In this document: positions 1-64,000 of the stretch, in pieces
Numbering within the stretch: position 1 is the stretch's first letter
How the letters are laid out: the number at the start of each line of letters is the position of its first letter
Source of the DNA: Candidatus Bathyarchaeota archaeon
GTDB taxonomy: Archaea; Thermoproteota; Bathyarchaeia; Bathyarchaeales; Bathycorpusculaceae
Direction of reading: 5' to 3'
Length of the DNA stretch: 64,000 nucleotides
NCBI GenBank assembly: GCA_963806535.1
Contig: CAWDYC010000004.1
Location: 288,001 to 352,000 of the forward strand
Translations under genes and position numbers: made by a program
The notes under the pieces: generated by a model
Database searches by the model: none
What the model saw: only the letters and a program-made list of their open reading frames with translations
What the model was told of the DNA's origin: nothing

Positions 1-959
1 GGGACTTCTTGTCCTTGATTCCTGAGTCGCTTCATCAAGTGACCATTTTGTTCTCGGATAGAGGAACTCCGGCGTCCTATCGCAACATGAACGGTTATGG
101 AAGCCACACATTCAAATGGTATAATGACGATGGCGAAATCTTCTGGGTTAAATACCACTTCAAAACCGACCAAGGCATCAAAAACTTAAATCGAGAAGAA
201 GCCGAGCACATGAAAGGAACAGATCCTGACCATGCAACGCGCGACCTCCATAACGCCATTAAAAGGGGCGAATACCCTTCATGGACATTGCAAATGCAAA
301 TAATGCCCGTCAAAGACGCGGAAACTTACCGTTTCGACGTGTTTGACGTGACAAAAGTTTGGCCTCATGGCGATTACCCACCGATTGATGTAGGCAAGAT
401 GGTGCTGAACCGCAATCCCTCAAACTATTTCGCTGAAGTAGAACAGGCAGCATTTAGCCCAGCTAACTTTGTGCCAGGCATCGGCGCTTCGCCTGACAAG
501 ATGCTTCAAGGACGTCTCTTTGCTTATCACGATGCACATAGGTATCGTTTGGGAGCAAACTATCTGTTATTGCCCGTTAACCAGCCTAAAGCGGTTAAAG
601 CAAAAAACTATCAGCGGGACGGTTACATGCGTTTTGATGGAAACGAAGCAGACGCACCAAATTATTACCCTAACAGCTTTGGAGGTCCAGAACCAGATAT
701 TGAAGCTTCGGAGCCAGCCTTTGATGTTGCAGGAAAAGCCATCCGGCAACGGTACATGCATCCAAACGATGACTTTGTACAGCCGGGAAATCTATATCGT
801 CTCATGAACGAGGTAGACCGCAATCATCTGATTGGAAACATAGTGTCTCACCTTGGAAACGCGAACAAAGAAATTCAACTTCGAGAGCTAGAGATTTTCA
901 GCAAAGCTGAACCAGAATATGGACAACGCGTAGCAGAAGGCTTAGGTATAAAACTGTAA
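1..959 (+). CDS. katA: Monofunctional heme catalase, 5'-truncated at window edge
   Basis: Motifs [17 protein letters not shown] and heme-ligand signature RLFAYHDAH. Confidence 0.95.
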
Positions 960-1003
960 AATCCTACTTAACCTAAAAACTTAACCTAAAAACTAAGTTC
1001 TTA

Positions 1004-1684
1004 CTAACTCTTTTTTAAGAGTAATTTTTGGACCTCTTCATCCGTTAAGTCGTACCAGTTTTCATAAGCGTCCGCAACTGCGAATGACCCACTTCGAATG
1101 TTAAGACAAACAATTTCGTCTACCTCAGACCTTAACAAGTCAATAGCACCCAAAGAAGCAGTCGGAATGGCTACAACTACTTTCTTAGGTAGACTCTTCC
1201 TCAAAGACCTAACTGCAGCCAGCATAGTGAACCCAGATGCTAGCCCGTCATCCAACAGAATAATTACCCGGTCCCTTAGTTCCGGCAATGGTTTGTTTCC
1301 TCTGAACTTTCTGAGTCTCTCCATAATATTTCTCTTAGTTTCAGAGATCGATTCTTCAATATCTTCGTTTGTCAGGCCAAGCTGTTCAACAAGAAGTTCA
1401 TTTAGGACAGTTACTCCATCCCACGTTACAGCTCCAAATCCCGCTTCTGTATTCCATGGAATTTGAGCTTTCCTAACAATCACCACATCCATTGGGAGAT
1501 CAAGTTCTTTCGCAACCACATTGCCGACTGGGACTCCTCCCGCAGGAATAACCAATACAATAACATTCTCTTGATGAGAGTATTCCTGAAGTTTTTCTGC
1601 AAGAAGCTTGCCTGCATCGAACCTGTCTCTAAAAACTTTAACTTGTTCCCTTAAAGCGGGCTCATCAATAATCTTCGCTGTCAT
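1004..1684 (-). CDS. Phosphoribosyltransferase family protein
   Basis: FRDRFDAG start and PRPP-binding motif ILLDDGLASGFT. Confidence 0.9.
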   Translation of the reverse strand: MTAKIIDEPALREQVKVFRDRFDAGKLLAEKLQEYSHQENVIVLVIPAGGVPVGNVVAKELDLPMDVVIVRKAQIPWNTEAGFGAVTWDGVTVLNELLVEQLGLTNEDIEESISETKRNIMERLRKFRGNKPLPELRDRVIILLDDGLASGFTMLAAVRSLRKSLPKKVVVAIPTASLGAIDLLRSEVDEIVCLNIRSGSFAVADAYENWYDLTDEEVQKLLLKKS

Positions 1685-1742
1685 GAAACAACACTAATTT
1701 GCAAATTCCATGAGGAGACCATTTACAGTGATTGATTCGCTA

Positions 1743-2333
1743 CTACACTTTCACTGATTGATAACTTAGCCCGACAGCGCCTGAGTTATACGTCTTCGTA
1801 TTCACAAGTTTTAGGTTTCGCCTAACATTTACATCTCTTAACAAGGGCTTCCCATTACCCAAAATTACTGGGTGCACAATAATATTGTATTCATCAATCA
1901 AACCCAGCTTTGTAAACGTCTGCGCCAAAGTGGCTCCACCGACTAAATACATGTTTTTGCCCGATTGCTCCTTCAATTTCATAACTTCTTCAACAATGTT
2001 ATCTTTGATTAATCGGGTATTTTTCCAAGTTACCTTGTCAAGTGAATTTGAAAACACGATTTTCTGTGTGTCTTCAGCGTAACGCGAGAATTTCCTGTCG
2101 TTTTCTGTGCTTTTAGGATTACTTGCGGCGGCAGGCCAGTATGTTTCCCATATTTGGTAGGTCACTCGTCCAAGCAGCATTGCGTCTGCGTTGTCTATCT
2201 GGTTCCACATTTCTTGGTGAAGATCCTTCCAAGCTTCTTCATTGTCGAAGGGTGGAAGCCAATCCATTTCACCATTGGGTCCAGTTGAGAAACCGTCAAG
2301 AGTCATTTGCATGGCTAAAATTATTTTCCTCAT
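1743..2333 (-). CDS. Dihydrofolate reductase / RibD C-terminal family protein
   Basis: MTLDGF, LLGRVTY, GGATLA, PVILGNG motifs. Confidence 0.9.
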   Translation of the reverse strand: MRKIILAMQMTLDGFSTGPNGEMDWLPPFDNEEAWKDLHQEMWNQIDNADAMLLGRVTYQIWETYWPAAASNPKSTENDRKFSRYAEDTQKIVFSNSLDKVTWKNTRLIKDNIVEEVMKLKEQSGKNMYLVGGATLAQTFTKLGLIDEYNIIVHPVILGNGKPLLRDVNVRRNLKLVNTKTYNSGAVGLSYQSVKV

Positions 2334-2448
2334 AATCTTTCGCCTTACTAAGGCTTGGAAGCTTGGTTTTGGATATAAGAATTTGTGATTGCAGACTAAC
2401 AGTCATAACAGATAATTGGCGGTCTTTTTCACAAATCAGATTTGGTTA

Positions 2449-2508
2449 TGGTGATGAGGGTAGGATTCGAACCTGCGAACCCCCGAGGGAAAGGATATTT
2501 CATTCAGG
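2449..2508 (-). repeat. Degenerate copy of tRNA-Leu 3' half (att-like remnant 1)
   Basis: tggtgatgagggtaggattcgaacctgcgaacccccgagggaaaggat matches the tRNA at 3412 with a few substitutions. Confidence 0.85.
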
Positions 2509-2520
2509 TGCTAAAGTCAA

Positions 2521-2787
2521 CTATAATCGAAATTCTTTTTCACCAATTTCGAGTTGCTTTTCCAACGTTTCTTTGTAACGGTCTACTTGGTCTTCTTTAA
2601 GGTCATCTTGGCTTACATTTAAAGCCCTCAATAGTTCTTTGTCGCTTAGGTTTACCAGGGTTTCAGCAAGTTTATCGACGAGTTTACGAATTTCTAAGAG
2701 CTCCAAAGCTATGATTTTGAGGTCTCTCTTATCCTCCTCTGTCAAGACTGTTCTAGCCAACCAAGTCACCGAATAAAGGTTACCCAT
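2521..2787 (-). CDS. Small orphan antitoxin-like protein (true start probably TTG near 2745)
   Basis: ETLVNLSDKELLRAL resembles ASLEELSDKEGLERI of the 3132-3371 protein. Confidence 0.55.
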   Translation of the reverse strand: MGNLYSVTWLARTVLTEEDKRDLKIIALELLEIRKLVDKLAETLVNLSDKELLRALNVSQDDLKEDQVDRYKETLEKQLEIGEKEFRL

Positions 2788-2839
2788 TTAAGGGTGCTAA
2801 GATGTATTAAAAATTTCACTTCACAAGGACTAATGTAGT

Positions 2840-2870
2840 TGGTGGTGAGGGCAGGATTTGAACCTGCGAA
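2840..2870 (-). repeat. Degenerate copy of tRNA-Leu 3' end (att-like remnant 2)
   Basis: tggtggtgagggcaggatttgaacctgcgaa has 2 mismatches to 3412-3442. Confidence 0.85.
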
Positions 2871-2873
2871 ACT

Positions 2874-3126
2874 TTATTCGTAGATTGATTTCGTAAGCCA
2901 ACATCCACGAACACTAAATTGCCTTCTTTTTCATCTAAAGAATAGATTACACGGTACTTACCAATGCGCCATCTCCATAAACCTATCAACTCCCCCTGTA
3001 ATCGTGTTCCAGCATAAGGGTCACCAGCAGCTTTTTCAAGTCCTTTCAGAACTTGTTCTTTCCCAGTTTTCGGAAGCTTTTCAAACTGCTATTGAAATTG
3101 TGTAAGAAAATGAGCTTATAGGGCAA
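2874..3126 (-). pseudogene. RelE/ParE-family toxin, frameshifted (pseudogene or read error)
   Basis: Manual translation gives QFEKLPKTGKEQVLKGLE...DPYAGTRLQGELIGLWRWRIGKYRVIYSLDEKEGNLVFVDVGLR, with indels near both ends. Confidence 0.8.
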
Positions 3127-3131
3127 ATTTT

Positions 3132-3371
3132 TTAGTCCTTCAAAAGAGCTTCTCTTATTTCCTCAGGAATAGAAACGGTAATGTATTCTTTTTTCTTATA
3201 TTCTTCAAGCCTTTTCTCTATTCTTTCTAACCCCTCTTTGTCAGAAAGCTCTTCAAGGGAAGCTAGAATTTCTTCTATCCTGTCAAAATGTTCATAGAGT
3301 TCTTTAAGCAAAGGCAACGGAACTGGAACAGTTTGTGTCATCCAAAGGCTCTCGCACAATAAATTATGCAC
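3132..3371 (-). CDS. Putative antitoxin upstream of the RelE toxin (start probably ATG 3342)
   Basis: Small acidic helical protein directly upstream of the toxin in the same orientation. Confidence 0.65.
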   Translation of the reverse strand: MHNLLCESLWMTQTVPVPLPLLKELYEHFDRIEEILASLEELSDKEGLERIEKRLEEYKKKEYITVSIPEEIREALLKD

Positions 3372-3411
3372 TCAAGTAATTAATGTTGTTTCCGAAGCTT
3401 GAGAAAGTTTA

Positions 3412-3561
3412 TGGTGCTGAGGGCAGGATTCGAACCTGCGAACCCCTGCGGGAAAGGATTTCCCATCAGGCCTTTGCCGGCCAAATGTTAGATCTTGAGT
3501 CCTTAGTGGAACACGCTCGCAGCATATTCTTTCACCTTTGACCTGGCTTGGTTACCTCAGC
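3412..3561 (-). tRNA. tRNA-Leu(CAA) with two introns (~3503-3530 in the 5' anticodon stem; 3460-3493 at canonical 37/38) and encoded CCA
   Basis: Removing both inserts gives GCUGAGG..AAGGA-CUCAAGA-UCCUU, long variable arm, GCAGG-UUCGAAU-CCUGC, CCUCAGC-A-CCA. Confidence 0.9.
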
Positions 3562-3630
3562 ACACATTTTCTGGGCTACAGACTTTCCGTTTTCTTTCTT
3601 ATTAATCATTTGCCCTTCGCTATAGCGGGT

Positions 3631-5418
3631 TTACACGACTTTCTCTAGGTCAGCGATTAAGCGTTCAAACACTTTTAAGCCGCCCGTCCAGACGCTCTGA
3701 TCTGACACGTCCAAGCCGACGATTTTGCCGATTCCCAGCGGCGATACGCTACTGCCTGATGACAAAGCTTTCACCAACTTAGGCACAAATGCCTTGCCTT
3801 CCTTTAGGTACTGCTCATAAAGTGTGTAGACAAACATTTGAGCGTAGACATAAGGGTAGTTGTAGAAGCGGTAGTTTGCCATATAATAGTGTGGTTTCAT
3901 GGTCCATTCAGCTTCCATTTCGGGGAACCATGTTACAGAGTCGCCGTAGATGCGGTCGCGGGCTTTGGTCCAGTGGCTGCAGATTGTCTTGTAATCTAAG
4001 TATTCGCCTTGTTGTATGGATTTGTAAAGTGCCTGTTCGAACCAGACTCGGGCTGTAACTTGGAACGTCGTCATGCCCGCCTCATCGAGAACTTGGCATA
4101 GGATTGCTTTTTGTTCCTTGTCTGATTTTGTTTCACTTAGAAGTAAGTCGGCTAGGAGTAGTTCGCCGAAGATTGATGCTGTCTCCGCAACGGTAGATGG
4201 AACGCTCGTGTTCATCAGAGTTTGATTTCGAGACATGTAATAATCATGAGTTGCATGTCCCAATTCATGTGCTAATGTGAAAACATCACTTAAGGTTCCA
4301 TTGAAGTTGTCAAGGACAAAAGCCGATTTGCCCAGATACCAACTTGCACAGAAGGCGCCGTTACGTTTCCCAAATCGAGGGTTCGCGTCAATACGGTGTT
4401 TAACAAACATTTCTTTGACGGCAGTTGAGTATTCTGGGTCAAAGCGGCTGTACGCTTTTGTGACCCGGCTTTGCGCTTCCTCAAACGTGAACTTTCGCTC
4501 GGGTGAATCAGGCAGGGGTGCAACGATGTCATGGTTACCAAGCAGCGGCAAACCCATCAGTTTGGCTTTTAGTTTGAGATAGCGTCGATATATATCCGCA
4601 CCATCCTCTACTGCGTGGAGTAAATTCTCAACAATCGCCTCCTCAGTGTCATTATTCATGAGGCTTGGATCCATAGGTGAGGCATATTTTCTGCGTTGGG
4701 AAACGGTGACCCAGTCGTTGCAGATACTGCGGAGGGCTGAGGAGAATATTTCGCCATCTTTGCTAAGTAACCCATAAATTGAACGGTTCGCCGATTCCCT
4801 CGTTGAACGGTCAGGATGAGACAATAACCCGGTAGCTTCGCCGTAACTAAGCGTCTTTTTTTCTCCTAAAACCATAACGTCGAACATGCGGGTGTTGAGC
4901 CATTTGCTTTGTAGCTCCTCCCATGCTTGAATGCCGAATTGGTCTTTTTCGATGATAAGTTGTTCTTCTATCTCCGTCAACTGGTGAGGTACTCGCCGCT
5001 GCACCCGCTCTAACATGTGCCGATAACCCGTTAAAACAGGCTCTGCAATCAACTCGGGCTTAGCCTTAACGAGCGCTCCCAACTCCAAAGAAAAGAACGC
5101 TAACTGCTTCCCAATCTCCGCCTCAAGCTTGCTTACCCTGTCGTAGAGTGCCTGCACCTCGGGTAGCGTCATATTGGCTGAAAAGGAAAGGCTTGCAAAA
5201 AGCGAAAAATCACCGATTTTGATGTAAAAATCTTCAAGTTCTTGAAGACAACTAAGCAAACTGGGCGGGTCAAAAGACGTTATTTTTCCGCGGTATTTCT
5301 TCGCGAATATGTCGGCTAACGCTTTTGTTTCATTTATTTTTTTATCAATCGATGAATTGTTGTTTTCAGGAAAAAGCTCTGTTAGGTCCCATGTGATTTC
5401 TTGTTCTTTGTCGGTCAT
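3631..5418 (-). CDS. pepF: Oligoendopeptidase F (M3B family)
   Basis: HELGHATH zinc motif, GKRNGAFC, AETASIFGE, FYNYPY; start moved to ATG 5418. Confidence 0.93.
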   Translation of the reverse strand: MTDKEQEITWDLTELFPENNNSSIDKKINETKALADIFAKKYRGKITSFDPPSLLSCLQELEDFYIKIGDFSLFASLSFSANMTLPEVQALYDRVSKLEAEIGKQLAFFSLELGALVKAKPELIAEPVLTGYRHMLERVQRRVPHQLTEIEEQLIIEKDQFGIQAWEELQSKWLNTRMFDVMVLGEKKTLSYGEATGLLSHPDRSTRESANRSIYGLLSKDGEIFSSALRSICNDWVTVSQRRKYASPMDPSLMNNDTEEAIVENLLHAVEDGADIYRRYLKLKAKLMGLPLLGNHDIVAPLPDSPERKFTFEEAQSRVTKAYSRFDPEYSTAVKEMFVKHRIDANPRFGKRNGAFCASWYLGKSAFVLDNFNGTLSDVFTLAHELGHATHDYYMSRNQTLMNTSVPSTVAETASIFGELLLADLLLSETKSDKEQKAILCQVLDEAGMTTFQVTARVWFEQALYKSIQQGEYLDYKTICSHWTKARDRIYGDSVTWFPEMEAEWTMKPHYYMANYRFYNYPYVYAQMFVYTLYEQYLKEGKAFVPKLVKALSSGSSVSPLGIGKIVGLDVSDQSVWTGGLKVFERLIADLEKVV

Positions 5419-5675
5419 GGTTTTTCGCCTTAAGTTTAAACTCGCTGGGCTATTTTGGGTTTGCCTATTAAATATAAAATAAATGATTACTTTTTTTGGT
5501 TTATAACGAACTTGCGGCACTCCCACTTTTACAATTTCTTTGCTTGGTTATCGAAGCAAAACGTGGGTTAAAATAAAACAATCAACTTCTGTCATTTAGC
5601 ATTTTTTACATTAAAAAATTCTGCATTATCGCGTTTGGTAATTTTGGCGAATGGTTTTCAATTTAGTATTTAAGC

Positions 5676-6584
5676 TTAGAGAAGGCGTGCTTCTGTATTG
5701 TTTTTTGAAAAATTAGTTCCGTCTGAGGGATGATAATTTACTTCAACAATAAACGGAAGTAATGGGAAACCTGAAGAAAACAACTTGTATTTCAATTTAT
5801 ACAATCCTTCTGTAAGAATTATAGCCTCTCTTTGGGAATCTAAAGCGCTGTGCAAAAATACTCCTGATGGGCTAGCTCTCACGGAAAAAATATCGATTAC
5901 TCCAAAATCTTGAGGTAGAATTGTTATCATATAACTTTGTGTATGTTGTGCCCATTTTAGATAGCTTCTATCTTTACTCTTTAATTCAATACCGTTCGGT
6001 CCAGTAATTGAGTCTAAAATGCAAACAGCATTAACTGCAGCTATGTCGGGTCTCTTATTAACAACTTTTGCATGCCAAATGAATTCTGTGAATGCCCCTG
6101 TTTGATCGGTATAAGTAACAACAGGTGAGTACTTTTTGACTTCTGCGATAACTAAATTCCTTGAGTAGTCCTTATTCCAACCTTTGTCTCTAACTAACTG
6201 CTCGATTTTTTGTAAAAGCTCTTCTTCAGTTTCGAAGTGCTCTGGATTACTAAGAACGTATCTCAGGAACCCTTCCAGAGGCATTCCCTCCTCTTGTAAT
6301 GCTATTATGTCTCTAAAACCTACATGGTGAGCTAACGCCAGTTCTTGATGTGTAAATAATGAACAAGCAAGATCCTGCTTTCCGGCTCTTTTGAAATCTA
6401 TAAAGAGATAATAATCAGAGGCTTTTAATTCCTCAGTTATTTTCATGATGTCATCCAATCCTTGAACCTTAAAAGCAAGATAAGACTCTAAAGCAAACTT
6501 TTCTTTCAGTAAACCTTTTACTTTTTCTGCTATTTCTCTCTCGCCTTCTCGTTGGCCGCAACTTATAAAAACTTTACCAACCAA
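5676..6584 (-). CDS. Hypothetical protein with N-terminal TIR/DUF4062-like (nucleoside deoxyribosyltransferase-fold) domain
   Basis: KVFISCGQ, SDYYLFID, SLFTHQELALA pattern; C-terminal half unrecognised and beta-rich. Confidence 0.55.
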   Translation of the reverse strand: MVGKVFISCGQREGEREIAEKVKGLLKEKFALESYLAFKVQGLDDIMKITEELKASDYYLFIDFKRAGKQDLACSLFTHQELALAHHVGFRDIIALQEEGMPLEGFLRYVLSNPEHFETEEELLQKIEQLVRDKGWNKDYSRNLVIAEVKKYSPVVTYTDQTGAFTEFIWHAKVVNKRPDIAAVNAVCILDSITGPNGIELKSKDRSYLKWAQHTQSYMITILPQDFGVIDIFSVRASPSGVFLHSALDSQREAIILTEGLYKLKYKLFSSGFPLLPFIVEVNYHPSDGTNFSKNNTEARLL

Positions 6585-6799
6585 GCTTTTCTACCGATAA
6601 CGTATTGTTTGGGTTGGTTTTTAAATTTTAGGATTAGTTGTTACTCCAAAAAGGTAAGTGTTGCTGAACTGCACTTTTATTGCTAACTTTTTACTGTAAT
6701 CTAGACATCTTCTAAGCAAAATCCATAGTCCAATGCTGTAAATCTAGACATTTTTGCCTAGAACAAGGCTTAAAAGTTAACATTTACATATACAATGTT

Positions 6800-7690
6800 A
6801 TGCTTCAAGAACCGACGGTGGAAAACATAAATTCTTCCTTGTTTCAGGATACAATACATCGCATATACTTCAAAAATTCTCAGAAAATGAAAGAAGTCTG
6901 CGATGGGGCCGTCCACCTTGTTGTTACGTCCCCGCCCTATTGGAACATTAAAGACTATGGAAATCCCAACCAAATAGGCTTTCACGATACATTGCCCACT
7001 TACATTAAGAGACTTCGCAAGGTGTGGTCTGAATGTATAAGAGTTTTGGCACCTGGCTGCCGAATGTGTATTAACATAGGCGATGTATACCTGAGAGCAG
7101 ATGAGCAAACACCTTACCAAATTGTTCCGCTTCATGCATATGTTGTGAATAGTATAATGAATAAGCATGTTAACGACGTTGTTTATCTTGGAAGCATTAT
7201 GTGGAAAAAGATTCCGACTACCCATACAAGTGGTGGGGCAAATGTCATGGGGTCATACGGCTATCCAAGAAACGGCTATGTTAGCTATAACTATGAATAT
7301 ATAGCAATTTTCAAGAAGAAAGGCAAAGCGCCGAAACCTGAGAGGTCGATTAAAGAAAAGGCGAAAATCGAAAATGAAGAGTGGCGATTATTATTCAACG
7401 GTATTTGGGAATTTGTGGGAGCTAAACAGGACGAGCATATTGCTATGTTTCCAGATGAATTACCAAAGCGATTAATGCGGATGTTCACTTTCCAAGGTGA
7501 TACTGTGCTTGATCCATTTTTGGGCAGCGGAACAACAACAAAGGTAGCTTGGGAGCTTGGAAGAAATAGTATAGGCTATGAGATTGGTTTCGGCTCAACT
7601 CCTGAGACTAAAAGAATTGTTAAGGCAAAGGTTCACTTTGAGGACACGCCCTTTGACATTCGGCATAAAGTTTTTCCAACCTTGACTTAG
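6800..7690 (+). CDS. Site-specific DNA methyltransferase, N4/N6 family, beta-class order
   Basis: VVTSPPY precedes HIAMFP and VLDPFLGSGTT. Confidence 0.92.
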   Translation: MLQEPTVENINSSLFQDTIHRIYFKNSQKMKEVCDGAVHLVVTSPPYWNIKDYGNPNQIGFHDTLPTYIKRLRKVWSECIRVLAPGCRMCINIGDVYLRADEQTPYQIVPLHAYVVNSIMNKHVNDVVYLGSIMWKKIPTTHTSGGANVMGSYGYPRNGYVSYNYEYIAIFKKKGKAPKPERSIKEKAKIENEEWRLLFNGIWEFVGAKQDEHIAMFPDELPKRLMRMFTFQGDTVLDPFLGSGTTTKVAWELGRNSIGYEIGFGSTPETKRIVKAKVHFEDTPFDIRHKVFPTLT

Positions 7691-7814
7691 AATAAAGAAT
7701 CGCTACTCCACAAACTGAGCAAGCTATAACAAGAAGTCAGGGACTAGCCGATTCCCGTTTGTTGCAGACTAATTTTTAACACGATGTTACTGTGGTCGCA
7801 AACTTGTTGGTTGC

Positions 7815-8189
7815 TCACCAAAAGTCATCGATCTTGGTGAATTTTCCGTTTAATTTGCCGTACTTGTTTTCAAAGTTGTTGATAATCTTTGTTTTTCGGT
7901 TTGTGGTCTGGAGAATTTTTTGGTCTAAATAGTCCACATATTCGGCTAACTCTTGAACAGTTTCGATATAGAAATAGCCGTCACCGTAAGCACCGATGGG
8001 CATTCCTTCATCAAGAATGAGTTTAGTTATGAGAGCTCTAGCGGTAGATACAGTGTCGTCATGAGGTATGTTAAGCATTTCAGAAATTTTACCTGCTGAG
8101 ATTGGGTTAGCTTTTCCATGGTGTTCCAATAGGATTTTTTTTATTTCCTCAAGTCTTTGTTGTTGGAGAGACAAGCCATCACTTTCCAT
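7815..8189 (-). CDS. Winged-helix-like protein
   Basis: HHGKANPISAGKISEML...ARALITKLIL...PIGAYGDGYF pattern typical of MGE wHTH proteins. Confidence 0.6.
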   Translation of the reverse strand: MESDGLSLQQQRLEEIKKILLEHHGKANPISAGKISEMLNIPHDDTVSTARALITKLILDEGMPIGAYGDGYFYIETVQELAEYVDYLDQKILQTTNRKTKIINNFENKYGKLNGKFTKIDDFW

Positions 8190-8469
8190 TATTAATAGAA
8201 TGGGTGCCTATTGCTTTATTAGTTTTTTCAAATTTGTTGGCTAGCCCGACTTAATTGAATGCTATATATGGACAAAATCTATAACTTAAAAGCAGACTCT
8301 TAAGTCAAAGATATGCAAGCATGTTTTGGAAGTAGTTGTGCATATTATGAAACAAGAATATTTGGACTACATTTAGGAAATAATTAAGACAATGAACGGC
8401 GCTCGCAAGGAATAATTTATAATGTATCAGGTTGAGTATGTTCAATCACGTTCATGGGCGGCTATTATC

Positions 8470-8673
8470 ATGAAAGAATTGCTGGATAAAATCACCGTTG
8501 ATCCTGAGATTCTTGTTGGAAAACCCGTCATAAAGGGGACAAGGATTCCAGTTTACCTTATAATCGAGTTTTTAGCCAACGGCTTAACAGAAGAAGAAGT
8601 CCTTTACGAATACCCCGAACTTAAGAAAGCAGATGTCAAAGCTGCCCTCCTTTATGCGTCAAAATGCATGTAG
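8470..8673 (+). CDS. DUF433 family antitoxin-like protein
   Basis: ITVDPEILVGKPVIKGTRIPV...EYPEL...DVKAALLYA. Confidence 0.9.
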   Translation: MKELLDKITVDPEILVGKPVIKGTRIPVYLIIEFLANGLTEEEVLYEYPELKKADVKAALLYASKCM

Positions 8674-8729
8674 CTTCTTTAGGAACTTTTAATATTCCTT
8701 CACCAAATAGCAGGTATAGGGTAACCTAA

Positions 8730-9038
8730 TTGGGTAAGCAAAACTCAAACGATGCCCCTTGAACGCATGGGAAAATTTCCCGAAGGCTCGGTTCAACTAA
8801 GCGTGCTAAAGGCAATATTGCTAGAGATCGTTTTGCGTTTGATCAGACTTTGCAGGGGCATGATTGCCAAAAAATTCGTGAGGGCGGAGATTTTGTTGTT
8901 CAGAAACGAGATTTTTTCGGAAACAAAGTTGGTGAGCCCACAATTTATGAAGTGAAGACGGGGGATTCTAAGTTGACTGAGGCACAGGAAAAAAGGCAGC
9001 GTCAACTGAGAAACCGTTACAAAGTCGCTAGATACTGA
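8730..9038 (+). pseudogene. Small PD-(D/E)xK nuclease-like ORF with in-frame TGA near codon 11
   Basis: TTG 8730 is in frame with the 8850 ORF; GGDFVV...IYEVKTGDSKLTEAQ motif. Confidence 0.55.
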
Positions 9039-9067
9039 CACAAATATTGGATTAAATTGTTGTCATG

Positions 9068-9359
9068 TTATGCTGGTTCAAGTGTGACTTCTACTGCGTA
9101 TCCTTCTAAGTTTGGCTTATTGCGTTCATTACGCTTAAGCAAGGCGTAGGTCAAGTTTGGAATGCGTATGCGTCCATTTTTTTGCATCCGAGCAAAGAAA
9201 CTTTCCCTTGCACCCCATAAAACAGTTACAGTATACGGTCACTTTTAAAATCTCAGATGGTTCTAGCTTATACTGCCACCGTACTAGTTTGGGAATCTGT
9301 ATCAGATTGGTTTTGGTTAGCAACTTTGTTTTGAAAAGACTTTTTGAGTTTAAAGGCAT
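9068..9359 (-). CDS. Tandem AbrB/SpoVT-like DNA-binding protein (frameshifted)
   Basis: Two swapped-hairpin-like repeats: KTNLIQIPKLVRWQYKLEPSEILKVTV and MQKNGRIRIPNL...YAVEVTLEPA. Confidence 0.55.
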
Positions 9360-9370
9360 GGTGATTCACT

Positions 9371-9462
9371 TTTGTTTACATAGTTCCAGACAGAATCACA
9401 CGTTTCCACACATTTTGCCACAATTAGACACATTTCAGCACAAATCCACACAAATGCACACG
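9371..9462. repeat. Degenerate 10-bp tandem array of about 9 units, consensus near CAWWTNCACA
   Basis: cagaatcaca/cgtttccaca/cattttgcca/caattagaca/catttcagca/caaatccaca/caaatgcaca. Confidence 0.8.
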
Positions 9463-9924
9463 CAACCTGCATAGAATTTAAGCTTTGCCACAGAAAAGCA
9501 ACCTGAAGCAAACTGCTCAAAAATGGCAACGCAAGTGTTCTTCTTCTCTTAATGAAAACTTATACTGGCTATTTTTGGCAAAAAAACTTTTTCTCAAGCC
9601 GTTTTAGCCTCGCTTAACTTGGTGACTGTGTTCTTTGCTGACTTCAGTCGATTTTATCGATTGTTTTAAGTTTTGCTCTTTGCAACGGCAACAACACAAA
9701 GTTTTTTTGGTGCTTTAGCTATAGGAAAGTTTAGGCAACCTTTAATTTAGTCTGGATATGCAAGAAAAAGTTTATTAGTGGGCTATGTAGCTGTTTGTTG
9801 TGCTCTTAGAAAAGTTAACTCAAACCCTTTTTCAAATTGGATGATCCCATTATTGAAGGAGATGGAAGTTTGAAAACACTCACAAAATCACAAAAAAACA
9901 TAAAATTTATGGAGAATTGAAAAA

Positions 9925-12900
9925 TTGACCACCCTTATCCAAAAAGAAGACATCCATGATTTATTGAAGACATTTTTTCAACGAAAAAGGCCTAGTAAGG
10001 CAGCACCTTGACAGCTACAACGAATTCATCGACCACGGACTACAAGAAGTCGTTGATGAAGTCGCTGAAATCCCCATTGAAGTTCCAGAAAGCCCATACA
10101 AGGTAAAACTTGGACAAATATGGGTAATTGACCCCCAATCAAGAATAACCGGTCCATATGTAACTGAGGTTGATGGGACAAAACATGAAATTTATCCAAT
10201 GGAAGCCCGACTGAGAAACTTGGCATATTCTGCTCCCATTGCTTTGGAAATGACCCCCGTCATTGACGGAAGAGAGCAAGACACCGAACTTGTTTACATC
10301 GGCAACATTCCAGTCATGCTCAAATCAAAACTTTGTTTCTTATCTCAACTTTCTAAAGAAGAATTAATCGCTGCTGGAGAAGACCCAGACGATCAAGGAG
10401 GATACTTTGTTGTTAACGGTTCCGAACGCGTCATCGTTGCCATGGAAGACTTGGCACCTAACCGCGTAATCGTCGACATAGACGAGAAAGGAACCTCACC
10501 TGTTTTCCAAGCAAAAATCTTCTCAACAACTGTCGGCTTCAGAGCAAGAATTGAACTTAAACTAAAATCAGATGACGCAATCTACGTCACAATGCCAGGT
10601 GTTCCAACAGAAATTCCATTCGTAGTTATCATGCGTGCCTTAAGCCTGGAAAAAGACAAGGACATTGCAGAAGCCGTTTCACTTGACAGCGAAATGCAAA
10701 GCCAACTTGCAGCCTCATTTGAAAAAGCCATCGGCGTAGACACACCTTCAGACGCAATTCTCTTCATTGGAAACCGTGTTGCTCACGGACAAGTTGAAGA
10801 ATATCGTTTACAGAAAGCTGAAACCGCCCTTGACAAAAACTTCCTACCACACCTTGGAAGAAGTGAAGCAAACCGCAAAGAAAAAGCAATTTTCCTAGGC
10901 GAAATGGCTTACCGCGTTATTCAATTAAAAACTGGAAGAAGGCAACCAGACGACAAAGACCACTTCAAGAATAAACGTCTGCGCCTCGGTGGTCCACTTC
11001 TGGCAGACCTTTTCCGTGTTTCATTTAGAAACTTAACACGAGACATAAAATATCAGCTTGAACGCATAGGCGTTAAAGGCCCAATCATAACAGTTTCAGC
11101 GGCAGTTCGCCCAGGCATAATAACTGAACGTTTCCAACATGCATTAGCAACAGGCAACTGGGGAAGAGGCAGAGTCGGAATCACTCAACTCTTAGACAGA
11201 ACCAATTACATCTCAACCCTAAGCCACCTCCGAAGACTACAATCGCCATTAAGCAGAAGCCAACCTAACTTCGAAGCCAGAGACTTACACCCAACTCACT
11301 GGGGACGCCTCTGTCCAAACGAAACACCTGAAGGCTCCAACTGCGGTCTTGTCAAAAACCTCGCATTATCCGCATCCATAGCCGTCGGCGTAAATCCTGA
11401 CAAAGTAAAGCAATTGCTTTTTGAAATGGGATCTGTTCCAGCAGGAGAAGCCAGCCGCGAGCTACGTATTTCAGGAGCTAAAGTTTTCGTTGACGGAAAC
11501 ATAATTGGTTACTGCAACAACCCTCAAGACATAGTGAAGTCTTTCAGGGAGAAAAGACGAGCTGGAGAAATATCTACAGAAGCAAACATTACTTATTTCT
11601 CAAAAATGCAAACAGAAACTGAAGAAGTACATGCTAACTGTGACGAAGGCAGAGTTAGACGCCCACTCATAATCGTTGAGAATGGCGAGCCAAAACTTCA
11701 ATCTAAACACTTCGAAAAGATCGGTTTAGGCGAGTGGACTTGGGAAGACGTAGTCAAGAACGGATTAATCGAGTATTTGGACGCTGAAGAAGAAGAAAAC
11801 GCTTACATCGCCTTAACATTCGACGACAATCAACAAAGAAAACACCCATGTTGAAATAGCAACTTACACAATTCTCGGCATATGCGCCTCAACAATCCCA
11901 TATCCAGAACACAACCAGTCACCAAGAAATTCATACCAAGCAGCTATGGCTAAACAGGCTCTAGGTGTTTACGGCACAAACTTCCACCACAGAGTCGATT
12001 CACGCTCACACATCCTGCATTATCCACAAGTTCCAATGGTTGAAACAGAATTAATGGAAGTCATGGGCTACAAACAACGCCCCACAGGACAAAACTGCAT
12101 CGTTGCAGTGCTCAGCTTCGAAGGCTACAACATGGAAGACGCACTTAATCTTCAACAAAGCATCAATAGACCGAGGCCTAGCCAGATCGACATTCTACCG
12201 AATTTACGAAGCTGAATGCCGCCAATACTTAGGAGGATTAAAAGACAAATTCACCGTTCCAGAACCAGGAACCCGCGGCTACAGAGGCGAACAATACTAC
12301 AGGCTCTTGGAACCAGACGGAATAATCAGTTTAGAATCAGCAAGTTGTCGGTGGAGACGTCTTAATTGGCAGAATTAGCCCACCCAGATTCCTTGAAGAA
12401 TACAAAGAATTTGAAGTAAAAGGACCCTCAATGCGAGACACATCAGTTGACATGCGTCCCTCAGAAACAGGAACCGTAGACGGCATATTCATAACGATGT
12501 CTGGCGAAGGAAGCCAACTTGTAAAAGTGCGCGTTCGCGACCAAAGAATTCCAGAACTCGGCGACAAATTCGCTTCACGCCACGGACAAAAAGGAGTCAT
12601 CGGCTTAATCGTGCCACAAGAAGACTTACCTTTCACAGACGAAGGCATTGTACCTGACCTAATAATCAACCCACATGCTATTCCGTCAAGAATGACCATT
12701 GGCCAATTCATCGAATCACTCGCAGGAAAAGCAGCGTCGGCAAGAGGTCGACCAGCAGACGGAACCCCATTCTCAAACGAAGGACCAGACGAAATACGCA
12801 AAGCCTCGTAAAACTTGGCTATCAGCCACACTGGAAGCGAAGTTTTCTACAACGGCACTACAGGCGAAAAATTCGTTGCAGACGTTTTCGTCGGCGTAGT

Positions 12901-13297
12901 TTACTACCAGAAACTTCACCACATGGTCGCAGACAAAATACATGCCAGAGCACGCGGACAAGTTCAAATGTTAACACGCCAGCCAACTGAAGGTAGAGCC
13001 CGAGGTGGTGGTCTCAGATTCGGAGAAATGGAGCGAGACTGCTTAATTGGACACGGCGCAGCCATGCTGCTAAGAGACAGACTTCTGGAAGAATCAGACA
13101 AGTACACTCTTTACATATGCGAAAACTGTGGTCAAATCGCTTACTTTGACATGAAACAAAGACGTTATGTCTGCAGAATATGTGACGAGAAAGCAAAGAT
13201 TTCACCAGTAATCGTCTCATACGCTTTCAAGCTTCTACTGCAAGAGCTTCAAAGCTTGTGCATCACTCCAAAATTAAGATTAAAAGAGAAGGCATAA
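9925..13297 (+). CDS. rpoB: DNA-directed RNA polymerase subunit B (Rpo2, unsplit), several apparent frameshifts
   Basis: [41 protein letters not shown] across consecutive ORFs. Confidence 0.95.
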
Positions 13298-13299
13298 TC

Positions 13300-17448
<4,149 letters not shown>

Positions 17449-17465
17449 AAAATGGAGGAAAAAAA

Positions 17466-17903
17466 CTGACAACCGGCATAAAAATCACCTGCGACGAAAT
17501 GCGTTACATTGCTTTGTTTGAAAGCATAAGCGGCGCCAGCGTGAAAGACTGCATTGTTGACGAAATAGAGCAACGAGCAATATTCATCGTAAACCAAGGC
17601 CAAGTTGGCGTTGCAATAGGAAAAGGCGGCAGAAACATCCACACACTTGAACGAATGACAGGCAAAAAACACGAAATCATCGAATACAGCGAAGACCCAG
17701 TAACATTCATGAAAAACGCCCTGAAACCAGCAACAGTCAGAGAAATACGCGTCACAGAAAGAACTGATGGCAAAAAAATGGCAGTCATAACAGTCAATCC
17801 CAAAGACAAGGGCGTCGCAATAGGTAAGAACGGCAAAAACGCTGAACGTCTGCGATTTTTAGCAAAACGGTATTTCGATATTCAGAACGTAAGCATCACC
17901 TAA
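17466..17903 (+). CDS. nusA: Archaeal NusA (KH domains); possible CTG start at 17466 after GGAGG
   Basis: Two GVAIGKxGxN KH motifs; synteny with rpl30e. Confidence 0.92.
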   Translation: MTTGIKITCDEMRYIALFESISGASVKDCIVDEIEQRAIFIVNQGQVGVAIGKGGRNIHTLERMTGKKHEIIEYSEDPVTFMKNALKPATVREIRVTERTDGKKMAVITVNPKDKGVAIGKNGKNAERLRFLAKRYFDIQNVSIT

Positions 17904-18027
17904 GCAGTCCAGCAGGCTATTAGGCGATGAAACGTCACTGCTTCATCGTTTATTGTTAAACTTAAATGGCATTTAGCTTTAGCCATACTTTTGTTTAATT
18001 ATAGTTTTATCTTTGTAAACGACATGT

Positions 18028-18066
18028 TTGACTATTAGTCAAGAAATCTTTACTAAAAATAGTAAA
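18028..18066. promoter_or_regulatory. Two related palindromes TTGACTA-T-TAGTCAA and TTTACTA-AAAA-TAGTAAA (candidate operators)
   Basis: Perfect 7-bp inverted repeats upstream of the beta-propeller gene. Confidence 0.45.
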
Positions 18067-18126
18067 CAATCCTTGACGAGAACCCTTTTATCACAACCAA
18101 GATTTAGCAGCTATTGGTGAAAACGG

Positions 18127-19693
18127 GTGAAACTTAAGAGCGATATAATCGTTTTTGCTGTTTTGGCGCTGCTACTTTCTTGTTCTTTATCTTCAGGAAT
18201 TTCTCTAGGAACAGTGAAAGGCGCTACTCAAAACAACAATTTGCAGTCCAATAACGGTGCAATATCGCTGACTAATGGATCCGCTCCGGATGATTGGCCA
18301 ATGTTTCGTCATGACCTGCAGAATACAGGGGCTTCTACGTCAACACCCCCAATCAACAAATTGCTATGGCAATTTTCCACTGGTGATTTAATTTATTCAT
18401 CTCCTGTAGTCGCAAACGGTGTTGTTTACATCGGGTCAAACAATAGCTACTTTTATGCTCTAAATGCTTCGAGTGGTTCTTTAATTTGGCAAAGTTACGT
18501 GGGCAGTAATGTTGAATCATCTGCTGCTGTTGTTGATAATATTGTTTACGTTGGAATCTTATGGAACGGACACAATGGTTACGTGGATGCTTTGAATGCC
18601 ACAACTGGCTCGATAATTTGGCGATTTGCAACAAATAGCGGTATCGAGTCATCTCCCGCTGTAGTCGACGGTGTTGTTTACGTTGGTTCATACAACGGCT
18701 ATATTTACGCGCTAAATGCGACCACTGGTTTGTTAAGATGGTCGTTCCTTACTGGCGGCTCAACATATTCTTCTCCTGCAATCGTAAATGGCATTGTATA
18801 CGTAGGTTCAATCGACGGCAGAGTTTACGCCTTGAACGCAAATAACGGAGCGCAAATTTGGTACTTTCAAACAGGAAATCCTGTCTATTCATCTCCAACG
18901 ATTGTAAACAACGTCGTGTACGTTAACTCAGATAACGGAACAGTATATGCTTTGAATGCAAATGATGGCTCGAAAATTTGGCAAGCAACTATAGGCGTAG
19001 GTGACCATGCGGACGATTCGCCCGCTGTTGCTGGCGGCATTGTATACTTTGGCGCACGCAACGGCTATTATGCCTTCAACGTTACTGATGGATCGCAGAT
19101 TTGGTTCTTTACCTCGCCTTATTCGTCGCGTCAATTCACTGGCTACGTATATTCGTCCCCTGCAGTTGCGGGCAATGTTGTATATTATGGGTCATTTGAT
19201 GGCTACGTTTTCGCTTTAGATGCTTTCAATGGTTCCATGATCTGGTCATATCGTACTGGAGGATATCTTGTTTTCGTCACCTGCAGTTGTCAACGGCATT
19301 GTTTACATAGGCTCATTTGACGGAAAAGTTTATGCTTTGGGGAATTGGGCTTCGCTATTTCAAACGTCGATTCCGACCCCAACTCCTACTCCTCAAGCAA
19401 CCGCAACTCCCACAACAACTCCGACCCCAACGCTCACACCAACAGCAATACTTGTTCTCGCTAACACTTCTAAACCAATCGCAACTCCAATAATCACACA
19501 AATGCCTCAGCTCTCCCCGACGCCCATTCAAGATCCAATTCCAATAGCCACATCTGAACCGAAAGGAGAACTCATGCTCGGTGTTACTCAAAACGAAAGC
19601 GACTTCACGAGTTGGATAATATTGGGAGGAATTATCGGAACTGCTGTGGTAGCGCTGATATTCTTTATGCTAGTTTTCAGAAGAAGACCGTAA
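18127..19693 (+). CDS. Secreted PQQ-like/BamB-type beta-propeller protein with Pro/Thr linker and C-terminal TM anchor (one frameshift near 19270)
   Basis: Signal peptide, DWPMFRHD, repeated SSPAVxxGxVYxGS..YALNAxxGxxxW, PTPTP linker, TM followed by RRRP. Confidence 0.88.
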
Positions 19694-19873
19694 GTCGTCA
19701 ATGGATCAAGCGTTTTCACCAAAAAACTTTAACAAAAGCGAGGTGACTAAAACAGAAAGAAACACACTAAGTTTGAATATATTCTCATCTGCAACTCTTT
19801 TTTTCTTTTTTCATAAGGCTATTTTTATGTAAATTTTATAGGTAATGGCTGTATTTAGTTAGCAGGGGTTTGA

Positions 19874-21167
19874 ATGGCTGACTCGCACGAAGATGAAATT
19901 TACTCAACTATGTTTAGTTCGCTAAAACATCCTGTTAGGCGCAAGATTCTCCGAATGCTAGCCATGAAACCCATGACTTTCATGGAGATGGTTGAGCAAC
20001 TTGATGTTTCAACTCCTCATTTGACTTACCATCTTGAAAGTCTTGGTGAACTAATTTCTAAAATGGATAATGGACAGTATAAGTTGTCGGCTTTTGGAAT
20101 AGCTACTGTAAGTGCTATGAAGGGTGTTGAAGAAGTTCACGAACTTGAGCCGAAACGTCGTGTTGTGACTTTTAGGTGGAAAGCGGTTGTCGGAATATTG
20201 TTGGTTGCAGTATTGAGTTTTGTCTGGCATGGCTGGTCTTCAATTTATATCAATAAACCAGCTCTCGAACTCCAAACAGTCGCTTTCAATGGAAAACCAG
20301 CAGTTGTTGTCTTATGGAATGGGCGAAGATAAAGTAGCGAATTTTCTTCAAAACGTAACACAAATTGACACTACTAATTACACAATTTCTTTGCTTAGTA
20401 ACACGATGCAGTGGCGAACAGATTTCGGTGGTGTTGCTGAAGAAGTCATACAGTACTCTCTTACAAGCACCAAAAGCAACTTGAACATAGATTTTCGTTT
20501 TAGGGACAATCATTTCTCACGGTATCAGCTTGACATGATTGAAAGCTCACCAATTTTTGCTCAGATCCAACCTAACGATGTCCTACAAAACGCTAAAGGC
20601 ATACTTGCTCGCTACAAAGCTTATTCTGGTGACACATACTTAACAAACATGAGCAACCTTCTAGACACTGTTAACGCAACACAAAACATAGCTGTAGTTC
20701 AGGGTAATATGAAGCTGCAGATTACTGTTTCAGGCGGCAGTGTCACGCTTCTTTGGATGTATACGCAAGACGGTATTGACTACCAAGCCAAAGGTTTACA
20801 AATGACTTTCCAAAACAATGTCTTAACAACCATGACAGATGGCTATTTCTTATTCACCATAGGAAGCACTGACTTAGCTACTTCCAGGCAACAGGCGATA
20901 GATATTGCTCAAAACTACGTGAAAACTTTAACTTGGACCATTGAGGGTCAACAGGTTTCTCATTTCAGCGTAGAGGGTCAGCCTTTTTCCGTTCAACTTG
21001 TGCCTCATACTCGAGGTAATTCAGTAGCGTTGATTCCTTATTGGTATGTGGAAATGAGACTCACCGCCACTTATGCAGGAGGCATAAATGAAGTTACGGT
21101 TGGAATTTACGCTGACACAGGCAAAGTTTCAGATGTGCAGATGTTAAGCGGCAGTGCAGAAACATAG
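19874..21167 (+). CDS. Membrane-anchored ArsR-type wHTH regulator with extracellular domain (one frameshift near 20220)
   Basis: SLKHPVRRKILRML...HLTYHLESL, then TM, then S/T/N-rich domain. Confidence 0.75.
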
Positions 21168-21174
21168 TGAGAAA

Positions 21175-21210
21175 AGGGGTCAAAATTTTCTTTTTTTCTC
21201 AATGACCCCT
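21175..21210. terminator. Inverted repeat between convergent genes
   Basis: AGGGGTCA...TGACCCCT around a T-rich tract. Confidence 0.4.
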
Positions 21211-21246
21211 TAATTATAACTTAAAAGAAAAAAATGAAATGACAGT

Positions 21247-21881
21247 TTACTCGTTTTCTTCTTCTTGTTCTATTGGCTCTTCTTCCTCGGCTTCTTCTTT
21301 TGGTTCAGCAGTTTCTGCTTTTTGTGCATCACTCGACAAAATCATCGTTATCAAGTGCTTTCTGGTCTACTTCTGCCCTTGTTCTCCAATCCAGAAACAA
21401 CAGCCCATTATCATCTTGCCCAAGGTAGCCGTAGCGAATGTAGCGTTCAATGTTTAAGCCGATTTTCCAGTTAGGCATTTTTTCGCTGAGCAGTTTCTCA
21501 ACGTCTTTTCTTGGTGCTTGCCCTTTCTTGCTAATTATATATGAGATTGTTATGGCTAAGCCTGCTAAATCGTCAATGCGCCAACCCATCAACTTATCCT
21601 TTGTCTGCAAGTCGCCGCGCAAGAGCAACATAGAATCTTGCTTTATCAAGCTCTTCTATCGTGGGTTTTTCTGGGGTTTTTTCTTCTTCAAAAATTGTTT
21701 TAACCTGCAAATCCAGCGGTTTCAGGTAGTCATCAAGTAGATCGAGCACTTTAGGGTAGTCTGAACCTAATGCTTTGTGCAGTTCCCAGCCCTTAACTCC
21801 TGGTTTCTGATGTCGCTTGTAGAAAAGCATCTGAGTTGCCTTTTTGATTTTGCTGCCGTAAACACCTTTTTTCTTGCTCAA
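21247..21881 (-). CDS. Kite-like tandem winged-helix protein (ScpB/Nse1/Nse3-MAGE-like) with acidic tail; frameshifted
   Basis: Two WH-like halves ending YGYLGQDDNGLLFLDWRTRAEV; TTGA overlap with the upstream gene. Confidence 0.6.
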
Positions 21882-22706
21882 TCTAATTCGCCTCTTTTCC
21901 ATTTCTGCCAGTCTTCATATGAGATGGCGATTGGAACTGATGTTGACTGCTGAGTTAGTAGCTCTGTTCTGGGTTGGCTGAAAGGTTTTATGAATACCTC
22001 TTCCTCTAACCTGTCAATCTCCAGTGTTGCGTAGCCATAGGTTACAAGAAAACTTGTTAGGAATGCTCTTTGAACTGTTTGTTCATAGGTGTCAGCACCA
22101 ATAAAGTCCCAGTAATGAATTTTGCCATCTGTTCCTTTATTTGCAACACAGGCTTTCAGTTCCTGCCAGTAAATATTTAATTCGTCAGAAAATTCTTTAT
22201 CACTTAGAACACGCTGCTTTATCAATTCCTCTCTGCTTGCAAAAGCATTTGAAACCTCGATTGCTTCAAAATCTTTCCATCTTTCATTAAGAGGAGATAA
22301 CGCTTCCCAGTAAAGCAGTCCCTGTGCTAAAGTGTTAAGGCTTATTTGTTCAAACTCGATCAGTGGGTTCCAGGCTTTAAGAAATGCATTAACCATTTCT
22401 TGTTTGCCGATTTGGAGGATTTTTTCTTCCAAGAAGAAAAGGGTCAGTGTAGAGCAGAGATGATCGTTGTTTAACCCATTCGCTTTGAATTTTGATAACA
22501 GTGGCTAAATGGTGGAGCGCTTCTGCGTCAAGTCTTAACTCGTCAGGGTTTTGCCAATGAGGAAAATATTCTCTTACAACTTTGATGATTTCATCAATGT
22601 TTAATGTGAAAGGGTCAACCGTGTGGTTTTCGATGGCGATGCACATTTCAATTATGCGTTCAAGCCTTTCCTTGCCCAATGTCTTAGCATGTTTTGCTAC
22701 CTGCAT
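21878..22706 (-). CDS. Kleisin (ScpA-like); frameshift near 22430
   Basis: N-terminal VDPFTLNIDEII...LATVIKIQS; C-terminal WH TVQRAFLTSFLVTYGYATLE...EVFI. Confidence 0.7.
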
Positions 22707-24634
22707 TACGCCACAACCTCACTTACAACTGATTTTCCTTCAATATTTTGAACTGTAATCACGTTAGCGTCTTGCTGGGCAAAGGTGATTTGGCTTGGAG
22801 TGATGACGACGTATTGGACGTTTGCATCTTTAATTGTGGAAAGAAGAACTTTCGCAATCATTTCTCGGTTTTTAGGGTCCATATGAATGTCATATTCATC
22901 TACTGCTCGGAATGGGGAGCGAACGTGCTGTTGCAGTGCTAAGAGAAAACTCATGGTTGCTGTAGTTCGTTCGCCGCCACTTTGGGTGTAAGCGTCAAGA
23001 GCCACTGGTTTTCCGCCTTTGAATCCGACAAATATTTCTAAACCAGCTGTTTCAATGTCTTGAGCGTTTGAAAGTTTCACTTCGCCAGTTGCTAAAGTTT
23101 GGCTCATAATCCGCTGGTACTCCACATTTACGCGGTCAAGCAGGTTCTCCATGACTGTTCGCCATGATTGCATTCGGTTTTGACTTCTTCAAGGGTTTTC
23201 TCGCGGTTTTCAGCCACAACCTGTGCTTTCTCTTTCAGCTCCAGATAAAGTTTCGAGTAAGATTCGTATTGGCGTTCGATGTCTTCTGAAACATTTACAA
23301 GTGCTGCTAAATGGCCGTCTGTTAAGCGGATTTCGTCTTGGATGTCAGGAGCGCTTTTTAAAACTGCGATTCTTTCACCGGACAGCCATTGCTTTTTGAG
23401 TTGTTGCCGTCAGATTTTCTTGTGCTTCTTTCAGCGATTTCTCAATATCTTTTATGGTCAACGATGGCGTTTGCCCGCTTATACTCAAGCATGGCAAGAA
23501 TTACACTGTTTATCCAACACTTCGTCTGTAACCTTGTCAGATGAATCTTCCAAGTTGAGCATTTTTGCTTGATTTTCTTTAATTTGCTCGTTTGTTTTGG
23601 AAACTTGTTGCTCTGAATTTTTGAGCATTTCTTTGAGGTTTTCAGTTCTGAAGAGTTTAAGTTGGTTTTTGCTGCCTTGAATTGCCTGCTGTAAAACCTC
23701 TGCTTCTTCAAGCAATTGTCCAATGAGTGATTGTATTGATTGGTTTTGTGCGATTTCATTTTCAAGATTTAGGCGTTCATCAAAAGCTGTTCGGGTTTCT
23801 TTTTTGAGTGTTTCCCGCTCATTTTGTTGACTGTTCAGCTTGTTGGTTACGGCTATTTTTTCCTCTTCAATTTTGCGTCAGTGCATCTTGGTTTTTGTTT
23901 AGGTTGGCTTGTAAGCCTTTAACTATGGTTTCGCGTTTTTCAACTTCTGCCCAAGATAGTTCACGTTCTAAAAATCGACGTTTAATCTGAAGTTGCTTTT
24001 TCTCTTGGTATTTTTCGTATTGTTCACGCCAATAGTTGAGGGTTTGCTGGGCTTGCTCTAAAAGTTTGCCGACGGATTCTTCTTGCGTTAGAATGCGCAT
24101 TAATTTTGTTTTTGCTTGCAGGACGTTTTCGCGGAAAGGTTCTAAGCCGACAGCTGCTTCAACAATGCGCAGTTTTTCTATGTTGCTAAGAACAGTGAAT
24201 TGTTCAACCATGTTTTGATGCATGATAATTAGCATGTTGTCTGGGTCAACGCCGAACCTGCCAAGTAACCGTTCAACATCCTGTTTGCCGACGGCTCGGT
24301 TTTCCAGTTCAAACCCATATTTGCCGTCTCGGCGCAATACCCGAGTTAGGAAAAGTTGGTCTTTTGAGTATTTTGGTACTGGACGTTTGTTTCCCTGTTT
24401 GCTGTTGTCTAAAATTAGTGTTACTCTTGCTTGGTCATGTCCCCATCGGATTAAATCGCTGAGTTTCCTTGAGCGTTCCGTGTATGATTGACCTAAACCG
24501 ACGGAAATGGCTAAAAGCAAAGAGGATTTTCCTGCGCCGTTAGGTCCACCAATTACGTTTACGCCTTGCTTAAACGGCACTCTAGCGTATTCATAACTCA
24601 TGAAATTTTCAAGTATAACCTCTTGAATTAACAT
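22706..24634 (-). CDS. Short (~640 aa) SMC-family ATPase, SMC5/6-like or coalescin-like; multiple frameshifts
   Basis: LENFMSY, GPNGAGKSS, Q-loop MHQN, coiled coil, QSGGERTTATMSFLLALQ, PFRAVDEYDIHMDPKNR, QYVVITP. Confidence 0.85.
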
Positions 24635-24859
24635 TAAAGCTTTCTTAGCCTCTAAATTTAGCGTTCGTAACTAATGGAAAAACGTCTTATTAAAACAATT
24701 TGACATGTTTGTGCAGATTAATCCTGTAAATTTGAGTGATTGAATCATTTTCTTTAATGCATTTTTTAATTTAAACAACGCTTGCTTATTGAGTTAGCCT
24801 TTAGATTTGGATGAAAAAAATGCAGGAGATTGAGAGAATAGAGCTGATAGCTATTAATA

Positions 24860-25237
24860 TTATTTTTTTAGGAAAACAAATTTTGGCGCGCCGCCTACTT
24901 CCATGCCTTTAACCTCGCCTTCTGCTGGGAATACTGCTGAAAATATTTGGTAGTTGTCTATTTTTGCAGGTCCTTTAAGTGAGTCTTTTACTTTTTCTTT
25001 GGCGTGGGAAAACACTGCTTTTTCAGAAGCTTTTAGAGATTCTTCGTCTTGCCATAATGTTAAGATTGTTACTAAATTTGGGTCGTCATGGGAAAGTAAT
25101 GAAATGTAACCGCGAAATCCACTTGAATTCCGTGTCTCAGTGTTTAGAATATGATCGAGTTCTAAAAAAGCATCTTCTCTTTTACCTTTTTTAAAGTGCC
25201 ATAAAGACATTCTCACTAAAACCAAATTATTCACCAA
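24860..25237 (-). CDS. Antibiotic biosynthesis monooxygenase (ABM)-like protein
   Basis: SGFRGYISL...TILTLWQDEESLKA dimeric barrel pattern. Confidence 0.7.
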   Translation of the reverse strand: MVNNLVLVRMSLWHFKKGKREDAFLELDHILNTETRNSSGFRGYISLLSHDDPNLVTILTLWQDEESLKASEKAVFSHAKEKVKDSLKGPAKIDNYQIFSAVFPAEGEVKGMEVGGAPKFVFLKK

Positions 25238-25290
25238 GAAATATTTTGTATTTCGCCTAATTTATAGTTTAAACTAAGGTTGCGGGATAG

Positions 25291-25874
25291 CTAGTTATCA
25301 GCTGAAGTGACTAGTGTTGCAACATAACACTTCAAATCTTCATTATCAACAAAAGAAATTATCTTCAATACCTGAGCTTTCAAGTGTATCCATAAATGTG
25401 TTAAGTGGAAAAGCCTTCTTCAACCCAGTCACCACAACCCTGCCGCCTAGCTTTGGCAACTCGCGTCTAACTCTTTTAGCGTTTCAACAGGTTTGGGCAT
25501 GTTTTGAAGCACTGTAAAGGCGAAAACAAAATCAAAAAAAGCATTTTTAAACGGCAAGTGGTCAGCGTCAGCCTGCAAAACCAAAACATTCCCTAAATCA
25601 TTTCGCTTGCTCTTTGGCTTTTAGCAGTAGTTTGTCGTGAAATGTCAACGCCAACAACCATATCGGATTGAGCTGCTACTTCTTTGAAAAACAAGCCTGA
25701 ACCACAACCAACATCCAAAACCACGCCACCTGCAACCTCTACATTTTTCAATGCCGCTTTGTATTTTGCCTTCTGTTCCTCAGCGTACCGATCTTCGTAC
25801 ATTTCAGCTGTCAAATCGTAACGTTGCATGACTCTGCGCTTGTCTTTCCAACCTGCCAAACGGTGTTCCTTCAA
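25291..25874 (-). CDS. Class I SAM-dependent methyltransferase (frameshifted)
   Basis: VLDVGCGSG, VGVDIS, downstream ADADHLPF in a shifted frame. Confidence 0.8.
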
Positions 25875-25922
25875 GAAATCTTATGTACCCAAGCTCTGAC
25901 TAAAATAGTTGGCTGAAAACAA

Positions 25923-26721
25923 TTGCAACAATCAAACAAACTCTCGGTGCTGACCTCTACCAACATTAGCGGAAGCTGCAACGCTTGATTGAGAAATCTT
26001 TTGTCCAAAGAAGAACTCTCATCGTTGCAGGCACATGCCACGTGCATTACGTTGGCAGAGCAAGCTCAACTCTTGAACTTGGCGAACGCATCCTAATCAT
26101 CAAGTCTGACGGGTCGCTTCTTGTTCACCGCCCAGTCGGCTATGAACCAGTCAATTGGCAACCTGCAGGCAGCGTTTTCCATGTCCAAGTCAAAGACGAA
26201 GAGCTGGAGGTTCATGGAATTCGGCAAAAGCCACATGAAAGCGTTCGCGTCACATTCGAAAACATCTATATGGTCTCTGCCCTCAACTTGTCAGATTCAG
26301 GAGATTTTCTTTTACACGCAAGCGAAGACGACATGCATCGAGCCATTCTTCTTAAACCTGAACTTCTCGAAGAAGGCTTCAAACCGATTAGCTGGGAGAA
26401 AAAAGTTGAGCCCGGCTTCGTAGACATTTATGGCGAAGACAAAAACGGCAAACTCGTCATTGTTGAAGTTAAACGAAAAACTGCTTCAAAAGAGGCTGCG
26501 TCTGCAATTGGCAAAGTATATTGAACCTATCAAAGCCAAAGTTAACCGAGAAGTCCGTGCTGTGCTGGTTGCCCCTAGCCTTGCTAAAGATGTTCAGAGA
26601 CTGCTGGTTACACTTGGGCTTGGAGTTTAAGGCGCTTGACCCGAAAACCTGTGCTGAAGTTCTTAAGAAAACTGAAAACTCAAAGCTGGAGTCATTCTTC
26701 AAAGAAAAAGACTCGATTTAG
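25923..26721 (+). CDS. nucS: Mismatch-specific endonuclease NucS/EndoMS (frameshifted)
   Basis: CHVHYVGRASS, IKSDGSLLVH, EPVNWQP, GFVDIYGED..IVEVKR. Confidence 0.92.
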
Positions 26722-26733
26722 ATAAATTTTCAT

Positions 26734-27190
26734 TTAGGATTTTTGAGGTTTGCGGTTTGTTCGCCAAGTCAAAGCGCTAAAAATTGAAAGTATCACAAGA
26801 AGAACAGCAACCCCAATTTTGAGGATTGTAAACGCTTGAATTGTGGAAACAAGTAAGAATTGCAGCTGGAAAGGGACCGATTAGAATATAGAAGAAGATG
26901 GCTGTAGGTAATTTGTAGTTATATTTGTAGTCTTTGAGGCTGCGTTTCCCAAAGTACAATGCTGCTAATCTGCCTAAGCCAAAGGTGCATTTTTTGCAGT
27001 TGTAGCATGGTCGCAAGCAGCCCAAAAACTTCAGCACACCATAAATGGCAATGAGCGCAACCAAAAGAAACACCACTCCAGCTGCCAGATTGATGAGCAG
27101 GAAAGCTACAGTGTCTAATGCAATCCAAAAGGCAAGAGCAAGGTTGCCGATTATTGTGAATTTTTTTGGAAATTCTATGGTTTCGCTGAT
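26734..27190 (-). CDS. Small membrane protein with Cys cluster (frameshifted; ends approximate)
   Basis: Hydrophobic segments and CLRPCYNCKKCTFG. Confidence 0.55.
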
Positions 27191-27281
27191 TTTCTCTCTT
27201 CCTGTCAGGTCTTATTGTTTGAAGAAGGATAAGAAGTTTCAAAGTAAATCCACAAGAACAGTACCAAGTCAACAATTCGTT

Positions 27282-27426
27282 AGAAGAACAACACAGTTGG
27301 TGTTAGCACTGGGTGTTGTTCTTCTTTGATAGAAGAAGAAGGACGGCTGGAAATAGCACCGTCCTACTTCTTCTCTGCTTCAGAAAGAAGAAGAAACCTG
27401 ATAGGGGCACACTTCTTCTTCTTTTG
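27282..27426 (-). ncRNA. Candidate structured ncRNA of three tandem hairpins
   Basis: Stems 27282-27325, 27331-27374, ~27384-27424; the first two share loop GCUA-NNN-CCA and differ by compensatory changes. Confidence 0.6.
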
Positions 27427-27622
27427 GTGGCTTAATCAGAGATGTTACAAATCGACTGCTAAGGAATAGCAATTGTTTCCTAAGAAAATAAGTTCATGAA
27501 CACTTTGAAAACAAACTAAACTGACTTAAATATAGTATCTTAACATGTAAACTTTCGATTTAATTTCTGGCGAAAAAAGAAAAAAAATTCGCGAATTACA
27601 AAAATTAAAGAGAAACAAAAAA

Positions 27623-28193
27623 TTATTCTTTTGGTTTTTCGTTATGATTTTCTGGCACAAAAACGGCTGCGGCAACAGTTGTTGTCCATAAACCATTTTT
27701 GTCGCCTGCTGCTGATTGAGTGATGTTAGCTGTTTTTATGATTAGCCCCGTAGTTTTGAAGAGTTGTTTGCGTTCATCCCAAGCTGTTTCTGGGTCAAAT
27801 TGAATACCCATCGTTGTTGCTAGCATTGTTGCTGCTAAATCTTCTGCGTAGTCACCTGCAATTTCGTCTGTTTGCCCAAATGAGTGATGTTCTGAGAGGT
27901 AGCCGTACTGGTTTTTGCCTGAAGGGATAGCAACGCCTATTGATGATGCAACAAGCCTATGTGGTTCATTAGTGGCGTTTCGTGCGATGACAACAAAGGT
28001 GATTTCGCCAGGCTGCACCATTTTCAAGCCTTTCTCTCGTGGAAGCTGCTCGCATCCGGGAGGAACAATGCTTGAAACGCTAACCAGGTTGCACATTTGT
28101 ATGCCTGCGTCTCTGAGGGCTAATTCAAATGATTGGAGTTGCTCTTTATGTTTGCCAACTCCTTTAGTGAAAAAGAAAGTATTTTGGTATCAT
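27623..28193 (-). CDS. pdaD: Pyruvoyl-dependent arginine decarboxylase (frameshift near start)
   Basis: [23 protein letters not shown] cleavage site, [18 protein letters not shown]. Confidence 0.92.
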
Positions 28194-28295
28194 TTAGGTT
28201 CGGAAACAATGATTACAGAATGCATTTATTAGGCTTTTGTTTTAAGACGTAGTAATACATTGAACAGACAAAATTAATTCACTGAGGAACAAAAT

Positions 28296-29487
28296 TTGCC
28301 ATCACATCAAAGCGTGTTCAAAGACGAAGGCAAGCTTGACATAAACTACATTCCGCAGCAGCTGCCTCACAGAGAAAAAGAACATCGCCTGCTAATGGAG
28401 TTCTTCAGCTTCATTACTCGCTACCCAGAGCGGATGTCTCAACGCGTTATCATAACTGGCGATGTAGGCACAGGAAAAACAGTTCTTGACCCAACATTTC
28501 GGAGCCAACATCACATCAGAAGCTAACAAACGAGCCATAAAATTTCGTTATGTGCATGTTAACTGCCGAGAGTATCGAGGTAGTCTCCAGCCGATTTTGC
28601 ATCATGCTGTAACCGTTTTCCGTCCAAAGTATCCAGCACGTGGCTATTCTGCAGACGAAGTTCTATCAACATTAATGCAGGTTCTAGATGAAGAAAACGC
28701 TTTCATGGTGTTGACCCTTGACGAGTTTGATAGTCTGATAGAAAATGAAGGTTCGGATGCTGTTTACAAACTGACGCGCCTGCAGGAAATGCGCCAAGGC
28801 AAACCTCAAAGGTTGTCATTTATTTTTATTATGCGTGATTTGAAATCGCTTGAAAAGTTGGATGATAGCGCACGAAGCACTCTTCAACGTAGCATTATAC
28901 GTTTAGAGCGTTATGGCAAACCTCAGCTTGTTGACATCTTGAACCAGCGTGTTTCTATGGCTTTTGAATTGGGAGCAGTTGAGGAAGATGTTGTTGATTT
29001 GATTGCTGAGTTGGCTTTCAGTGAGACGGGAAATGCCCGTTTTGGAATTGAGTTGTTGTGGCGCTCTGGGAAATATGCTGATGCCGAACAAGTTGGAATG
29101 GTTGGAGCTGAATGTGTTCGCTTGGCAGTATCCAACATTGTTCCGGGCGTTCGACGTAGTGAGTTAGCGGGGCTTGCTTTGCATGAAAAAATGTTTTTGC
29201 TTGCAGTAGCCCGTTATTTCAAAGAAAATGAAGAAGCATACGCTTTATTGTCTGAAATTGAAAAAACCTACGCAGTCATCTGCGAAGAAATGGATGAGCA
29301 GCCCAACAGCCACACGCAAATATATAATTATGCTCAGTTTCTTTCTTCAATGAAAATTTTGAAGCTAGAGGTTGCAAGTGAAGCTACAAGAGGTAGGTCT
29401 ACAAGGGTTTCTCTGCTTTCGATTCCGGCGAATGAGTTGGAAAAAGAATTAAGCGCTTCGTTGGAACAGGAAAAAAGAATCAGGTGA
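28296..29487 (+). CDS. cdc6: Orc1/Cdc6 family AAA+ initiator (frameshift near 28490)
   Basis: LDINYIPQQLPHRE, GDVGTGKT, YVHVNC, LDEFD, GNARFGIELL, C-terminal WH. Confidence 0.9.
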
Positions 29488-29759
29488 AGCGGATGGAGTT
29501 AGAAGATGTTTTTTCATCGAAGCTTCGAATAAGAATTTTAGAAGTAATCTATAAATCTGGTCAGCCTAACGTTTCAGATATTGCTCGTCAAACCAAAGCT
29601 AACTTCTCATCCACAGCTAAGCACTTGAAACTTTTAGAGGCTGAAGGGATTTTGCAAGTCCATCTTTATGGCAGAGTTCGCATGTACAGGTTTAAGGAAG
29701 GTTCAGCAAAGGCGAAAGCAGTGCAAAACCTAATAGAAGTGTGGGAACAAAATAAATAA
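29484..29759 (+). CDS. ArsR-type winged-helix regulator
   Basis: VFSSKLRIRIL...NVSDIARQ...KHLKLLEAEGIL. Confidence 0.8.
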   Translation: MKRMELEDVFSSKLRIRILEVIYKSGQPNVSDIARQTKANFSSTAKHLKLLEAEGILQVHLYGRVRMYRFKEGSAKAKAVQNLIEVWEQNK

Positions 29760-29760
29760 G

Positions 29761-30207
29761 GTGACAAAAATGGCGATGGTTGATGTATCAGGAAAAGCTG
29801 AGATTTTCCGAGAAGCATCGGCAACAGGAACAATAAAGTTGAAACCTGAAACAATAGATTTAATCAAGAACGCGAAAATCGCTAAAGGCGACCCGCTTTA
29901 CACAGCTAAGATTGCTGGTGTGCTTGGTGCTAAGAGAACAAGCGATTTGATTCCTCTCTGCCACCCATTGCCATTAACCAACGTGGAAGTAGATGTAAAC
30001 GTAGCTGATAAGGGCACGGTTTCGGTTACGGCTACAGTTAAGACGAAAGCGCAAACTGGCGTTGAGATGGAAGCGTTAACAGCAGTTTCTTTGGCGTTGT
30101 TGACTGTTTGGGATATGACTAAGCAATACGAAAAAGACACGGGTGGGCAGTATCCTTCTACGGCTATTGAGAATATTCATGTTATCCGCAAGTTTAAGCA
30201 GGCATAA
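29761..30207 (+). CDS. moaC: Cyclic pyranopterin monophosphate synthase
   Basis: MVDVSGK, LIPLCHPL, TGVEMEAL. Confidence 0.95.
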   Translation: MTKMAMVDVSGKAEIFREASATGTIKLKPETIDLIKNAKIAKGDPLYTAKIAGVLGAKRTSDLIPLCHPLPLTNVEVDVNVADKGTVSVTATVKTKAQTGVEMEALTAVSLALLTVWDMTKQYEKDTGGQYPSTAIENIHVIRKFKQA

Positions 30208-30210
30208 GGT

Positions 30211-30744
30211 ATGAGTGAAAGTTCAGAAGCACATAAGGCTAAAGCGCCTAAAATTTTGAATTTCGCTGTTTACATTTGCAGCACATCGCGTTACAAGCTA
30301 ATTGATCAAGGAGAAAAAGTTGTAAGTGATATCGGCGGCGACACAATCGTAGATTTGCTGAAAAAATCTGGTCAAAACGTGCTTTTCAAAAAGATTATTG
30401 CCGACGATAAAGTGTTGATTTCCGAAGCTGTCGAGGAAGTTTTGAACATGCCTGATTTAGATGTTGTCATCTTCTCAGGTGGCACGGGAATCGCACCTAC
30501 AGATATCACCATTGAAACCGTAACACCTTTCTTTGAAAAAACTTTACCCGGTTTCGGAGAATTTTTTAGACGCATAAGCTTTGATCGGGTTGGTTCAGCA
30601 GCGGTTTTGTCTCGTGCGATAGCTGGAGTGGCTAATGGCAAGGCTTTATTTTGCATCCCTGGTTCCCCTGATGCTGTCCATGTTGCTGTAGAAATGCTTA
30701 TTTTGCCCGAGGCTTCTCACATCGTCAAGCACGCACGGGAATAA
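30211..30744 (+). CDS. moaB: Molybdopterin adenylyltransferase MoaB/Mog
   Basis: SGGTGIAPTDIT, LPGFGEFFR, SRAIAG, PGSPDA. Confidence 0.92.
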   Translation: MSESSEAHKAKAPKILNFAVYICSTSRYKLIDQGEKVVSDIGGDTIVDLLKKSGQNVLFKKIIADDKVLISEAVEEVLNMPDLDVVIFSGGTGIAPTDITIETVTPFFEKTLPGFGEFFRRISFDRVGSAAVLSRAIAGVANGKALFCIPGSPDAVHVAVEMLILPEASHIVKHARE

Positions 30745-30746
30745 CG

Positions 30747-31679
30747 ATGAATTTAACAGACAATTGCGGCAGACCTCTTCTTAATCTGCGGATTTCGATA
30801 ACTCAGCGGTGCAACAATCGCTGCTTATTCTGCCACAGGGAAGGCGAAGTAAAACAGGCCAACGCTTCTGCAGAGAAAATGACGGTTGAAGAAATCGTGC
30901 GGATATCAAAAATAGCTATCAGCCTTGGTATTGCGCGAATTAAACTAACAGGGGGAGAACCATTAATGCGCAAAGACCTTCCCGAAATCATTTCAGGCAT
31001 AGCTGCGATTCCTGGTTTGAAGGATTTATCATTAACAACCAATGGTCTGCTGCTTGAGGGCTTGGCTAAAGAATTGTTTAAATGTGGATTGAAGCGGGTC
31101 AACATTAGCTTACCTTCGATAAACCCCGAAACTTATCGAAAGTTAACGAGCGGAAACTTGCAGCAAGCATTGGTGGGAGTCAAAGCTGCTGTTGAAGCCG
31201 GTTTTTGTCCCGTTAAACTTAACATGGTAATTCTGCAAGACGTGAACGAGAAAGATGTTCCCTCAATGATTGATTATGCACGTCAAACGGGCACTGTTCT
31301 GCAGCTAATTGAGCTTGACCCCATTAACGTCACTAGCAACTATTATCACACCCATCATCGAAGCCTTGATGCGCAAGAAGAATTGCTGCGCGAAAAAGCA
31401 GAAACAATTGAGAAAAGACCTTTCATGCACAACCGGCTGATCTATCATCTGCCGAGTGTAACTGTTGAGGTGGTGCATCCGATTGAGAACAGCGACTTCT
31501 GCATGCACTGCACTCGAATGCGTGTCACAAGCGACGGTAAACTCAAACCCTGTCTTATGAGAAACGACAACTTAACTGACATATTGACAGCTGTACGGCA
31601 AGGCGCAAGTGACAGGCAACTAAAACAACTATTCATAACAGCTAATTCGCTGAGAGAGCCATACAACAAAAGTAGTTAA
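30747..31679 (+). CDS. moaA: GTP 3',8-cyclase (radical SAM)
   Basis: CNNRCLFC, LTGGEPL, FCMHCTRMRVTSDGKLKPCL. Confidence 0.95.
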   Translation: MNLTDNCGRPLLNLRISITQRCNNRCLFCHREGEVKQANASAEKMTVEEIVRISKIAISLGIARIKLTGGEPLMRKDLPEIISGIAAIPGLKDLSLTTNGLLLEGLAKELFKCGLKRVNISLPSINPETYRKLTSGNLQQALVGVKAAVEAGFCPVKLNMVILQDVNEKDVPSMIDYARQTGTVLQLIELDPINVTSNYYHTHHRSLDAQEELLREKAETIEKRPFMHNRLIYHLPSVTVEVVHPIENSDFCMHCTRMRVTSDGKLKPCLMRNDNLTDILTAVRQGASDRQLKQLFITANSLREPYNKSS

Positions 31680-31698
31680 TTTTTAAAAATAAATGGCG

Positions 31699-32196
31699 TC
31701 AGAACTCAATTATTTTTGCTTCATTTTTCACGGTATCTAAGAGGGCTAATGTGGGTTTTCCTGTTAGGTACCCGCAGAGTTCTCCCGGATTGACGGCAAG
31801 GGTTTTTCCTCTCTTTTCGATGCTTTTGTTGTGAGAGTGGCCATGGATTACGGCGTCAAAGTATCCGCTATCTATTATAGCGCTGAGCAATTCCGTTTCT
31901 GTTCCATGAAGCAGGGCGATTCTATATCCATCCAAAGTTGCTGTGGCGAATTGGTCATGGATTGTGCAGTTAGTGGTTTCGCTGAAACGTTTCTTTAGGA
32001 GTTCATGGTCACCGTCATTATTGCCAAACACGCCGATGAGATTGCAATTTAGCATCATTAATTTTGGGACAACAAAGCCCGCAACATAATCCCCTGCGTG
32101 AAGAACCAAGTCTACCTTTTGCGAGTTTAGATATTTCACTGCTTTTTCTATTTGAGGCAGATTATCATGGGTGTCGGAGATTGCGCCTACAAGCAT
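31699..32196 (-). CDS. YfcE/MJ0936-type metallophosphoesterase
   Basis: SDTHDN, HAGD, GNND, HGHSH, NPGE. Confidence 0.9.
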   Translation of the reverse strand: MLVGAISDTHDNLPQIEKAVKYLNSQKVDLVLHAGDYVAGFVVPKLMMLNCNLIGVFGNNDGDHELLKKRFSETTNCTIHDQFATATLDGYRIALLHGTETELLSAIIDSGYFDAVIHGHSHNKSIEKRGKTLAVNPGELCGYLTGKPTLALLDTVKNEAKIIEF

Positions 32197-32311
32197 GTGT
32201 TTTCACATGCTCTTTTTCTCGCTGCTCAAGTAAAGGCTTTCGATATTTTTTGTTGTTCAGCAAAAATTAAGAAATTAATAAATAATGTGGGGTTGTAAAA
32301 AAATACATATT

Positions 32312-33031
32312 TTATATTTCTTTAAGCGCCGATTGGAGTTCCTCAAGGCTTTTAATCGTAATATCTGGTTTAGCATGCCCGTCTGCATTTTCTATTCGTC
32401 TTTGAATGTATATTGCTTTTATTCCAGCGCTTTTGGCACCGTCAATATCTGCATCAAGAGTATCGCCCACAAAAACTGTTTCATCTGGGGACACACCCAG
32501 CTTTTTTAAGGCGTTTAAGAAAATTTCTGGGCTAGGTTTACGTTTGTTAACAGCTGCGGAAACCACAACTGCATCCAACAATTCATCCAAGCCGTGAATT
32601 TTAAGTAGTTTATCAATGCATTCGGGGATTGCAAAATTTGAGATTATGCCAATCTTATATTTTCCATGTAGCGTGCGCAAGATATTTTCTGTTGCTGGTT
32701 CCAAGTAAACAAAAGTCATGAATTCATCACAGAATTCGACTGTCGCATCCGTCACAAGGGGACTGGAAACATCGTAGTTATAGCCTAAGCTTTTGAGTGT
32801 TTCAGAAATGCGAACGTTGAAGTGAGGTTCTTCAAGATTAGCATCAACTCTAGCGTAAAGCGCATCACGTGCTTTTATGTAGTTTTTTTGGAAAGTGTCA
32901 AAGGAGACTTCCATTCCTTTTTTGTTTAGGAACCGATAGGTGCGCATTAATGATGGGCTGTAGAAATCGTGGTTTTTCCTAATAATCATAAGCGTGTCGA
33001 ACATATCAAATAAAACAGCTTTGATCGGCAT
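32312..33031 (-). CDS. HAD-superfamily hydrolase
   Basis: FDMFDTL, KPSPEIF, VGDTLDADI. Confidence 0.9.
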   Translation of the reverse strand: MPIKAVLFDMFDTLMIIRKNHDFYSPSLMRTYRFLNKKGMEVSFDTFQKNYIKARDALYARVDANLEEPHFNVRISETLKSLGYNYDVSSPLVTDATVEFCDEFMTFVYLEPATENILRTLHGKYKIGIISNFAIPECIDKLLKIHGLDELLDAVVVSAAVNKRKPSPEIFLNALKKLGVSPDETVFVGDTLDADIDGAKSAGIKAIYIQRRIENADGHAKPDITIKSLEELQSALKEI

Positions 33032-33083
33032 GGTTTTGTTCCAAACAGCTAAACTTGGTTAAACTTAAAATTGTTATCGCAGC

Positions 33084-34370
33084 CTAAACTTCTTTTTCCT
33101 TAACTTGCCTAAGCTTTTTTCGAAACGCATAGTATGCTGTGCCTGCTATAAGGAAGGCAACCCCGATTACCCAAGCCTGCGTTGAAGCTAAGAGGATGAA
33201 AACTAGAAGCATTATGCAGGTTGCTAAACCAAGCATTGGCAAAACCTTATGGCGAGTACAGTTTTCTTTGAGCTTGAATGCGGAAATGTTGGTAATTGAA
33301 TAATTGAAAAGAAGTGCAAAAGTGCTTATTGCAACGACCTGATTTAAATTAACAAACAATACGAGAACAGCCATCAAAGTGCCTGACCCCAAAATAGCAT
33401 AGTAGGGGGTCAGAAATTTGCCGTGCAAACGTGCCAAAGCAGAGGGCAAATCATTTCGGCGAGCCATAGAATACGCCATCCTTGAAACGCCCAAAATTGA
33501 AGTTAACAAAACGCTTGCTGTTGCCACTAAACCACCAATCGCCACAATCTGGACTGCAAGAGAGTTACCTGTCACACTCATGGCTGAACTTAAGGGCGAA
33601 GGCGAAATCGACAACGCATGCGCATTAAGCAAACCAATAGCTATCAGACCAACTAGAACATATACGATCATTGAAATCCCCAGCGACAAAAGCAGAGCTC
33701 GGGGGACGTTCCGCTTGGCATCTTTTACCTCTTCAGCAACCACTGTTACTCTTGCAAAGCCGCCGTAAGCAAAGAAGATGAAAAAAGACCCGTATAGAAC
33801 ACCGCTGGTTAGAGGGTTAAAAGGAACAAAGTTGCCTGAGTTGAAATGCAGCGAGCCGAAAATTACGAAAAACGCCAGCACTGCAAGCTTAATGCTAACT
33901 AGAACATTGTTGACTCCTGCCGATTCTTTGGCGCCAACCAAATTCAACGCTGTAAAGCCCAAACACACTGCAGCCGCCACTAAATTGGTGGGTAAACCAG
34001 GAAAAGCTGTCGCCAAGTAATAGGCAAACCCAAGAGAGACTGCTGCTCCTGTAAAAGTGTTGGCTACCAGCCACATCCAACCTGCCAAAAAACCTGAAAA
34101 AGGCGAAACAAGCTGGCGTCCATATTCATAAACGCCTCCTTCAATTGGCTGCCAAGCTGCTAGCCTTGCGAAGCTTGTTGCTGTAATTGTGGCAATTATG
34201 CCTGCGATTATCATTGATATGATGAGTGCTGAGCCGGCGTAGCCGGCGACGATGCCCGTGACAACGAAGATTCCGCCGCCTATGATTGCGCCAACGTTGA
34301 TGGCTACTGCGCTCCACAAACCTATTGAACGCTTAAGCTTTCTATGCTCCTGCTTTTCCAATCCAATCAC
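33084..34370 (-). CDS. APC-family amino acid permease
   Basis: GAIIGGGIF, GGVYEY, EEVKDAKRNVP, about 12 TM segments. Confidence 0.92.
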   Translation of the reverse strand: MIGLEKQEHRKLKRSIGLWSAVAINVGAIIGGGIFVVTGIVAGYAGSALIISMIIAGIIATITATSFARLAAWQPIEGGVYEYGRQLVSPFSGFLAGWMWLVANTFTGAAVSLGFAYYLATAFPGLPTNLVAAAVCLGFTALNLVGAKESAGVNNVLVSIKLAVLAFFVIFGSLHFNSGNFVPFNPLTSGVLYGSFFIFFAYGGFARVTVVAEEVKDAKRNVPRALLLSLGISMIVYVLVGLIAIGLLNAHALSISPSPLSSAMSVTGNSLAVQIVAIGGLVATASVLLTSILGVSRMAYSMARRNDLPSALARLHGKFLTPYYAILGSGTLMAVLVLFVNLNQVVAISTFALLFNYSITNISAFKLKENCTRHKVLPMLGLATCIMLLVFILLASTQAWVIGVAFLIAGTAYYAFRKKLRQVKEKEV

Positions 34371-34425
34371 AATTAATCGAAAGATTCAAACAATTCATTA
34401 TTAAAGTCTTACAAGCCTTAAGCTC

Positions 34426-37311
34426 TTATTTGTCCCAGAATTCTCTTGTACGCAAATACTGAATCTTCGCTTTAAGCAAATCCATATAGAATTGTTCTTC
34501 GTCAGGATGCATTCTCCCAAGAATCCTCGAAGCTGTTTCGGGACCAACCCCTTTCACCTGCAACGCTTTAACCGCCTGTTTCCCATAGCTAAGAATCAAA
34601 TCGGCTTTCCGTCTGGCAGTACTCAGATCTTTGAGTTCTTCGGGAGTAAGTTCTTTGCCTTCACGGCGCTTCTTCAAATCTCCCTTCAACTTCTCTATGT
34701 CTTGGCTGAAATAAAGCAGGGTAAGCAAGCGTGAGTTGCAGATTTCGCATTGTGGCTCTTCAGGTAAATCTTTTACTCGCATTTGAGTTGTCCATGTTCC
34801 GCAGTTCATGCAGAGCAATTTGGCGCTTCTGGCTTCAATTGAGTGTTTCATTCTGTCAATGTTGCTTAAAATTACACTTTGAGGAGCCATCAACTCGGCG
34901 GTGTCCGCATACTGCATTAGAATGTGGTATGCCAGTGGCGATGGCGTTTCATGGGAAAGCGCAGTTACGGTGATTTTGCCTTTTCTTATTTCGTGCATTA
35001 TTTGTTTGGTTTTTTGCAGGTCTACTTTATCCATCATGGCTTCCCGAAGCGTCTCATCGTAAATTGGTGTGTCCTTAAAGGCGCCTTGGAGCTTTTCTGC
35101 CCGATCAGAATGAGCTAATGTTTTGCCTCTTGGCAGAGCGCCAAATCTCTCGGCAATAGCTTTCATTCGGCTTACAAATGGAAATTTGGAGTTCACATAT
35201 TTCAAAAATGTTTCATCTACACGCTCGTCAGTTAAGTCGAAGAGTTCTTTGGGTAAACCTTCAATTTCCATTCTGGAGAGTTTATGACTTGTTTCTATCA
35301 GAATGCGGTAGCCGTCTGTCCACCATCCCGTTATGGCTTCTCTTTCAGAGAGAACTGAATCAAAAATCCCGCCGAGTGTACGGTTAACAATTTCGCCAAA
35401 ACACGCGTGAACAACAATGTATCGGTCTAATACTTCTATGACTATTCGGTTTTGAGTGGGCAAGGGAGCTCCCGTTTTCAGGTAATCGCTAATTTCTAAT
35501 GCTGCATCCAGAAGTGTCGCCTTGTCAGTTTTCAATTCAGCGCCTAATTCTTGGGCTGCAACCTCAGGTTTTTTGCCCTCTTTGAGCAATGTGCCCAATT
35601 TCTCACGCATTTCCCCTGTCTGCTGAGCCAAATCAAATGGTACTGGCAGGATTTCTCCATCCCAACCAGGAATCGCAGCAGATGGGTCTTCAGCTGGCAC
35701 AACATGGACGGTTCCTGTTTCATCGTTGATTTGGACCATGCGCCAAACTTTGCCCCGCATAATAAAATGCAAACCAACTCGTGCATGCAGGGTCATGAAT
35801 TCATCGCCAAGCGTGCCTATTTTTCTGTCAGTAAGTATGTTAACTACTGGGTAGCGTTTTTCGTCGGGAATCATTGATAGGTTGCTGTAGTAGTATTCGC
35901 GGGTTCTTCCTGTTTTCTTCAAAACTTTTCCTTCTTCCTCAAGTCTAAGTTTACGCAGACTCTCTAAAAACTGTACCACATCTTGAAGCTTCTCTTCAGT
36001 GAGTGTGCTATACGGGTAGGCGCGATTAACAATTTTTAAGAGTTCAGTTTGGCTTATAGTCTCTTTGTCCATGAGAATGCCTGCAATTTGGTGAGCCAAA
36101 ACATCCAATGCATTTTTGTGGAATAATACGGGTTCAAGCCTGTTATGTTTCGCATTTTGCACAGCCGCCATTGACTCTAAAGTGTCATCAGGAAAAGCAG
36201 TTATGATTACTCCGTCCGAGAGTCGTTCAAGGCTATGCCCGCTTCTGCCAACCCGCTGGATTAAGCTGCTGACTTGTCGCGGCGACATGTATTGAATAAC
36301 CAAATCCACGTTGCCGATATCTATGCCGAGCTCAAGAGTGCTTGTGCAGATGATTGCTTTTATTGTTCCAGCTTTAAATGCATCTTCTACCCTGGTCCGT
36401 TCTTCTTTTGAAAGCGAGCCATGATGTACAGCTATGTCTGTGCGGTTGAGTTGGTCAAATCGGTGTCCAAGCAATTCGGCTATAGTTCGACTATTAACAA
36501 AAACCAAAGACGACCTATGAGTGTCGATTAGTTCGGTTAACCTTCGAATCCTAGCTGATGCTTCCGGGGAAGTTTCCAATTTTGCCGCCAATTCGTAGTC
36601 CTTTTCTGTCGGCGTCAGATATTCGACACGATAACGATAGTTTTTAGCCAAAACCGCCTGCACAATGCTGATTTCCCTTCCCGTTCCTGCAATAAATTTC
36701 GCAACTTCATCTGGATTGCCAACTGTAGCGGATAAACCGATTCTTTGGAACTCTTTGCCAGTGACTTCTAAAACTCGTTCAAGCGCTATTGAAAGTTGAG
36801 CACCACGTTTACTCTCCGCCAAATCATGCACCTCATCAATAATTACACATTGCACGTTGCTGAGGTGTCGACGCATTTGTGAACCAGGTAAAATCGCTTG
36901 CAACGTTTCGGGCGTTGTAACAAGCATTTGAGGTGGCTTTAGCGCCTGTTTCCTACGGATTTTCATTTCCGTGTCACCATGCCTCACTTCCACAGTAATA
37001 TCTAACTGGTTGGCCCAAAACGTTAACCGTTTAAACATGTCACGGTTCAACGCACGCAGAGGCGTGATGTAAATCACTTGAATGCCCGCTTGCTCCTCAT
37101 TTTTCGATTCAACCAACTTAGAGAAAACCGGTAACAGGACAGCTTCGGTTTTTCCTGTCCCCGTTGGGGCAATCAACAATACGTTCTTGCCTTCCAGAAC
37201 TAGCGGAAAAGCTAAAGTCTGCGGTAAGGTGGGCTCAGAGAACCCAAGCTCAGCTAAAGCTTTGCGGACAGTTTTAGCGAGTAACTCGAAAACAGAGCTT
37301 TTAACTTGCAT
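34426..37311 (-). CDS. lhr: Lhr-family SF2 helicase with C-terminal Zn finger
   Basis: APTGTGKT, TTPETL, DEVH, SAT, HHGSLS, LELGIDIG, QRVGRSGH; CxxC..CxxC. Confidence 0.93.
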   Translation of the reverse strand: MQVKSSVFELLAKTVRKALAELGFSEPTLPQTLAFPLVLEGKNVLLIAPTGTGKTEAVLLPVFSKLVESKNEEQAGIQVIYITPLRALNRDMFKRLTFWANQLDITVEVRHGDTEMKIRRKQALKPPQMLVTTPETLQAILPGSQMRRHLSNVQCVIIDEVHDLAESKRGAQLSIALERVLEVTGKEFQRIGLSATVGNPDEVAKFIAGTGREISIVQAVLAKNYRYRVEYLTPTEKDYELAAKLETSPEASARIRRLTELIDTHRSSLVFVNSRTIAELLGHRFDQLNRTDIAVHHGSLSKEERTRVEDAFKAGTIKAIICTSTLELGIDIGNVDLVIQYMSPRQVSSLIQRVGRSGHSLERLSDGVIITAFPDDTLESMAAVQNAKHNRLEPVLFHKNALDVLAHQIAGILMDKETISQTELLKIVNRAYPYSTLTEEKLQDVVQFLESLRKLRLEEEGKVLKKTGRTREYYYSNLSMIPDEKRYPVVNILTDRKIGTLGDEFMTLHARVGLHFIMRGKVWRMVQINDETGTVHVVPAEDPSAAIPGWDGEILPVPFDLAQQTGEMREKLGTLLKEGKKPEVAAQELGAELKTDKATLLDAALEISDYLKTGAPLPTQNRIVIEVLDRYIVVHACFGEIVNRTLGGIFDSVLSEREAITGWWTDGYRILIETSHKLSRMEIEGLPKELFDLTDERVDETFLKYVNSKFPFVSRMKAIAERFGALPRGKTLAHSDRAEKLQGAFKDTPIYDETLREAMMDKVDLQKTKQIMHEIRKGKITVTALSHETPSPLAYHILMQYADTAELMAPQSVILSNIDRMKHSIEARSAKLLCMNCGTWTTQMRVKDLPEEPQCEICNSRLLTLLYFSQDIEKLKGDLKKRREGKELTPEELKDLSTARRKADLILSYGKQAVKALQVKGVGPETASRILGRMHPDEEQFYMDLLKAKIQYLRTREFWDK

Positions 37312-37617
37312 TTTCTTGATTTAACTTACCGCAGAAACAATGTTTTAACTCTTTAGCTAATACAACTCCTATTTTGCCCTGATTAAACATATTTTTGAAA
37401 AAACCAAATGAATATCTTCTAAACTAGATCTTTGATTAGAGAAAATTGCCCTCAAAAGAATTTGAAAAAAGCCCGGGAATGCCACTAATGCACTAAATAC
37501 CATGCTGCCAGGGGTCAACCATCATATTTTACGAAGCGTAAGTGTTCGCATTCTTTTGGGTTAAATCTATAATTGTCGATGCTATAATGTTTCATACCGC
37601 CAATTAGGGTGTAGAAT

Positions 37618-40194
37618 GTGACGTCCTCTGATGCAGCGTCTGTAGTGTTTGTTGACAGGGAAACCGAATTTGACACCATTAACAAGCTACTGGCGACTGG
37701 AGATGTTCTCGTTTTAGGTGAAGCAGGAATAGGAAAAACATCTCTAATCAATAAAGTCGTTGGTAAAATAAAGGAAAAAGATTCCAAAGATACTATTCTA
37801 TTTCGTATAAATGTAACATCCGCCCCTTATGGCGGTTGGTTATCTCAAAGAATCGCTTTGATGGCATATGACCAAATAAAATCTGATGAGAAGAAATTTT
37901 CTAAAATTAAGAATTGGCTGGTAAAATATTATCCAGATTTGCTTAACTTTATTCAGGTTATCTTAAGCATGGAAGGAAAACTAACTGGTCAGCAAATTAT
38001 TACTACAAATGCGCTATGTTTAAACTCACAAGTAGATAGAACAAATTTGCCAAATAATTTGAACAAAGCAATTTCCTCTTTGCTTGAACAATACACGAAA
38101 GAATTTGGTAAAAATGTCTATGTTATCGTTGAGGATACGCATGAATTGTCGATGGAAGATAAGAAATTTTTAGCTGAGTTACTCTCAAACCATTCATCAG
38201 AAATTCATATCATATTGTCCAGACGAAGTCAGGACGAGAGTCAATCGCTTTACTCGTCACCTGAAATAAATTATTTTATGAGAGCTGAAAGGATTGTTTA
38301 CATCAATGGATTGGATAGAACTGCCGTAAGTACATTATTTACACAATTGGGCTTAAATTTTGATTTCAAAACTGTTGACAAAATTATGGCTTTCTCAAAG
38401 GGAAATCCTTACATACTTAAACTTTTAGCAAGATTAACTGAAGAAGACGAAAGTAAAATTAATAGTAAAATCCTTTCAAATCCCGATCACAGAGTTTTTA
38501 ATATTTGGAATTACGTTCATTCTCAATTTTTCGAAAAATTTATCGAGTTTGGACCTATTTTAAAGGCTTCTTCGATTCTACCCTCAGACATTCATGCTGA
38601 GTTAATAGGGAAATTACTAAATAGAAAAGACTTTCAGTTCATTCAAAATCAATTGCAGGAATTGGAGAGAAGAGGAATTTTATATAAAGACGAAGAAATG
38701 GGTTTTCACTTCTTCCATCCTTTATTTGCAATGTATCTCTACGGACAATTGGCTATCAACTATAGGAAAAACATGCATAGGATTGTTGGTTTATATTACA
38801 AAGCTTTAGCTAAAGAATCGCCTAAGCCGTTATATTTGGTGGCTACTCAATATCATGCCGAAAAAGCTGGAGACAAAGAATTAGAATTTTGGGTATTGCA
38901 GTATTTTGCAGAAATTTTTTACTATGTAGGAAAAATAATAGAAAGCAAAGAGCACTCTAACAAAGCATTAAACGTAGCTTTGGATTTAAAGGACAGCAGG
39001 AAAGAGTTTCATTGCCTAATTTTACAATTTGGTTTATCAACAAAAACAAAAATAGAAAATCTTGATCAAAAACTATTGCGTTTAAGGTATCTGGCTACAA
39101 AAGTAAAATTGAATGAAAGGGACAAAATTAACGCTCTTTGGGCTGAAGCGAATTATTTTGCAGGTTTGGGCGATCCTGCAAAAGCGATTAATCCAATTAA
39201 GAAATGTCGTAAAATGGTAAAAAGACTCGGTGATGATCAAAATTATTTTCTATTGGTTCAATATGAAGCTTCGTTGTTATTGGATCTTAGAGAAAAAGAA
39301 AAAGCGAGGAAGCTTCTCATCAAATGCCTTGCTGAATTTAAGAAATTAGGTGATGAGAAAGGCATAATGTATGTTCTGGGGGAAATGGGTAATTTGGAAG
39401 GAATGTCAAATGGCGAAAAAGCTCTAGAATACTTTGGAAAATGCCTAGAGATTGCTCGTAAAAGGCAAGACCTCTCTTCGATTGCTAATTCATTGCATGG
39501 AGTTGGCGTCGCAAACTTGGAACTTGGAAAACATAATCAAGCGCTGAAAGACTTCAACGAATGCATAGAAATCACTGAAAAACTTGGCGATATCAAAGGG
39601 TTAATGCAAACTTACTTAGAGCTCGCTCGTCTTTTGATCCTAAAGCAAGAATTCAAGAAAGCCAAATCTCTTATTGAAAAAGCCCGTGCTATCGCAAAAG
39701 ACTCTGAACATCTGGAAGGCAATGCTTGGACAGAACTCGTAACAGGAGAATTTTTTAACGCAAAAGGCCAGCTATACGAAGCTAGACAATGGTTTTTGGA
39801 TGCAGGCAATCGCTTCAATCAGCTTGGTATTGGTGACAGCGCAAAATATGCACTCAATCGTGCAAATGAAATACTGCCTTTACACGTAGAGGAACAAATT
39901 CGAAAATTTACACAAATTGGAACAGATGGATTGACCGAATGTGAAAGAAGAATCAATCCCTTTGTTGGAAAAACGGTTAGAGTGGTAACCAATGAAGGTA
40001 TTTGGGTAAACAAGTCATTAACCCAAATGCATAGAACTTATCTTGGCGTTGTAAGGAAAAAAAAGTATTTGGGAAAAATAACACAAATAGATCGACTACT
40101 TGGGATTGGAGAAAATGAATGGTGGATAGAAGGTTGTGTTATTGACGAATGTGAGTTACCGATTTCCAATTATTTGATTCTGCCATATACTTAG
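37618..40194 (+). CDS. STAND-like P-loop NTPase with TPR array and unknown C-terminal domain; AT-rich
   Basis: FVDRETE, GEAGIGKT, VIVEDTH, SKGNPYIL, FFHPLF, TPR-like helices. Confidence 0.8.
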   Translation: MTSSDAASVVFVDRETEFDTINKLLATGDVLVLGEAGIGKTSLINKVVGKIKEKDSKDTILFRINVTSAPYGGWLSQRIALMAYDQIKSDEKKFSKIKNWLVKYYPDLLNFIQVILSMEGKLTGQQIITTNALCLNSQVDRTNLPNNLNKAISSLLEQYTKEFGKNVYVIVEDTHELSMEDKKFLAELLSNHSSEIHIILSRRSQDESQSLYSSPEINYFMRAERIVYINGLDRTAVSTLFTQLGLNFDFKTVDKIMAFSKGNPYILKLLARLTEEDESKINSKILSNPDHRVFNIWNYVHSQFFEKFIEFGPILKASSILPSDIHAELIGKLLNRKDFQFIQNQLQELERRGILYKDEEMGFHFFHPLFAMYLYGQLAINYRKNMHRIVGLYYKALAKESPKPLYLVATQYHAEKAGDKELEFWVLQYFAEIFYYVGKIIESKEHSNKALNVALDLKDSRKEFHCLILQFGLSTKTKIENLDQKLLRLRYLATKVKLNERDKINALWAEANYFAGLGDPAKAINPIKKCRKMVKRLGDDQNYFLLVQYEASLLLDLREKEKARKLLIKCLAEFKKLGDEKGIMYVLGEMGNLEGMSNGEKALEYFGKCLEIARKRQDLSSIANSLHGVGVANLELGKHNQALKDFNECIEITEKLGDIKGLMQTYLELARLLILKQEFKKAKSLIEKARAIAKDSEHLEGNAWTELVTGEFFNAKGQLYEARQWFLDAGNRFNQLGIGDSAKYALNRANEILPLHVEEQIRKFTQIGTDGLTECERRINPFVGKTVRVVTNEGIWVNKSLTQMHRTYLGVVRKKKYLGKITQIDRLLGIGENEWWIEGCVIDECELPISNYLILPYT

Positions 40195-40307
40195 TTGAAT
40201 CTATTTCTGAACTTTAAAACAAATATGCTTCTCTACTTTTTACTAGTGATAATGGTTTTTATTTAGGTTTAGCAAATCTATAGGTCACGCATAAGAGGTA
40301 CTTTTGG

Positions 40308-41483
40308 TTGAATGGAAAACCGCTCGTTAGCATAATCAGCGCTGGTATGTCCAAATTCGGCAAACATGATGGTTTACTTGCAAGAGAAATCTTTTCCGAA
40401 GCGGCACTTGAAGCCTTCGGCCGTTGCCCCAAACTTGACCCGAAAGGTGATATCAAAGCTCTATTCATCGGTCATATGGGTGAAGCCTACGAGCATCAAG
40501 GGCACATGGGTGCAGCCGCAGCTGACTGGGCAGGACTAACAGGTATCCCAGCTACTCGAACAGAATCTGCTTGTGCTTCTTCAGGTACAGCTTTGAGAGC
40601 GGGAATTTACGCCACAATGTCAGGACTGGCCGACGTGGTTATGGTTGGCGGTGTTGAAAAGATGACGCATCGCACAACTGTTGAGGTCACAGAGTATTTG
40701 GCTATGGCTTCAGATTACCCTTTCGAACAATTTCACGGAATAACGTTTCCAGCATTATTTGCGATGATGGCAACTGCCCACATGCACGACTTTGGCACAA
40801 CGGAGAAGCAAATGGCTTCAGTTGCAGTTAAAAACCATTATCATGGAAGCCTTAACCCCAAAGCTCACATGCAAAAAGAAATTACCCTCGAAGCTGCTTT
40901 AGCTTCACGCTATGTGGCTTGGCCATTAAAACTGTTTGACTGTTCCTTGATAACTGACGGCGCAAGTTGCATAATTCTTACAAAACCTGAATTGGCAAGC
41001 AAATACACGGACATGCCAGTTAATATTATTGGCAGTGGGCAAGCCAGCGATAGTATAGGATTATACGAACGCAAAAGCCTCACCTCATTAAATGCCACCA
41101 AGCTCGCTGCCAAGACAGCTTATGAAATGGCAAATGCTAAGCCAAGCGATATTGACCTAGCTGAGGTTCATGATTGTTTCACGTTCGCTGAACTCATGGC
41201 CTACGAAGATTTAGAATTCTGTCCCGTTGGCGAGGGCGGTAAACTGATTGAAAGCCGCGAAACTTACCTTGGCGGGCGCATTCCAGTTAATACAAGCGGT
41301 GGATTAAAGGCAAAAGGACACCCAGTCGGTGCTACAGGAACCGCTCAAGCTTACGAAATATATCTACAGCTTACTGATCAAGCTGGGAAACGCCAAGTAA
41401 AAGATGCAAAAATAGGCTTAACTCATAATGTTGGTGGGTCAGGAGCTACCTCCGCAGTTCATATCTATAGGAGGGAACGATAA
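40308..41483 (+). CDS. Archaeal thiolase (acetyl-CoA C-acyltransferase/SCP2-type)
   Basis: ESACASS, EVHDCF, NTSGGLKAKGHPVGATG, HNVGG. Confidence 0.93.
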   Translation: MNGKPLVSIISAGMSKFGKHDGLLAREIFSEAALEAFGRCPKLDPKGDIKALFIGHMGEAYEHQGHMGAAAADWAGLTGIPATRTESACASSGTALRAGIYATMSGLADVVMVGGVEKMTHRTTVEVTEYLAMASDYPFEQFHGITFPALFAMMATAHMHDFGTTEKQMASVAVKNHYHGSLNPKAHMQKEITLEAALASRYVAWPLKLFDCSLITDGASCIILTKPELASKYTDMPVNIIGSGQASDSIGLYERKSLTSLNATKLAAKTAYEMANAKPSDIDLAEVHDCFTFAELMAYEDLEFCPVGEGGKLIESRETYLGGRIPVNTSGGLKAKGHPVGATGTAQAYEIYLQLTDQAGKRQVKDAKIGLTHNVGGSGATSAVHIYRRER

Positions 41484-41878
41484 TGAGCCAGCACCCGTTC
41501 ACAATCGAGCAATTCTACAAGTTTCTAAAAGAGCAAAAGCTGATGGCAGCCCAATGCCTTCAATGCGGAAAAATCCATATGCCCCCAAGACCCATGTGCG
41601 ATAACTGCTTCTCAAAAGACTTTGAATGGGTCCACGTTTCTGGAAACGGCAAACTGCTTACCTTCACTGTCATTAGTGTGGCGCCTCAACAATTCCAAGC
41701 TTTGATACCGTATGCTGTTGGCATTGTCCAACTGGAGAACGGCTTGAAAATTCCAGGTATGATTCAGTGTTTAACGCAGGAACAACTGAAAATAGGCATG
41801 GAGTTAACGTTGGATTTTGGCACTTGCAGCACAACGCAAGCGTGGCCGCAGTGGCAGAGGTACTGCTTTAAACCTTAA
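41483..41878 (+). CDS. DUF35 Zn-ribbon/OB-fold thiolase partner
   Basis: CLQCG..PPRPMCDNC, PYAVGIVQLENG; coupled to thiolase. Confidence 0.9.
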   Translation: MSQHPFTIEQFYKFLKEQKLMAAQCLQCGKIHMPPRPMCDNCFSKDFEWVHVSGNGKLLTFTVISVAPQQFQALIPYAVGIVQLENGLKIPGMIQCLTQEQLKIGMELTLDFGTCSTTQAWPQWQRYCFKP

Positions 41879-41920
41879 CTAACCTAAAAAGTATCAACTC
41901 CGTTTTGCTTGAAGTGTTTA

Positions 41921-42020
41921 AAAAATAGGTGAGTCTCCCACTAACGATTGAAAAATAACCTCTTTTAGGAAGAGAGGGGGAATACATTCCAACCGCTTCG
42001 CAGGTACTCCTCACCTACCA
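41921..42020 (-). ncRNA. Candidate ~100-nt structured small RNA
   Basis: Closing stem UAGGUGAG/CUCACCUA, two inner hairpins, upstream minus-strand AAACCTTATATAC promoter-like motif, downstream T-run. Confidence 0.55.
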
Positions 42021-42134
42021 ATTCAGTGCTCACTCGCTTCGTATATAAGGTTTATTCAATTTTTTTACTTATAGAATAAAGAAAAGCTTTATTGCAAATG
42101 GAAAACAATGCTTCAATTTGAAGCTGAATAAACA

Positions 42135-42746
42135 ATGGATAAGAATGCCAAAGTTTGCCTTGTTTCCTGTAGCGTTCTAAGAGAAGAACTCGAACAGTTA
42201 GTCAAACAGGGTAGCCTCGATGTGGACCTTATTTTTGTCAGTAAATACTTTCACGTCGACTATGAAACAGTGGAAAAAAACCTGCGCCGTGTTTTAGAAC
42301 ATGCGCTGAAAAGTTCTAATCGCAAAGTTGTATTGGTTTACGGTGACCTCTGTCTTGGACCAAACGGCGAAATGAAAAAGATAGCCGAAGAATACGGAAT
42401 AGTCAAGGTTGATGCGGTTAACTGTGTAGACTGCCAACTTGGAGGCAAAGGAAAATCCTTAGATGCCGACCCTGAACACAACTTAATGTTTATGGGTCCA
42501 GGCATGGTAGAATTCTTCAAACATATGAAAGGCGAACTTCTTAAGCAAGGCATGGATGAGGCGGCTTTTGTTGGCATGTTTAGCGGTATCAAAGGTTTCG
42601 TGTTATTGGACACTTGCGGTACCGCTGAAGAAATGAAAAAAGAACTAGAAGAAGCGGGACTTGGAGTGCCCATAATTGAAACGAGGCAAGTTGGGCTTGA
42701 GAATGTTAGGCGAGTGGTTTTTGATGCAATTTCAACGTGCAAGTAG
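42135..42746 (+). CDS. DUF1638 domain protein
   Basis: LVSCSVLREE, VLVYGDLC, AVNCVDCQLGG. Confidence 0.75.
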   Translation: MDKNAKVCLVSCSVLREELEQLVKQGSLDVDLIFVSKYFHVDYETVEKNLRRVLEHALKSSNRKVVLVYGDLCLGPNGEMKKIAEEYGIVKVDAVNCVDCQLGGKGKSLDADPEHNLMFMGPGMVEFFKHMKGELLKQGMDEAAFVGMFSGIKGFVLLDTCGTAEEMKKELEEAGLGVPIIETRQVGLENVRRVVFDAISTCK

Positions 42747-42871
42747 AGCCAAGTGACTCTTTTACGGCTTAAAAGTTAAGAAATTGATTGCTTGCAGCAT
42801 CATGGAGTTACCGCAAATATTAAAGAAGCATCAGCCTATAATGCAGACTATTACATTTGGGTGTGCTTTGG

Positions 42872-45800
42872 ATGACGCAAACAATTACTTCTCAGCCTAT
42901 GAAGCGTGTTGAAGATTGGAAATCGCGGTTAATTGATTTGTCAAGAAGAAACAATCTTCTTTATTTCAAAAAGAATAAACGGGGAAGCATACCTATCTCG
43001 CAACCTGATCCTCAGGCAATCTTCAACGCACTTGTTTTGAAAAAGCGTCATTTGGAATTTTGGTTACCTCCTGAAGAAACAAAGCAACCTGAACAACCAG
43101 AAAAAATCCTAGAGAAAACCAAAGGAAAAGCAAAAGCAAAAACCGCTAAAGCTAAAGTAAAAGCTTCTATTAAAGAAACAACCCCGGAAGAACCAAAACC
43201 TCCGACAGCAAATCAACTTGTAAGCGGAAACCTGACTCGTTTGGAACTTGAAAGAAACCTGAAAGGCTTGCAGTGGCGCTCACTTCTGGATTATCGAGAA
43301 CGTGGTGTCCGGATTTTATACGCTGCCTTCGGTACTATTAACTGGGTTGACCTGGAAACCAAAGAAAATGTTACGTCACCCCTTATTCTGGTACCCTTAG
43401 AGTTGACACGAGATTCAATACGCCAACCCTATACAATAGCTGTACCCCCAGTTGAAGAGGAAGCGGTTCTAAACCCTGCTTTGCAGGTTAAACTGAAAAA
43501 TGATTACAAAATTGATTTGCCCGACCTGCCTGAAGAATGGGAAACACAAAACTTAGCCGATTACTACAATTTGGTTAATCAAACTGTTTCGCAAATGGGT
43601 TGGAAAGCTGAGCAGTCAGTTGACCTAGGACTTTTCTCATTCCAAAAATTAGTTATCTATAAGGATCTTGAAACTAACGCTGCCTTAGTTACCCAGCATC
43701 CTATTGTTAAAGCGATCGCGGGCGTCAAAGAAGACAACCTGGTTTTAAGTGGATTGCCTGAAGAGAAAGATGTTGACAGAATTGAGTTGCCTCCTACAAC
43801 GTATCAGGTTCTTGACGCGGATAGCAGCCAAAGAATCTCAATTCAATATGCTCTCCATGGACAAAGCTTCGTAATGAAAGGTCCGCCTGGAACGGGAAAA
43901 AGCCAAACAATCGCAAATATAATCGCAGAATGCATAGCCAACGGAAAATCCGTTCTGTTTGTCAGTGACAAAATGGCTGCCCTTGAAGTAGTTTACAAAC
44001 GTTTAAGCGAAGTTGGGTTAGCACACTTCTGCCTTGAACTCCACAGCAGCAAAGCCAACAAACAGCAAGTTGTAGCCGAACTCAAACGCAGTCTCGACGA
44101 AAACCTTGTACCCCGCAAATTGCCTTCCGCACACGATTTTGAAAAGATGACAGAATATCGTGAGGCGCTCAATGGTTATGTTACGGCTTTGCATGAACCG
44201 CGTTCATATTTCCAGAGAAGTGCTTATGACGTTTTAAGTTTAATTTCAAGCCTTGAGCGGGTTCCATTTGTTCCGGTAGGCTTGACAGAGCTAGGAACGC
44301 TGACGCCTCAGAAAATGCATGAACTTGAAGCCCTTGTTTCTCAACTCAGCAAGGTATGGCAAGTAATCGAAGAACAAGATTTCCCATGGCTCGGATACCG
44401 CGCCAACGCCTATAATCTTGAAATCCGCTCAGAAGTATTAACTGCTCTTGAAAACATTAACGAAAAATTACGAGAATTGCAACTTGAAGCCGAAGATTTC
44501 TCAGCAAAGCTCGGATTGTTTCCACCAGAAACATTTGCCAAGATAAAGTGGCTGCTTGAAGTAAGCAAGTTCCTCTCTGAAAGCCCCAAGCCAGACGCTT
44601 ATTGGCTAACAAACCCAGACGTTGAAAAACTCTTAAACGAAGCCAAAAACTACTATGAAACCGCCGTGTGGATTAAGAACACCCGTCTCAGCTTAAACGA
44701 ACGTTACGACGAATCGTTATTCAATTTGCCTTTGAACAGGTCAACAGAAATCAAACTGGGTCTTGAAGCTCTCAATAAAATGCTACCAGCCGTTGAGTTG
44801 CAAGAAAGCGAATTTTTACAGAAACAAGAAAGGCTTCTAGCATTTATAAGAAACACACAAATAATTTCCAGAAAGTGGCGCGAAATCTCTCAAGCTTTAG
44901 CCCCAATGCTAGGATTAGATAGTGAGGGTTTGACCATCCAACAACTTAAAGAACTCTCGCGAATGGCCCTTTTAATTTTTGCTGAGGATAAGCCTGAGCC
45001 ACAATGGTTTGACGCTAAATATTTCGAGCAAGTTCAAGAAACAGTAACTAAAACAAAACGGCTCTACCAAGACCACAACTTGTTAAAAAGCAGGTTAGAC
45101 GAAACCTACACAGATGGCCTGTTCGAACTGGACTTTGACGGACTTATCGCAAGATACAGCAACGATTACCAAGGCTCTCTAAAAATATTTAACTCAAGTT
45201 ACCGCAACGACCAAAAACAAATCTCCAGAGTAACAAACAACGGCAAAGTTCCAAAAACCATACTAAACGACCTAATTGACGCCCGGAAAGTCAAAAAAAT
45301 GCAGGCTCAGATTGAAGAATCAACTGAAACAGTCCGTACCCTGCTTGGTCATTTCTACCACAAGTCCAAAACAGACTTCCAAGGCGCAGAAAAAGCCATA
45401 GATTTAACAAACGAAATCCGCAAACTCTCATGGGTAACAACAATCCCAGAAAATCTCATTAGACTAATCACAAATAACTCGAACCCTTCGCCAATGATTA
45501 AAAATTTAGGCTTAGAATTGCAGGAGTCGGTTGAGAAGTGGGAGCAACAAACCAAAGACTTTGACCTCTTGATACCTCTGAACTTGCCCAAATCAACCTT
45601 ACCCATAACACAAACCTCTCTGCCAATTCTTGAGGACTGGGCAAACGAAACTGAAAAACAACTAAACCCACTTTACACATTAACCAAGGAAACGCTTACA
45701 ACTTGCAAGCAAGAACCGCAAAGCTACAAGCAACTATTAGAAGACCTCAGAAACGCAGAAGAAATACGTAAGAAAGAAGCTGCAATAGTTGGAGAAAAAG

Positions 45801-48544
45801 CTCAGCTTCAGGAAAAATTCGGCTACAGATTCCATGAATTGGAAACAAATTGGGAAGACATCGTAGCCGTTCTTGAGTGGTCAAAGAAAGTTCAAGCAGC
45901 CTTCATTGACATTCCAGTTCCAGAATCCTTTGCAAATATTGCGGCTCAAGGCCCAACTGTTGCACCATCAAGCATGGAGCTGAACCAAAAAAGCGACGCT
46001 TCAATGAAAGTTCTATCTGATTTTGGAGCACGTTTTGAAGCGGAAATGAAATACCAAAATCAAAAACTAAAAGATTTAGAAATAAAAGCAATTAACGAGC
46101 GAATCCAAGCGCTTCGAGATCGCGTTGATGACTTGCAAGTTTGGATTGACTTTAAAGACATCAAAAACCGCTTTGCCCTTCGAGGCATAGACACGTTCTT
46201 CAACCGTTTGGCTGAGGAGCGAATTGCAGCGGCAGATTTAGGTGACGTTTTCCGCAGAGGAGTCTATCAAGAGTGGATAAACAACCTCTACAATGAAGAT
46301 CCTAAGCTGGGCAAGTTCAGAAGGGAGAATCATGAACAATTAATAGCTGACTTCACAAAACTTGACCAAGACCTCATACGGCTCAGTTCCAGCATGGTTA
46401 TTGAACAGGCGAACAGTCGAAAACCACAGGACATCTTGGTTCAAGCAGCCGACTCAGAAGCGGCCATTCTTCAAAAGGAAGCGGCTAAAAAGAGGCAGCT
46501 GATGCCGATTCGTACTCTTTTGCAAAAGATTCCTAACCTGCTTGTGAAACTGAAACCTTGTCTGTTGATGAGTCCTATAACTGTGAGCCAGTTCCTTCCT
46601 GCAGAAAGCAACAAATTTGACGTGGTCTTGTTTGATGAGGCATCACAAATTGTTCCCGAAGACGCTATCGGCTCAATTTACCGTGGAAAAACCCTGGTTG
46701 TCGCAGGAGATAACAAGCAGCTACCTCCAACATCATTCTTCCAGAAAAACCTAATTGATGATGTTGACTGGGATGAACTAAGCGATGAAGACGTGGAAGT
46801 CTTCGATAGCATACTTGACGAGTGCTTAGGCATCGGTTTGCCCGTCAAAACTTTGAAGTGGCACTACCGCAGCAGACACGAAGAACTAATAGCGTTCTCA
46901 AACCACCGTTTCTACGATGATAGCCTGATAACTTTCCCAGCGGCAAAAGCCCAAACGGACAGTTTAGGAGTAAAACTAGTTTATGTTCCAGGCGGTATTT
47001 ACGACCGCGGCGGCAAAAGAAACAACCCGCTTGAGGCAGAAAAAGTGGTTGACTTAGTTTTCGAGCACTTCCGTAATTACCCAAAGAAAACATTGGGTGT
47101 TGTGACTTTCAGTATAGCCCAAATGGAAACCGTCGAGGACGCCATAGACCGCCGCTTGAAAGAGCATCCTGATTTCGAGCAGTTTTTTAAAGAAGATCGA
47201 TTGGAAGGCTTTTTCGTTAAGAACTTGGAAAACGTTCAAGGTGATGAGCGAGATGTCATTTTCTTCAGCGTTGGCTACGGTTATGACCAAGGAAAACAAA
47301 TGGCAATGAACTTTGGACCCCTAAACAAGCCTGGCGGCGAAAGACGGCTAAATGTCGCAGTCACACGCGCACGTGAAAAAGTAATACTGATTACTTCAAT
47401 TAAAGCTACAGATATTGATCCTGAAACCAAAGCTATTGGCGTACAAACGCTTCGTAGTTATCTTGATTACGCTGAACATGGACCTGAAACATTAGACTCA
47501 GACAAGACAAAAGAGGGCGAGTTCGACTCAGCATTAGATGAAGATGTTGCAGCGGAAATCGAAAAGATGGGCTACGCAGTCGTTCCGCAAGTCGGTTGCA
47601 GCGGTTACAGAATAGATATCGGCGTTTCTGATCCAGTTAATCCCGGATGCTTCCTACTTGGAGTAGAATGTGATGGTGCTACTTACATGTCCAGCAGTAG
47701 TGCACGAGACCGAGATCGCCTGAGAGATCAAGTGCTAAGGCAACTGGGCTGGCGAATTCATCGCATTTGGTCACCCGCTTGGGTTGCAAGACGCGACTCC
47801 GAAATCAGGCGGCTAAAAGATGACCTTGAACAAGCACAACACTTACAGCTTGAAAAAGATGCTCAGAAACCAGTAATCGATGTTAAAGCAGACAACGTTC
47901 CCCAAACAGATATACAGAAAAACCAATTTGGAGGAGTCGAAAAAATTGGAGTACCCTACAAGCTTCAGCCGCTAAAAGCCACTTTTAATCCTTACATAAA
48001 AGTTGCAACCGCCAACAAAACATATGATTCAAGGCAGAAAAACGAGTTTCATTTCCCAGAAAATAGAGAAATTCAAACAAAACTCCTTGCTGATCTTATA
48101 CAAAATGAGGGTCCAGTTCACTTTGACTACGCAGTTGAACGTTTAGCAGCTGCATGGGGCATCAAACAGGTTACACCACAGATTAGTCATGCTGTAAAAG
48201 AAGCGCTCAACAACCTGCTAAGAGAACAAAAAGTTGTAATCAAAGGAAGTTTCCTCTGGCCGCCAGAACTTAAGCAAACCCCAATTCGGGTACCGGTCCA
48301 AGGCATTCCTGAATCCAAACGCAAAGCGGAATACATTGCTCCAGAAGAAGTGGAATCGGCCATGCAATTAGTGGCTAAATACGCCTTAGGCATAAGTCAA
48401 GACTCATTGATTTCTGAGACTGCAAAAGTTTTCGGATTAAACCAGTTAGGACAAGATGCCAAGGCAGTATTCTCTGAAATACTTAAGCGGCTGGTGAGAG
48501 ATAGAAAACTCGTTCTAAAAGACGACGTCGTTACCGCGGCTTAA
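42872..48544 (+). CDS. DUF4011 - SF1 helicase - Vsr-like (MTES_1575) nuclease - DUF3320 protein (Hhe-like)
   Basis: WKSRLIDLSRRNNLL, GPPGTGKSQTIANII, FDEASQ, ENVQGDERD, RRLNVAVTRAR, YRIDIGV..GVECDG..RDRDRLR. Confidence 0.9.
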   Translation: MTQTITSQPMKRVEDWKSRLIDLSRRNNLLYFKKNKRGSIPISQPDPQAIFNALVLKKRHLEFWLPPEETKQPEQPEKILEKTKGKAKAKTAKAKVKASIKETTPEEPKPPTANQLVSGNLTRLELERNLKGLQWRSLLDYRERGVRILYAAFGTINWVDLETKENVTSPLILVPLELTRDSIRQPYTIAVPPVEEEAVLNPALQVKLKNDYKIDLPDLPEEWETQNLADYYNLVNQTVSQMGWKAEQSVDLGLFSFQKLVIYKDLETNAALVTQHPIVKAIAGVKEDNLVLSGLPEEKDVDRIELPPTTYQVLDADSSQRISIQYALHGQSFVMKGPPGTGKSQTIANIIAECIANGKSVLFVSDKMAALEVVYKRLSEVGLAHFCLELHSSKANKQQVVAELKRSLDENLVPRKLPSAHDFEKMTEYREALNGYVTALHEPRSYFQRSAYDVLSLISSLERVPFVPVGLTELGTLTPQKMHELEALVSQLSKVWQVIEEQDFPWLGYRANAYNLEIRSEVLTALENINEKLRELQLEAEDFSAKLGLFPPETFAKIKWLLEVSKFLSESPKPDAYWLTNPDVEKLLNEAKNYYETAVWIKNTRLSLNERYDESLFNLPLNRSTEIKLGLEALNKMLPAVELQESEFLQKQERLLAFIRNTQIISRKWREISQALAPMLGLDSEGLTIQQLKELSRMALLIFAEDKPEPQWFDAKYFEQVQETVTKTKRLYQDHNLLKSRLDETYTDGLFELDFDGLIARYSNDYQGSLKIFNSSYRNDQKQISRVTNNGKVPKTILNDLIDARKVKKMQAQIEESTETVRTLLGHFYHKSKTDFQGAEKAIDLTNEIRKLSWVTTIPENLIRLITNNSNPSPMIKNLGLELQESVEKWEQQTKDFDLLIPLNLPKSTLPITQTSLPILEDWANETEKQLNPLYTLTKETLTTCKQEPQSYKQLLEDLRNAEEIRKKEAAIVGEKAQLQEKFGYRFHELETNWEDIVAVLEWSKKVQAAFIDIPVPESFANIAAQGPTVAPSSMELNQKSDASMKVLSDFGARFEAEMKYQNQKLKDLEIKAINERIQALRDRVDDLQVWIDFKDIKNRFALRGIDTFFNRLAEERIAAADLGDVFRRGVYQEWINNLYNEDPKLGKFRRENHEQLIADFTKLDQDLIRLSSSMVIEQANSRKPQDILVQAADSEAAILQKEAAKKRQLMPIRTLLQKIPNLLVKLKPCLLMSPITVSQFLPAESNKFDVVLFDEASQIVPEDAIGSIYRGKTLVVAGDNKQLPPTSFFQKNLIDDVDWDELSDEDVEVFDSILDECLGIGLPVKTLKWHYRSRHEELIAFSNHRFYDDSLITFPAAKAQTDSLGVKLVYVPGGIYDRGGKRNNPLEAEKVVDLVFEHFRNYPKKTLGVVTFSIAQMETVEDAIDRRLKEHPDFEQFFKEDRLEGFFVKNLENVQGDERDVIFFSVGYGYDQGKQMAMNFGPLNKPGGERRLNVAVTRAREKVILITSIKATDIDPETKAIGVQTLRSYLDYAEHGPETLDSDKTKEGEFDSALDEDVAAEIEKMGYAVVPQVGCSGYRIDIGVSDPVNPGCFLLGVECDGATYMSSSSARDRDRLRDQVLRQLGWRIHRIWSPAWVARRDSEIRRLKDDLEQAQHLQLEKDAQKPVIDVKADNVPQTDIQKNQFGGVEKIGVPYKLQPLKATFNPYIKVATANKTYDSRQKNEFHFPENREIQTKLLADLIQNEGPVHFDYAVERLAAAWGIKQVTPQISHAVKEALNNLLREQKVVIKGSFLWPPELKQTPIRVPVQGIPESKRKAEYIAPEEVESAMQLVAKYALGISQDSLISETAKVFGLNQLGQDAKAVFSEILKRLVRDRKLVLKDDVVTAA

Positions 48545-49227
48545 TCTTTATTTATCTCTTTTATTAGAACTGGCAAATCACTTAATGATGTTATTATGTA
48601 GTTTGCGCCGTTGTTCTTAAGTTGTTCCAACGTTGACATGCCTGTTGGTAAACCAACTGCTATTGCTTTTACTTCTTTGGCACTTTGCATATCAACAATA
48701 CTGTCTCCAACTATTACAGCGGCTTGCGGGCCAACACCCAACGTATTAAGCGCCACTTCAAATTGTTCAGTGCTGGGTTTAACATATGTTACCTTATCTC
48801 TGGGAACAACAACTTGGAAGAACTCCCGAATCTTGAAGCGGTTAATGATGTAATTTACAGCTTTTTCACTACTGGTAGTGCATAAACCTATTTTCAGATT
48901 CATCTGCTTCAACTCCTTTAGAGTTTCGTTGGCTCCCACCTGCAAACTTGTGGTTGAAGCAGCCTCCATCTCATATTTTTCCGCGATGGTCAAAACTTGA
49001 CTGCGAACATCAGCAAAGGTTGACGGGGGTTTACCGTTGTTTTTTAGGTAAATTTCTGCTTTTTTCAGCATTTCAAAAATATTTTCATTAACATCTACGA
49101 GGGAAGTTGGAACACCCATTCTTATGAGGTAACTTCTAACTTCTGAGCGAAGTGTTTTGTAGTCTAAGTTGAAGTTGGCGAGTGTTCCATCTAAATCAAA
49201 GATTACTGCTTCTACTGGCACAATCAT
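48541..49227 (-). CDS. HAD hydrolase, phosphoglycolate phosphatase-like
   Basis: FDLDGTL, VKP, VGDSIVD. Confidence 0.88.
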   Translation of the reverse strand: MIVPVEAVIFDLDGTLANFNLDYKTLRSEVRSYLIRMGVPTSLVDVNENIFEMLKKAEIYLKNNGKPPSTFADVRSQVLTIAEKYEMEAASTTSLQVGANETLKELKQMNLKIGLCTTSSEKAVNYIINRFKIREFFQVVVPRDKVTYVKPSTEQFEVALNTLGVGPQAAVIVGDSIVDMQSAKEVKAIAVGLPTGMSTLEQLKNNGANYIITSLSDLPVLIKEINKD

Positions 49228-49351
49228 AGCTCCATTTTCAGATGTAGATTTGGGTAAACACTAACTCTTACAGAAATATACCTTGTGGTTGCATAGAAGG
49301 ACTAAAAACTCTTTAGCCAGAATACTAATTAAGTGTAATAAGGAAGTAAAT

Positions 49352-49642
49352 GTGTTAACTGCCCTGAACCTCGCCACCTCAATTGCTCCTTGGATTATTT
49401 TCTTAGCTTTTCCATTAGCAATTTTAGTTGGCGGGATCTTGTCCTTTCTTGTTAAGGTAAATAAGGTGCTGATTGGGGATCTCCTATTGTTATTCGGCAT
49501 TGTTGAGACTCTTTTTTTCTCGTTGTTAATCGAGGCCGACTTTCAAATGAGCCATTACATTCCAATCGGTATAGTAAGTGTTACATCAATTGGAATTACA
49601 ACAGTCATAGTTGGAATCATAAGGCTCTATAAATCTAAATGA
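49352..49642 (+). CDS. Small membrane protein, about 3 TM
   Basis: Hydrophobic ORF; start uncertain. Confidence 0.5.
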   Translation: MLTALNLATSIAPWIIFLAFPLAILVGGILSFLVKVNKVLIGDLLLLFGIVETLFFSLLIEADFQMSHYIPIGIVSVTSIGITTVIVGIIRLYKSK

Positions 49643-49659
49643 CATTGGTAGAATTGCGA

Positions 49660-50631
49660 TTAACTTGTTACTATTACTTTTAAGGGCTTTTCCGTTGGAT
49701 TATCAACTATTTGTAATGCTTTTTCAAACTCCTCAAGCTTGAACCTGTGTGTAATTAGCCCTTTCACATCTACCAGTTTTCTAGCAATCAATTCAATGGC
49801 TGCTGGGTACTCAACGGGCGATATGTAAATCGTGAAAAACAATGCTTCATCAGCATCTTCCAAGTTCATGCGACCTTTTGACTCACCCACCAACGCAACT
49901 TTACCTGCTTTCCTCACCAAGAAAGGTGTCTGTTCAACTGTGCGGATTGTTCCTGCTGCCTCGATCACCAAGTCAGAACCTCTCTTTGTTAGCTTTCTAA
50001 CAGTTTTGATTACATCCTCTTTTTTCGCATTTATGATTGCGTCCGAACCATACTTTTCGCTTAGTTCAAGCTTGTAATCTTCAAGGTCTACTGCGATAAC
50101 TCGGCATCCTTTCAGTTGCGCTATTTGAGTCATAAGTAAGCCGATGGGTCCTTGCCCAAGTATGGTTACCCAATCGCCAAGGTTAGGTTTCAGGTAATCT
50201 AAGACACGAAGAGCCAAAGCAACTGGCTCCACTACCGCTGCTTCCTCATCACTGATGCTTTCAGGAATCGGAATTAAGGTTCTTGGTAGCATGGCTTTTG
50301 ATTCTGCAAAGAAGCCGTCACGTGTTAGTCCATAAAATTTACCTCGAACACAATATGTTGGTAATCCTCGGAGACAATAGTAGCAGTGGCCGCAATTCAC
50401 AATAGGCACCATAACGACGCGTTCGCCCGTGTCCTCTCTGATTCCCCAAGCGTCATGACCGATAACCATTCCTTTTTTCATCCATTTCCAATCTCCTCGG
50501 TAGAGATGCATGTCGGTTCCGCAAATGCTTCCAGCCTTAAACTTCACAAGTACTTTTCTACCTGTAACTTTAGGTTCTGAGATTTCTTCAATTTTGATGT
50601 TGTGTGGTCCTCTGTAAACAGCTGCTTTCAA
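49660..50631 (-). CDS. Zn-dependent medium-chain alcohol dehydrogenase
   Basis: ICGTDMH, CGHCYYC..C, GQGPIGL. Confidence 0.9.
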   Translation of the reverse strand: MKAAVYRGPHNIKIEEISEPKVTGRKVLVKFKAGSICGTDMHLYRGDWKWMKKGMVIGHDAWGIREDTGERVVMVPIVNCGHCYYCLRGLPTYCVRGKFYGLTRDGFFAESKAMLPRTLIPIPESISDEEAAVVEPVALALRVLDYLKPNLGDWVTILGQGPIGLLMTQIAQLKGCRVIAVDLEDYKLELSEKYGSDAIINAKKEDVIKTVRKLTKRGSDLVIEAAGTIRTVEQTPFLVRKAGKVALVGESKGRMNLEDADEALFFTIYISPVEYPAAIELIARKLVDVKGLITHRFKLEEFEKALQIVDNPTEKPLKVIVTS

Positions 50632-50740
50632 AAAAGAGTCACTCCAGATAATTCAAAGCTGGAACCGTGAGGTATTAAGTTTATTGTGTGTGGTTGTTTG
50701 CGTTAGGTTAATAACTGTAATAGCGCATGGATGGGTTTGA

Positions 50741-50989
50741 GTGCATATGAATTTAGATGAGTACACTAAGGAGAGGCTTTGGCAGTTACTTGTAGAATCA
50801 GTTCATGCTTCTGTTATGTACCCAACACATAAAGCTTACACCCGTGACACCATTTTGCCGCAGAAAGCTGATGTTTCGGCAATTGAGCTTGCGGAAAGAC
50901 TGGGAATGCCCCTTGGTGAAGCGCTGGTAATTCTCAACGAACTCGTTCAAGAAAGCAAACATCTGCTTGAATGCTTGTTTTTCATTTAA
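50741..50989 (+). CDS. Small hypothetical HTH-like protein
   Basis: VSAIELAERLGMPLGEAL. Confidence 0.55.
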   Translation: MHMNLDEYTKERLWQLLVESVHASVMYPTHKAYTRDTILPQKADVSAIELAERLGMPLGEALVILNELVQESKHLLECLFFI

Positions 50990-51039
50990 CCTCGAATTTT
51001 CTTATTTCAGGCGGTATGATATTTGAAGCGGTTGGCCGC

Positions 51040-51063
51040 CGTTATATTTATATGTGCATATCG
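51040..51063. promoter_or_regulatory. Putative ModE box overlapping the TATA box of the tup operon
   Basis: CGTTATAT-N8-GCATATCG resembles the ModE palindrome; a modE gene follows the operon. Confidence 0.55.
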
Positions 51064-51087
51064 TTCTCTAAAAAACAGGTAAAAGAA

Positions 51088-52513
51088 ATGAATTTCAAGA
51101 AAAATATTGACCATTGCATTAATCGTTATTATTATTGTAGCAATAGGTGTAGCTGCTTACATCTACGAGACAAAACTTAAAGAGCAAGCAATCAACCGAC
51201 TCCAACACCGTCACCAACACCTACGTCATCTTCTTCTCCAAGTCTCTTCGCCATCTCCATCTCCAACCGCACTCACGCAACTTCGTCACCCACAGCAAGC
51301 CCTACCCCTTCCCTTCCCCAACGCCCTCACCATCACCAACTCCAACCCCTACCCCCACAACCTTGAGAGTAGCAACAACCACAAGCCTTTATCAGGCAGG
51401 ATTAGAAGACACACCAGAAGTTCTTGCAAATGGAACGGTATTGAAAGATGACATCAAAGATTCATTCCAAGCCGCAATACCCGTGGATAACAATTAATTT
51501 TGATCCACAAGGAACGGGTTTAGCAATAACAAAAGCTGAATCAGGTACAGACGACATGCTATTGGTTCATTCGCCATCCCAGGAATTACCCGTCTTAAGC
51601 GGCGGTTATGGAGTAGACCGCAAAATCATTGCATACAACTTCTTCATTATCGTTGGACCAGCAAGTGATCCTGCACACGTGGCGCAGATGGTAGACAACG
51701 TAACCAAGCAATGTAGACATCTACAATGCTGCGCAAAACAATCGCTGGACAACCGGCGAATAAGCAGGTTCAATGGTTCTCAAGAAACTGACGCATCAGG
51801 AACAAACACTGCAAAGAAATCTCACTTGGACAGCAGCAGGCTTAATTACACTCAGCTTGTTGCTAATGCTACTTCGCTAATTATTGGTTCAAAGTTACCA
51901 ATACTGGAATGGGACCAACATTGCTGGCAGGCTAACTATTACGGAGTTGGATAGCGCGGATATACCCTGTCGGACACAGGAACTTACTACGCTTACTATG
52001 ATGAGGAGACATAAATCTGCAAATCGCAGATTCAAGCCGCAGCAATCTTTGTTAAACGTCTACAGTGCAATAATTGACAACCCTCAAAACTCCACCCTTA
52101 CAGGTACAAACTTTAATGCTTCATTAGCTTTTGTTAACTGGCTAGTATCTGAGCGCAAGGTCAACAGACGTAATTTCAAATTACGGTGAATCAATCTATG
52201 ACCAAGCACTCTTCAATCCATTTGTACCATTAGCAAGCCAGATCAGCACCAAACGCCACATTGTTGAGTTGGATTCAGAGCTATGCTTACATGTATTTCA
52301 ACTCAACTAGCCAAATCACGCTAGTGCAATTGGAACGGAATGCCCAGCGCATTTAGTATAACGCAGGCAACCTTTACGCGCCCTCATACGATACATTAGT
52401 AGCAAACATCAATGCTAACTCTTTCGATTAAACCAGCCCCAACTACTACGTTACGGATGGAAATCAAATCACACCAACCAAGCCGCACCCACACAAATCA
52501 ATTAGTAAAATAA
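51088..52513 (+). pseudogene. tupA: Tungstate ABC substrate-binding protein, heavily frameshifted (read errors or decay)
   Basis: S/P/T linker, LRVATTTSL, GTGLAI..DDMLLVHSP, YNFFIIVGPASDPA, LLNVYSAI fragments. Confidence 0.75.
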
Positions 52514-52575
52514 ACCGGGAATAATGTTAGGAAAAGCTCAAATTAAAATTTCCCTCACTTTTCTTTGTGATACGC

Positions 52576-53326
52576 ATGGCTGACCTTATTGTCACAGCCT
52601 TTCAGCAAGCAGTCAACCTAATTAGCTAAGCGGCAATCCTGATGTTTACGACATCGTTTATCGATCTATATACGTAGCAGGCTTGGGAACTTTGTTATCT
52701 TGCGTTTGGAGTATTCCAATAGCCGTTGTTTTAGGATTGTATAATTTTAGGGGAAAATGGGTTATAAAAGGCTTTTTCAGCGCGTTAATAGGCATACCAA
52801 CCGTTGCATTAGGGCTTCTATTGTACTTGCTGTTTGTATAGGCAGGGTGAACTTGGCTCTCTTCACCTGCTCTTCACACTGAATGGAATAGCGATTGGTC
52901 AAGCCATATTGGTTACGCCCAATAATAGTTAGTTTTACTGCAAACGCTTTGAGCAATTCCGATAGTCAGCTTCGAGACTTGGCCAAAACACTTGGCGCTT
53001 CAGGATTCAGAACAAATTTAACGTTGATTCGGGAAACGATTTGGTCAATGGTTCTTTCAATCACTGCTGCTTTTAACAGGGGTTTTGGGGAGCTTGGGCA
53101 TAGCAATTATCGTGGGTGGAAGTTTAGTAGGAGAAACGCAGGTTTTGACCACTGCAATCTCTGTTAAATAAACTTCGGCAGATTTGACATCGCTATGGCC
53201 TACGCCATAATCTTAATGGCAATAGTCATCGCATTGGCACTAATAATCAGTCTAATAGAGAGAATAAGAAGCGAAGACAGACCATTAACTAAACTTATGA
53301 TGTGGAGAGGTTTAGGTGGGGGTTAA
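52576..53326 (+). CDS. tupB: Tungstate ABC permease (frameshifted)
   Basis: GIPTVALGLLLY, GQAILVTP, FNRGFGELG fragments. Confidence 0.8.
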
Positions 53327-53329
53327 ACA

Positions 53330-54046
53330 GTGGGTGTAAATCTGCAACTTGTAGACATCAAAAAAAGCTACCGTTCGATTAACGCCTTAAATTCAGCGTC
53401 GCTGGAATTTCAGGGCGGCAAAATAATTGTTCTTTTAGGCGTCAACGGTGCAGGCAAAACAACGCTCATGCGCATAATGGCGGGATTAGAAAGCGCTGAC
53501 AGCGGAGAATTGCTTTTTAACAATCAAAGTATCGATTGTAAAACTTTACGTCAGGTTTCAACATTGGTTTTTCAGAAATCTGTAATGTTTAGCACTAACG
53601 TCTATGACAACCTTGCTTATGGCCTCAGAATTCGAAAAGTTCCAAAAGCTGAAATCAAAAAGAATGTTGCTGAAGCATTACAAGCGGTAAGGCTCTCAGG
53701 TTTTGAAAAACGACGAGCAAAAAAGACTTCAGGAGGTGAACAGCAGCGATTAGCTCTTGCTAGAGCCTTCTTGCTCGACTCACATGTGTTACTTTTGGAT
53801 GAACCGACAGCAAATTTGGATCCAAATAGTGCTGCAATTATTGAAAAGGCAATAGTAAGTAGAAAAAGTTCTGAGCGCATTATCGTCATGTCGACCCATA
53901 ATCTTACCCAGGCACGAAGAATCGCAGATGAGATAGTCCATATTTACAATGGGAACATTGTAGAAGTCGCAGACCCAGCAAATTTCTTTGAAAATCCGAA
54001 AAGTGAAATATCCAGAAAATTTGTTAATGGAGAATTAGATTTTTAG
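53330..54046 (+). CDS. tupC: Tungstate ABC ATPase
   Basis: GVNGAGKTT, SGGEQQR, LLLDEPTANLD; operon context. Confidence 0.85.
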   Translation: MGVNLQLVDIKKSYRSINALNSASLEFQGGKIIVLLGVNGAGKTTLMRIMAGLESADSGELLFNNQSIDCKTLRQVSTLVFQKSVMFSTNVYDNLAYGLRIRKVPKAEIKKNVAEALQAVRLSGFEKRRAKKTSGGEQQRLALARAFLLDSHVLLLDEPTANLDPNSAAIIEKAIVSRKSSERIIVMSTHNLTQARRIADEIVHIYNGNIVEVADPANFFENPKSEISRKFVNGELDF

Positions 54047-54141
54047 TTATGCTATAGTTTTGTGAAACCTTTCTTGGAATTAAAACGGACTTATTTGCTC
54101 CTGATTAGCTTTATATGGTCTTTAACACATAACCTTCTATA

Positions 54142-54699
54142 ATGCTTGCTAACAAGAAACATAAGCTCTCCTGCAAAGTCTGGATAGAATACAAAGACAA
54201 ACCCGTGTTAGGCAAAGGCGGAGCAGAAATTCTGGAAGCTATTGAAAAGGAAAAGTCAATTTCTAAAGCTGCAGAAAGCTTAGGAATGTCTTACCGTTAC
54301 GTTTGGAACTACATTGATGACATTCACAAAACTTTAGAACAATCAATAGTTGAAACACATAAAGGCGGAAAATTCGGCGGCGGTGGAGCAAAACTTACTG
54401 ATTTAGGCAGAAGTTTACTTGCTGAGTACAAACAAGTTGAGAATTATATGGACAAGGTTTTGTCAAGCTCAGGAAAATTGGAGGTGAAAGGTGTGAAATT
54501 AAGTGCAAGGAATCGTTTTAAAGGTAAAGTTGTTTCTGTTGAAAAAGGTGTAATTACAGCCAAAGTTAAGGTTGAAGTAAAAATGCCTATAACCATCACA
54601 GCAGTTATAACGAAGGATGCAGTTGAAGATTTGGACATTAATGTCGGCGATGAAGTCGAAGCTATCGTGAAGTCAACAGAAGTAATCATCGGCAAATAA
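54142..54699 (+). CDS. modE: ModE-type regulator (wHTH + TOBE/Mop)
   Basis: SISKAAESLGMSYR, GGGGAKLT, LSARNRFKGKV. Confidence 0.9.
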   Translation: MLANKKHKLSCKVWIEYKDKPVLGKGGAEILEAIEKEKSISKAAESLGMSYRYVWNYIDDIHKTLEQSIVETHKGGKFGGGGAKLTDLGRSLLAEYKQVENYMDKVLSSSGKLEVKGVKLSARNRFKGKVVSVEKGVITAKVKVEVKMPITITAVITKDAVEDLDINVGDEVEAIVKSTEVIIGK

Positions 54700-54852
54700 T
54701 TTTTTTTTACAGTCAATCTTCAAAATAATAATTGATTTAGCAGTCGATACCCGTTAGGGGCATCTTTTTTTTTATCAAAAATCATTAAACAAATAGTAGA
54801 CCCATATCCAATACAGAAGGGGTAACGGCTGAGAAATAAGAGCGTTCAGCGC

Positions 54853-55404
54853 TTACTCTACAACGTATCTATAAGTAACATGTTCGCCGGCAGTTGCGCT
54901 TTTCCTCGTGATTTTCAATATGTCGCCTGGTTTTGCGCCGATGACTTTGACTGCTGGGTCGCCTGATTTTATCTGTGGCATTTGGTAAGGTTTAACTTTG
55001 AATTGGGCAAGAAGCTGATTTTTTTCTTTTTCAGGTAGAATTTCGTGGAATGGAACAAGTGCGTGTTCAAAAATGTCGAAAACAGGGAACGATTTCGGAA
55101 GTAATTCAACTTGTTTCTTCTTTGCGCCTAGTTTAACCGCATGTGTGTAGCGTCCTTCGGTTACTACGATTGCGCGGTCGATTTCTTTTTCTTTCATCAC
55201 TTTGTAAAGAGTGTTCATAGCCGCGATGCCGACGGTTGCTTCACCGAGAATGCACCAGATGAGCGCTTTCTCTTTGTCCTGTGGAATGTCAATTATGTAG
55301 CCGACTGCGCCTTCAGATTTTTCTTTCGAAATTAACTTGTATTTTCTCAGTTTTATTAGGACTTCAGCTTTGCGTTCTTCGATTGTTTCAATATTAGCGC
55401 TCAA
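54853..55404 (-). CDS. rpoH: RNA polymerase subunit H/Rpo5 with RPB5-like N-terminal extension
   Basis: C-terminal HALVPFHEIL..MPQIKSGDPAV..GAKPGDILKITRKSATAGEHVTYRYVV plus ~105 extra N-terminal residues. Confidence 0.9.
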   Translation of the reverse strand: MSANIETIEERKAEVLIKLRKYKLISKEKSEGAVGYIIDIPQDKEKALIWCILGEATVGIAAMNTLYKVMKEKEIDRAIVVTEGRYTHAVKLGAKKKQVELLPKSFPVFDIFEHALVPFHEILPEKEKNQLLAQFKVKPYQMPQIKSGDPAVKVIGAKPGDILKITRKSATAGEHVTYRYVVE

Positions 55405-55577
55405 ACTATAAACCTCAAAGTTGGAATACGCGAAATCATAAGAAACTATTGCCCTTAAACTTTTCCCCTTAAAAAGGCTACCTTGATAACGTTACTGCCC
55501 CAGAGGATAATTGATAGTACTTAACTTATATTAGATCAACAACAAACCCATTTCTGTTAACAAACGGAAGCACCATT

Positions 55578-56196
55578 ATGGCTGAAGGGAAATAACGGTC
55601 AACACCTACATCTCGCATAGAATCTCTATCTGACCTCATTTTCGGTTTAGCTCTCCATAGGCGCCCTCACTTTAATTGGGCAGCCTCCGAGCGATTTTGG
55701 GCAACTGCTTCAATCCTTATTATTTTATGCGTTTAGCTTTCTGATATTAATCAGCGTTTGGTATGCGTACACACGTACAATGTCTGAGTTGCGTATTGAG
55801 ACAGGCCGATTGGTCAAGCTAAATATTTTGCTACTTTTCTTAGTTTTCGTAGAACCTTTCCTTTTCAATCAGTTAAACAGTAGTTCTCCATTAGTCGAGA
55901 ACGTGTCAATATTGTACGCTCTTGATCTAGGCGGACTATTCGTCATACAAGCACTCCTTGCCAACCGTATTTTATCGGATAAAACCCGACCAGACTCGAT
56001 AATTCAAGCATACAAGCTTCGAAGAAAACACAATGATAATCAGTTCTGCTTTCTTCTTTATTTCCGTCTTGCCATTCTTCTGGTCTTTGAGCTTACAGGT
56101 AAGCGCGGCAGGTATACCTTTAAGAATACTCTTGTGGATAATTCCAATGTTTTTGCCAAGCATTCGACGGTTATGGGAGCGAAAATTAAACAGTAG
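55578..56196 (+). CDS. TMEM175-family (DUF1211) potassium channel, frameshifted
   Basis: RIESLSDLIFGLAL signature upstream of the called ORF. Confidence 0.7.
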
Positions 56197-56235
56197 GCAG
56201 TAACCATTGAGATTAGGTAATCAGGCGTATTAAAT

Positions 56236-56652
56236 ATGGATTTGATTGTTTTCAGTGACAAAACAAAATCGCCAACCGATGAGGAACTGATGGCAGCTCT
56301 TGGAGAGACATTTGTTTTTTGGAACGAATTAATGAACATTATATGCCATAGATTTAATCCGGTAGTCGAGTGGATTTTCTCAAGCCCAAAAACAGGATGG
56401 GGGTTACGCCTAAGAAAAGACAAGCGGGCTATTCTCTATATGATTCCTTCCCAAGGCTACTTCATTGCATCGTTCGCTTTAGGCGAGAAAGCCGTGAAAG
56501 CAGCTCATGACAGCAGTGTGCCAAAGGTCATTCTCAATATGATAGATGACGCAAAAAAGTTTGCAGAGGGCAGAGCCGCAAAGATTGAAATTAGAAGAGC
56601 TGAAGACGTTCTTGTCGTAGAAACGCTGGCTATAATCAAAATGCGAAATTAA
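56236..56652 (+). CDS. DUF3788 family protein
   Basis: PTDEELMAALG..GWGLRLRKDKRAILYMIP..EGR. Confidence 0.7.
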   Translation: MDLIVFSDKTKSPTDEELMAALGETFVFWNELMNIICHRFNPVVEWIFSSPKTGWGLRLRKDKRAILYMIPSQGYFIASFALGEKAVKAAHDSSVPKVILNMIDDAKKFAEGRAAKIEIRRAEDVLVVETLAIIKMRN

Positions 56653-56719
56653 GAATATTTTATCAAAATACCACTGATCAATTTATTAGCGCAAATTGGT
56701 AGTATTGGCATGGTTGAAA

Positions 56720-57655
56720 ATGGCTTTAAGTAATTTAATGTTGGAGAAAGCAAGTGCGTACGATAAGAATGGGTTAACAAAGCGCGAGGTAGATAATGCG
56801 CTTATGTTGCTCAAAGAGTTTAGGGCAAAATTTCCTTTCGCCGAAAATCCCCGGTCAATAGATTGGCTGGAACCTGATAAAATCTTTAAATCAAATCCGG
56901 ATGAAGTTGGCGAGTTTTTCCGATATTTGGTTTATCATCTTGATCCACTCGGTCATCTTACAATTACCAGCTCTAATGTTTACCGCAATATTAGATTGCA
57001 AATTGAAGATTTCAAATATTTACTCCGTGTTGTGGTTGATAAGAAGAAGTCTTTGGCAGAAAAAGTAAATGCTCCTTGGGAGAGAATAAGTGGTTTGGGA
57101 CAGGATAAGCAAATTGCTAAGAAAATTATATTTTGTTTCAATTACGAAAGCGGAAAAATATTGCCGGTATTTAGCACTTCTCACCTGAAACATTTTGTTA
57201 ACAAACTTGTCGACAAACCAGGCAATCCAAGAAAGTACTACTCGCTTGGAGAAGAGTACGAGGAATTAACCTCTGAACTGCTGGCAACCAAAGAAAAGCT
57301 GCCCATAACCAAATTTTGGGAAATCGCGTATTTCGCCAGATTTCTCTACAATACTTTTTCCCCGCCTGACAGAGAAGCCGCCTCAACCAATTCTTCGGAA
57401 GCAAAAGCAAACACAAAAACTGAAACTAACGAACAGTTGGAACTCAGAGCTTTCATAAAAATTCTCGCCGAATTGCAATCAAAGGGAAAAATTACGGGTC
57501 AACAATTTAGGGAAAACCGCGAACTATGGTTGCACCAACAACCTAATGATCGAGCTGTCCTGATGTGGCGTCTGAAGCAACTTTTAAACACAGAAACTAA
57601 AACAAACCCTACCTTGCTGGGAAAGCAACCATATCAAAAACCACGCAAGATGTAA
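56720..57655 (+). CDS. Hypothetical protein, possible HhH/McrB N-terminal-like DNA-binding domain
   Basis: ISGLGQDKQIAKKII..ILPVFSTSHLKHF. Confidence 0.45.
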   Translation: MALSNLMLEKASAYDKNGLTKREVDNALMLLKEFRAKFPFAENPRSIDWLEPDKIFKSNPDEVGEFFRYLVYHLDPLGHLTITSSNVYRNIRLQIEDFKYLLRVVVDKKKSLAEKVNAPWERISGLGQDKQIAKKIIFCFNYESGKILPVFSTSHLKHFVNKLVDKPGNPRKYYSLGEEYEELTSELLATKEKLPITKFWEIAYFARFLYNTFSPPDREAASTNSSEAKANTKTETNEQLELRAFIKILAELQSKGKITGQQFRENRELWLHQQPNDRAVLMWRLKQLLNTETKTNPTLLGKQPYQKPRKM

Positions 57656-57686
57656 GGACTGCAAACCTAATTTTTGAGAAGTATTG

Positions 57687-57764
57687 TGGCGGGCCCGACG
57701 GGAATTGAACCCGCGACCTACGGATTAAGAGTCCGCCGCTCTAGCCTGACTGAGCCACGGGCCC
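57687..57764 (-). tRNA. tRNA-Lys(CTT), intronless, encoded CCA
   Basis: GGGCCCG acceptor stem, anticodon loop CUCUUAA, GGUUCAAUUCC T-arm. Confidence 0.95.
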
Positions 57765-57887
57765 GCATCGCTGCGCTTTTGAAAAAGGCTCCACTGAATA
57801 ATATAGAGCTTACGGTTTGTTGTTGCATCTGGATGCAGTGAAAAACTAATAACAAAGGAGACCATTAACTTTTAATGGAGACTTTTC

Positions 57888-58823
57888 ATGGCAAGTTCTT
57901 TTGGCGAGGTTTTCATTCTCAAAACATCGGATAGAAAAACGGGGATTCCCGCGATTCTAAAAAAGTTAGGATTAGAAGATTTCTCAGAAAAGAATGTGGC
58001 TTTAAAAGCTAATTATAATAGTGCAGACCCATTTCCAGCCTCAACCCACATAGACACCTTACGAGTTCTCATTGAAACCCTAAAGAGCGTAGGAGCAGGC
58101 AAAGTTACTTTGGCTGAACGCAGCGGCATGGGCAACACTCGAGAAGTTCTGGAAAAAATGGGTGTCTTAGCATTGTCTAAAGAACTTGGGTTCAACGCAG
58201 TAGTGTTAGATGAAGTAGGCAAAGAAGATTGGCTTAAAGTTGAAAGACCTGAAACCCATTGGCTTAAAGGATTCTACATGGCAAAAGTTTTTCACGATGC
58301 CGACAAAGTCGTTCAAACTTGTTGCCTGAAAACGCATAGGTTCGGTGGTCACTTTACGCTTTCATTAAAGAATTCTGTTGGCTTAATAGCGAAAAGAGTT
58401 CCAGGCGGAATTTATGATTACATGTGGGAACTACATAGCTCACCCTTCCAAAGGCAGATGATTGCGGAAATAAACAGCAATTACAATTCGGATTTTGTTT
58501 TGATGGACGGCATTAAAGCTTTCATTACAGGTGGTCCCGAAAAAGGCAAATTAGTAGAGCCTAATCTATTGCTTGCAAGCCGGGACCGAGTCGCAATAGA
58601 TGCAGTTGGAGTGGCTGTTCTCAAGTTGTATGGGGCAAAAGGTAAAGTTGGGGAAGCAGATGTTTTCGAGCAAGACCAGTTAAAACGTGCCGCGGAGTTG
58701 GGTTTCGGGGCGAAATCAGTCGATGACGTAAAATTGACTCCTTTAAATGATGAAAGTCAAGTTGAAGCAGAACGAATTGAGCAGGTTCTCAAAGCGAAAG
58801 TTGTTAACCCTAAAGACGCATAA
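57888..58823 (+). CDS. DUF362 domain protein
   Basis: VALKANY, CLKTHRFGGHFTLSLKNSVG, DRVAIDA. Confidence 0.85.
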   Translation: MASSFGEVFILKTSDRKTGIPAILKKLGLEDFSEKNVALKANYNSADPFPASTHIDTLRVLIETLKSVGAGKVTLAERSGMGNTREVLEKMGVLALSKELGFNAVVLDEVGKEDWLKVERPETHWLKGFYMAKVFHDADKVVQTCCLKTHRFGGHFTLSLKNSVGLIAKRVPGGIYDYMWELHSSPFQRQMIAEINSNYNSDFVLMDGIKAFITGGPEKGKLVEPNLLLASRDRVAIDAVGVAVLKLYGAKGKVGEADVFEQDQLKRAAELGFGAKSVDDVKLTPLNDESQVEAERIEQVLKAKVVNPKDA

Positions 58824-59478
58824 GTATGTCTGGTTTGTCGCTAGCTATTCCGTCAACGCCTTTTTTAGCGTATTCCTCAGCTTCTTGAGGGCTATTTATG
58901 GTCCAAACTATCATTTTTAGACCGCATTCATGGGCTTTCTCAACATTAGCTGTATGGGTGAACCTGTATAATGCCAAGAGATAATTTGCTTTCAGTTCCA
59001 AAGCAGCTTTCAATGGGTTCTTGTGTTTTGCATAAATCAACCCTGTCTCAATGTCTTTGTTTAGTTCTCTGACTTTTTTGAGGGCATCTTCAAGGAAAGA
59101 AACGATAACAACATTTTCTTCCAACTCTTTCTGGTGAACTATGGAAAGCACTTGCTTTTCAATGCCCGCTTCTTTTAGCTCAATAAAAACTTTGACTTTC
59201 TTGTCTAAAAAATCCAGTGTTTCCTCCAAAGTCGGAATCTTCTCGCCGCCACCAGCATCAAATCCTTTGATTTCTTTAAGCATAAGTTCACTCACTAAGC
59301 CTTCGCTATCAGTTGTTCGCTTGACATCTTTATCGTGAACAACTACAAGTTGGTCGTCTTTGGTTTTTCTAACGTCTAACTCGACTGCATCTACACCGAT
59401 TTCTAACGCTTTCCTAAAACTCGACAACGTATTCTCAGGCGCGTACGCTCTGGCGCCCCTATGACCAATACGCAACAT
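58810..59478 (-). CDS. Glycerophosphodiester phosphodiesterase
   Basis: IGHRGA, PENTL, ELDV, VVHD, IPTLEE, WTIN. Confidence 0.93.
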   Translation of the reverse strand: MLRIGHRGARAYAPENTLSSFRKALEIGVDAVELDVRKTKDDQLVVVHDKDVKRTTDSEGLVSELMLKEIKGFDAGGGEKIPTLEETLDFLDKKVKVFIELKEAGIEKQVLSIVHQKELEENVVIVSFLEDALKKVRELNKDIETGLIYAKHKNPLKAALELKANYLLALYRFTHTANVEKAHECGLKMIVWTINSPQEAEEYAKKGVDGIASDKPDILMRL

Positions 59479-59596
59479 ACCAACTTGTTACTCAAAGAGG
59501 AAATAATATCTTTTGTAAATAATAATTCGAGTAATTTTTGGAAGATTGAACACTTAAATAGTTTCACCACGCACTCAAAAATGAGCGAATAACGAT

Positions 59597-60067
59597 ATGA
59601 CTTCTCAAGAAAAAATTGCTGTAAATCCAATTGGTTATGTTAAAACCGAAGCGGTCGGCGATGAGGTTAAAGATAAATTAAGAGTATCACAAATCGTCCT
59701 TAATGATAAGTTAGTTAATGCTTTAGATGGCATAATTGGTTTTTCGCATGTGTTTGTAATTTTTTGGATGAGCCAAATCCCAGATGATAAACGTATGATT
59801 CTCAAGGTTCATCCGAGGGGTAGAATGGATATGCCTTTGCTCGGAGTTTTCGCCACTCGAACCAACCTTCGACCCAACCCAATAGGGCTTACACTTGTGG
59901 AGTTGTTGAAAGTTGAAGATCGGACACTGACTGTTCGTGGTCTGGACGCTTTCGATGGTACACCAATTTTGGACATTAAGCCCTTTGACTCTTGGGACAT
60001 TGCAGAAAAAGCCAGAGTTCCTGAATGGTGGAATAAACTAAACGAGGAAAAACCAAAGACTCTATAA
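59597..60067 (+). CDS. tsaA: tRNA m6t6A37 methyltransferase TrmO/TsaA
   Basis: GVFATRTNLRPNPIGLT, GLDAFDGTPILDIKP. Confidence 0.92.
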   Translation: MTSQEKIAVNPIGYVKTEAVGDEVKDKLRVSQIVLNDKLVNALDGIIGFSHVFVIFWMSQIPDDKRMILKVHPRGRMDMPLLGVFATRTNLRPNPIGLTLVELLKVEDRTLTVRGLDAFDGTPILDIKPFDSWDIAEKARVPEWWNKLNEEKPKTL

Positions 60068-60562
60068 AAGCTCTTGGATACCGTATTTTGCATCAAGAAC
60101 TTTTAGCAGTTCAGCTCTAAGTTCTTCACCCTTTAAATCAGCATCTTTTACTACATCAATTTCCTGTGCAAATTCTGACTCATTGCAAGCATCTTTCAAC
60201 CAATTTTCAAAATCGCCTCTGTAAATGTGAAATTCAAGAGAATCCACGCTGACCTTTTTTATATTCTCGTAAAATTCCCCTAACGTTTTTGCTGTCATGT
60301 CGGTCGGTTGGTCAATTCCGTTGTAAAAGTGAAAACCCATCCCTTCCGGGACAGCAATGAAAGCTTTAAGGGCTGCTTTTCCCTTTGCTGTTATTCCAAA
60401 TCCGCTTCCCACTTTTTGTAGAAAACCTTCTTTTGCTAGTTCCTGGACTTGTTGGATTGTTTGGTTTGGATCCAAATTTACTTTTTTAGCAAACATGTTT
60501 ATGTCCATGCGGCTTGTGGCTTCACTTAAGGTCTTTAAAACTTTGAATTGTTCTTCTTTCAT
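60062..60562 (-). CDS. wHTH + DUF5752-like domain protein
   Basis: FHFYNGID..AKTLGEF..SLEFHIYRGDFENW. Confidence 0.65.
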   Translation of the reverse strand: MKEEQFKVLKTLSEATSRMDINMFAKKVNLDPNQTIQQVQELAKEGFLQKVGSGFGITAKGKAALKAFIAVPEGMGFHFYNGIDQPTDMTAKTLGEFYENIKKVSVDSLEFHIYRGDFENWLKDACNESEFAQEIDVVKDADLKGEELRAELLKVLDAKYGIQELL

Positions 60563-60713
60563 CAGGCATCCCCTTAATCTATGATTACTTCAACATTTAA
60601 TATACTCTGGGGAAACTTAAATCTCTTAACAATATCAAAAATTAAGAGCCGATGTTCAAATAAATGGCAACTTTATTTATCTTCAAAACTAACATTTCAA
60701 TTAGTGACTGCCT

Positions 60714-61100
60714 TTGAAAAATAATTATATCATTATTTTGGTTACCTGTAAAGATAGGATGGAAGCCGAAAAAATAACCCAATCACTTTTAGAGCAACGT
60801 TTGATTGCTTGCGGAAACATAATTAGTCCAGTTAAGTCTTTTTTCAATTGGCTTGGCAAAATCGATAACGCAGAAGAATGTCTGATTGTCATGAAATCGC
60901 GTTTGGACTTGTTTGGGCAAGTTGCTGAGCAAGTGAAAGGCTTGCATAGTTATGAGGTTCCGGAGGTTTTGGCTCTTCCAATTGTTGAAGGATCCAATGC
61001 TTATTTGGATTGGATGAAAAATGTGCTTAAACCCAAATTTGAAGCAAAATATCAAACTAGGAGTCGTAATAACCAGAAAAAAACTGATCCTATAAAATAA
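60714..61100 (+). CDS. cutA: Divalent cation tolerance protein CutA
   Basis: LLEQRLIACGN, LHSYEVPEVL, YLDW. Confidence 0.9.
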   Translation: MKNNYIIILVTCKDRMEAEKITQSLLEQRLIACGNIISPVKSFFNWLGKIDNAEECLIVMKSRLDLFGQVAEQVKGLHSYEVPEVLALPIVEGSNAYLDWMKNVLKPKFEAKYQTRSRNNQKKTDPIK

Positions 61101-61149
61101 CCTGGTGCCAAAATCTTTAAGCAGTTAGCGCATAAATATCGGCAATTGA

Positions 61150-62055
61150 TTGGGTGAAAAAGTGGACAAGACAGATGTAATATTGTGCCAGCTTTTGCTC
61201 GCAAACTCTAGGCTTTCTTATCGTGAACTCGCAGAAAAATTGAATATGTCAGTAACTGCTGTTCATAGCCGCATTCAATCCTTAATCGAGCTGGGCATAA
61301 TCCGTAAGTTCACCACAAGAATAAGCATTTTCGCAAAAAAAGCCATACACGTCTTAATTATCGGAAGCTCCAAGACCAACTCAATAAAAAGCGTAAAACA
61401 GAAAATAGAGACGCATAATCGTATTTACTGGCTTGCTGTAGGCGGAGGAAATGTCTTGTACATAGGTGCCTATTTAGAGAATATAGTTGAAATGGAAGGC
61501 ATTGTTCGGTTTGTTAAAGAGAACGCTGAAATGCCTGAACCCACTGTTGGAATAACCGTTTCCCCCATTCCTATAATTAAACCAAATGTTAATTCACAGA
61601 TTGGATTTTGCGAGCTTGACTATAAGATCGTGAGATCCCTGAAAGATGATTCGCGCAAAGCCGTTTCCGTCGTCGCTGAAGAATTGGGGGTTTCTGCTAA
61701 AACCGTTAGGCGTCGACTCAGCAGAATGGTCAAGAATTATTTGATAGAATTTTCGATTGATTGGTATCCTGACGCTTCAAATGATATAATAAGCATATTT
61801 CATGCGCAATTCAAAAGTGAGGCTAGTCCTAACGCTGCTAACTTACTTTTGCAAAAGTACTATCCCAACACGCTCTTTTACTGGGGACTAAGCAACATTC
61901 CAAACAATTATATCTTCATGATTTGGACACCGACAAGCAAGGAACTTAAAACAATTCGTGAAAAATTAGAGCAGGAACCAGCATTAAATACTGTAGTTGC
62001 AAACATCATCTACACAGGTTACATATTCAAAAGCTGGCGCGACGAAATCCCATAA
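61150..62055 (+). CDS. Lrp/AsnC family regulator with duplicated HTH-effector units
   Basis: DKTD..NSRLSYRELAE and DYKIV..DSRKAVSVVAEELGVSAKTVRRR. Confidence 0.85.
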   Translation: MGEKVDKTDVILCQLLLANSRLSYRELAEKLNMSVTAVHSRIQSLIELGIIRKFTTRISIFAKKAIHVLIIGSSKTNSIKSVKQKIETHNRIYWLAVGGGNVLYIGAYLENIVEMEGIVRFVKENAEMPEPTVGITVSPIPIIKPNVNSQIGFCELDYKIVRSLKDDSRKAVSVVAEELGVSAKTVRRRLSRMVKNYLIEFSIDWYPDASNDIISIFHAQFKSEASPNAANLLLQKYYPNTLFYWGLSNIPNNYIFMIWTPTSKELKTIREKLEQEPALNTVVANIIYTGYIFKSWRDEIP

Positions 62056-62170
62056 AGTCTCGTTTATTAACCTTCCATAGTTAAAAAGTGACTTTTCAAC
62101 ACTTCTAATTGCTCTTTCTTAAACCAAGTGATAAACATGAAACTAAATTCTCAAAAACCTACTGACAACC

Positions 62171-62938
62171 ATGCAAAAGGAGAATTACAAAATGACAGAA
62201 CGAGCAATAACAATAGAAAACTTAACTAAAAGATTCGAAGACAAAACAGCAATCGATGACCTAAGTCTGCAAGTAGTTAAAGGTGAACTCTTTGGACTTT
62301 TAGGACCAAACGGCTCGGGAAAAACAACCACCATAAACATTCTTTGTGGCCTAATTAAGCCAACAAGCGGAATCGCCAAAATCTACAACTATGATATTCA
62401 AAAAGAAATGCAGAAAATAAAAGAACCCATCGGTGTATGCGTTCAAGAGACGGCAATTTACCCCTACTTAACTGGCAAAGAAAACATTGAGCTTATCGGA
62501 AACCTACATTGCATGAACAAGAAATTGCTCAAAGAAAGAAGCAAAATGTTACTAACAAAAATGGGCTTAGAAGATGACGCAAAACGATTGGCAACAAAAT
62601 ACAGCGGTGGCATGAAACGTCGGCTGAGCCTAACTTTAGCGTTAATTCATAACCCGCAAATTGTTTTTTTGGATGAGCCAACGGTAGCTATGGATCCACA
62701 GTCTCGCCATGCCGTCTGGGATTTCATAAAAGAGCAAAAAGCACAAGGCAAAACCATCATTTTAACAACCCATTATATGGAAGAAGCAGAGGAACTATGC
62801 GACAGAGTCGGAATAATTGACCATGGCAAACTCATAGCCCTTGGAACTCCCAAAGAACTAATTGTAGAGAGCCAAGTCAAGAACCTTGAAGAACTCTTCA
62901 TAAAATTGACTGGAAGAAACATTCGGGAGGAAGCATAA
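62171..62938 (+). CDS. ABC-2 exporter ATP-binding subunit (DrrA-like)
   Basis: GPNGSGKTT, YSGGMKRR, FLDEPT, TTHYMEEAE. Confidence 0.92.
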   Translation: MQKENYKMTERAITIENLTKRFEDKTAIDDLSLQVVKGELFGLLGPNGSGKTTTINILCGLIKPTSGIAKIYNYDIQKEMQKIKEPIGVCVQETAIYPYLTGKENIELIGNLHCMNKKLLKERSKMLLTKMGLEDDAKRLATKYSGGMKRRLSLTLALIHNPQIVFLDEPTVAMDPQSRHAVWDFIKEQKAQGKTIILTTHYMEEAEELCDRVGIIDHGKLIALGTPKELIVESQVKNLEELFIKLTGRNIREEA

Positions 62939-64000
62939 ATGAAGTTTCAACGAGTATTTGCTTTAGCTAAAAAAGAACTAAAGAAAACAATTCGTGAACC
63001 TGCAGTACTTTTTATGATATTCCTATTTCCAATAGTGTTTGTTTTTGCCTTCGGAGCTTCTTTTGGTGGAGTCGGCGGTAGCCAAACAACAATGTATCAA
63101 CTTGGGGTCGTAAACACAGATCACGGTGGCTTAGTTAACGCTTCACAAATCTTCTTGACAGCCCTGGCTAATACAAAAATAATAAACATTCACATCTATC
63201 CCGATAACCTAACTTCACAAAATGACCTCTCACAAGGCAATGTTCAAGCCGTTATGGTGATTCCAGCTGATTTCAGCCAGAGCTATTCCTCATACCAAGC
63301 AGCTCCAAATGCCCATTCAAAATGGACTAACGCAACAGTTTTGCTGTACCTTGACAAGGGCTCATTAATTGCCACCCAAGCTATCCCACCTGTCATCCAG
63401 CAAACCCTTACAAGTATCACAAACCAAAGCCAACAAGCACTTCAAAATCCCTTTCAAGTCCAAACCGCTTCACTGGTAGATGTAAAATCCACCTCCCCTT
63501 TTGATTTCCTTGCACCAGGCATGTTTACTTTCGCAAGCATCTTCCTCATAATGATGGTTGCACAATCCTTTACGCAAGACCGAGAAAACGGAATGATGAA
63601 ACGCATCAGAATTACACCAACAACCCCGACTGAGTTTATGGCCAGCCAAGTAATGTCGTATACGGTCATTGCCTTAATTCAAGCAACCCTCGTCTTCGCT
63701 ATGACTTATGTTCTAGGCTTCAAACCAAACGTCGGCATAGCCACTTACGCCTTCGCATTCATAATAGTGCTAATATTCTCACTGTCAAACGTGGGCTTTG
63801 GGTTAATCACCGCTACAATCTCAAAATCCGCAAGTGCAGCAACCGGCTTAAGCTTTCTCTTCGTGTTGCCACAACTGTTTCTGGGTACATTCGTGGGAGC
63901 AACCCTCTCTGGCGGTGCTCAAGTTGCAGGCAAATTTGTACCCAGCTACTACGTTACTAACGCATTAACTTCGCTGTTTCTCAGAGACGCAGCTGTATCA
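62939..64000 (+). CDS. ABC-2 exporter permease, 3'-truncated at window edge
   Basis: MKFQRVFALAKKELKKTIREP..., FLAPGMF, DRENGMMKRI. Confidence 0.85.
   Translation, partial: MKFQRVFALAKKELKKTIREPAVLFMIFLFPIVFVFAFGASFGGVGGSQTTMYQLGVVNTDHGGLVNASQIFLTALANTKIINIHIYPDNLTSQNDLSQGNVQAVMVIPADFSQSYSSYQAAPNAHSKWTNATVLLYLDKGSLIATQAIPPVIQQTLTSITNQSQQALQNPFQVQTASLVDVKSTSPFDFLAPGMFTFASIFLIMMVAQSFTQDRENGMMKRIRITPTTPTEFMASQVMSYTVIALIQATLVFAMTYVLGFKPNVGIATYAFAFIIVLIFSLSNVGFGLITATISKSASAATGLSFLFVLPQLFLGTFVGATLSGGAQVAGKFVPSYYVTNALTSLFLRDAAVS

Follow-up and report, generated by a model that had tools for sequence, protein, structure and literature searches.

A short SMC5/6-related protein, probably hinge-less, encoded with an Nse4-like kleisin and a kite protein in an archaeal operon

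Whether Smc5/6 is mainly a DNA clamp or mainly a loop extruder is an open question. It is raised here by a three-gene operon from a Bathyarchaeota genome, in which an SMC5/6-related ATPase that probably has no hinge is encoded together with a kleisin and a kite protein. Given that SMC-kleisin complexes are defined in reviews by their dimerization through the hinge (PMC10586767), we ask what the three proteins are, whether a tip dimerization domain is present, and what such a complex might do on DNA.

The operon and its reading frames

The window (the whole stretch of 64,000 nucleotides analysed) contains three coupled genes on the minus strand, read from 24634 to 21247. The first (22706..24634) encodes the ATPase, consisting of an ABC head with all motifs and a short antiparallel arm, the second (21878..22706) a kleisin with an Nse4-like C-terminal winged helix, and the third (21247..21881) a kite protein with a tandem winged helix, an acidic tail and a TTG start. 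The smc stop codon (22708-22706) and the kleisin ATG (at 22706) overlap as TAATG (22704..22708, minus strand), and the kite start and kleisin stop overlap as TTGA (21878..21881, minus strand); both overlaps are kept in the related loci L001-L003. This layout had been described in the initial annotation, and it is present in the sequence together with all the motifs quoted there (QSGGERTTATMSFLLALQ, SPFRAVDEYDIHMDPKNR, QYVVITP and LDWRTRAEV). In intact relatives, the products measure 641 aa (SMC), 275 aa (kleisin) and about 210 aa (kite). A search of species genomes returned 529 stretches in which a relative is encoded. Among the best 80 of these 529, nearly all titled Bathyarchaeia, open reading frame matches were obtained for 77, and the SMC is encoded by a single unbroken frame (628-679 aa) in 69 of the 77 and by a split one in eight.

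In the present assembly, none of the three genes is intact: single-base indels interrupt each of them, eight in total within 3.4 kb. Five fall in smc (four insertions, near 23877, 23505, 23460 and 23387, and one deletion, near 23177), one in the kleisin gene (near 22433) and two in the kite gene (near 21623 and 21354). Such a density could mean that this particular copy is decaying into a cluster of pseudogenes, irrespective of the role of the family in other genomes, and the unbroken state of canonical smc and rad50 in the same assembly, as well as the lack of the operon in some genomes of the same genus, would agree with decay. We nevertheless regard it as very improbable. The breaks are all single-base and seven of the eight are insertions. 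Neighboring genes are affected alike, with five single-base indels in a methyltransferase gene, six in nucS, two in the essential rpoA and one in cdc6, and the methyltransferase and nucS genes exceed the operon in indels per kilobase. Moreover, the codon differences to the relative L001 are mostly synonymous (103 versus 39 non-synonymous in smc, 49 versus 17 in the kleisin gene), with no stops in either gene. Since the neighbors are broken in the same manner and the differences are mostly synonymous and stop-free, the eight breaks are likely assembly errors. The contigs of relatives, from four sequencing runs, are free of the operon indels wherever they cover them; a run of the same strain was looked for and none was found. 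The broken rpoA, methyltransferase, nucS and cdc6 genes (13668-17137, 25330-26720 and 28296-29487 of the window) mark this part of the assembly as error-rich.

Family assignment of the three proteins

The initial annotation had considered the SMC head to be of the SMC5/6 rather than the condensin type, and this reading is well supported. The ten best sequence matches of the SMC in the PDB are SMC5 or SMC6 in every case. In the head tree, for which the N- and C-terminal lobes were aligned, the short forms, the hinged archaeal forms and eukaryotic SMC5/6 constitute one clan (100/98), from which canonical Smc (98/94) and Rad50-like proteins (100/99) stand apart; for unnamed proteins, the labels "eukaryotic" and "canonical" were assigned by length and motifs. 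The FastTree version contained 85 of 89 rows, four having been lost to motif detection, and the IQ-TREE version 50 of these 85. The short TACK clade on its own is weakly supported (87/68). Within this tree, which contained no named ClsN or Sph, the head falls outside the Rad50-like rows, and the NCBIfam ASRP model gave no match to the SMC at E 1e-25. The score against TIGR02169 is 174 bits, versus a cut-off of 729. Comparison of structures, using the SMC model, did not separate Smc5/6 from canonical Smc. On sequence evidence, then, the SMC belongs with eukaryotic SMC5/SMC6, apart from canonical Smc. In an alignment of 98 short-form rows, the residues of the Walker A, R-loop, Q-loop, signature, Walker B and D-loop motifs are at least 90% conserved, and the same applies to those of the neck and joint.

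The second protein had been described as ScpA-like. That it is a kleisin stands, its kind being Nse4-like instead: the Pfam Nse4_C model scores above cut-off on the window piece of the kleisin and matches 39 of 43 family members, and the PDB matches are EID3 and yeast Nse4, with only a weak match to ScpA. For the third protein, an Nse1/Nse3/MAGE-type kite unlike ScpB had been proposed, with which our results agree. Its predicted model best fits Nse1/Nse3/MAGE structures (7dg2_A, 7qcd_E and 5wy5_B), and family members match Pfam MAGE (4/51) and SMC_Nse1 (3/51). By sequence, it matched no solved structure and not the ScpB of the same genome, and no RING was found, the C-terminal end being the acidic tail. 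The kite is Nse1/3-like and neither ScpB- nor MukE-like.

The source genome has a single locus with smc, kleisin and kite genes of this SMC5/6-like kind. The separate canonical smc-scpA-scpB, which the initial annotation had suggested looking for, was found on contig C7, with a hinged Smc of 1183 aa, and mre11-rad50 lies on C4.

The arm tip and its history

Neither a hinge nor a zinc hook had been recognized in the SMC at first reading, and our searches agree. In the model of an intact relative (mean pLDDT 88.6), a helix spanning residues 165-317 is followed by a loop (318-329) and a returning helix (330-417), beyond which come a break (418-450) and a last helix up to residue 511. The predicted arm is half-length, with 153 residues (about 23 nm), and is capped by the 12-residue loop (23647..23682, minus strand), which joins the two long helices at the place of a hinge or hook and has the lowest confidence of the model (pLDDT 55-63). 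The predicted break in the returning helix (23281..23379, minus strand) probably represents the SMC joint, as judged by its position. The top Foldseek match, 5xei, is the structure of an Smc head that includes the coiled coil and joint; together with the model, it indicates that the joint and about 90 arm residues above it are retained. The CxxC motif of a hook occurs in none of the 98 short SMC rows. Pfam SMC_hinge found nothing on the short arm, while it scored above cut-off in all three long hinged siblings used as a positive control; this model also misses real hinges, namely that of a 1128-aa canonical Smc (family f22) and those of most eukaryotic SMC5/6 tested. Taking length, alignment and predicted model together, the short SMC likely has no hinge.

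Several other SMC-like proteins were observed along the way. The 1128-aa canonical Smc of family f22, encoded with ScpB nearby (G025:C1:287593-290934 and G009:C2:485371-488712), has no detectable Pfam SMC_hinge in 16 of 16 genomes and could have a divergent hinge or another kind of tip. P0135 (781 aa) groups by its head with canonical Smc in the tree, is not matched by the Pfam hinge model, and is possibly another shortened SMC. Rad50-like proteins are encoded beside Mre11-sized genes at L145:2488-4764, L148:2641-4914 and L120:8980-11340, those of L145 and L148 (757-758 aa) having no CxxC motif.

Even without a hinge, the short arms might dimerize at or near their tips through the coiled coil, by RecN-like contacts or by zipping into a rod, and the resulting small closed ring could translocate or extrude loops in short steps, much as other SMC-kleisin complexes do. 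The retained joint and adjoining arm would suit such a ring. RecN dimerizes through apical helices with neither hinge nor hook (PMC4255302), and in B. subtilis Smc the hinge can be replaced by a Rad50 zinc hook with function retained, so the kind of tip is exchangeable (PMC5344682). Furthermore, no canonical Smc, no ScpB and no second SMC-kleisin-kite set turned up in three genomes, the single-contig and 97% complete G007 and G015 and the 92% complete G056, where the short complex may thus have to fold the chromosome; both are present in G009 and G025. The tip itself argues the other way. Besides its low model confidence, it is the least conserved region of the SMC (0.11-0.23, against 0.5-0.78 for the head; 98 rows) and the most gapped and length-variable one, and the stretch from W228 to position 420 ranges almost continuously between 101 and 234 residues. 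Hinged SMC arms, in contrast, have preferred lengths about 100 residues apart, and intermediate lengths are non-functional in hinged Smc (PMC5344682). This drift in length, set against the stepped hinged arms, suggests that the tips of the short arms need not dock in register, and we consider the small closed ring unlikely.

The initial annotation had further related the operon to the ancestral state of Smc5/6, a view that a hinged version of the same operon makes unlikely. Relatives of P0060 have an SMC of 980-984 aa, whose hinge is above the Pfam cut-off in the three tested, and are followed by a kleisin and a kite of the same kind in all four loci (of six) that extend downstream. This hinge-bearing sibling operon is carried by metagenome contigs (L163:5001-9239, L165 and L167) and is a naturally occurring control for the form without a hinge. 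With moderate support (94/88), P0060 branches as the sister of the short TACK clade. In Jordarchaeia, proteins of 823-841 aa also carry SMC_hinge, and since the short P0084 and P0091 branch with these, a second loss of the hinge is suggested. Given that the operon exists with a hinge, that hinged forms branch around the short clade, and that a hinge is also present in canonical Smc and eukaryotic SMC5/6, hinge loss is the simplest reading, and the short form is likely secondary rather than the Smc5/6 ancestor. The hinged forms would consequently be better models of that ancestor, the common TACK form being likely derived.

A further tip type may have arisen within the short clade. The Bathyarchaeia family f75 has a paralog, 1016-1067 aa long (L125:1657-4860 in G473, L127, L128, L131 and L133; proteins P0015, P0020 and P0027), with a CxxCG motif near its midpoint. 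In the tree, it nests inside the short clade beside the short copy of f75 (99/90), and a tree keeping it outside was rejected (p-AU 2.7e-5, 33 rows; the group was named after seeing the tree). The CxxCG aligns with Rad50-type hooks at 96% probability, the windows having been centered on the CxxC, and the Pfam hook model gave no match. The three larger loci that were inspected have no kleisin or kite gene beside the paralog, and in three of the paralog-bearing genomes the short operon is retained at another place. A hook-like paralog of this kind would be the natural counterpart of the engineered Smc-zinc-hook chimera.

Distribution, possible action and comparison with known systems

Of the 401 Thermoproteota genomes covered by the search, 200 yielded the short SMC and 197 the kite, the latter in nearly every case as a single match. 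Those members that have a name belong to Korarchaeota, Thermoprotei, Nitrososphaeria and Culexmicrobium. Of 20 loci chosen for diversity, 19 preserve the smc-kleisin-kite order and the 20th is cut by a contig end, and the SMC measures 578-699 aa across these. The operon was not found in families f15 (0/61) and f23 (0/23) and in several others, nor in 4 of 11 genomes of the same genus or in the single-contig genome G158.

In view of its relatives, the complex could be a dedicated sensor of plasmids or viruses, as the initial annotation had suggested among other roles, which either clamps and silences small circular DNA like human Smc5/6 or feeds an unlinked effector like Wadjet and Lamassu. Restriction of foreign DNA is common to Smc5/6, Wadjet and Lamassu, and LmuB is of a similar short length, with about 650 aa and arms of about 20 nm (PMC10586767). 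The operon is also a compact coupled unit that occurs in both orientations between the same flanks: of 80 loci, 38 are co-oriented with nusA or nucS, 17 are inverted as in the window and 25 are uninformative (no inverted repeat flanking the operon was found). Its patchy loss among close relatives would fit defense as well. The gene context, however, lends no support to silencing. For most of the diverse loci, the scan covered one flanking gene per side (56 proteins in total, at E 1e-25), and the neighbors are varied, mostly housekeeping genes, about half of the proteins being without a match and no nuclease being shared. At these strict thresholds, no JetD (whose absence had been noted initially), LmuA or other effector, and no JetA/JetB or LmuC partner, was seen among them, and PADLOC gave no match for the kleisin or the kite. 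In addition, the operon occurs in one copy per genome, is all-or-none by family in most families, and shows about 35-45% identity across classes. In the family of the window, it adjoins rpoA-rpl30e-nusA (nusA at 17499) and a methyltransferase gene with nucS (about 25900-26700). On balance, a dedicated defense role appears distinctly improbable.

Two other neighbors were observed in distant genomes. An Lhr-type ATP-dependent helicase is encoded just downstream on the opposite strand in three of them (L118:1067-3964, L121:770-3628 and L123:8052-10925), and in L123 flap endonuclease 1 lies directly upstream of the operon.

Over both the small closed ring and the defense sensor, we prefer to view the operon product as an ATP-cycled clamp of heads, kleisin and kite on chromosomal DNA, acting in replication or repair, with a probability of roughly 0.55. 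The three proteins would likely assemble as a 2:1:2 complex without a tip dimerization domain. By analogy with eukaryotic Smc5/6, the kleisin would connect one SMC, at its neck, to the other, at its cap, and carry a kite dimer, the heads would be engaged by ATP, and DNA would be gripped among heads, necks and kite. With no hinge, the arms would be at most loosely zipped there would be no covalently closable SMC-kleisin ring, and processive loop extrusion would be unlikely. In the yeast Smc5/6 clamp, the arms are open and DNA is held by Nse4, Nse1/3, the necks and the engaged heads (PMC9191643). We favor the clamp because the short complex retains these parts and has lost the one that closes the ring.

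A broader view, which we put forward tentatively and at slightly less than even odds, is that half of the sampled Thermoproteota lineages run a complete SMC-kleisin-kite machine without any tip dimerization domain, a natural ring-less Smc5/6 core and in some the sole SMC-kleisin complex, and that within the clade the tip went from hinge to nothing to a newly gained zinc hook. If so, the head-kleisin-kite clamp alone would carry the ancestral function of Smc5/6 and ring closure would be dispensable. With the hinged sibling operon as control, such a natural three-protein complex would make the choice between clamp and extruder testable in a small recombinant system. The statement that SMC complexes are absent from Thermoproteota (PMC12153180) needs to be qualified as well.

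The operon is a member of a published class. SMC5/6-related archaeal SMCs, those of Bathyarchaeota included, were defined by Yoshinaga and Inagaki in 2021, with both SMC types together in 44 of 80 cases (PMC8665677), and van Hooff et al. (2025) described three-gene operons with an Nse4-like kleisin and an Nse1/3-like kite (bioRxiv 10.1101/2024.01.07.573240). Our operon shares with this class an SMC5/6-type SMC, an Nse4-related kleisin and an Nse1/3-like kite in one operon, the occurrence in TACK, and the frequent company of canonical Smc-ScpAB. No mention of a short length or missing hinge was found in the main text of either paper, and the word "hinge" does not occur in the supplement of PMC8665677. 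In the literature covered, to which most subscription journals do not belong, the missing hinge, the hinged sibling operon and the hook-like paralog are unmentioned for the SMC5/6-like archaeal family, and the hinge-less architecture is apparently undescribed. Related literature on SMC proteins includes PMC11344861, PMC11840125 and PMC12647877.

With eukaryotic Smc5/6-Nse1-Nse3-Nse4, the operon has in common the head sequence, the C-terminal domain of the kleisin and the fold of the kite. It differs in having one SMC gene and one kite gene, so that there are no Smc5-Smc6 or Nse1-Nse3 heterodimers, an arm of about 153-180 residues against a mode of 272, no hinge, an acidic-tailed kite without RING, and no further conserved gene. 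Canonical Smc-ScpA-ScpB has the same gene order, head fold and joint, but forms a separate clade at a separate locus, with a hinged Smc of about 1180 aa versus 641 aa and a ScpB unmatched by the kite. RecN, Rad50, ClsN/Sph (ASRP) and Lamassu LmuB likewise have short arms without an SMC hinge (PMC9389158, PMC10586767 and PMC4255302). A zinc hook, absent from the short SMC, is present in Rad50, in most ASRPs and in many LmuB, and neither Rad50 nor RecN has a kleisin or kite partner (PMC10586767 and PMC4255302). In contrast to Wadjet and Lamassu, no JetD nuclease or LmuA effector is linked to the operon among the scanned neighbors. Finally, the hinge-less SMCs of marine Actinomycetes have an SMC head and a coiled coil but lack both the hinge and a CxxC hook; they derive from canonical bacterial Smc, with no kleisin or kite partners named in that source, and are an independent precedent for the loss of the hinge (PMC12153180).

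What the first reader, a model, noticed from the sequence alone, without database searches (positions are those of the whole stretch)
27282..27426. Intergenic ~49-nt-periodic hairpin array with compensatory changes and a shared GCUA-NNN-CCA loop
Seen: unit 1 AGAAGAACAACA-CAGT-TGGTGTTAGC-ACTG-GG-TGTTGTTCTTCT and unit 2 AGAAGAAGAAGGA-CGGC-TGGAAATAGC-ACCG-TCCTACTTCTTCT are both 44 nt and start 49 nt apart. Stem sequences differ while pairing is kept, and the 10-nt loop is identical except for a central triplet (ACA versus UUU on the minus strand). A third AAAGAAGAAGAA/TTCTTCTTCTTT hairpin follows with a different loop. A G-U pair versus a C-A mismatch, and a TATTTAAG near 27525-27532, favour a minus-strand transcript of roughly 240 nt. 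I see no SRP, RNase P, tRNA or CRISPR hallmarks. Inference: a novel multi-hairpin RNA such as a protein sponge, processed guide or antitoxin array, or triplet-displaying tRNA mimic; or a leader for the downstream Cys-rich membrane gene.
Basis: partly seen in the sequence, partly recalled or inferred. Interest (0 to 1): 0.75.

Follow-up and report, generated by a model that had tools for sequence, protein, structure and literature searches.

The report
Dispersed three-hairpin repeat in Bathyarchaeia
The three hairpins are real, but they are one copy of a short palindromic repeat scattered about twenty times between genes in this archaeal genome and its relatives, so this is repeat DNA and not a one-off RNA gene or gene leader.

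Summary
Window 27282-27425 carries three adjacent hairpins (A 27282-27325, B 27331-27374, C 27384-27424). They are stable on either strand and match no Rfam family.

The interpretation mostly does not hold. The 144-bp block is one of 19 loci in this 2.95-Mb genome (9 full-length, 84-91% identical). The others hold whole-module subsets such as AB, BC or C. Nearly all are intergenic, in both orientations, beside unrelated genes.

- A covariance model finds 8-22 copies in about eight other species of the same Bathyarchaeia genus.
- It finds two-hairpin relatives in many more species of the genus, and none in 135 genomes from 75 other genera.
- No positioned promoter and no target-site duplication were found.
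- No Y1 transposase tracks the repeat, and no RNA sequencing data exist.
- The orthologous pdaD spacer carries the element in two species and lacks it in five.
- Eight loci are shared with other species, yet copies resemble their genome-mates more than their orthologues (concerted evolution).

Best reading: a new archaeal family of interspersed, modular extragenic palindromes, like REP/BIME, BOX or MITE elements. How it spread is unknown. Interest is moderate.

The parts
27279..27427 (+). One full-length copy (modules A-B-C) of the dispersed repeat family. '+' is the orientation of the family consensus, not a demonstrated transcript strand.
   Evidence: Covariance model R1 scores it 159.8 bits, E 6.7e-34, over model positions 1-150. 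It is 84-91% identical to 8 other full-length copies in the genome.
27282..27325 (+). Module A hairpin: a 13-bp perfect stem in this copy, with apical core GTTGGTGTTAGCACTGGG.
   Evidence: (I4). In the family the stem usually carries a C.C or C.T mismatch (60 of 76 copies). This copy has a 1-nt deletion that shifts the register and makes the stem perfect.
27331..27374 (+). Module B hairpin: (GAA)n/(TTC)n lower stem with one A.A mismatch, GGACGG/CCGTCC upper stem, and a loop sharing TGG...TAGCAC with module A.
   Evidence: (I2). The variable stem position is G-C 17, T-A 11, A.A 17 and A.C 10 among 70 copies.
27384..27424 (+). Module C hairpin: AAAGAAGAAGAA / TTCTTCTTCTTT stem with a 17-nt loop containing GGGGCAC.
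   Evidence: (I9). The module is conserved across the family.
27428..27622 (.). AT-rich spacer between the element and the pdaD stop codon. On the minus strand it carries T8 and T6 runs just after pdaD. It is not part of the repeat.
   Evidence: It is not shared by other copies. It is largely absent from the orthologous spacers. Reading the T runs as an archaeal terminator is my inference from general knowledge.
27623..28096 (-). pdaD (pyruvoyl-dependent arginine decarboxylase), the neighbour upstream on the minus strand.
   Evidence: Pfam PF01862, E 9e-43.
26734..27238 (-). Cys-rich membrane-protein gene, the neighbour downstream on the minus strand. Its reading frame is broken in this assembly.
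   Evidence: DNA homology with relatives spans 26734-27238 (query positions 1-505). The ORFs are split between two frames. Translating 26734-27190 meets a stop codon. No Pfam hit.

Best explanation
The array is one resident copy of a genus-restricted family of interspersed, modular extragenic palindromes. Each unit is about 145 bp and holds three stem-loops, A, B and C. Their arms are built from GAA/CAA repeats and their complement. A and B share the apical core TGGTGGTAGCACCG.

Shown: multicopy and intergenic placement, both orientations, restriction to one genus, and variants made of whole modules.

Inferred:
- The family once spread through the genome by an enzyme supplied in trans that recognises the hairpin or inverted-repeat DNA. 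That enzyme has not been identified.
- Many copies are now old and vertically inherited.
- Gene conversion or turnover keeps copies alike within each genome.
- Modules are gained and lost by slippage or recombination between the shared AGAAGAAG...CTTCTTCT arms. This would give the observed AB, BC, C, AC, CAB and BCA arrays.

At this locus the copy sits in the spacer between the likely pdaD terminator and the membrane-gene promoter. It has no locus-specific role. If read-through transcription occurs, either strand would fold into three stable hairpins. Any effect on the ends or stability of neighbouring transcripts would then be incidental, as is proposed for bacterial REP and BOX elements.
For: Copy number in this genome:
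- BLAST, nhmmer and the covariance model each find 19 loci, 9 of them full-length at 84-91% identity.
- The rest contain whole modules only.
- The hairpin arm motifs occur almost only inside these loci: 0, 2 and 6 stray matches out of 24, 23 and 60.

Placement:
- 17 of 19 loci overlap no ORF of 90 aa or more.
- The neighbouring genes are arranged in tandem at 9 loci, divergently at 6 and convergently at 4.
- In the tandem settings the element points with the genes 4 times and against them 5 times.
- The neighbours are functionally unrelated.

Distribution:
- The model matches 46 of 120 genomes of the genus, with high copy numbers in G081 (22), G121 (19), G115 (18), G056 (16), G044 (15), G009 (11) and G092 (8).
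- All 17 weaker-scoring loci I printed (one from each of 17 further genomes) hold related hairpins with the same arm sequences. Fifteen are two-hairpin A'-C' forms; the G129 and G045 loci hold three.
- It matches 0 of 135 genomes in 75 other genera of the class.
- The exact core occurs only in Bathyarchaeota MAG records.

This locus: the element is absent from 5 of 5 orthologous spacers examined first and present in G121 and G115.

Not a stand-alone gene: no positioned flanking signal in 61 copies and no Rfam family.

Structure is maintained: 91.4% of pair cells are paired against 88.0% in shuffles and 43-75% with slid partners. 33 of 47 pairs show at least one double change.

Vertical inheritance with homogenisation:
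- 8 loci of this genome have a copy at the orthologous place and in the same orientation in G013, G009, G081, G115 or G121.
- Orthologues are less alike (71-91%) than the mean paralogue (84-92%) in 10 of 10 comparisons.
- In 2 of 3 locus-by-genome quartets, copies from the same genome are 85-89% identical and copies at the same locus 75-81%.
- The tree clusters by genome: 32 label changes against 52.4 in shuffles, with 0 of 200 shuffles as low.
Against: - No mobilising enzyme was found. The three Y1 (IS200) transposase genes of this genome sit in identical 556-bp insertion sequences whose end hairpins are unrelated to the repeat.
- Y1_Tnp does not track the repeat. No match is listed for the repeat-rich G081, G092 and G009, and G115 and G044 are not among the 39 of 120 genomes with a match.
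- No target-site duplication of 2-9 bp exceeds the shuffled-partner control in 49 full-length copies.
- No clean filled-versus-empty junction could be recovered, because intergenic DNA is too diverged between species. Mobility is therefore inferred only from the patchy distribution.
- Retention at orthologous loci could equally reflect a host function. The element keeps more matches per unit length than its 100-nt flanks (a rough measure).
- The tree is weakly resolved: 3 of 74 inner branches are starred.
- The alignments used for the pair counts were fitted to the model's structure.
- Gene calls are crude ORF calls of my own.
Confidence: 0.62

Rival explanations
1. The copies are a multicopy family of structured small RNA genes or RNA modules, for example protein-binding hairpins. 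The RNA works in trans or on neighbouring transcripts, and gene conversion keeps the copies uniform, as in other multigene RNA families.
For: - Very stable hairpins.
- Pairing is maintained above the controls, with some double changes.
- The apical core is conserved between modules A and B and across species.
- Copies are retained at orthologous loci and homogenised within genomes.
- There is an excess of plus-strand G-T wobbles, 284 to 106.
Against: - No positioned promoter-like signal on either flank of 61 copies.
- Orientation is unrelated to the neighbouring genes.
- In the wider family the stems keep their sequence while the loops vary freely. Most structured RNAs show the reverse.
- The wobble asymmetry is biased by the plus-strand model and reverses in the upper stem of module B.
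- No Rfam relative.
- At this locus, T8 and T6 runs after pdaD probably end that transcript before it reaches the element (my inference).
- Expression could not be tested.
Confidence: 0.15
2. The copies are host DNA sites. A DNA-binding protein (nucleoid-associated, chromosome-organising or regulatory) would recognise either cruciform-prone palindromes or the GGTG-N4-CACC apex.
For: - Function would be independent of orientation, which fits the random orientation.
- About 20 sites are spread over all large contigs.
- Positions are conserved across species, with a species-specific sequence. This would fit co-evolution with a binding protein.
- 15 of 19 loci lie upstream of at least one gene.
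Against: - The neighbouring genes share no function.
- Most species of the genus lack the three-hairpin form.
- The apical motif is not kept in the two-hairpin relatives.
- 4 of 19 loci lie between convergent genes.
- Neighbouring copies on a contig are not consistently co-oriented: about 23 same against 18 different, my tally.
- No candidate protein is known.
Confidence: 0.13
3. The array is a locus-specific cis-regulatory leader or 3' element of the Cys-rich membrane gene or of pdaD.
For: The element lies 44-92 nt upstream of the membrane gene and 195 nt downstream of pdaD on the minus strand.
Against: - The same element lies beside 18 other unrelated gene pairs.
- Five species keep pdaD and the membrane gene without it.
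- G121 has the element but no membrane gene there.
Confidence: 0.03

Closest known systems
REP / BIME elements and REPIN-RAYT systems of bacteria
   Same: - Short extragenic palindromes, single or in mosaic arrays.
- Species-specific sequence.
- Persistence by vertical inheritance. The abstracts of 10.1101/2022.05.22.493013 and 10.1101/2021.07.10.451892, seen in the listing, say REPINs persist for millions of years.
- No target-site duplication.
- I recall, from a paper I did not see, that E. coli and Salmonella palindromic units are species-specific even in homologous spacers. That would parallel.
   Different: - No RAYT or Y1 partner.
- No conserved GTAG or CGTC tag at the foot of the hairpin. 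GTAG precedes module A in about 15 of 61 copies and otherwise sits in the apical loop.
- About 20 copies per genome, not hundreds.
- Hairpins lie in direct tandem order, not as inverted pairs.
- AT-rich GAA/TTC stems in place of GC-rich ones.
- The host is an archaeon. [quoted passage not shown]
BOX elements of Streptococcus pneumoniae (boxA-boxB-boxC)
   Same: - Modular make-up, with variants that differ by whole modules.
- Strong predicted hairpins.
- Intergenic placement.
- No known transposase.
BOX is mentioned in passages of PMC10969869. The module details are recalled.
   Different: - Unrelated sequence.
- Here each module is its own hairpin.
- The host is an archaeon.
- Copy number is lower.
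Prokaryotic MITEs, including the archaeal Sulfolobus, Halobacterium and Haloquadratum elements
   Same: - Size within the 50-800 bp range.
- Multicopy and intergenic.
- Non-coding.
- Patchy among related genomes.
- Outer arms form an imperfect terminal inverted repeat.
Definitions come from passages of PMC11602168 and PMC10969869.
   Different: - No target-site duplication.
- No parent insertion sequence with matching ends in this genome.
- The interior is itself three hairpins.
- Many copies sit at orthologous sites across species.
IS200/IS605-derived palindrome-associated elements (PATE). The name is recalled; PMC3119063 was seen only in the listing.
   Same: Hairpin-bearing and non-coding, with no duplication of the target.
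   Different: The left-end and right-end hairpins of the only IS200 in this genome (CCTGCCGC...GCGGCAGG and CTCGCCTC...GAGGCGAG) are unrelated to the repeat.

Membership tests
MITE | Small (50-800 bp), non-coding, multicopy | tested here: met
   About 145 bp. 19 loci in this genome. Indels that are not multiples of three occur between copies.
MITE | Terminal inverted repeats of at least 10-15 bp | tested here: inconclusive
   The outer arms, AGAAGAACAAC and the complement of CTTCTTCTTCT, match at 10 of 11 positions in this copy and about 8 of 11 in the family consensus. This follows simply from every module starting with AGAA.. and ending with ..TTCT.
MITE | Target-site duplication of 2-10 bp | tested here: not met
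   In 49 full-length copies, with k from 2 to 9 and offsets allowed, the best counts (14, 5, 2, 2, 1, 1, 0, 0) do not exceed the shuffled-partner maxima.
MITE | Parent autonomous insertion sequence with the same ends | tested here: not met
   There are no further matches to the element or its arms outside the 19 loci. The IS200 ends are unrelated. Only this genome was searched in full.
REP / REPIN | Associated RAYT (Y1 HUH transposase), usually single-copy and flanked by the repeats | tested here: not met
   The PF01797 hits are three identical IS200 copies, not flanked by the repeat. No PF01797 match is listed in G081, G092 or G009, and G115 and G044 are not among the 39 of 120 genomes with a match.
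REP / REPIN | GTAG (or CGTC) tetranucleotide at one end of the palindrome | tested here: not met
   The base positions just 5' of module A are variable (G36/A18, then A37/T15/G9 of 61), so GTAG is present in about a quarter of copies. GTAG does occur in the apical loop of modules A and B.
REP / REPIN | Extragenic, palindromic, vertically persistent population | tested here: met
Structured RNA gene family (any Rfam family, tRNA, CRISPR) | Match to a curated covariance model, tRNA call, or repeat-spacer architecture | tested here: not met
   Rfam gathering search: none. E-value search: only chance-level hits. ARAGORN: none. The linkers between hairpins are 5-9 nt, not spacers.
Structured RNA gene family | Own promoter at a fixed distance, and a discrete transcript | tested here: inconclusive
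   No positioned flank signal. An internal promoter and expression could not be tested.

The most novel reading that the evidence does not exclude
This is the first archaeal counterpart of a REPIN/BIME-type population. It would be a vertically inherited set of hairpin replicators, or host-recruited hairpin sites, that stays at orthologous loci for longer than a speciation interval. It would be homogenised within each genome and maintained by a partner that is not a Y1/RAYT transposase. That partner could be an unknown hairpin-specific enzyme or binding protein that co-evolves with the species-specific B and C loops.
Probability: 0.15. Interest if true: 0.6.

Novelty: new member of a known kind. 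Interest (0 to 1): 0.35.

Why it matters
Interspersed palindromic repeats are well studied in bacteria and little studied in archaea. [quoted passage not shown] My searches found no paper on repeats of this kind in Bathyarchaeia.

This family gives a defined covariance model and about 150 copies across nine species. They show three features together: conserved positions, species-specific sequence, and no recognisable transposase. That makes it a usable test case for how such repeats persist, whether by gene conversion, by slow duplication or by host use.

In practice it warns annotators that 'novel hairpin RNAs' in these MAGs may be repeat copies. The repeats may also contribute to breaks in assemblies.

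For the finding as submitted, the result is deflationary. It is not a unique regulatory RNA.

Tried and rejected
- Replication origin idea. An Orc1/Cdc6 gene lies 0.9 kb away. However, the element is a 19-locus repeat, the AT-rich spacer is not conserved, and composition shows nothing striking. I did not pursue it further.
- IS200/Y1 transposase as mobiliser: rejected.
- TnpB: only two weak or broken PF07282 matches, not near any copy.
- REPtron-like gene between nearby copies. The interval C6:43.5-46.7 kb holds a 1.6-kb ORF-free stretch and no transposase. The interval C7:185.5-186.1 kb holds a tRNA gene.
- Target-site duplication: none.
- Exact empty sites from other species: the alignments are too diverged to place junctions.
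- Orientation bias along contigs, as a possible replication-linked signal. One contig of G115 and one of G056 looked co-oriented. Over all genomes, adjacent copies are about 23 same against 18 different (my hand tally). Not pursued.
- Regulon idea: the neighbours are unrelated.
- Viral origin: 0 exact matches to a 32-nt core in viral contigs. The 12 metagenome contigs holding the core were not analysed further.
- Coding potential of the small ORFs across the array: rejected because copies differ by indels that are not multiples of three.
- tRNA-like reading of CAGTTGGTGGTAGCAC: no support from ARAGORN or Rfam.
- Paper supplements were not opened. The MITE census of PMC11602168 lists its sequences only in supplements, so I cannot say whether this family is in that catalogue.
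- The look-up of encoding contigs was not called because it is stated to be closed.

Full report
OBSERVATION. There are two 44-nt units, at 27282-27325 and 27331-27374, whose starts are 49 nt apart, and a third hairpin at 27384-27424. The repeat finder lists the three arm pairs: 13 nt at 100%, 16 nt at 94% and 12 nt at 100%. It also lists direct repeats spaced 49-51 nt apart. Folded as RNA, 27270-27440 forms three hairpins on either strand, with z-scores of -7.0 (minus) and -5.9 (plus), and 0 of 200 shuffles fold as well. Each hairpin alone is also stable as single-stranded DNA on both strands, with z from -4.1 to -6.4. Rfam has nothing at gathering score here, and the relaxed search gives only chance-level hits. 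ARAGORN finds no tRNA.

THE KEY FACT: IT IS A DISPERSED REPEAT. Searching the element against its own genome gives near-full-length matches on six contigs at 84-91% identity. The genome (G000) is 2.95 Mb in 12 contigs, and the window is C4:288001-352000. An nhmmer profile finds 19 loci with E of 5e-8 or better, plus a few weak single-module matches. The homology ends exactly at the outer arms of hairpins A and C, at 27282 and 27425. Nine loci are full-length A-B-C. The others are AB (5-6 loci), BC (2) or C alone (2). In other genomes I also saw A-C, C-A-B and B-C-A arrangements. The family is therefore modular, and its variants differ by whole hairpins. I attribute this to slippage or recombination between the shared AGAAGAAG...CTTCTTCT arms, which is an inference. 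The arm motifs occur almost nowhere else in the genome.

WHERE THE COPIES LIE. I used my own crude ORF calls: ORFs of 90 aa or more, chosen longest-first without overlap. By these calls, 17 of 19 loci overlap no ORF. The two exceptions are short single-module matches. The neighbouring genes are in tandem at 9 loci, divergent at 6 and convergent at 4. In the tandem settings the element points with the genes 4 times and against them 5 times. I ran 17 flanking or nearby ORFs through Pfam, taken from 8 of the 19 loci. They include a methyltransferase, a CxxCxxCC protein, BacA, catalase, an ABC ATPase, a nitroreductase, QueC, a nucleoside phosphorylase, a DHH phosphoesterase, pdaD and NucS. These share no common function. 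In 61 copies from nine genomes, no flank position within 55 nt on either side exceeds 0.44 bits.

TAXONOMIC SPREAD.
- BLAST found the element in 3 of 24 genus relatives and in 0 of 16 genomes from other families of the order.
- Covariance model R1, built from the nine full copies, matches 46 of 120 genomes of the genus at E of 1e-3 or better. High counts are in G081 (22), G000 (20), G121 (19), G115 (18), G056 (16), G044 (15), G009 (11) and G092 (8). At most 25 candidates per genome were scored.
- A re-run on five genomes that scored 150 candidates, at E of 1e-6 or better, gave 11-17 copies each.
- I printed one weaker-scoring locus from each of 17 other genomes. All 17 carry related hairpins with the same arm sequences. 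Fifteen are two-hairpin A'-C' forms with different loops, and in these A' has a perfect AGAACAACAACA / TGTTGTTGTTCT stem. The loci from G129 and G045 hold three hairpins.
- In a sample of the class (141 genomes, 76 genera) only G000 and G013 match, so 0 of 135 genomes outside the genus do.
- An exact 25-nt core occurs in 13 stretches of the species-representative collection, all in 'Candidatus Bathyarchaeota archaeon' MAG records from four assemblies.
- The core occurs in 0 viral contigs and in 12 metagenome contigs that I did not study further.

ANATOMY OF THE FAMILY (77 copies).
- Module A is the most conserved: AGAACAACAACAGTTGGTGGTAGCACCGGGTGTTGTTCTTCT. Its lower stem carries a fixed C.C mismatch in 52 of 76 copies and C.T in 8. 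It is Watson-Crick paired in only 6 of 76. The window's copy is atypical. A 1-nt deletion and an AGA flank shift the register and give a perfect 13-bp stem.
- Module B has a conserved (GAA)n/(TTC)n lower stem. One stem position is hypervariable: G-C 17, T-A 11, A-T 2, A.A 17, A.C 10, G.T 5 and others 8, of 70. The upper part is highly variable and ends in a conserved TAGCACCG(C)G. In many copies the B apex equals the A apex, TGGTGGTAGCACCG.
- Module C is AAAGAAGAAGAA...GGGGCACAC...TTCTTCTTCT.
- On 75 copies, 91.4% of pair cells are standard pairs, against 88.0% in shuffles and 43-75% with partners slid by 1-3 columns. 33 of 47 pairs show at least one double change, and all five measures exceed 500 of 500 shuffles.
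- Two caveats apply to these counts. The alignment was fitted to the model, and the copies are related.
- In the wider family the stems keep their sequence while the loops change. That pattern fits recognition of the arm sequences, or of the DNA hairpin, better than a classical structured RNA.

WHICH STRAND. Family-wide, G-T and T-G cells (plus-strand wobbles) number 284, and A-C and C-A cells (minus-strand wobbles) number 106. In the lower stems alone, by my sum from the table, the counts are 37:5 in module A, 19:13 in B and 14:14 in C. In the upper stem of B the bias reverses, with A-C at 20 and 22 cells. The model was built on the plus strand, which inflates its wobbles. I conclude that no strand is established.

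THIS LOCUS IN RELATIVES. The pdaD and membrane-gene flanks are found in 57 of 60 sampled genus members. In the five syntenic spacers I aligned (G013, G053, G056, G044, G004), the spacer is 37-292 bp and holds no element. In G121 the element lies in the same orientation next to pdaD, but the membrane gene is missing and the NucS gene end abuts the element. In G115 the element lies next to the membrane-gene orthologue. G121 and G115 share about 45 nt of flank with each other and, weakly, with G000. The element is therefore not tied to either neighbour. On the minus strand, T8 and T6 runs follow the pdaD stop codon. From general knowledge of archaeal termination at oligo-T, I infer that the pdaD transcript mostly ends before the element.

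OLD COPIES, HOMOGENISED WITHIN GENOMES. I mapped the flanks of 49 fetched loci from other genomes onto G000. Four pairs of these are duplicates, and nhmmer saw no element in five. Ten places, in G013 (2), G009 (1), G115 (2), G081 (3) and G121 (2), flank eight of G000's own copies, always in the same orientation. Others map to G000 spacers that have no copy, for example L017 (48 bp between the flank matches) and L144 (73 bp). Yet the orthologous copies are 71-91% identical, while each G000 copy averages 84-92% to its paralogues. The orthologue is the lower figure in 10 of 10 comparisons.

Three locus-by-genome quartets were computed:
- G000/G115 at our locus and C5_27: same genome 88.4 and 89.3; same locus 80.5 and 78.9; neither 80.7 and 76.8.
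- G000/G121 at our locus and C6_55: same genome 88.4 and 85.4; same locus 75.3 and 74.8.
- G000/G081: the difference is small, 78.4 and 83.2 against 77.7 and 78.6.

The B loop shows this directly. GGCTGGAAATAGC occurs at six G000 loci, and AAATGGAATTAGC occurs at both G115 orthologues. A maximum-likelihood tree of 77 copies clusters by genome, with 32 label changes against a shuffled mean of 52.4 and 0 of 200 shuffles as low. Only 3 of 74 inner branches are well supported. I read this as concerted evolution, by gene conversion or by turnover at resident sites. Repeated site-specific reinsertion cannot be excluded.

HOW IT SPREAD: UNKNOWN.
- No 2-9 bp target-site duplication rises above a shuffled-partner control in 49 full copies.
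- The only Y1 (IS200-type) transposase genes in G000 lie in three identical 556-bp elements whose end hairpins are unrelated to the repeat.
- Y1_Tnp is found in 39 of 120 genus genomes and does not track the repeat. It is not found in G081, G092 or G009, and G115 and G044 are not among the 39 genomes with a match.
- TnpB-like matches are two, both weak or broken.
- Interspecies alignments are too diverged to show clean junctions.

COMPARISON WITH KNOWN KINDS. The family behaves like bacterial REP/BIME or REPIN populations and like pneumococcal BOX elements. It is extragenic, palindromic, mosaic or modular, species-specific and long-lived. It fails the defining tests for REP/REPIN: there is no RAYT and no terminal GTAG tag. 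It also fails those for a MITE in the strict sense: there is no target-site duplication and no parent insertion sequence. The definitions come from passages of PMC3733652, PMC10969869 and PMC11602168. [quoted passage not shown] My literature searches returned nothing on such repeats in Bathyarchaeia. The supplementary catalogues were not available to me.

VERDICT. The hairpin array is real and has not been described, but it is a copy of an interspersed palindromic repeat family. It is not a unique RNA gene, a tRNA mimic or a leader. Its mechanism of spread and any host role remain open.

Noticed in passing
window 25985-26721, 26734-27238, 28296-29487: Three neighbouring genes each appear split between reading frames. 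They are NucS (PF21003 plus a partial PF01939), the Cys-rich membrane gene, and Orc1/Cdc6 (a Walker-A N-terminus in 28296-28526, and the lid and winged-helix domains in 28486-29487). This suggests indel errors in the assembly or real pseudogenes.
   Followed up: partly
G000 C4:112472-113027, C3:~355790-356350, C8:~17940-18500: Three virtually identical copies (99.5-100%) of a 556-bp IS200-type element. Each encodes a 144-aa Y1 transposase and has GC-rich left-end and right-end hairpins unrelated to the repeat. One copy lies about 600 bp from repeat copy C4:111781-111879, probably by chance.
   Followed up: yes
L060-L077 (other species of the genus), around positions 1485-1650 of each locus: A wider set of two-hairpin elements: A' with a perfect AGAACAACAACA stem and a free loop, then a linker, then a C-like (GAA)n hairpin. 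They occur in 15 of the 17 weaker-scoring genomes I printed (G129 and G045 hold three-hairpin forms). This suggests the three-hairpin form is one branch of a genus-wide superfamily.
   Followed up: partly
G000 C6:44740-46335 (L172:1740-3336): A 1.6-kb stretch with no ORF of 70 aa or more and no Rfam match, lying between two partial repeat copies (C6:43420-43508 and C6:46738-46834).
   Followed up: partly
G000 C7:185871-185943 (L173:872-944, minus strand): A tRNA gene sits between an A-only fragment (C7:185454-185502) and a BC copy (C7:186068-186182) that lie in opposite orientations.
   Followed up: no
window 27428-27622: An AT-rich (about 75% AT) spacer with A/T homopolymer runs next to the pdaD stop codon. 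It is absent or much shorter in the orthologous spacers of G013, G053, G121 and others. It lies 0.7 kb from the Orc1/Cdc6 gene, so an origin-related role was considered but not supported.
   Followed up: partly
G121 locus L141:4050-4600: In G121 the Cys-rich membrane gene is missing between NucS and pdaD while the repeat copy remains. Gene content around this spacer is fluid within the genus.
   Followed up: partly
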